From positions 1-29,888 of the forward strand of contig JANQHR010000001.1 in assembly GCA_028282585.1 (NCBI GenBank): a DNA stretch of 29,888 nucleotides, read 5' to 3'. Of this stretch, positions 1 through 29,888 are shown piece after piece. The notes beneath the pieces are model-generated. The model had not been told where the DNA came from and searched no databases. It saw nothing but the letters and a program-made list of their open reading frames with translations. The stretch comes from Bacteroidales bacterium (GTDB taxonomy: Bacteria; Bacteroidota; Bacteroidia; Bacteroidales; UBA12077). The translations under genes were made by a program, and so were the position numbers. The stretch's first letter is position 1. Each line of letters opens with the position of its first letter.

Positions 1-77
1 TCTTTGGCATCCATACAGCTAATGCTCTTGAAATTGGGCGAAGAATGGCTCTGGAAAAATTAGAGCAAGCAGCTTAA
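1..77 (+). CDS. C-terminal fragment of a DDE transposase (IS5-like, Bacteroidota type); 5' part outside the window
   Basis: Frame 3 reads FGIHTANALEIGRRMALEKLEQAA* (TAA 75-77). The (WIF)FGIHTANA...AA ending is one I recognise from Bacteroidota DDE transposases. Not in the ORF track. Confidence 0.7.
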   Translation, partial: FGIHTANALEIGRRMALEKLEQAA

Positions 78-169
78 ATAATTATGTATCAAACTATAAA
101 CATTTTTAACATTGGGATAGGTATCTCTAAAAATCAGGAAAATATATCCATAAATTAAAAGTCAACAAA

Positions 170-227
170 AAACTATAAAAAAAGTAGCTGTAAAACTTAA
201 TCTACAGCTTCTTAATTTTTATAGTTT
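170..227. repeat. Long imperfect inverted repeat (hairpin) near the IS end
   Basis: AAACTATAAAAA-AAG-T-AGCTGTA / 10-nt loop / TACAGCT-T-CTT-AA-TTTTTATAGTTT. Confidence 0.7.
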
Positions 228-249
228 ACTTACTTCTGAAATTGCCCGT

Positions 250-369
250 AAAAATTGTGGTAACTGTAAAGACCTGCCTTGCCAAATCTACCAAGACTTA
301 AAAGATCCGAATATCTCGGAAGAGGAGCATATTAAAATGATTGATATTAGAGTTAAGAATCTTAATTAA
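250..369 (+). pseudogene. 3' half of a small Cys-rich DUF3795-like gene, lacking its start (IS-disrupted)
   Basis: Reads KNCGNCKDLPCQIYQDLKDPNISEEEHIKMIDIRVKNLN* (TAA 367-369). The CGxC-x2-LPC...DP...EE pattern resembles the DUF3795 C-terminal half. It begins right at the putative IS end. Confidence 0.6.
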
Positions 370-376
370 AACTAAA

Positions 377-667
377 TTATTTTAAAATAATTTCATCAAT
401 AAGTACTTCACCAGCTTTGTCATTCAGGGCTTTTTTCAGACCATCGCGTAACATAAAGAGCTCGTTACGGATAACAGAAGAATTAAGTTTTACGTATAAT
501 TTCCTATCCTTGATATATATGTCGTTAGTTGATCTGGCAATGGTTTTTCCAACAACATCATCCCATGATCTAATTAATTTAACCTCTTTAAGCTTATCAT
601 CAATTTTTAAGGCTTTAAGATATTCTTTAACTACATCATCTATTTTTTGAGTATTTTTCTTTCTCAT
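377..667 (-). CDS. DUF721 / DciA-family protein (putative helicase loader)
   Basis: 96 aa, W..VVG..IA..T....I....L.V...SS..R.EL pattern; immediately downstream of recF, the usual position. Confidence 0.85.
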   Translation of the reverse strand: MRKKNTQKIDDVVKEYLKALKIDDKLKEVKLIRSWDDVVGKTIARSTNDIYIKDRKLYVKLNSSVIRNELFMLRDGLKKALNDKAGEVLIDEIILK

Positions 668-669
668 TA

Positions 670-1785
670 CTATTCAACCTTTTTAACTTGCAAATTATTA
701 GCAGAATCAATAAGAAATCTGTGATGAGGAATATTAATTTCTTCCAGGATTACTTCTAATCTGTCCTCGCTTGTATCGGTTATAAATATTTGTCCAAAAT
801 GATTTTCAGCAACTAATTCAATAATTTGGCGAACTCGGTTTTTATCAAATTTATCGAAAATATCATCTAATAAAAGAATTGGTTTAAAGCCGCTTATTTC
901 TTTAATAAAATCGAACTGAGCAAGCTTCAAAGAAACTAAGTAGGTTTTTTGTTGTCCTTGTGAACCTGCTTTTTTCATTGGATGGCCTTCTAAAGTTAAA
1001 ATCAAATCATCTTTATGTATACCAACTGTAGTATGTTGCACAATCCGGTCCTTCTCAATAGAGTTATTTAGTAGATCTTTAAATTCACTTTCATGCAGTT
1101 GAGAATCATAAACAAGTTTTACTTTTTCTTTATCTCCTGAGATTCGTGTATAATATTCCTGAAATATCGGTATTAATTCCTCAACAAATTTTACCCTTAC
1201 CCCATAAAGCTTTTCTCCTAATGCAACCAATTGATCAGTCCAAATTTCTATTGTATCCTCATCAAATGTTCTACTTTGATAAAAATCTTTTAATAATTTA
1301 TTTCTTTGTACCAAAGCTCTGTTATAACGAATTAAGTTATCAAGATATACTTTATCATATTGAGAAATGACACTATCCATAAACTTCCTTCTTTCATCAC
1401 TTCCATCAAGGATTAAGCTATTATCCAATGGAGAAATCATTACAACCGGAAGTAATCCGATATGATCCGAAAGTTTCTGGTACTCTTTTTTATTTCTTTT
1501 AAACTGCTTTTTTTTACTCTTTTTTAATCCACAATAAATGCTCTCATGCGTATCTTTTAGTAAATAATCTCCCTGCAATACAAAAAAATCCTCATCATAT
1601 TTAATATTCTGACTATCAATAGGATTAAGATAACTTTTACACATTGACAGGTAATAAATTGCATCCAATAAATTGGTTTTCCCAACTCCATTCCGACCAA
1701 TAAAACAATTTATCTTTGGTGAAAATTCAAGTTCGGATTGACTATAATTTTTAAAATTTATTAATGAAAGTTCTTGTAGATACAT
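670..1785 (-). CDS. recF: DNA replication and repair protein RecF
   Basis: MYLQELSLINFKNY start, Walker A GRNGVGKTN, signature SQGQQK, Walker B LLLDD. Start set at the second Met (ORF track starts at 1806). Confidence 0.95.
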   Translation of the reverse strand: MYLQELSLINFKNYSQSELEFSPKINCFIGRNGVGKTNLLDAIYYLSMCKSYLNPIDSQNIKYDEDFFVLQGDYLLKDTHESIYCGLKKSKKKQFKRNKKEYQKLSDHIGLLPVVMISPLDNSLILDGSDERRKFMDSVISQYDKVYLDNLIRYNRALVQRNKLLKDFYQSRTFDEDTIEIWTDQLVALGEKLYGVRVKFVEELIPIFQEYYTRISGDKEKVKLVYDSQLHESEFKDLLNNSIEKDRIVQHTTVGIHKDDLILTLEGHPMKKAGSQGQQKTYLVSLKLAQFDFIKEISGFKPILLLDDIFDKFDKNRVRQIIELVAENHFGQIFITDTSEDRLEVILEEINIPHHRFLIDSANNLQVKKVE

Positions 1786-1898
1786 TTTCCGAAAAATATT
1801 ATACAAAGATTCTTAATATTCTAGTAAATAAAAAGCACAGGCAATATTTAAATATCAATTTTTATAAACAAAATATTTTAAAAATTACGCAAAAGAAT

Positions 1899-1906
1899 TA
1901 CATTTG
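1899..1906 (+). promoter_or_regulatory. Bacteroidota sigmaA -7 element (TACATTTG) for the TPR gene
   Basis: Matches TAnnTTTG, 45 bp upstream of the ATG at 1951. Confidence 0.55.
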
Positions 1907-1950
1907 CGTTTCAAATGATTTAAGCATAATATTTTAATTAAATTATAAAG

Positions 1951-2640
1951 ATGACAAGCAAAAAGAAAGAAACACATCCAGATCAGTTTGAGTCGGTAGA
2001 AAATGCTTTGAGTAGAACAGAACATTACATTGAAGAAAATCAGAAAAGTTTAACGATTATTATTGCTGCTATTATAGTTATTGTTGGTGGATATTTAGGA
2101 TACAAGAGGTTTGTAATGACTCCAAAAGAAAATGAAGCAAAATCACAAATGTGGATGGCAGAACAATATTTTGAACGTGATTCATTTCAATTGGCTTTAG
2201 ACGGAGATGGTAACTATCTTGGTTTTCTTGACATCATTGAAGAATATGGAATTACGAAATCAGCAAATTTAGCTCAATATTATACAGGAATTAGTTATTT
2301 GCATTTGGGTGAATTTGAAAGTGCAATTGAATATTTAAAGAAGTTCGAATCGGATGATGAAATGATAGCCCCAATTGCGTATGGTGCTATTGGTGATGCC
2401 TATATGGAATTAGAACAAACAAGCGATGCTTTAACTTTTTATAATAAAGCTGTTAATTCATCGGTAAACGAGTTCACCACTCCAATTTACTTAATGAAAG
2501 TTGCATTTGTGCATAAACAAAACGGCAGTTATGATAAAGCATTAGATGCTTATAAGAGAATTAAAAAAGATTTTCCTAATACAACGGAAGGTCGTCAAAT
2601 TGATAAATACATTGCGCAAATAGAAGTTTTAATACAATAA
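1951..2640 (+). CDS. Membrane-anchored tetratricopeptide-repeat protein (YfgM/TPR_21-like)
   Basis: N-terminal TM (LTIIIAAIIVIVGGYLGY) followed by TPR helices; sits between recF and ribH as is common in Bacteroidota. Confidence 0.85.
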   Translation: MTSKKKETHPDQFESVENALSRTEHYIEENQKSLTIIIAAIIVIVGGYLGYKRFVMTPKENEAKSQMWMAEQYFERDSFQLALDGDGNYLGFLDIIEEYGITKSANLAQYYTGISYLHLGEFESAIEYLKKFESDDEMIAPIAYGAIGDAYMELEQTSDALTFYNKAVNSSVNEFTTPIYLMKVAFVHKQNGSYDKALDAYKRIKKDFPNTTEGRQIDKYIAQIEVLIQ

Positions 2641-2666
2641 GGAAATACCAATATTATTATATTATT

Positions 2667-2692
2667 AAATCCTGAGAAATCAGGATTTTTTT
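2667..2692 (+). terminator. Rho-independent terminator after the TPR gene
   Basis: AAATCCTGA-GAAA-TCAGGATTT followed by a T run. Confidence 0.8.
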
Positions 2693-2704
2693 ATTCGTAA
2701 AAAC

Positions 2705-2712
2705 TAACTTTG
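2705..2712 (+). promoter_or_regulatory. -7 element (TAACTTTG) for ribH
   Basis: TAnnTTTG consensus between the terminator and the ribH ATG. Confidence 0.55.
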
Positions 2713-2735
2713 AAAAAATTTAAACATCAAATATT

Positions 2736-3248
2736 ATGGCAACAAGTCTAAAAAATCTATCAGATTATGATATTAATTCTGTACCCTCAGCAAGTGAAAT
2801 GAAGTTTGGAATTGTAGTGGCTGTTTGGAACAGGGAAGTTACCGATGCTTTACTTCAAGGAGCATATAATACTTTAATCAAACATGGAGCAAAAGAAGAA
2901 AATATTTTAACAAAGTTTGTGCCTGGAACCGTTGAGCTTACTTTAGGATCTCAATTTATGGCGGAATATGCGGATTTAGATGCCGTTATTTGCCTGGGAT
3001 GTGTTATTCAAGGAGAAACACGTCATTTTGATTTTGTTTGTCAAAGCGTAACTCATGGTATAACCGAATTAAATATGGATTATAACATACCGTTTATTTT
3101 TGGCGTTTTAACTACCGATAATTTACAACAAGCTAAGGATCGTGCCGGAGGTAAACATGGAAATAAAGGAGATGAAGCCGCTGTTACTGCAATAAAAATG
3201 GCGCATTTACAACTAGAAATGGAACGATTAGAGGAAGAAAATTCTTAG
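2736..3248 (+). CDS. ribH: 6,7-dimethyl-8-ribityllumazine synthase
   Basis: VPGxx[33 protein letters not shown] motifs. Confidence 0.97.
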
Positions 3249-3333
3249 TTATTTTAAGGTTCTCATAATCAAAAGCATTACACTGCATTGTAATTGGAGT
3301 GATAATTTTTTGTTAAAATAATCGAAATAAAAG

Positions 3334-3363
3334 TTTGTAGTTTCAGTATTTTTGATACTTTTG
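3334..3363 (+). promoter_or_regulatory. Bacteroidota -33/-7 promoter for the tRNA cluster
   Basis: TTTG (3334-3337), 18-bp spacer, TACTTTTG (3356-3363). Confidence 0.65.
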
Positions 3364-3400
3364 CAATCGCTAAAATTAATTATGCGTTCTTAATAATATT

Positions 3401-3474
3401 GCCGATGTAGCTCAGTTGGTCAGAGCAGCTGATTTGTAATCAGCAGGTCGACGGTTCGAATCCGCCCATCGGCT
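3401..3474 (+). tRNA. tRNA-Thr(TGT)
   Basis: Acceptor GCCGATG/CATCGGC, anticodon arm GCTGA-TT TGT AA-TCAGC, TTCGAAT loop; CCA not encoded. Confidence 0.95.
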
Positions 3475-3495
3475 CATTTTATTGAAAAAATTGTT

Positions 3496-3578
3496 GGGGA
3501 GATACCAAAGTGGCCAACTGGGGCAGACTGTAAATCTGCTGGCGCACGCCTTCGTAGGTTCGAATCCTGCTCTCCCCA
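3496..3578 (+). tRNA. tRNA-Tyr(GTA)
   Basis: Acceptor GGGGAGA/TCTCCCC, anticodon arm GCAGA-CT GTA AA-TCTGC, long variable arm. Confidence 0.95.
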
Positions 3579-3585
3579 CTCCTTT

Positions 3586-3658
3586 GCGGGAGTAGCTCAG
3601 TTGGTAGAGCATTAGCCTTCCAAGCTAAGGGTCGCGGATTCGAGTTCCGTCTCCCGCT
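3586..3658 (+). tRNA. tRNA-Gly(TCC)
   Basis: Acceptor GCGGGAG/CTCCCGC, anticodon arm TTAGC-CT TCC AA-GCTAA, T arm GCGGA-TTCGAGT-TCCGT. Confidence 0.93.
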
Positions 3659-3666
3659 CAAAAATT

Positions 3667-3700
3667 AAAGATTGCCTTATAGCAATCTTTTTTTATTTTT
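3667..3700 (+). terminator. Rho-independent terminator of the tRNA operon
   Basis: AAAGATTGC-CTTATA-GCAATCTTT followed by a long T tract. Confidence 0.85.
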
Positions 3701-3707
3701 CAGCTTA

Positions 3708-3763
3708 CCGTCAGCTTTAGCTGGCGGATAATAATAAGCAAACACAATCTCGGGCTTTAGCCC
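3708..3763 (+). repeat. Left REP-like doublet (two TTTA-loop hairpins)
   Basis: CCGTCAGC-TTTA-GCTGGCGG (3708-3727) and GGGC-TTTA-GCCC (3752-3763). The second contains the transposase stop codon. Confidence 0.8.
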
Positions 3764-4194
3764 ATTTTTACTTTTTCAAATTTATACTTATCAATAAACT
3801 GATTATACTCTTCAGAAAGAGTCTTTTTTCGATGATGCTCCTCTTGGTTTTTAATATATTTCCTTAAATTACTAAGTTGTGACTCTCCAATAGAAACAGC
3901 AAAATAATCATCCTGCCAACTGAACTTTAAAGAAGTTAATCTATTCTTATTTATCCAATATGAGGATTCTCCTTTTATCTTTTGCATCACATCTGCTATA
4001 TTTTGTTCCCTTTTTAAGCATATTAAACAATGTAAATGATCTTCAAAGCCTCCAATACAATCGATATAAATACCTTTTGATTTTGCATTTTCTAAAATAT
4101 GGGCTAAAATTTTATCTCTAACTTCTTTTTTGAGTAAAGGCTTTCTGTACTTAGTTGTCCAAACGCAATGAATCCAGATTTTTGTATACGACAT
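3757..4194 (-). CDS. tnpA: IS200/IS605-family HUH Y1 tyrosine transposase (RAYT/TnpA-REP-like)
   Basis: HxVWxTKYR N-terminus, HUH motif DHLHCL, KGESS, WQDDY, catalytic helix YIKNQ; 145 aa; no tnpB nearby. Confidence 0.9.
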   Translation of the reverse strand: MSYTKIWIHCVWTTKYRKPLLKKEVRDKILAHILENAKSKGIYIDCIGGFEDHLHCLICLKREQNIADVMQKIKGESSYWINKNRLTSLKFSWQDDYFAVSIGESQLSNLRKYIKNQEEHHRKKTLSEEYNQFIDKYKFEKVKMG

Positions 4195-4225
4195 TTTATT
4201 TGTTTTTATCTAATTTACAAATAAT

Positions 4226-4281
4226 GAACTAAAGCCCAAAATTTAGAAAAAATGTTTCCGTCGGCTAAAGCCAACGGAAAC
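4226..4281 (-). repeat. Right REP-like doublet, inverted relative to the left one
   Basis: GAAC-TAAA-GCCC (degenerate, 4226-4237) and GTTTCCGTCGGC-TAAA-GCCAACGGAAAC (4254-4281). Confidence 0.8.
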
Positions 4282-4318
4282 TATAGCAAATTATTTGTTT
4301 AAATAAAAACTTCTCAGG

Positions 4319-6655
4319 TTATTCATAACGAAGTGCATCAACAGGATTTAATTTAGAAGCTCTATATGATTGATACGAAATTGCAATAAATGTAATCGTT
4401 AATACAATCAAGAAAGATGCAATAAATGCCCAGTAAGGTAATTCTGTACGAAAGGCAAAACCTTGCAACCATTTACTCATTAAATACCAGGTAATTGGAA
4501 TTGCAATAATATTCGACCATATAACTAATTTGTTTAATTCATTCGAAAGCATTAACACTATTCTAAATGCATTTGCTCCATTTACTTTACGAATACCTAT
4601 TTCTTTTGATTTTCGTTGAATTGTAAAGGAAATTAATCCAATAATACCCAAACATGCAATTAATATTGATATGATCGAAAAAAGAATAAAAAGCCTGCTA
4701 AATTCTATCTCCTTTTTATATTTTGACTGTAAATACTTATCGACAAAGTTAAGTTCGAATGGGAAATTAGGTGAAAAATCTTCCCATATCCCATTTATTT
4801 CGTTTATAACTTTAGTCCAATTATCGCTGTCAATTCTTATATTAATCATACTTGCATACTCTGCTTCCAATAGTATTGCTAAAGGTTCTATATTTTTATG
4901 TAAAGTTTCAAAAGAGTAATCTTTAACAACACCTATAACTTCACCATCGAATATTTTTTCTCCAACCGCATTTCCATTAAATATTTCTCGCGCAGCAGTT
5001 TCATTAAGAAGAAATTTATCTTTATCAGTTTTTACATTTCCAGTAAAATTTCTTCCTTCAATTAGTTCAATACCTAAAGTTTCCAAATAATCTTTATCGC
5101 CAAATTCAATATGGCACGCGTAACTTTTTTCTCCATCATTCCTTGACCAATGCTCTGATTGCAAACGGTAAGAAGCATATGAGTATGAGACATTCTTAAT
5201 ATCTGTTCTTTTTAATAATTCATCCTTAAAAGCATCTTGCTTTTTTCGAATATCTGAATTCATTTTTAAATAAATAAGTTGTTCTTTATCAAATCCCAGA
5301 TCTTTTTTCTGAATATATCTCATTTGAATTAAAACAATAAATGTTGCTATCACAAGTGAACTAGCAATGATATATTGAACTACAATAAGTGTTTTCCGAA
5401 TTAAAATTCCGGTTTTCCCATGGGTCACTTCTTTATTCATGGCTTTAACAGAATTAATCCCGGATACATGCAATGCTGGAAAAACACCGGATAAAATCCC
5501 AATTAAGACCCCACCCATTAGGAAGTAAAAGATTAGTGCCGGGTTCTCAAAGTATCCAATCTTTATTTGAATATTTAAATAATCATTAAAAATTGGTTTC
5601 AGAATCTCAATAAATACTAAGGACAGGTTAATAGCAATTACAGAAAAGACAATTGATTCAATAATTAGTTGGAAGAATACGATTTTGTTTTTAGCACCTA
5701 TAACCTTCCTAACGCCTAATTCTTTGGATCTGTTATATAATTGTGCTACGGTTAAGTTTATATAATTAATTATTGCAATTAATAAAATGATGATCCCAAC
5801 AACTATGAATATTTTCAATTGAGCTTTATTTCCACTTTCAAATTCGTATGCTCTGGAATTTGTAAAATAAATATCTTTCAATGATACTAACTTAAAGTTG
5901 ACTTCACTTATCTCATTCGTGAATTTTGAAAAATATGCTCTTAAATGATTAGTAATTTTTTCTTCTAATATTTCTTTATTAGTTCCTTCATTAACTAAAA
6001 AATAGGTATAGTAGTTCCACATTCCAAAATGATTAAATAATTCTTCATCATTTCGAAATTTTTTAAGATTTTCTATGGATATTATTGCATTAGCTTGAAT
6101 ATGAGAATTATCTGGCATATCTTTTATTACTCCAGTTACTTCAAAATTATATTTGTTGTTAAATAGTATCTGCTTACTTACCGGATCTTCATCGCCGAAT
6201 ATTTTAGAAGCAGTTGTTTCGTTAAGAACAATTGTATAAGGTCGATTAAGTAAATCTTGTTTAGTTCCTTTAACCAATTCATAAGAAAACATATCAAAAA
6301 AAGATGAATCTGCCAAAAGCAAATTTTTCACTTCTTGGATATTATCTTCATATTTAACCACGTAATCACGATATGAATCCATTCTGTTAAAGTTTTTTAT
6401 TTCAGGAAATTCATTCGTTAATAATTCACCTACCATACCTGGTGAAAGAGCTAACTGATTTTCGGTAACTAAATCTAAACGATAAATGTTTTCATAATTT
6501 TGATTAAACTTATCGTGGTTTAACTCATGTAAAACATAGAAAATAATAATTAGAAATATGGCTATTCCAAAACCTAAGCCCCCAATATTTATAAAAGAAA
6601 TGAATTTATTTCTTACAATATTTCGAAATGCTGTTTTGATATAATTTTTAAACAT
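4319..6655 (-). CDS. ABC transporter permease, duplicated MacB-periplasmic/FtsX domains (Bacteroidota type)
   Basis: MFKNYIKTAFRN start, two R.KE.G.RKV.GA motifs, C-terminus NPVDALRYE; 778 aa. Confidence 0.92.
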   Translation of the reverse strand: MFKNYIKTAFRNIVRNKFISFINIGGLGFGIAIFLIIIFYVLHELNHDKFNQNYENIYRLDLVTENQLALSPGMVGELLTNEFPEIKNFNRMDSYRDYVVKYEDNIQEVKNLLLADSSFFDMFSYELVKGTKQDLLNRPYTIVLNETTASKIFGDEDPVSKQILFNNKYNFEVTGVIKDMPDNSHIQANAIISIENLKKFRNDEELFNHFGMWNYYTYFLVNEGTNKEILEEKITNHLRAYFSKFTNEISEVNFKLVSLKDIYFTNSRAYEFESGNKAQLKIFIVVGIIILLIAIINYINLTVAQLYNRSKELGVRKVIGAKNKIVFFQLIIESIVFSVIAINLSLVFIEILKPIFNDYLNIQIKIGYFENPALIFYFLMGGVLIGILSGVFPALHVSGINSVKAMNKEVTHGKTGILIRKTLIVVQYIIASSLVIATFIVLIQMRYIQKKDLGFDKEQLIYLKMNSDIRKKQDAFKDELLKRTDIKNVSYSYASYRLQSEHWSRNDGEKSYACHIEFGDKDYLETLGIELIEGRNFTGNVKTDKDKFLLNETAAREIFNGNAVGEKIFDGEVIGVVKDYSFETLHKNIEPLAILLEAEYASMINIRIDSDNWTKVINEINGIWEDFSPNFPFELNFVDKYLQSKYKKEIEFSRLFILFSIISILIACLGIIGLISFTIQRKSKEIGIRKVNGANAFRIVLMLSNELNKLVIWSNIIAIPITWYLMSKWLQGFAFRTELPYWAFIASFLIVLTITFIAISYQSYRASKLNPVDALRYE

Positions 6656-6687
6656 AGCTATTAAATTTAAAATTTGAATTTATATAG

Positions 6688-6702
6688 CCTAATACCATAC
6701 CA
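6688..6702 (-). promoter_or_regulatory. Sigma54-like -24/-12 promoter for the permease
   Basis: Minus strand TGGTATGGTATTAGG: GG-N10-GG, a degenerate -12; about 60 bp from the tandem UAS; an enhancer-binding protein is encoded adjacent. Confidence 0.5.
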
Positions 6703-6763
6703 TAATCATCAAAAATCTCTTATTTAATTGGTTACACAATATACTTACTACTCACAATAGGAT

Positions 6764-6805
6764 TTGTGTCTAATTTTAGGACTCGTTGTGTCCATTTTTT
6801 GGACT
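6764..6805. promoter_or_regulatory. Tandem palindromic enhancer (UAS) sites for the NtrC-type regulator
   Basis: TTGTGTCTAATTTTAGGACT and TTGTGTCCATTTTTTGGACT, core GTC(C/T)-N7-GGAC, 22 bp apart. Confidence 0.7.
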
Positions 6806-6854
6806 TACATTCATTTTTTTATAAATTGCTCAAACGAATTTAATAAAGTTTTTT

Positions 6855-8222
6855 ATGCAAAACGCCAGGATTTTAATTGTAGATGACAATAAAAACATTC
6901 TCAATGCACTTAATCAAATTTTAAGCGATGAGTTTTCTAATATAATCACAAGTTCTAATCCAAACTTAATTCCGGAAATATTATCGAATAATAAAATAGA
7001 CATTGTATTATTAGACATGAATTTTGTTGCAGGATTAAATACTGGTAATGAAGGTATATTCTGGTTAAACAAAATAAAAGAGATTGATAATTCAATAATG
7101 GTTATACTCATAACAGCTTATGGAGATGTTAATCTGGCTGTAGAAGCCATGAAGCAAGGTGCATCCGATTTTATTCTTAAACCATGGGATAATGATAAAT
7201 TGATTATAACAATTAATAATGTTTTAAAACTCAAATACTCTAATGAAAAAATAAAATCTCTTGAAAACAAACAAGATCATTTGAATGAGATAATCAATAA
7301 AAGCATTGATCCTTTAATTGGAGAATCACAAGGTTTTAAGCAGATACAAAATTTAATTTCCAAAGTTGCCAAAACCGATGCAAATATTTTAATATTTGGT
7401 GAAAATGGTACAGGTAAAGAACTAGTCGCAAGAGAAATTCACAAGCAATCCAAACGAAGTACTCATTCACTTGTAAATATAGATGTTGGAACCTTACCTG
7501 ATACATTATTTGAAAGTGAACTATTTGGTTATAAAAAAGGGGCTTTTACTGATGCTAAAGAAGATCGAACAGGTAAAATAAAAGTAGCAGAAAATGGTAC
7601 TTTATTTTTAGATGAAATTTCAAACCTTTCCTACTCCAATCAAGCTAAACTTCTAACCATTCTGCAACAAAAAAGAGTGAATCCCGTCGGATCTAACCAA
7701 TCATATCCGGTTGATTTTAGACTAATTTGTGCAACTAATAAAGATCTAAAACAACTGCTTATTGAAAATTTATTCAGAGAAGATCTTTTATACAGAATCA
7801 ATACTATTCAGATTGATATCCCACCATTAAGAGAAAGAAAAGAAGATATTCCTTTACTCACAGATCATTTTTTAACGTTTTATAAAAAGAAATATGATAA
7901 AGTGAATCTTAAAGTCAGTAATGATGCTAATGAGCAACTTATGCGGTATTATTGGCCTGGTAATATCCGGGAATTAAAACATACCATAGAAAAAGCGGTA
8001 ATTTTAAGTGAAAGTAATATTCTCCGCTCATCGGATTTTTTATTGGATAGTCCTATAATTAGTAGATTCAATAAAGATTATCCTAAAAAGCTTGATGAAG
8101 TTGAAAAAGATGCAATATTAAGAGCATTAGGAAATAACAATGGAAATATAAAGGAAACGGCTAAAGAACTTGGCATTGCACGTCAGACATTATATAACAA
8201 AATGCAGAAATATGATTTATAA
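6855..8222 (+). CDS. Sigma54-dependent response regulator (NtrC/AtoC family: REC, AAA+, Fis-type HTH)
   Basis: VDD and LLDMNF receiver, GENGTGKE Walker A, GAFTDA loop, LFLDEI Walker B, WPGNIREL, TAKELGIARQTLY HTH. Confidence 0.95.
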   Translation: MQNARILIVDDNKNILNALNQILSDEFSNIITSSNPNLIPEILSNNKIDIVLLDMNFVAGLNTGNEGIFWLNKIKEIDNSIMVILITAYGDVNLAVEAMKQGASDFILKPWDNDKLIITINNVLKLKYSNEKIKSLENKQDHLNEIINKSIDPLIGESQGFKQIQNLISKVAKTDANILIFGENGTGKELVAREIHKQSKRSTHSLVNIDVGTLPDTLFESELFGYKKGAFTDAKEDRTGKIKVAENGTLFLDEISNLSYSNQAKLLTILQQKRVNPVGSNQSYPVDFRLICATNKDLKQLLIENLFREDLLYRINTIQIDIPPLRERKEDIPLLTDHFLTFYKKKYDKVNLKVSNDANEQLMRYYWPGNIRELKHTIEKAVILSESNILRSSDFLLDSPIISRFNKDYPKKLDEVEKDAILRALGNNNGNIKETAKELGIARQTLYNKMQKYDL

Positions 8223-8230
8223 AACCTTAT

Positions 8231-9598
8231 ATGAATAATAAAAATATACTATTAAATATTCTTGTAAGAATATTGCTCGTAATTATAAATTGCTTTTTGA
8301 TTGCATTTGCATATAGAATAGTAAAAAACGAATATGTTTTTGTAGTAGTTAATTTGTCAGTTTTACTTACAATACAGATAATATTATTTATTCGATTCTT
8401 TATTAGATTAAGCTCTGATATAAAACTTTTTTTTGAAGCAATTTCCAACAATGATTCGTCATTACTTTTCGAATCACAAAACAAACAAATTCTAATCTCA
8501 AATTACAACGAGTTTCTCCAAAAAATCAGTAACACAATTCAAGAAAAAAATCTTGAGATTGTAAAACAAAAAACGTTACTTGAAGGTGTTTTTGAAAATG
8601 CTAAAGTTGGAATCATTACTTATTTAAACGATGGTAAAATTGATTCATTCAACACTTATGCAGAAGTGCTTTTAAATATCAAGAAAACAACCTATATATC
8701 AGAACTTAATAAAGCCCATTCAGCTTTACCAACATTATTAAAAGAACTTGAACCAACCAAAAATCAAACATTAAGAGTTAATTTTCCATCAAAGGAACAT
8801 CCCGACATTATTGAATCTAAAGTATTATCTTTTACTAAATCTATATTTGGTATTGATAATAGGATCATAAATTTAATTTCTTTTAACGATATTAGAAATG
8901 AATTAGAAAATAAAGAAATGGAGTCATGGCAAAAATTGATTCGTGTGTTAACACACGAAATAATGAATTCCATTAGTCCAATTACTTCATTAACAAAAGC
9001 TGTTTTAGGTTATATAAATGAAATTGAAAAAGACTCTCATACAGAGAAGAACATTAAAAAAACTCAAACAAGTATAAAAACAATTGAATCAACTAGTAAT
9101 TCTTTACTTCATTTTGTTGAACAATACAGAAACTTAACATTACTTCCCAAACCTACATTTACAGAATTCAAAATCTCATATTTATTTGATGACATTGGCA
9201 CTCTATTTAAACAAGAACTGTTAGAAAAAGATATTGACTTTCAAGTTATGGAAATTAGTCAAAACACCTCTGTTAATGCAGATTATGATTTGTTAAAGCA
9301 AGTAATGATAAATCTAATCAAAAATGCTGTTTTTGCTTTAAAAGGAAGTCAAAAAGCACGGATAGGACTGAACTTCTCTAAAAATTCCAAAAATCAGAAT
9401 ATAATCCAGGTTATAGATAATGGTAAAGGTATTGATGAATCATTAATTGATAAAATATTTATCCCCTTCTTTACAACAAAAGAAACCGGAACTGGGATTG
9501 GTCTAAGTCTATCAAAGCAAATAATGAGATTGCATAGTGGCGATATAGTTGTTAAATCTAATCCAAATAATTCAACTGTATTTTCTTTGATATTTTAA
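8231..9598 (+). CDS. NtrY-like sensor histidine kinase
   Basis: Two N-terminal TMs, PAS-like segment, H-box LTHEIMNS, N-box NLIKNA, DNGKG, PFFTTK, GTGIGL. Confidence 0.93.
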   Translation: MNNKNILLNILVRILLVIINCFLIAFAYRIVKNEYVFVVVNLSVLLTIQIILFIRFFIRLSSDIKLFFEAISNNDSSLLFESQNKQILISNYNEFLQKISNTIQEKNLEIVKQKTLLEGVFENAKVGIITYLNDGKIDSFNTYAEVLLNIKKTTYISELNKAHSALPTLLKELEPTKNQTLRVNFPSKEHPDIIESKVLSFTKSIFGIDNRIINLISFNDIRNELENKEMESWQKLIRVLTHEIMNSISPITSLTKAVLGYINEIEKDSHTEKNIKKTQTSIKTIESTSNSLLHFVEQYRNLTLLPKPTFTEFKISYLFDDIGTLFKQELLEKDIDFQVMEISQNTSVNADYDLLKQVMINLIKNAVFALKGSQKARIGLNFSKNSKNQNIIQVIDNGKGIDESLIDKIFIPFFTTKETGTGIGLSLSKQIMRLHSGDIVVKSNPNNSTVFSLIF

Positions 9599-9648
9599 GA
9601 AGGATTTTAAGCTGTTTTTTAAAAAAGAATTTAAAGGTTTCTAATACC

Positions 9649-10665
9649 TTATCGAGATTCCTTTTTATCACGCCAATACTGAATGTATTTTTCTTGGGTT
9701 ATAATTCCAACAGGCCCTTTATAAATTCCGCCATGAAATCTGCCATCATATACTCTAACAGCGATTGTATTTAAGGTATTTGGTTTAAGAATATTATCCG
9801 GTAAATAATAACCTCTAAATTGGTTATACTCTGACGATATGATGATGTCATTAAAACCTTTTTCAAATCTTCCTGTTGCAGCTACCAGTTGACCGTTAAT
9901 ATATAACTGATCAATATCATCAATTTTTCCAAGTACTAAAACCAATTTATTCGAAATTAATTCAATATTAGGTTCTATTTGAATTACATACCATGCAAAC
10001 CCATCATAATTTCGGTATCCTTGATTTTCCCATGTACCCGGTACAATAATTTCATCCCAATCTGAATAATTGTTTAAATTGCTCCATCGGAGATTATCAC
10101 CAGTTTTGAATTTCCATAAACCTTGTAAATCAATATCAAGTTGCATTGGGTATTTTTCTTTTAATAACCTAATATTACCTCTAATAATCCCACCTTCTAA
10201 TTTCTCATCGAATACCCTTACGGCAATTAGGTTCTCTGAATCATATTTTATTAAACTTTTAGGAATAAGATATAATCTTTTTGCGTTGTATGCAGTTTTA
10301 TAATTCGGAGGAAAAGACCCCGTTGATCCGATTTTATTTCCATTTACATAAACATCATCAACATCATCAACGTACCCTAGCTCAAGATATAAATTTTGAT
10401 TATTGAACTCTGCTGGTATATTGATCTTTTTGCGATACCACGCAATTCCATCATAACCATGATAACCTTGTGATTCCCATGAGCCGGGCACCTTTAATTC
10501 ATTCCAATTTTCATCATTAAAATTGTTACTTGCCCATTCCTGATCATCACCAATAGAAAATTTCCATCTTCCTTCTAAATCAGCAATTGTGGATAATTCC
10601 TGATTGAAAGATTCCAAGAAAACAAAACACAAACCTATTATGATATATAATTTCTTTCTCAACAT
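9649..10665 (-). CDS. Secreted protein of two galactose-binding-like jelly-roll domains (GH2-N / beta-galactosidase jelly-roll type), no catalytic domain
   Basis: Signal peptide; twice WKF..GD...W...VPG.WE.QGY..YDG.AWY...LG..DD.D..Y.NG...N.IAVRV.D....GGI; TAATG overlap with the upstream paralogue. Confidence 0.8.
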   Translation of the reverse strand: MLRKKLYIIIGLCFVFLESFNQELSTIADLEGRWKFSIGDDQEWASNNFNDENWNELKVPGSWESQGYHGYDGIAWYRKKINIPAEFNNQNLYLELGYVDDVDDVYVNGNKIGSTGSFPPNYKTAYNAKRLYLIPKSLIKYDSENLIAVRVFDEKLEGGIIRGNIRLLKEKYPMQLDIDLQGLWKFKTGDNLRWSNLNNYSDWDEIIVPGTWENQGYRNYDGFAWYVIQIEPNIELISNKLVLVLGKIDDIDQLYINGQLVAATGRFEKGFNDIIISSEYNQFRGYYLPDNILKPNTLNTIAVRVYDGRFHGGIYKGPVGIITQEKYIQYWRDKKESR

Positions 10666-11717
10666 TAATTATTTAATAAGTTCCAGATGGTAATATTACG
10701 GTAATATTTTCTTTCAAAATATTTAAATTTTTCTTCAGTTGTAATACCAACCGGCCCTTCGTAAATACCGCCATCTTTATAATAGTCATAAACCTTAACA
10801 ATTACAGTATTTTTTTCATTTTTCATAATATATTTTTTCGGAATCTCATATCCGCGTAAGGCCTGATATTCATCACCTTTAGAGGAATACGCACCTCTTT
10901 TCTTTAAATCAAATACAGTTCCTATAAGTCTACCATTAAAATAAACATAGTCGTAATCATCTATTCTACCTAATAACAATACTAAATTATCTTCTGCTAA
11001 TTTTTCGGGGATAACAAAAGTTTTCATATATACAGCATAACCGTCATATTCTTCAAAACCTTCATCTTCCCACTTAGCTGGAACATTAATTTTTGTCCAT
11101 TCAAGCTCCGATAGTTTAGGATTTATGTTATTTGAGGGTTGGCTTAATGCGAAACTCCATTTCCCTTCCAAATTAATCTCGAGTAAATCGTTTGTAATAT
11201 CATAATATAATCCCACATCTCCTGCAAGAATTCCGCCATTTAAATGGGAATCATAAACTCGAACAGCAATTACGTTATTGTTATCTCTTTTTAATAAACT
11301 ATGTGGAACACTATATATTCGTTCTGTATTATACGCAGTTAAGAATGTTGGGAAAAAGCTTCCTGACTGCCCTATCTTTTCTCCATTTACAAACACTTCG
11401 TCTACATCATCAATTTTTCCAAGGACAAGGTAAATTGGTTTTTCTAAATCAAAGCTTGACAACTTAAAAGTCTTTCTGTACCAGGCAAAGCCATTATATT
11501 CTTCATACCCTTGTGATTCCCATAACCCGGGAACATACAACCTGTCCCAATCATTATCATTAAAATCCACCTCTAACCATTCTTCATTATCTCCAACGGA
11601 GAATTGCCAATATCCTTGCAAACCTCTAAAGCGCTCTAATTCCTGAGCAACTAATTCGTTTGCAAAGATTAGCAAAGCAAGAAATATCACAAGCATTTTA
11701 ACTAAAGAGAATTTCAT
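10665..11717 (-). CDS. Paralogous secreted tandem jelly-roll (lectin/CBM-like) protein
   Basis: Same duplicated motif set. Start set at MKFSLVKML (11717), which gives a signal peptide and removes the overlap with the upstream gene. Confidence 0.8.
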   Translation of the reverse strand: MKFSLVKMLVIFLALLIFANELVAQELERFRGLQGYWQFSVGDNEEWLEVDFNDNDWDRLYVPGLWESQGYEEYNGFAWYRKTFKLSSFDLEKPIYLVLGKIDDVDEVFVNGEKIGQSGSFFPTFLTAYNTERIYSVPHSLLKRDNNNVIAVRVYDSHLNGGILAGDVGLYYDITNDLLEINLEGKWSFALSQPSNNINPKLSELEWTKINVPAKWEDEGFEEYDGYAVYMKTFVIPEKLAEDNLVLLLGRIDDYDYVYFNGRLIGTVFDLKKRGAYSSKGDEYQALRGYEIPKKYIMKNEKNTVIVKVYDYYKDGGIYEGPVGITTEEKFKYFERKYYRNITIWNLLNN

Positions 11718-11727
11718 GTGATGTAAG

Positions 11728-12093
11728 TTAATAAACATACTTAAATTTAATTTTAATCCAATAAATGTCCTCATTAAACAGATACTTCTCTAAGTATAAA
11801 CCACTATTTGCCAATAATTCTTTGGAGTATTCAACTAACTCTGAATTTTTCCCAAGGACATGATAAAAATGAACCGTTCCATCATTGTTTACAGAAAAAC
11901 ACACGGATAATTCACTTTTTTTAGTATCATTCATAATTTCCTCAAACGGCATTTCAGCAAACAATTCTTTAATATCAATGTTCAGCTGAGATATTGCTTT
12001 TTTCCTGGCAATTTTATTATCTTTTGATTGCCCTACCGTTGAAACCGTTAAAAGAACTAATACGGTTAATGTTAAAATTCTCATTGTTTTCAT
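11728..12093 (-). CDS. Small secreted protein, TonB C-terminal-domain-like
   Basis: Signal peptide MKTMRILTLTVLVLLTVSTVG; P...ELSVCFSVNNDGTVHFYHV...helix...YWIKIKF parallels TonB-CTD V.V.F.V...G.V...helix...PI.F. Confidence 0.55.
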   Translation of the reverse strand: MKTMRILTLTVLVLLTVSTVGQSKDNKIARKKAISQLNIDIKELFAEMPFEEIMNDTKKSELSVCFSVNNDGTVHFYHVLGKNSELVEYSKELLANSGLYLEKYLFNEDIYWIKIKFKYVY

Positions 12094-12131
12094 GACTTTT
12101 AAAGTTTAGTTTAACATATTTATTTACAATG

Positions 12132-12206
12132 CTAAACTACAACCCTCTTAACACTAACTCGTCACAATAATGTCAAAGTTCGTCATTTAATGTCACAAAA
12201 ATGTCA
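12132..12206 (-). promoter_or_regulatory. Promoter with five phased direct repeats (OmpR/PhoB-type operator) and a -7-like element
   Basis: GTCA at 12161, 12172, 12182, 12192 and 12203 (+ strand; spacing 11/10/10/11); TAGTTTAG -7-like element on the minus strand at 12139-12132. Confidence 0.75.
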
Positions 12207-12211
12207 TCGGT

Positions 12212-12904
12212 TTAACTAATAACAAGCTTATAACCTATTCCATGCATAGTTAGAATATAATTTGGCCTATTCGGATCATCTTCAACCTTCTGTCTTAATT
12301 TAAGAATAAAGTTATCTATTGTTCTCGGAGTGGGCTGGTAATCGAATCCCCAAACTTCATCAAGTAATATATTTCGTGTTACAGTACCATTTTTCCTTCT
12401 CCACAAACAATGTAAAATTTCAAATTCTTTTATCGATAGCTTTATTGGCTTTTTATTTAAAAAAGCATTGTATGTATCAAAGTTTACCGTCAGATTTCCG
12501 ATTTGAATCTCTTTTGATTCCTCGGCAATGGCATCAGTATGTTGAGCTCTCCTTAAAACTGCTTTTACTCTTGCTAATAGTTCTCTTAAACTAAAAGGTT
12601 TTGTTATATAGTCATCACCACCCGTTTCTAAGCCAATAACCTTATCTATTTCTTCTGATTTTGCTGTTAAGAAAATAATAGGAGTTTCTATCCCTTCCTT
12701 TCTTGCTTTTTTACAAATATCAAAGCCTGAAATATTTGGCAACATTACGTCTAATATGATTAAATCGAAACCTGTATGAAGTATTTTGTTTAAACCTAAA
12801 CTTCCATCGCTGGCCGTATCAACATTATACCCTTCAAACTCAAGATTATCCTTTAATCCTGATAACATATGCGGTTCATCTTCAACAATCAGTATTTTAG
12901 CCAT
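12212..12904 (-). CDS. OmpR/PhoB-family response regulator
   Basis: ILIVEDE, LDVMLP, DDYITKPF, winged helix RTIDNFILKLRQK...T..GIGY. Confidence 0.95.
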   Translation of the reverse strand: MAKILIVEDEPHMLSGLKDNLEFEGYNVDTASDGSLGLNKILHTGFDLIILDVMLPNISGFDICKKARKEGIETPIIFLTAKSEEIDKVIGLETGGDDYITKPFSLRELLARVKAVLRRAQHTDAIAEESKEIQIGNLTVNFDTYNAFLNKKPIKLSIKEFEILHCLWRRKNGTVTRNILLDEVWGFDYQPTPRTIDNFILKLRQKVEDDPNRPNYILTMHGIGYKLVIS

Positions 12905-12914
12905 TTCTTAAATA

Positions 12915-14483
12915 TTATGTTTGTAACGGAAATAATAATTTAAAGCTACTTCCTATATTGGGTTTACTGTTAACAGTTATCCTACCTTTATGAGCATCCA
13001 TAATATGTTTAACAATACTTAAACCCAGACCTGAACCTTGCGCTTTATAAGCCAGATCCGCTTCACGAACTCTATAAAATTTTTCGAAAATATGCTTTTG
13101 TTCTTTTTCATTAATTCCTATACCATTATCCCTAATTTCAATAAATTGATATTTTCCCTCAGTATTTGTTAATATGCTTATATGTTTATTCTCTTCACTA
13201 TACTTTACTGAATTAGATATCAAATTAATAACTGCATCCTTTACAGCATCTTTATCTATAATAATTTTAGAGAGATCATCCGAAAGAATTAAATCATATG
13301 TAAAACCTTTGCTCTGCAGCTCGTGTTTATATACATGTATTACTTCATTAACCACTTCATTTAATAAACAAGCAATAAATGAATAAGACCGTTTATTATT
13401 TTCAATCCTGGAAAAATTTAGAATATTACTTACTATTCCGTTTAACCTATTTGTTTCTAATTGAATAACCTCATAGTATTCTTTCTTTTTTTTATCATCT
13501 TTTACCCTATCCATCATTAAAGTTTCCGAATACATCGAAATCATTGCTAAAGGTGTCCTTAATTCGTGAGATACATTTGAAACAAACTCGCTCTTTATTT
13601 TTGCTAGCTCCATTTCTTTTTTCACATTATAATATAAAAACCAGGTTCCGAAAATGATTAATAAATTAAATAATATAACCAAGAATATTACGGTTCTTAC
13701 CCTCTTTTTGACCAAATCATTCAAGGTTTTACCTGTTAAGTGAATTCCTACACTGTAACCAGGGATAAGCCATAATTCCTTTGATTTTTGAACACTTTCC
13801 ACATCATTTATGGAAGTACTATTTGAATATACTATTTCGGATTTATTGTTTTCAAAAACCAAAATATTCATTCTTTCTTCTCCAATTTGCTGAATTTTAG
13901 GAGATAAGATTTCCGACACAAATTGCTTAGTATTTATTGTAAGTATACCTACATTTTGTTTGTTGTCTTTCATTAACACAAAAACTAAAAAGGTTAATTC
14001 TGGTGCTACTAAAAATTGTTCTCCCAATACTTTTTGGTAATTATTTCCTAAATAATCAAATAAATCTGATATTTCATTTTGGTTACCTTCTAAATATTCT
14101 ATAATAGCCAGATTTATTACTTCTTTATCATTCCGTTTTGAAATTTCTATTCCTGGAATTTCCGGATTATCGTAATTTAAAATATTCAGCTGTCTTAATA
14201 CATCATTTCGATTTAAGAAATTATCCAAACTATTTAAATTAACTTGTGCATCAGATGAATAGATTTCATCAATCCTCTTTACCCATGCATCTGTTACATC
14301 AACCGAATATTGATTAATCGAGAATAAAATTGATTCCAGTTGATTATTATATACCTCATCAATTACCATTTCTTCATCAGTTATTGTGCTATATTGGTAA
14401 ATCGAGAAAATAAAACTTGGAACAATAACCACTAAAACAACAAATAAAACAGAAAGCAATATTTTGTTTCTAAAAAAGTTCAT
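12915..14483 (-). CDS. Sensor histidine kinase with an approximately 230-aa periplasmic domain
   Basis: TM1, periplasmic region, TM2, H-box SHELRTPL, NLISNSVKYS, DNGIG, FEKFYR, GSGLGL. Confidence 0.95.
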   Translation of the reverse strand: MNFFRNKILLSVLFVVLVVIVPSFIFSIYQYSTITDEEMVIDEVYNNQLESILFSINQYSVDVTDAWVKRIDEIYSSDAQVNLNSLDNFLNRNDVLRQLNILNYDNPEIPGIEISKRNDKEVINLAIIEYLEGNQNEISDLFDYLGNNYQKVLGEQFLVAPELTFLVFVLMKDNKQNVGILTINTKQFVSEILSPKIQQIGEERMNILVFENNKSEIVYSNSTSINDVESVQKSKELWLIPGYSVGIHLTGKTLNDLVKKRVRTVIFLVILFNLLIIFGTWFLYYNVKKEMELAKIKSEFVSNVSHELRTPLAMISMYSETLMMDRVKDDKKKKEYYEVIQLETNRLNGIVSNILNFSRIENNKRSYSFIACLLNEVVNEVIHVYKHELQSKGFTYDLILSDDLSKIIIDKDAVKDAVINLISNSVKYSEENKHISILTNTEGKYQFIEIRDNGIGINEKEQKHIFEKFYRVREADLAYKAQGSGLGLSIVKHIMDAHKGRITVNSKPNIGSSFKLLFPLQT

Positions 14484-14555
14484 CTATAACTATCTTGGTT
14501 TAAGGACAATGTCTAAAGTTAAATATTAATTTTATATATCTGTATTGATTCATGT

Positions 14556-14586
14556 AAAAAAGGTTGGTTATTTAAGTCCAACCTTT
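14556..14586 (-). terminator. Terminator after the EamA gene
   Basis: AAAGGTTGG-N10-CCAACCTTT with an A run on the left (U tract on the minus strand). Confidence 0.7.
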
Positions 14587-14605
14587 CTTTAAATCTGATA
14601 TTTAA

Positions 14606-15541
14606 TTAAGACTTATTTTTCCTTAAAATCAACTGGCCTAGTTTTCCTTTATAATTAATTTTGATAATTGACAATACCATAATTGCAGCACTTAGCCACT
14701 GAATTACAGACAATTGAGAGTTATTAAAAATATAATCAAAAATTATAGCAGACATTGGGAATATAAGTTCAACAATTACAGATATAATTGCATTAACCCT
14801 ACGCAATCCGTAATAGTACAAAAAAATAGCACCACTTCCGGTTGTTAAGCCGATAATGATAAAAAATATCCAATTACTATGATTAGCTTGTGAAAATTGA
14901 TGAATTTCTTTAGTTACTAAAACATATAAAAGCATTAAGAACACCGTAAAACCATAACGAAAAAATGTCATTGTTTTAAAGTTGTATTTCTTTAAACCTA
15001 TTTTACTAAAAACAGTAGAACTTCCAAAACATAATGCTGCTATTAAAGCATACATTGCAGCCAAAATAGTATTTTTATCTGTTGAAATAGCAGGCCAGTT
15101 AAACTCAAAAGTTAATACATAACCGGCAATTATTGCCAAAAATCCCCAAAATAAAAACCTTTTGGTAAGTTTTTCTTTTAATAATATTGCTGCTAATAAA
15201 ATAGCAAAAATGGGTTGCAGCTTTTGCAACAAAACTACAACACTCAATTGCTGAAAATTAACTAAAAATAAAGCCTTTACAATCGATAAAGTTCCCAAAG
15301 CTCCACCTGTTAACGCTATACCTAAAAAAATTAATAAATCTTTTGAATTAAACTGATTTATTAACTTGTATTGTCTAAACATGAAGACATTCATCAACAA
15401 AAATGGAATTAAGTGCAGCATAAAAACTACAAACCCTACTTCTAAATTATACAAACGTGGAGTTAAAACTACTCCATCAAATCCCCACATAATTGCAGAG
15501 ATCCCAATTGCTATTGTTCCTATTAAAGTTTCTTTATTCAT
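14606..15541 (-). CDS. DMT/EamA-family transporter
   Basis: About 10 hydrophobic helices, WG near the N-terminus, QPIF...LA...LKEK, two EamA-like halves. Confidence 0.88.
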   Translation of the reverse strand: MNKETLIGTIAIGISAIMWGFDGVVLTPRLYNLEVGFVVFMLHLIPFLLMNVFMFRQYKLINQFNSKDLLIFLGIALTGGALGTLSIVKALFLVNFQQLSVVVLLQKLQPIFAILLAAILLKEKLTKRFLFWGFLAIIAGYVLTFEFNWPAISTDKNTILAAMYALIAALCFGSSTVFSKIGLKKYNFKTMTFFRYGFTVFLMLLYVLVTKEIHQFSQANHSNWIFFIIIGLTTGSGAIFLYYYGLRRVNAIISVIVELIFPMSAIIFDYIFNNSQLSVIQWLSAAIMVLSIIKINYKGKLGQLILRKNKS

Positions 15542-15550
15542 TTTCTTAAG

Positions 15551-15582
15551 AAAAAAAGTTGATCTGATAGATCAACCTTTTT
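15551..15582 (-). terminator. Hairpin terminator between yidC and the EamA gene (possibly bidirectional)
   Basis: A7-GTTGATCT-GAT-AGATCAAC-CTTTTT. Confidence 0.75.
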
Positions 15583-15587
15583 ACGAA

Positions 15588-17450
15588 TTATTTTTTCTTA
15601 GGTGGTTTATATCCTCTTTGTTTTGCCGCATCTTCTAAACGCTGTTGCCATTTCGATTTTTTAACAGGTTTCTTTTTGTTTTCATGTAATTTCTTTAGAA
15701 GAGCTTCTTCATCAACAAATCTTCTGATAAATAAGGTTTGACCTAATGTAATTACATTCGACAAGAAATAATAATAGCTCAATCCTGACGAATAGTTGTT
15801 AAAGATAAATAATAACATAACCGGCATCATATAAGTCATCATAAACTTCATTCCAGGCATTTGTTGATTTGCATCATTCATTTGTCCGGTGTTCAATCTA
15901 GATGAGAAAACTAATGCTACTGCCATTAAAACTGTAAATAAACTAATATGATCTCCAAATCCAAATGGTACAGTAAATGGTAAGTCAATGATGGAATCAT
16001 AAGAAGATAGGTCATCGGCCCATAAAAATGCTTTTTGTCTTAACTCAAAAGATGCCGGGAAGAAACGGAACATTGCAATTAATATTGGAAACTGTATTGC
16101 CATTGGAATACATCCTCCCATCGGATTAACACCAACCTTTTTATACATTGCCATGGTTGCCTGTTGCTTTTTCATCGCATCTTCTTTCTTGGGAAACTTC
16201 TTATTAATCTCATCTATTTCCGGTTTAAGGACACGCATTTTTGCTGTAGATAAATATGATCTGTATGTTAAAGGAAATAAAACGAGCTTAATTAGTATGG
16301 TCAATATTAATATGATAAGACCATAATTTGCAATATAATTATCTAAAAAGTTAAAAACCGGTATAATCACAAATCTATTAATCCAACTAATAATTGATCT
16401 TCCTAACGGTATAATCTTTTCAAATCCTAAATCATATTTCTTTAATGTATTAAAATGATTTGGGCCAAAATAAAATGACAACGGTACCGATGATTGTGAA
16501 GAAAATTCAAATGGAATTCCAATAGTTGATTCAAAATATTTTAAATATTTAGCATCTTCTTCAAAAGTAACATATTCAATAATTCCATTTGCTAAATAAT
16601 TATCTGCAACTAAAACAGAAGAAAAGAACTGATGTTGAAAAGAAACCCATTTTAATTTTGTATTCAATTCTTCACTGTTATCATCCTTACCTCTTGATTT
16701 TAGTGTATTTACCTCGTCTTGATAATACTTATACCCAATGGTTGTGTACATATTTTCGTTCTTTGCACCTTTTTCTAACTGAGGTACATACATAGACCAT
16801 TTTAAATCCAGAACATTCGTGTTATTTGCAAGTATTTGATTAAATCCAACAAAATTCATGTCAAAATCAACCATGAAATCATCAGGATTTAAAGTGTAAA
16901 CATATTCCAGGTATTTATTTTCGCCACCGTAAAGCCTCATTTTAACAGAGTTATCTGTAACTTCGCTGGGCACAAAAAATAAGTTATTAGTTTCAATTCC
17001 CCGCAGATCAATCGTATTGAATTGCAAACCGAATACGGTTGAATCTCCATCAAATAATAAAAGCGGTTTCTGAGCATATGTTTTATATTCCTTTAATTCC
17101 ACCGAATAGATCCTACCTCCTTTATTACTTATTTTCACACGAAGATGCTCATTTTCTATTGTAATAAACTCTTGAGTACCATAAGCAGCTTCTGCAAAAC
17201 TTCCATATTGACTTTGGTATAAACCCAGATCAATTGAATCCTGCTGAACATTTGATTCATTCTGAATATTACTGGTAATATTTGGTTCTATTTGTTTTTG
17301 CTGGATAACCTCCTGCTGACGTACTAACTCAAGCGAGTCTCTCTTGTGTTTTGCTGCTTCAATCTCTTCTTTTGAAGGTTTGTTTATTTGCGTCCAAAGC
17401 ACTAATAATCCGGCTATTATAACAATACCTATAATTGAATTCCTATCCAT
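15588..17450 (-). CDS. yidC: Membrane protein insertase YidC
   Basis: N-terminal TM, large periplasmic domain, NYGLIILILTILIK, NPMGGCIP..IQFPI, FLWADDLS. Confidence 0.96.
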   Translation of the reverse strand: MDRNSIIGIVIIAGLLVLWTQINKPSKEEIEAAKHKRDSLELVRQQEVIQQKQIEPNITSNIQNESNVQQDSIDLGLYQSQYGSFAEAAYGTQEFITIENEHLRVKISNKGGRIYSVELKEYKTYAQKPLLLFDGDSTVFGLQFNTIDLRGIETNNLFFVPSEVTDNSVKMRLYGGENKYLEYVYTLNPDDFMVDFDMNFVGFNQILANNTNVLDLKWSMYVPQLEKGAKNENMYTTIGYKYYQDEVNTLKSRGKDDNSEELNTKLKWVSFQHQFFSSVLVADNYLANGIIEYVTFEEDAKYLKYFESTIGIPFEFSSQSSVPLSFYFGPNHFNTLKKYDLGFEKIIPLGRSIISWINRFVIIPVFNFLDNYIANYGLIILILTILIKLVLFPLTYRSYLSTAKMRVLKPEIDEINKKFPKKEDAMKKQQATMAMYKKVGVNPMGGCIPMAIQFPILIAMFRFFPASFELRQKAFLWADDLSSYDSIIDLPFTVPFGFGDHISLFTVLMAVALVFSSRLNTGQMNDANQQMPGMKFMMTYMMPVMLLFIFNNYSSGLSYYYFLSNVITLGQTLFIRRFVDEEALLKKLHENKKKPVKKSKWQQRLEDAAKQRGYKPPKKK

Positions 17451-17486
17451 TTTAAGTTTTCTTTATTATCTTTATTAAATAAAATA

Positions 17487-17505
17487 AGGCAAGTAATACT
17501 TGCCT
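17487..17505 (-). terminator. Hairpin between pyrG and yidC
   Basis: AGGCAAGT-AAT-ACTTGCCT followed on the minus strand by TATTTT. Confidence 0.55.
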
Positions 17506-17528
17506 GCAATATTAGTATAATTTTGTTA

Positions 17529-19145
<1,617 letters not shown>

Positions 19146-19166
19146 TTATCGATTGTTAAATATAGA

Positions 19167-21182
19167 TTATTCTGAATCTGCGCGATCTATCATTCTTATT
19201 TTTTCTTCAAGCAATTGTATTTCTCTACGTGCACTTTCAATTTTACCTTGGTAATCTTTCAACATTTCCTTAGCTTCAGGTGAATCTGCAGAGAAAAATC
19301 CAATATTATTTTCCCAAAGTGTTATATTGCTTTCGAGTTTCTTTATTTTATTAAAGAATTTATCTCTTTCATGTTTAATTTTATTGGATGATTTAGGCTT
19401 ATGCTGAAGATTCTCAAGTCTATTTTGAAATTTCATTAAATTCTTTTCCTTATCATCAACTTTCAACTTATCAAACTGTTTATTTAGTTCTTCTCTAAAC
19501 TCATTCTGAATTTTGTCTTTCATCTTATAAGGTACAAAACCAATTTCTGAGAATTCCTCTTGGAACTTTTTAAGCGCTTCATAATTCTCACTTACATTGC
19601 TTGTAAACTCGTAATTCTTAACCTTGTCTATAATTTCTTGTTTCTTTTTCAGATTGATTTCAAACTCTTGCTCAATATTTTGATAATAATCCGCCTTTTT
19701 GTTAAAGAAATGATCACAGGCAGCCCTAAAACGTTTCCAAACCTTATCGGATTGTTTTCTTGAAACTGGTCCAATTTCCTTCCACTCTTTTTGAAGACTT
19801 ATAAGATCTTTAGTGGTTTTTTTCCAATCAGTACTATCTTTAATTGCTTCTGCTTTTTCGCACAGTTCAATTTTCTTTGATAAATTCTGATCTTGTAACT
19901 CTTTATTTTGAGCATAAAACTCTCTCTTTTTACCGAAGAACTTGTCACAAGCATCTCTGAAACGAGCATATATTTTATTGTTATCCTTTTTAGGAGCAAA
20001 GCCGATAGTTCTCCACACTTTTTGTAATTCAATTATTGCATCCGTCTGATCAGTCCACTCTTTGTGAGATTCCAAAGTTTTATTTGCAATTTCTTCAGCT
20101 TGTTCACATAATTTCCCTTTTCTTTCCAGGTTACTTTTTTGTTCTTCTTTTAAATTTTTGAAATAATCTTGATGTTTTTTGTTTATTACTCGCGTAGCTT
20201 CTTTAAACCTCTCCCATAATTCATCTTTCTTATCATTTGGAACGGGACCAATTTCGCGCCATTGATTATGGAATTTTTGAAGTGTTTTAAATGCAACAAC
20301 AACTGATTTTTCCTCGATTAGTTTTTCAGCTTTCTCGCACAGTTCTGTTTTTATCTCAAAATTTTTCTTAAGATCTAAATCTCTGAGTTCTTTATTAATA
20401 TTAATAAAATCGTAAAACTTCTCAACATGATGGTGGTATGTATTCCAGAGATCCTTTAATTTTTGTTGAGGAACCTGACCAATTTCTTTCCATTTTTGCT
20501 GTAGCTCTCTAAATTCTTTAAAAGTATCACCAATAGATTCATCTTTATTAATTAATTCCTTTAATTCTTCAATGATCTCATATTTCTTTGTAAGATTAAC
20601 TTCTTTAACCTTTTCTTGATCCCGGTTATATTCAGCTTTTAATCTTCTGTATCTTTTAAATAAATCTTTTAAATCCTCTTCAACAGGATCTTCCGCTGGA
20701 GCAAAATCTTCAATAACTCCACCCTGAGCTAAGAAATCCTTTCTTTTTTGTTCGTTTAAAGCCTTTTGTTGCTTATAAAAACTGGCCTTGATTGCTTCTA
20801 CTTCTTTTCTTATATCATTAATTAAATTTTTATCAATAATCTCTCGTAATTCTTTAACCAAATCTTCACGACTAAGCTTTGTATAATCAACCTCAACGAT
20901 TTGTTCTTGTATCTTTACTTCTTCCGAGTCCTTTACCTTTTCTTCATCATTTTCAACAATTGAGTCTCCGCCTTGGTTAAGTTCATTTACATTTTCCTCT
21001 TCCTTCTCATTCATCGTTTGTTCAACCTCAGTTTGTTTTTCATTTCGATCAGATTCATCAACTTCACTTTTAGACTCTTTTTTTTCTGAATCTAATTCAG
21101 CTTTATTTTCATTCAATTCTGGCTTCTCATTTTGATTTCCATCTTGAACAGAATCAGAGTTTTGTAAATCTTTAGTGCTCAT
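19167..21182 (-). CDS. DUF349 domain protein (repeated helical modules, acidic disordered N-terminus)
   Basis: Four LQ..W..IG.VP......W..F-type modules, C-terminal ENNIGFF coiled coil; upstream of pyrG. Confidence 0.9.
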   Translation of the reverse strand: MSTKDLQNSDSVQDGNQNEKPELNENKAELDSEKKESKSEVDESDRNEKQTEVEQTMNEKEEENVNELNQGGDSIVENDEEKVKDSEEVKIQEQIVEVDYTKLSREDLVKELREIIDKNLINDIRKEVEAIKASFYKQQKALNEQKRKDFLAQGGVIEDFAPAEDPVEEDLKDLFKRYRRLKAEYNRDQEKVKEVNLTKKYEIIEELKELINKDESIGDTFKEFRELQQKWKEIGQVPQQKLKDLWNTYHHHVEKFYDFININKELRDLDLKKNFEIKTELCEKAEKLIEEKSVVVAFKTLQKFHNQWREIGPVPNDKKDELWERFKEATRVINKKHQDYFKNLKEEQKSNLERKGKLCEQAEEIANKTLESHKEWTDQTDAIIELQKVWRTIGFAPKKDNNKIYARFRDACDKFFGKKREFYAQNKELQDQNLSKKIELCEKAEAIKDSTDWKKTTKDLISLQKEWKEIGPVSRKQSDKVWKRFRAACDHFFNKKADYYQNIEQEFEINLKKKQEIIDKVKNYEFTSNVSENYEALKKFQEEFSEIGFVPYKMKDKIQNEFREELNKQFDKLKVDDKEKNLMKFQNRLENLQHKPKSSNKIKHERDKFFNKIKKLESNITLWENNIGFFSADSPEAKEMLKDYQGKIESARREIQLLEEKIRMIDRADSE

Positions 21183-21328
21183 ATTACCAGTTTTTCTTTT
21201 TCAAATGACATGAATATTATCCATTTGTAATTATAGGTTACGAAAATAAATATTTAACGACTAATACTCAAAGAATTTTATCATTAAATATTAAAACATA
21301 AATATACAATTTTATCTATAACCGAATT

Positions 21329-21360
21329 AAAAAAAGCTGATCAGATAGTTCCCAATCAGC
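21329..21360 (-). terminator. Terminator after the FadL-like gene
   Basis: Minus strand GCTGATTGGG...TCTGATCAGC-TTTTTTT. Confidence 0.7.
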
Positions 21361-21392
21361 CTTAATTATAATATCAAACCTTTCCGCTTGTT

Positions 21393-22889
21393 TTAAAACT
21401 TAAATCCAAATGTTAAAACATAATTATTTACTTTATTATCGATGTTTGCAATTGCGTCATTAAATTCATACTCGTATGCTTGCATACTGTAACTGTACTG
21501 AGACTGAGAAAATGCTAAGTCCATAAAGAATTTATCTGTTCTGTAACCAAGACCTCCTGCAATTGTAAATTCATCATAATTATCATTGTTCTTATAAGGG
21601 CTTGTAGAATATCTTCCCCCACCTCTAAAATATAAAGGCCCATATCTTAATTCTGCACCTGCTCTTAAATTATGTGTTTTATCATAAATTGAATTTATAT
21701 CATCATTATCTACTGTAACTTCCTGGCTATTAAATTCATCATCAAGCTTCATAGCAGAATAATCGGCATATTCATAATCGACATTAATTAGGGCAAATTT
21801 ACCAACTTGAAATCCGACACTTCCAATATATCTCCAAGGTGTAGTTAATTCATATTCATATGTCTGCACCGGAGATGTTGCTGGTTGAAAATCATTTGCC
21901 GTATCATAATACCCTATAGCGCTGTTATTAAACTCTTGGGTTAAACTATAAAAAGTCGGCGTGTGTAATGACACTCCAAATCTCAGGAAATCAAAGGCTT
22001 TATAAATTGCACCAATTTTAAAATTAAATCCAGTTCCTTCCGTTTTGGAGTATTCTCTAAAATCAAAACCATCTGTAAATACGATTGGAACGTTTGTTGT
22101 TTCAAATTCATAATGTGAAGCGAACTGCTCATATCTAAGTCTATATATACCAACGCTCGCACCTAAATATAATCTATGTGCATAATTTCCGCTAAAAGAG
22201 AAATTAAATTCACTTATAGACCCCTCAGTTTCAATAGCCTTTCTTTGAAATATTTCGAAATTATCCGGATCATTTATTACTTGGTCGGTAATATCGCTAA
22301 AATAAACCGTTCCGCTTGTATCGATAACACCCGAGCTAAAAAGCAGATATTCATATGGTCCATTTAAAAAAAGCGGATCAATAGTTTGATCATTGGGGTT
22401 GTAACCATCCACGTTTGCTTGATTCACAAACACCTCCATAAGTGAATTATTATTAACTCCTTCAAAGCGAAGATTATTATTTAAATCTACTGTGCGATTA
22501 AAACCAACCCCAAAGTTAAAGTATACCCATCTAGTATCAGAGTCTTCCAAATTATAGGATGCAACAAAACCTAAATTATTTAAATTTAGTGCATAATTAC
22601 TTTCATTAACCGAATTACCAATATATTGGGCATCATTCGTATTAAAACTCATACCAGGAGAAAATACGAATTCAGAGCTTCTATAGATACCTAAACCTGC
22701 CGGATTAATCGCAATGGAAGAAAAATCACCTCCAATTGCACCAAATGCCCCTCCCATTCCTATAAACCGGGCAGTCCCTCCATATTCGTTTTTAGAGAAA
22801 TTTAATGCATTTTCAACATAAACTGATTGTGTATAACCTATATTTATTGAAATAAAAAGTATAATAATAACTAAAAATATTTTTTTCAT
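21393..22889 (-). CDS. OmpP1/FadL-family outer-membrane beta-barrel
   Basis: Signal peptide, GTARFIGMGGAFGAIGGD...NPAG hatch motif, amphipathic strands, C-terminal FGFKF. Confidence 0.88.
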   Translation of the reverse strand: MKKIFLVIIILFISINIGYTQSVYVENALNFSKNEYGGTARFIGMGGAFGAIGGDFSSIAINPAGLGIYRSSEFVFSPGMSFNTNDAQYIGNSVNESNYALNLNNLGFVASYNLEDSDTRWVYFNFGVGFNRTVDLNNNLRFEGVNNNSLMEVFVNQANVDGYNPNDQTIDPLFLNGPYEYLLFSSGVIDTSGTVYFSDITDQVINDPDNFEIFQRKAIETEGSISEFNFSFSGNYAHRLYLGASVGIYRLRYEQFASHYEFETTNVPIVFTDGFDFREYSKTEGTGFNFKIGAIYKAFDFLRFGVSLHTPTFYSLTQEFNNSAIGYYDTANDFQPATSPVQTYEYELTTPWRYIGSVGFQVGKFALINVDYEYADYSAMKLDDEFNSQEVTVDNDDINSIYDKTHNLRAGAELRYGPLYFRGGGRYSTSPYKNNDNYDEFTIAGGLGYRTDKFFMDLAFSQSQYSYSMQAYEYEFNDAIANIDNKVNNYVLTFGFKF

Positions 22890-22907
22890 TTTTGTAATTT
22901 TTAAAAT

Positions 22908-24242
22908 TTATCTTCTACCGCGACTGCTATTCGAACTTCCCGAACTTCTACTTGAAGAACCTGAACTTCTTCCAGATGAACCAGAACTTCTAACTGAACT
23001 TCCTGATGACCTTGAAGAACCTGACGAACTTCTAACCGAACTTCCTGACGACCTTGAAGAACCCGATCTACTTACTGAACTTCCCGAAGATCTTGTGGAC
23101 CTCGAAGGTGTATAAGTACTGCGAGATCTACTTGAAGAACCTGATCTGTTTGGAGAATAAGTTGATCTTGAAACTCCCGAAGATGATTGCCCTGATCTTA
23201 CATTAGAACTTTCAGGTCTGTTATATCGTGTTGTAGATCGCGAAGGAGTACTATAGGTAGATCGCGATGTTTGTTTTGGTCTTGTATAATTTCTTGTTCC
23301 TGATGTACTTCTTTGTGAACTACTACTAACTGCAGACCCAGATCTACTTGAACCTGACTCACGAACTCGAATTGTTTCTCCAGACTGATTAGCTCTTGTT
23401 CTTACCGTACTAACTTCACCTGATCTAACCGATCTTGATGATTGCCTATCAATTCCAGATTTTACTGTACTAGAAGATCTAATATTTCTTCCCATATATG
23501 TTTCAGGTAATTCTCGTGAAGTTCTGCCTACAGATCTAGTACCTGCAATACCTGCAATACTTCTTTGTCTGTACGAATGAAAAGAAGAACTAACTACATG
23601 ACCATTATGATAATATGGGTGTGAATGATAATAATAAGGTCTGTAATACCAGTTATTATAATACCCAAAATGATAAGGCCTATGATACCAACTACTGTAA
23701 TATCCAAAACGATAAAATGGATAGCCATAACCATAGTAGCCATAACCATATGAATACCAGCTATGGTATGGTCTCCAGGTAGACATCCAATAAGGTTCAA
23801 CCCAGATATGGTCTCCCATTATAACAACATTATAGTATGGATCATTAAAAAACATAGATGCATACCAATAATCATCAGAGAAAGTAATAAAGGAATTATT
23901 CATCCCATAATAAGGACTACGCATAGCATCCATTCTTCTATCCCAAGCTTCAGAATAGCTATCAACAATTAATCTATCGTATGCGCTTTCGTATTCATAA
24001 AGAGTAGTATCGATATCATTTTTACTTGTATCTTGTAAAATATCAGAGATTTGTTTATCATATTTTTTAGAAAATATGGTTGCTTCGTTCTTATCGTAAG
24101 AAGGATTTTCATAAACATCATTACTGGCTAATTGTTCGTCTGTTGGTGAATAATATAAATCGTCACTCACAGTGCTTTGTAATGATGAACATGAGGCCAA
24201 TAGTACAGATAAGAAAATGATTAAAAAAAATTTAGTTTTCAT
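22908..24242 (-). CDS. Lipoprotein with Tyr/Trp/Gly-rich core and Ser/Arg/Gly low-complexity tail
   Basis: Lipobox LLAS-C, DDLYYSP motif, aromatic-rich middle, about 200-aa S/R/G tail ending RGRR. Confidence 0.85.
   Translation of the reverse strand: MKTKFFLIIFLSVLLASCSSLQSTVSDDLYYSPTDEQLASNDVYENPSYDKNEATIFSKKYDKQISDILQDTSKNDIDTTLYEYESAYDRLIVDSYSEAWDRRMDAMRSPYYGMNNSFITFSDDYWYASMFFNDPYYNVVIMGDHIWVEPYWMSTWRPYHSWYSYGYGYYGYGYPFYRFGYYSSWYHRPYHFGYYNNWYYRPYYYHSHPYYHNGHVVSSSFHSYRQRSIAGIAGTRSVGRTSRELPETYMGRNIRSSSTVKSGIDRQSSRSVRSGEVSTVRTRANQSGETIRVRESGSSRSGSAVSSSSQRSTSGTRNYTRPKQTSRSTYSTPSRSTTRYNRPESSNVRSGQSSSGVSRSTYSPNRSGSSSRSRSTYTPSRSTRSSGSSVSRSGSSRSSGSSVRSSSGSSRSSGSSVRSSGSSGRSSGSSSRSSGSSNSSRGRR
22984..23067. 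repeat. 42-bp tandem repeat x2 inside the lipoprotein tail (SGSSRSSGSSVRSS)
   Basis: GAACTTCTAACTGAACTTCCTGATGACCTTGAAGAACCTGAC then GAACTTCTAACCGAACTTCCTGACGACCTTGAAGAACCCGAT. Confidence 0.8.
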
Positions 24243-24247
24243 AATGA

Positions 24248-24254
24248 ACCTCCT
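24248..24254 (-). promoter_or_regulatory. Shine-Dalgarno AGGAGGT, 5 nt upstream of the lipoprotein ATG
   Basis: Minus strand ACAGGAGGTTCATT-ATG. Confidence 0.7.
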
Positions 24255-24283
24255 GTTTTGTTATATTTTATTAATTTATTACT

Positions 24284-24291
24284 TATTTTTG
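24284..24291 (+). promoter_or_regulatory. -7 element (TATTTTTG) for proS
   Basis: TAnnTTTG consensus followed by CA; TTTG at 24257-24260. Confidence 0.55.
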
Positions 24292-24327
24292 CAACTCTAA
24301 AATATCATAAAAATCACTGAAAACAAT

Positions 24328-24342
24328 ACAAAAATCATACCA
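24328..24342 (-). promoter_or_regulatory. Sigma54-like -24/-12 promoter for the lipoprotein-FadL operon
   Basis: Minus strand TGGTATGATTTTTGT (GG-N10-GT). Confidence 0.55.
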
Positions 24343-24345
24343 TAC

Positions 24346-25821
24346 ATGGCGGAAAAACTTACAAAAAGACAAGAAAATTACTCACAATGGTATAATGAAT
24401 TAGTTGTAAAAGCAGATTTAGCTGAAAACTCTGCTGTACGGGGCTCAATGGTAATAAAACCTTATGGTTATTCAATTTGGGAAAAAATGCAAGCTGCTTT
24501 AGATAAAATGTTTAAAGATACGGGGCATTCTAATGCTTATTTTCCATTGTTTATTCCAAAATCATTCTTTTCGAAAGAAGCAAGTCATGTTGATGGTTTT
24601 GCAAAAGAATGTGCAGTTGTTACTCATTACAGGCTAAAAAATGATGAAAAGACCAATAAAATAATTGTTGATCCTGCCGCAAAGCTTGAAGAAGAACTTA
24701 TTGTACGTCCAACATCAGAAACGATTATCTGGAATACATACAAAAACTGGATTCAATCTTATAGAGATTTACCTATTTTAGTCAATCAATGGGCAAATGT
24801 TGTTCGTTGGGAAATGAGAACACGTTTATTTCTAAGAACGGCTGAGTTTCTATGGCAAGAAGGACATACGGCACATGCTACAAAAGAAGAAGCAATAGCG
24901 GAAACAGAGCAAATGATAAATGTTTATGCAGATTTTGCCGAAAATTGGATCGGGGTACCCGTGATAAAAGGCTACAAGTCTGAAAATGAACGCTTTGCCG
25001 GCGCGCTTGACACTTTTGCTATTGAAGCCTTAATGCAGGATGGTAAAGCATTACAGGCCGGAACTTCACATTTTCTTGGTCAGAACTTTGCCAAAGCATT
25101 TGATGTAAAGTTTGCAGATAAAAATGGAAAACTCGATTATGTATGGGCAACATCATGGGGAGTTTCCACCCGATTGATGGGTGCATTAATTATGGCTCAC
25201 TCCGATGATAATGGATTAGTTCTGCCTCCTAAATTAGCTCCAATACAGGTTGTTATTGTCCCAATTTATAAAGGACAAGATCAACTTGACATGATAAATA
25301 AAAAAGCTAATCAGATCAAAGCCAATTTGGAAGCTAAAGGTATTTCGGTAAAATATGATAACAGAGATACTCATAAACCTGGTTGGAAGTTTGCAGAGTA
25401 TGAACTAAAAGGAGTTCCTGTAAGAATTGCGATGGGACCTCGCGACCTTGAAAATAATACTTTAGAAATTGCTCGCAGGGATACGTTGGAAAAAGAGATT
25501 AAATCTCAAGATGGCATTGAAAATTACATAGAAGAATTACTAAATAATATTCAGAATAACATTTATCAAAAGGCATTAAAATTTAGAGACGAAAATACTC
25601 AAAAGGCAGATACATATGAAGAATTCAAGAGTATTATTGAAACTAAAGGAGGATTTGTTTTAGCCCATTGGGATGGTACACCAGAAACCGAACAAAGAAT
25701 AAAAAATGAAACCAAAGCTACAATAAGAGTTATTCCATTTAACTCCGATGAAGAAAATGGTAAGTGTATTTATTCTGGAAAAGCATCTAGAAAGAGAGTA
25801 TTATTTGCAAAAGCCTATTAA
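24346..25821 (+). CDS. proS: Proline--tRNA ligase (archaeal/eukaryotic type)
   Basis: [51 protein letters not shown]-terminal FAKAY. Confidence 0.98.
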
Positions 25822-25834
25822 AATAAAAATAGAT

Positions 25835-26518
25835 ATGACAGAACATGATAAAAAGGAGAAGATATTATCTGCTCTTGAAATGAAGTCGCTTGTAAAACAA
25901 AAGGTTTACGATCAAACTTTAGAAACTTTTAATTTATTAAAAGTAATTTTACAGGAAATAACCGAAGAATATAATTCCGAGTTACAGGTAAAAGATCCTC
26001 GAGTTAGCTTTGGCTATAAAGAAAGAAGTCAGTTCGAAGCAGAATTAAAAGTAGCCGGAGATTTATTAATATTCAGCATGCACTCAAACATATTTGAATT
26101 CGACAAGTCGCACAATGTTTGGAAACTGAATTATGTAAAAGAAAATGCTTTGTATAGTTATTGCGGAATTATTAATGTTTATAACTTCCTTTCTGACTCT
26201 TTTAAATATAACAGGTTAGATGACTTGGGATACTTAGTTTCCAGATTATTTATTAATTTGGACAAACATTTTTTTGTTGAAGGTAAAAGGCAAGAAGAAT
26301 ATCAATATAATAATTTCGGATCAAAGAAAATAAACAAAGACTATTTAAAAGATATTATACTTAGAATAATTTTGTATGCAATTGATTTTGACCTATTAGT
26401 TCCTCCCTATGACAATATTAAAATTGCTTCGGTCGCTCAATTAAATGAAAAAGTAGAATATCATAGGATGAAAACAGGAAAAAGACTTGGATTTAAATTT
26501 AATTCCGATGATGTTTGA
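25835..26518 (+). CDS. Hypothetical protein, probably co-transcribed with proS
   Basis: Open 227 codons from MTEHDKK, 13 bp after the proS stop; ends TGKRLGFKF. The ORF-track start at 25748 overlaps proS. Confidence 0.8.
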   Translation: MTEHDKKEKILSALEMKSLVKQKVYDQTLETFNLLKVILQEITEEYNSELQVKDPRVSFGYKERSQFEAELKVAGDLLIFSMHSNIFEFDKSHNVWKLNYVKENALYSYCGIINVYNFLSDSFKYNRLDDLGYLVSRLFINLDKHFFVEGKRQEEYQYNNFGSKKINKDYLKDIILRIILYAIDFDLLVPPYDNIKIASVAQLNEKVEYHRMKTGKRLGFKFNSDDV

Positions 26519-26547
26519 AATAAAATTATTAACTATTTAAGCAAACT

Positions 26548-26576
26548 AAATGCCTGATTTTTTATCAGGCATTTTT
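26548..26576 (+). terminator. Rho-independent terminator
   Basis: AAATGCCTGAT-TTTTT-ATCAGGCATTT-TT. Confidence 0.8.
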
Positions 26577-26620
26577 GCATCATTTCTAAAACTTAATCGT
26601 CTTTATATTGTATTAAATAA

Positions 26621-26739
26621 TGTTTAAAATCGTACACGTTGTGTTACATATTCGAACAAAAGATTTAAAAGTACCGTGTGAGTAAAATAAAAAAACATAC
26701 TAAGAATCAAAAATATAGATATGTTGGCACAAAATATGT
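26621..26739 (+). promoter_or_regulatory. Tandem UAS-like sites plus a sigma54 -24/-12 promoter
   Basis: TGTTTAAAATCGTACA (26621-26636) and TGTTACATATTCGAACA (26642-26658), right half-sites 22 bp apart; TTGGCACAAAATATGT at 26724-26739. Confidence 0.65.
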
Positions 26740-26780
26740 TAATAAAGATACAGATTGCTAATCTTTAATATTCAAAAGTC

Positions 26781-27089
26781 ATGGTAGTTGATTTAAAAGC
26801 AAATGAATTAGTTTTAAAAGCAGGTGATTCAAATTACTTTGCTGAAGACAAGAGTATTGATGGAAAGTTAATTTTAACCAATCAACGCGTTTACTTTAAA
26901 ACAAAAGAAGATCAAAACTCAGAATATAATTTGGAAATCTTACCGGAACAGATTCAAGAAATTTTATATTTCAATACAATGAAAATATTTCCTAATGGAT
27001 TAAATATAATTTTAAAAGAGGGTAAGGAATTTAAGTTTAAGATCGGAAAAAGAAATTCTTGGGGGAAGGTTTTAAATAAGATTTATTAA
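26781..27089 (+). CDS. Stand-alone GRAM / PH-like domain protein
   Basis: 102 aa; L..NE..L, GKLILTNQRVYF, I....I..I, PNGL.I....G....F, terminal W-containing helix. Confidence 0.7.
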   Translation: MVVDLKANELVLKAGDSNYFAEDKSIDGKLILTNQRVYFKTKEDQNSEYNLEILPEQIQEILYFNTMKIFPNGLNIILKEGKEFKFKIGKRNSWGKVLNKIY

Positions 27090-27144
27090 TACAGTCAATT
27101 TCAAAATTACATATATCTTTTATTATTCACAATTAAAAGAAATT

Positions 27145-28563
27145 ATGAAATTATTTATAACTGTAGTATTCTTTTTCGCTTTATTTGGTGCAAATATTTA
27201 TTCTCAGGAAAATGAAATTGTTATTCCCGAAATAGATTCTCTTCTCCAACATCAAATAAAAGAGGGCTCACCAGGATGTGTGGTTGGAGTGATTAAAGAT
27301 GGTGAGTTTATTCATAAAAAAGCTTATGGATTAGCAAATTTAGACTTTGATATCCCGCTCACAACGTCTTCTGTATTCAGAATTGCCTCTACTTCAAAGC
27401 AATTTACTGCTGCCAACATATTTCTATTAGTGGAACAGGGTAAAATCAGCTTGAATGATGACATTAGAAAGTACTTAGATAGCTTCCCTTTTTATGGCGA
27501 TACTATTAAAGTCAAACACCTTATTCATCACACAAGTGGGTTAAGAGATTACACAGGTTTAATGTATCTTTGTGGTTTAGAAGATGATTATCAATATACA
27601 CCCAACGACCTTTATCAACTAACGATACGTCAAAAAGAACTTGACTTTAAACCGGGAACACAATTCAGTTATAGCAATACCGGGTATTTTTTGTTGTCAA
27701 AAATTGTAGAATCCGTAACAGGAACTACATTAAACGAATATGCCCAAACAAACCTGTTTACCCCATTGAAGATGAAAAACACCCACTTTCATGATAACCA
27801 TAAAATGATTGTAAAAAACAGAGCTTACGGATATAGTTACGGGAAAGATGCATATGAAATTTCCATGAGCAATAATGATATTGTAGGTGATGGTGGCATT
27901 TTTACAACACTTGATGATTTAAAACTTTGGGATGCAAACTTTTATTCTCATAAAGTTGGTGGTATAGATTGGCATGAAAAAATGATTACACCGGGCAAGT
28001 TAAATGATGGATCTGCAATTCCGTATGCTGGTGGATTGTTCATTCGTGATTACAGAGGTCTGAAAAAAATAAATCACGCAGGCTGGTATGCCGGATTTAA
28101 ATCGAGTATGGCTCAATACCCCGAAGCAAAAACAAGCATCATTATTCTGGCCAATAGTCCTAACTTAAAACCTCCTATCTTAACAAATCAAATTGCTCAA
28201 ATTGTTCTAAAAGATAAGTTAGCGCCAAAGGTTTCTTCAAAGAAAAAAAGACTTCCTGATAATGCAAAGAATAAAATTCAATCTGAAATCCCAAAAGATA
28301 TTATGAAGGCATTGGCTGGTGAATATTTTAGTTCTGAATTAAATTTTTGGTATCAAATTTTTATCAAGGAAGATAAATTATTCTGTAAAAGAGGCAACAA
28401 TAAATTAGAACAACTTCGATTTATTAACAAAGACCTTCTTATGGTTGATAAATATATAACCTTATCACCAAAATGGGAAGAAGGAAATCAGATTTCAGCT
28501 TTTACACTAAGTGTAGGAGATTCAAGAAATATACTTTTTGAAAAAGTTGATTTAAAAAACTAG
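27145..28563 (+). CDS. Secreted serine hydrolase, beta-lactamase class C/AmpC-like fold, with an extra C-terminal domain
   Basis: Signal peptide, SxxK (STSK), HTSG, YxN (YSN), HAG; about 100-aa C-terminal beta domain. Confidence 0.9.
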   Translation: MKLFITVVFFFALFGANIYSQENEIVIPEIDSLLQHQIKEGSPGCVVGVIKDGEFIHKKAYGLANLDFDIPLTTSSVFRIASTSKQFTAANIFLLVEQGKISLNDDIRKYLDSFPFYGDTIKVKHLIHHTSGLRDYTGLMYLCGLEDDYQYTPNDLYQLTIRQKELDFKPGTQFSYSNTGYFLLSKIVESVTGTTLNEYAQTNLFTPLKMKNTHFHDNHKMIVKNRAYGYSYGKDAYEISMSNNDIVGDGGIFTTLDDLKLWDANFYSHKVGGIDWHEKMITPGKLNDGSAIPYAGGLFIRDYRGLKKINHAGWYAGFKSSMAQYPEAKTSIIILANSPNLKPPILTNQIAQIVLKDKLAPKVSSKKKRLPDNAKNKIQSEIPKDIMKALAGEYFSSELNFWYQIFIKEDKLFCKRGNNKLEQLRFINKDLLMVDKYITLSPKWEEGNQISAFTLSVGDSRNILFEKVDLKN

Positions 28564-28576
28564 AAGTTCAAGTCCA

Positions 28577-28730
28577 GCTTACAACTAGAACATATAAAAA
28601 TAGCATATTGTATAATTAACGGTGGGCTATATGCTAATATTGAACGTATAAATATAAAACTTTAGGTTATACAAAGCCGAAATGGTTAATGAGCAAAAAT
28701 TCCTACTACTTATAAACAAAATCGTTAAAA
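28577..28730 (+). repeat. Degenerate attC-like palindromic element
   Basis: GCTTACAAC shortly after the stop codon and CGTTAAAA at the far end. Inner arms TATAAAAATAG and CTACTACTTATA are near-complementary with one extra base. Confidence 0.4.
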
Positions 28731-28740
28731 AAGAGAAATT

Positions 28741-29888
28741 TTAATAAATCGTATTCTTATTCATTCGAACTATTTTCTTTAGCATTCCATTAAATATCAA
28801 AAAATGAAAGGGCCATAACAGATACCAGTAAAGTCTGCCTGTTAATCCTCTTGGTCTAAAAGTTGCTTTTTGAATAAAGATTTCATCATCTTCAATATGA
28901 TTTATACTAAATTCCAACCACGCTTCTCCTGGCAATTTCATTTCAGCAAATAAAAGTAACCTTCTATTTTTTTTATCGGCCATAAGTACTCTCCAAAAAT
29001 CAAGCGCATCCCCGGTATAAATGTTTTTTTGATTTGTACGTCCTCTTCTTAAACCAACCCCACCAAAAGCTTTATCAATTAAACCCCTAATTTGCCACAA
29101 ATAATTAGCAAAATACCATCCATTATTTCCTCCAATTTTCCAGATCTTATCTATAACCTTTTCACTCCTACCGGTAACTATCGCTTTTCGCTCATCTATA
29201 AAACATCCAAAACTTGGAACCTGAATATAATCTAAAATATTAGGATTATCACTCGTAATTAATGCATCCTTCCAACTGGAAACCACCATATTTTGCTCTA
29301 TTGTCGAAAAAGAATCTTTAACAGCAGACTTGAAGTCAATAAGCTTTATTCCCAATTCACTTGCTAAATCATTTTTATTTGCAATAACTTCAACCTTCAT
29401 ACTATTTACTAAATTGACGGCTAACTTGTATGATGTAGCTGTTACAAAATATAACCAATATGAGGATAACCTAGGAGTCATAACAGGCAAAGTAATTACC
29501 AATCTTTTTAAGCCTCTTACTTCTGCAAACTTTAATAGCATGTTTTTGTAAGTAAGCACTTCCGGTCCCCCAATATCATAAGATTTATTAAATGTTGATA
29601 TTCTATTTATTACACCTGTTAAAAATTGAATAACATTTTTGACTGCAATTGGTTGTGATTTTGTTTTTAACCATTTTGGAGTAATCATTATTGGTAATTT
29701 TTCAACTAAATCACGAATTATTTCAAACGATGCACTACCTGATCCAATTATTATTCCTGCTCTAAGTGTGGTAACTGGAATTTCCGAAGATTTTAAAATG
29801 TTTTCAACGTTTTGTCTTGATGAAAGATGTTCTGATAAAGATTCGCTATTTACTATACCACTTAAATAAATTACTTGTTTAACTCCAG
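28741..29888 (-). CDS. YbjT-like atypical SDR (NAD(P)-binding) with C-terminal DUF2867; 5' end outside the window
   Basis: Frame is open to the window edge (GVKQVIYLSG...HLSSR..VE...LRAGIIIGSGSASFEIIRDLVEKLP), then IGG..GW, GD.LDFWRV, AEMKLPGEAWLEF. Confidence 0.9.
   Translation of the reverse strand, partial: GVKQVIYLSGIVNSESLSEHLSSRQNVENILKSSEIPVTTLRAGIIIGSGSASFEIIRDLVEKLPIMITPKWLKTKSQPIAVKNVIQFLTGVINRISTFNKSYDIGGPEVLTYKNMLLKFAEVRGLKRLVITLPVMTPRLSSYWLYFVTATSYKLAVNLVNSMKVEVIANKNDLASELGIKLIDFKSAVKDSFSTIEQNMVVSSWKDALITSDNPNILDYIQVPSFGCFIDERKAIVTGRSEKVIDKIWKIGGNNGWYFANYLWQIRGLIDKAFGGVGLRRGRTNQKNIYTGDALDFWRVLMADKKNRRLLLFAEMKLPGEAWLEFSINHIEDDEIFIQKATFRPRGLTGRLYWYLLWPFHFLIFNGMLKKIVRMNKNTIY

Follow-up and report, generated by a model that had tools for sequence, protein, structure and literature searches.

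We find, in a 29,888-nucleotide stretch of DNA from a Bacteroidales bacterium (hereafter the window), five genes that probably constitute a dedicated, closed two-component circuit sensing the envelope or a glycan, and whose output would be periplasmic binding proteins. The genes all lie on the minus strand, at positions 9649-14483. Their parts are conserved and co-occur in other genomes, and an array of half-sites keeps a fixed geometry with its promoter. In the explanation that we favour, a membrane kinase would sense a periplasmic signal with its large domain, which belongs to no known family, and phosphorylate an OmpR/PhoB-type regulator. The regulator would bind five phased half-sites, ending 25 nt before a -7 box, and activate an operon of Sec-exported proteins, one TonB_C-like and two made of tandem jelly-rolls. 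The jelly-roll proteins would be the main output of the circuit, in this genome probably the only one. We infer that they reside in the periplasm, where they would most likely bind a glycan or another envelope ligand, and that they may touch the sensor domain of the kinase, closing a feedback loop.

The gene for the sensor histidine kinase (522 aa, 12915-14483) is followed by that for an OmpR/PhoB-family response regulator (230 aa, 12212-12904), then by an intergenic region (12094-12211) that holds the array. Next come the gene for a small secreted protein of 121 aa (11728-12093), first of the output operon, and those for two secreted tandem jelly-roll proteins recognised with Pfam, A (350 aa, 10665-11717) and B (338 aa, 9649-10665). 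The ATG of protein A at 11717 lies 10 bp past the stop of the small gene; the longest open reading frame starts at 11774 and would overlap that gene, and the 11717 start is backed by orthologues. The genes for A and B overlap by one base (TAATG). A hairpin with a 10-nt loop, followed by a T-run, is found downstream of an EamA gene (14556-14585, minus strand). It is the likely upstream boundary of the module, which would leave the kinase-regulator pair with a promoter of its own; no TGACR cluster was found within 14484-14605, the region upstream of the kinase. The first-pass annotation had described a kinase, a regulator, repeats and three secreted genes, and every checkable detail of this anatomy holds. 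Open reading frames and Pfam revealed no hydrolase, SusC/SusD or transporter inside 9649-14483. The module was rejected as a polysaccharide utilisation locus, having neither a SusC/SusD pair nor glycan-degrading enzymes in this interval.

The catalytic core of the kinase, HisKA and HATPase_c, occupies residues 297-521 (Pfam, 70 and 87 bits), and residues 1-296 match no Pfam family. In the AlphaFold2 model (pLDDT 86), a first helix starts at residue 7 and a second long helix, leading straight into the DHp domain, at residue 254; an alpha/beta region (residues ~83-249) lies between them. The kinase is thus predicted to have two membrane helices flanking a periplasmic alpha/beta domain of ~230 residues, of no known family. 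A profile of the sensor region had no match in the PDB (best E 0.56), and in fold searches with the kinase the matches were to the kinase core, with no fold recognised for the sensor domain. The phospho-accepting H306 and the residues of the N, G1 and G2 boxes are invariant in 52 orthologues.

The regulator carries a Response_reg domain (102 bits) and a winged-helix Trans_reg_C domain (81 bits) in Pfam, and the domains of both the kinase and the regulator of an OmpR/PhoB-type two-component system are present in the module. One explanation would be that this is the phosphate system PhoR/PhoB, or some other OmpR-family system that already has a name, and that its neighbours are unrelated to it. 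PnpS and PhoR are the top NCBIfam rows for the kinase core, and Bacteroidetes PhoB is the second for the regulator; the half-site also reads TGTCA on its reverse complement, which is similar to the Pho-box core. However, all these scores are under the curated cut-offs. The kinase core reached 226 versus 400 for PnpS and 190.7 versus 334 for PhoR; the regulator, below the cut-off of every named NCBIfam equivalog, reached 190.7 versus 296 for PhoB and 203.9 versus 270 for Bacteroidetes PhoB, a cut-off passed by no regulator in the genome. Furthermore, the NCBIfam matches are limited to the catalytic core, and the large periplasmic domain and strict coupling to jelly-roll proteins are unlike PhoR. 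PhoR/PhoB was rejected because neither protein reaches the equivalog cut-offs, and we hold any such named system to be very improbable.

The array (12160-12206, minus strand) consists of five TGAC(A/G) half-sites in direct repeat, starting at 12206, 12195, 12185, 12175 and 12164, i.e. with spacings of 11, 10, 10 and 11. A three-site version of the pattern has one match in the window for 0.01 expected, and one of 100 shuffles had a match. The 5-of-5 array occurs a single time in the 4.89-Mb genome (98% complete), and 0, 0, 0, 0 and 1 times in five shuffles. The phased five-repeat operator proposed earlier is borne out by its conservation in register before the secreted genes: the exact 11-10-10-11 register recurs across classes of the phylum, in 61 of 83 sources, and 48 of 78 loci have 4 or more phased T[G/T]AC repeats within the 250 bp that precede the operon, versus 37 of 4000 random windows. 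The array is upstream of the jelly-roll genes whichever the gene order (see below), and is retained where the kinase/regulator pair is not adjacent (e.g. loci L062 and L084).

The Bacteroidetes -7 promoter box has the consensus TAnnTTTG. The sequence TAGTTTAG (12132-12139, minus strand) corresponds to it with one mismatch and begins 25 nt past the fifth half-site. Across related loci, 31 arrays have a strict TAnnTTT[G/A] starting at +25 and one array has it at +26, with no other offset within 45 nt. OmpR and PhoB operators are phased direct repeats near the -35. The array resembles them by its direct half-sites, their helical spacing of 10-11 bp and the abutting promoter, and its half-sites T(G/T)AC(A/C) are similar to the OmpR-type GTTACA/TTTACA. 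It differs from them by its five half-sites, the fixed 11-10-10-11 register and the distance of 25 nt to a Bacteroidetes-type -7 box. Judging from the sequence, the array is presumed to be the binding site of the regulator, which would act there as an activator reaching the -33 region.

Proteins A and B, 43% identical to each other, are composed of two GH2_N-like domains each, with no catalytic domain; A has a hydrophobic C-terminal tail. For both, Pfam gave just GH2_N-like or galactose-binding-like families, and no TIM-barrel or esterase family. The halves of protein B are 42% identical (E 1e-39) and together fill the whole protein. Domain content and internal repeat agree with the initial description of two non-catalytic tandem jelly-roll proteins, whose label of lectins is a reading of the fold. 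The jelly-roll domain of GH2 enzymes is not known as a lectin in its own right. Among solved structures, the best relatives by sequence are the sialate 9-O-acetylesterases 7kmm and 9ega (E 1.1e-27 and 1.3e-25), the match to 7kmm being confined to its inserted jelly-roll, residues 247-387; GH2 enzymes are found at E ~1e-15. The single-copy signature domain heads GH2, GH15, GH95, GH27/36, PF10091 and CE7-like enzymes. Unlike the N-terminal jelly-rolls of GH2 and those of esterases, the domains here come with no catalytic domain, and two copies make up the whole protein. Two enzymatic assignments were rejected, glycoside hydrolase family 2 for lack of a catalytic TIM barrel (PF02836) after the jelly-roll, only jelly-roll families being present, and sialate O-acetylesterase for lack of an SGNH/SASA domain and of any esterase family at E<=0.1.

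A tree of 117 rows groups the first-of-pair proteins in one clade (SH-like 98). Protein B is the orthologue of the single jelly-roll gene of Ignavibacteria-type loci. It has 3676 relatives at E<=1e-10 among 5887 candidates. It is ~46-52% identical to most of 65 orthologues (alignment A3), and 68% to the one from the same genus.

Linkage was analysed in 80 loci, with a sensor domain of at least 50 bits and a regulator of at least 250 bits required on the same strand. The co-location on which the first reading was to stand or fall is found, homologues of the jelly-roll genes being located with the pair in other genomes: a kinase with the matching sensor domain and the regulator stand beside them in 55 of the 80 loci, upstream in 43 and downstream in 12. 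Another 18 loci are without kinase and regulator nearby, and 7 have the regulator only; several of these loci are cut by contig ends, but L025, L053, L062, L084 and L086 have full flanks. Only three neighbour families are common to more than 11 of the 80 loci: the regulator in 64, the kinase in 57 and a small HEAT-like protein in 39. Hydrolases, SusC/D and transporters are not among the conserved neighbours. In 300 sampled genomes of the phylum, the full tandem protein was found in 34 and the sensor domain in 32, all of which were among the 34; the two were linked within 5 kb in 23 genomes and unlinked in 9. Genomes G153 and G193 have the jelly-roll protein, with no sensor domain detected.

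The idea of a conserved, self-contained five-gene unit stands for the kinase, the regulator, the array and the jelly-rolls, but not for the small gene, which is lineage-specific. Depending on the lineage, the operon opens with one of three unrelated kinds of gene: a TonB_C-like one here, specific to Marinilabiliales-type loci; a HEAT-like one in Ignavibacteria; and, in Bacteroidales, genes for short peptides whose C-terminal strand is conserved. The TonB_C-like protein thus falls outside the core. It begins with a hydrophobic stretch followed by ...VGQS, readable as a signal-peptide cleavage site, and is modelled as one helix, then a beta-beta-alpha-beta core. Its likeness to the C-terminal domain of TonB, already noticed at first reading, is supported at the fold level (TonB_C/TolA-III) and by a transitive Pfam match. 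It differs from the TonB and TolA C-terminal domains as a stand-alone protein of 121 aa with a signal peptide predicted to be cleavable; having neither an N-terminal membrane anchor nor a proline-rich linker, it was rejected as a TonB energy transducer. The family counts 1074 representatives at E<=0.001, and among the 150 listed nearly all are 110-130 aa long.

This TonB_C/TolA-III fold would suit a module serving a TonB-dependent outer-membrane transporter, with jelly-rolls that capture its substrate; the small protein would then couple to TonB boxes or compete at them. Genes with CarboxypepD_reg, Plug and OMP_b-brl_3 are indeed found near the module in 7 of the 80 loci, a CarboxypepD_reg + Plug gene adjoins it in G031, and in L025 such a gene carries a 5-of-5 array of its own. 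However, this neighbour is missing from the other 73 loci, the window has no such gene, no arrayed one was found in its genome, and the small protein is lineage-specific. We consider a role as uptake accessory distinctly unlikely.

It had also been suggested that the secreted proteins possibly act back on the kinase. When kinase residues 30-260 were modelled in complex with protein B, the score was 0.34, in a band where predictions are wrong more often than right, and 0.00 for the best of 3 controls; in these runs at least 88% of the contacts agreed, and the pLDDT of the partner was at least 86. In the benchmark of this score, 58 of 80 solved complexes reached the mark, as did 2 of 110 mismatched pairs, and scores of 0.60 or less comprised only 7 of the 80 solved complexes, plus both passing mismatches. 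In a relative, P0225, a homologous jelly-roll stands at the N-terminus of a 7TM histidine kinase, as its extracytoplasmic domain; among the 120 listed of 381 longer matches, it is the only one with kinase domains in its precomputed Pfam row. The weak prediction with protein B and this one fused homologue are what the suggestion retains, and they hint that the jelly-roll proteins may partner the sensor domain.

It is possible, though not what we expect, that the jelly-roll proteins are effectors only, without contact with the kinase, and serve in the periplasm as a sponge for a glycan, a metal or a damaged envelope component, or as its protective binder. In such a system the kinase would sense the stimulus alone. 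The array being unique in the genome, the jelly-roll proteins would be the output; they are also far better conserved than the sensor domain (~46-52% identity to most orthologues, versus 23-31%), an acidic cluster is invariant in each repeat (D100/D101/D103 and D249/D250/D252), and the support from the complex with protein B is weak. Against this pure output, the association with one particular sensor domain holds strictly, unlinked genes included, the jelly-roll genes are in one operon with the kinase in 12 loci, and the homologous domain of P0225 serves in cis as kinase input domain.

These last two observations, together with the weak complex prediction, would also fit jelly-rolls that present a glycan to the kinase, like LuxP, TorT or ChvE, the real regulon being elsewhere. 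But the 98%-complete genome contains no further full array, and the array precedes the jelly-roll genes in both gene orders. A sensor targeting only itself would have no output, unless its proteins also act. We consider this co-receptor arrangement quite improbable. A broader reading, which we also find unlikely, is that of a split-sensor, self-inducing three-component system, where the jelly-rolls would be at once co-receptors of the kinase and the sole transcriptional output, and the first-gene adaptors would link to TonB-box-bearing outer-membrane proteins. If true, this would be a glycan- or envelope-triggered switch. Such a system would be widespread in Ignavibacteria and scattered in Bacteroidia.

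The module, for which we favour a dedicated sensing circuit, is a variant of a known design, a two-component system with periplasmic accessory proteins. CpxAR-CpxP, ZraSR-ZraP and BaeSR-Spy are two-component systems with a co-regulated periplasmic accessory protein. They share with it a kinase, a regulator and, next to these, the gene of an exported protein, whose promoter carries the site of the regulator (here a presumed one), as well as a small or dedicated regulon and possible feedback on the kinase. In contrast to CpxP, ZraP and Spy, which are small and helical, the accessory proteins here are tandem beta-sandwich jelly-rolls, and the sensor domain is of no known family. No published description of such a circuit was found in the literature.

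A likeness exists also with the 7TMR-DISM receptors RetS and LadS, where a carbohydrate-module-like jelly-roll is the extracytoplasmic input of a kinase, as in the 7TM kinase fusion P0225. The Dismed2 domain of RetS is reported in a preprint to respond to mucin glycans (bioRxiv 10.1101/2020.03.31.018614). Here, unlike in RetS and LadS, the jelly-roll is a separate secreted tandem protein, and the kinase has two helices and its own alpha/beta sensor. In Pfam, DISMED2 gave no row even at E up to 10, the domain falling in GH2_N and BetaGal_ABD2. With no 7TMR-DISM Pfam match and two long helices, the kinase of the window was rejected as a 7TMR-DISM receptor, an architecture seen only in the relative P0225.

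What is known of signal transduction in Bacteroidota comes mostly from hybrid two-component and ECF systems associated with SusC/D loci. The circuit described here is unlike them, being compact and conserved, with an operator readable from the sequence, a regulon of apparently one operon, and products that are non-enzymatic and carbohydrate-module-like. As such, it offers an unusually clean setting for the study of OmpR-type activation at a Bacteroidetes -33/-7 promoter, the signal of a new periplasmic sensor domain and the role of stand-alone periplasmic jelly-roll proteins, and since several cultured carriers exist, direct testing is possible.

The five genes of the module all share the minus strand, where they span 9649-14483, co-oriented as the first-pass annotation had claimed. 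The histidine kinase (12915-14483, minus strand, 522 aa) carries HisKA and HATPase_c at residues 297-521, and the response regulator (12212-12904, minus strand) a receiver domain and a Trans_reg_C winged helix, as detected with Pfam. An intergenic region of 118 bp separates the regulator gene from the ORF of the small 121-aa protein (11728-12093). The tight packing claimed for the genes that follow also held: the gene of the first jelly-roll protein (protein A, 350 aa, 10665-11717) has its ATG at 11717, 10 bp past the 121-aa ORF, and that of the second (protein B, 338 aa, 9649-10665) overlaps the preceding stop by one base. The source genome is 4.89 Mb long and 98% complete, and the window is the whole of its 29,888-bp contig C9.

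Between RibH and the module, positions 3757-9598 are occupied by a three-part block made of an IS200-like transposase (3757-4194), a MacB/FtsX-type permease (4319-6655) and a sigma-54-dependent regulator plus kinase (6855-9598). In another genome, G008, the matching interval contains only one 113-aa zinc-ribbon-like ORF, so that the block looks like a strain-specific insertion. To see whether the module itself is an insertion, the surroundings of EamA were compared in five genomes of the same genus; the sole match, in G015, had a different context.

The 118-bp region holds the putative five-repeat phased operator noticed at first reading, a 47-bp array: TGAC(A/G) half-sites start at 12206, 12195, 12185, 12175 and 12164, with spacings of 11, 10, 10 and 11. 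For a three-site version of this pattern, 0.01 matches are expected per window, and the array is the sole five-of-five site in the whole genome (five shuffles gave 0, 0, 0, 0 and 1). At related loci, four or more phased T[G/T]AC repeats were found upstream of the operon in 48 of 78 cases, versus 37 of 4000 windows placed at random in these loci, and the exact 11-10-10-11 register, with at least four of the five sites, was present in 61 of 83 sources. Among these 61 arrays, a strict TAnnTTT[G/A] box begins 25 nt past the fifth half-site in 31 and 26 nt past it in one, and at no other offset; the window carries TAGTTTAG at +25. A box at +25 places the last half-site over the -33 region, a geometry that we interpret, on the precedent of OmpR and PhoB, as that of a putative activator replacing the upstream promoter element. 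No array was found upstream of the kinase gene, and two loci (L062, L084) retained the array with no adjacent kinase/regulator pair. Two other TGAC clusters of the genome, at C154:72 and C93:1494, are not copies of this operator but belong to a different repeat with inverted GTCA...TGAC arms. Both contigs contain a similar repeat or regulatory element of ~90 bp (C154:1-200 and C93:1300-1560), made of three GTCA motifs, an A-rich centre and three inverted TGAC motifs. A sigma-70 promoter scan gave 15 sites versus a shuffle mean of 31.8, with a model that does not describe Bacteroidetes promoters.

The association of these genes was then followed in other genomes. Among 40 relatives, the tandem pair was present in 2 of 24 same-genus genomes, both of which retain all five genes in order together with the five half-sites. 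It was also present in 1 of 16 genomes from other families of the order; in that genome, G031, the genes run small ORF, A, B, kinase, regulator, and TGACA repeats precede the small ORF. Over the 80 best loci, taken from one genome per species, a sensor-matching kinase and a regulator lie on the same strand in 55, as expected from the self-contained module first proposed; the regulator is alone in 7, and neither is found in 18, several of them through contig ends. Cultured strains with the locus include Labilibaculum manganireducens 59.10-2M (L034), Ancylomarina longa T3-2 (L055), Marinifilum sp. RC60d5 (L045) and Saccharicrinis sp. 156 (L019). When all neighbours of these 80 loci were clustered all against all, only a small HEAT-like protein (39 loci) exceeded 11 occurrences beyond the kinase and regulator. 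Finally, in a sample of 300 genomes spread evenly over the phylum, the full tandem protein was found in 34 and the sensor domain in 32, all within the 34; in 23 of the 32 the two lie within 5 kb of each other, and in 9 they are unlinked. As related genomes are not independent, this co-occurrence is a pattern rather than a statistic. One Ignavibacteria group (L060, L075, L076, L077, L089) is arranged as regulator, two TPR proteins, HEAT-like protein and jelly-roll protein; the kinase is not adjacent, the array sits after the first TPR gene, and the jelly-roll N-terminus is lipobox-like in L075 (by regex) and L060 (by eye).

No named NCBIfam equivalog, not even PhoR or PhoB, was matched above its curated cut-off by the kinase or the regulator, and a PhoR/PhoB identity was rejected. 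No Pfam family covers kinase residues 1-296, and a profile of the sensor region matched no PDB sequence below E 0.05. An AlphaFold2 model built from 52 orthologues (pLDDT 86) predicts a helix at residues 7-77, an alpha/beta region up to ~249 and a second helix that starts at 254 and continues without a break into the DHp domain. When the full model was used for fold searches, only kinase cores matched. An Atlas features search with residues 29-262, whose results are leads only, returned unnamed clusters alone (0.92-0.94), the CSS-motif, dCache_1 and GAPES1 sensor families scoring below 0.9.

On proteins A and B, Pfam finds GH2_N-like and galactose-binding-like families only. Each is internally duplicated, with halves 42% identical (E 1e-39), and the two are 43% identical to each other. 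An Asp cluster in them is invariant. Their closest solved relatives are the jelly-roll inserted in sialate 9-O-acetylesterases and the N-terminal domain of GH2 enzymes; as a single copy, the signature domain heads GH2, GH15, GH95, GH27/36, PF10091 and CE7-like enzymes. Both proteins failed the membership tests for GH2 enzymes and sialate esterases. Taken together, the jelly-roll-only matches, the duplication and the relatives describe carbohydrate-module-like proteins lacking a catalytic domain, which would presumably bind sugars. All three output products have a hydrophobic N-terminus followed by Gln, read by eye as a type-I signal peptide, and a lipobox-like motif is rare among orthologues of protein B (5 of 66). 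Of 5887 candidates 185-592 aa long, 3676 belong to the jelly-roll family at E<=1e-10, with sources named as Marinilabiliales, environmental Bacteroidales, Ignavibacteria/Melioribacter and Calditrichaceae. In a tree of 117 of these proteins, those that come first in a pair group in a single clade (SH-like 98) and the second-of-pair proteins intermingle with Ignavibacteria-type single genes, which marks protein A as a derived paralogue. The unit is modular (database proteins P0124, P0125, P0126, P0013): variants include three repeats (478 aa), a ~640-aa form with jelly-roll Pfam families only, probably four repeats, and a tandem pair fused behind a PF10091 glucoamylase-like domain.

The 121-aa protein has no Pfam match, and its profile matched no PDB sequence below E 0.05. 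Its resemblance to a TonB C-terminal domain was supported, the profile aligning in register with the genome's own TonB_C domains (probability 48%, E 1.8e-4). At E<=0.001 the family numbers 1074 representatives; of the 150 listed, nearly all have lengths of 110-130 aa, and of 10 family members sampled, one passed the Pfam TonB_C cut-off. The protein failed the membership test for TonB, and it reads not as a TonB but as a TonB_C-like domain that stands alone and is secreted. At iteration 3 of an iterative profile search the number of hits rose from 15 to 35; the alignment showed that the additions, ~140 aa long and from Ignavibacteria, belong to a separate, HEAT-like family, i.e. the profile had drifted, and only the first 15 were retained as relatives. 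For the HEAT-like protein, too, Pfam gave no match. The operon opens with a TonB_C-like gene in 15 Marinilabiliales-type loci, with a HEAT-like gene in 39 loci and, in Bacteroidales-type loci, with a gene for a short peptide ending in SGK-x6-8-hydrophobic. With such variation by lineage, this first gene is accessory and outside the core. The Bacteroidales-type peptide, seen in L028-L092 (e.g. L046:2125-2403, L064:6583-6828, L061:6538-6816) and also at L016:7420-7672, is 73-109 aa long and exported, with a variable middle low in complexity. Its conserved C-terminus, (F)SGK, six to eight residues, then three or four terminal hydrophobic residues, may be a strand docking onto a partner.

The module failed the membership test for a polysaccharide utilisation locus. 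In 7 of the 80 loci, outer-membrane genes with CarboxypepD_reg, Plug and OMP_b-brl_3 lie near it, and G031 has a gene with CarboxypepD_reg and Plug beside it; the window has no CarboxypepD_reg/Plug/OMP_b-brl_3 gene. These neighbours hint at a thin link to TonB-dependent transport. At L025:3818-6368, a CarboxypepD_reg/Plug/OMP_b-brl_3 gene directly upstream of the jelly-roll genes has a full five-half-site array of its own in front of it, the second at this locus, with no kinase or regulator within 7-8 kb on either side.

The jelly-roll proteins may also act on the kinase. Database protein P0225 is a 7TM histidine kinase whose outer domain is a homologous jelly-roll, and a complex prediction pairing kinase residues 30-260 with protein B gave weak support, scoring 0.34 versus 0.00 for the best control, in a band more often wrong than right unless the pairing is likely beforehand; both point in this direction. 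In its domain the module is like RetS and LadS, which have a jelly-roll sensor (bioRxiv 10.1101/2020.03.31.018614), and GH2_N is listed once as a chemoreceptor ligand-binding domain in a table of PMC8547431. The module failed the 7TMR-DISM membership test, and full-text literature searches found no published description of it.

We conclude that the anatomy of the module and its regulatory link are solid. CpxP, ZraP and Spy are co-regulated periplasmic accessory proteins of two-component systems, and the design of the module is like that of such systems. The best-supported reading is a closed circuit, in which a periplasmic signal would act through the kinase and the regulator on the array, and thereby on an operon of exported binding proteins.
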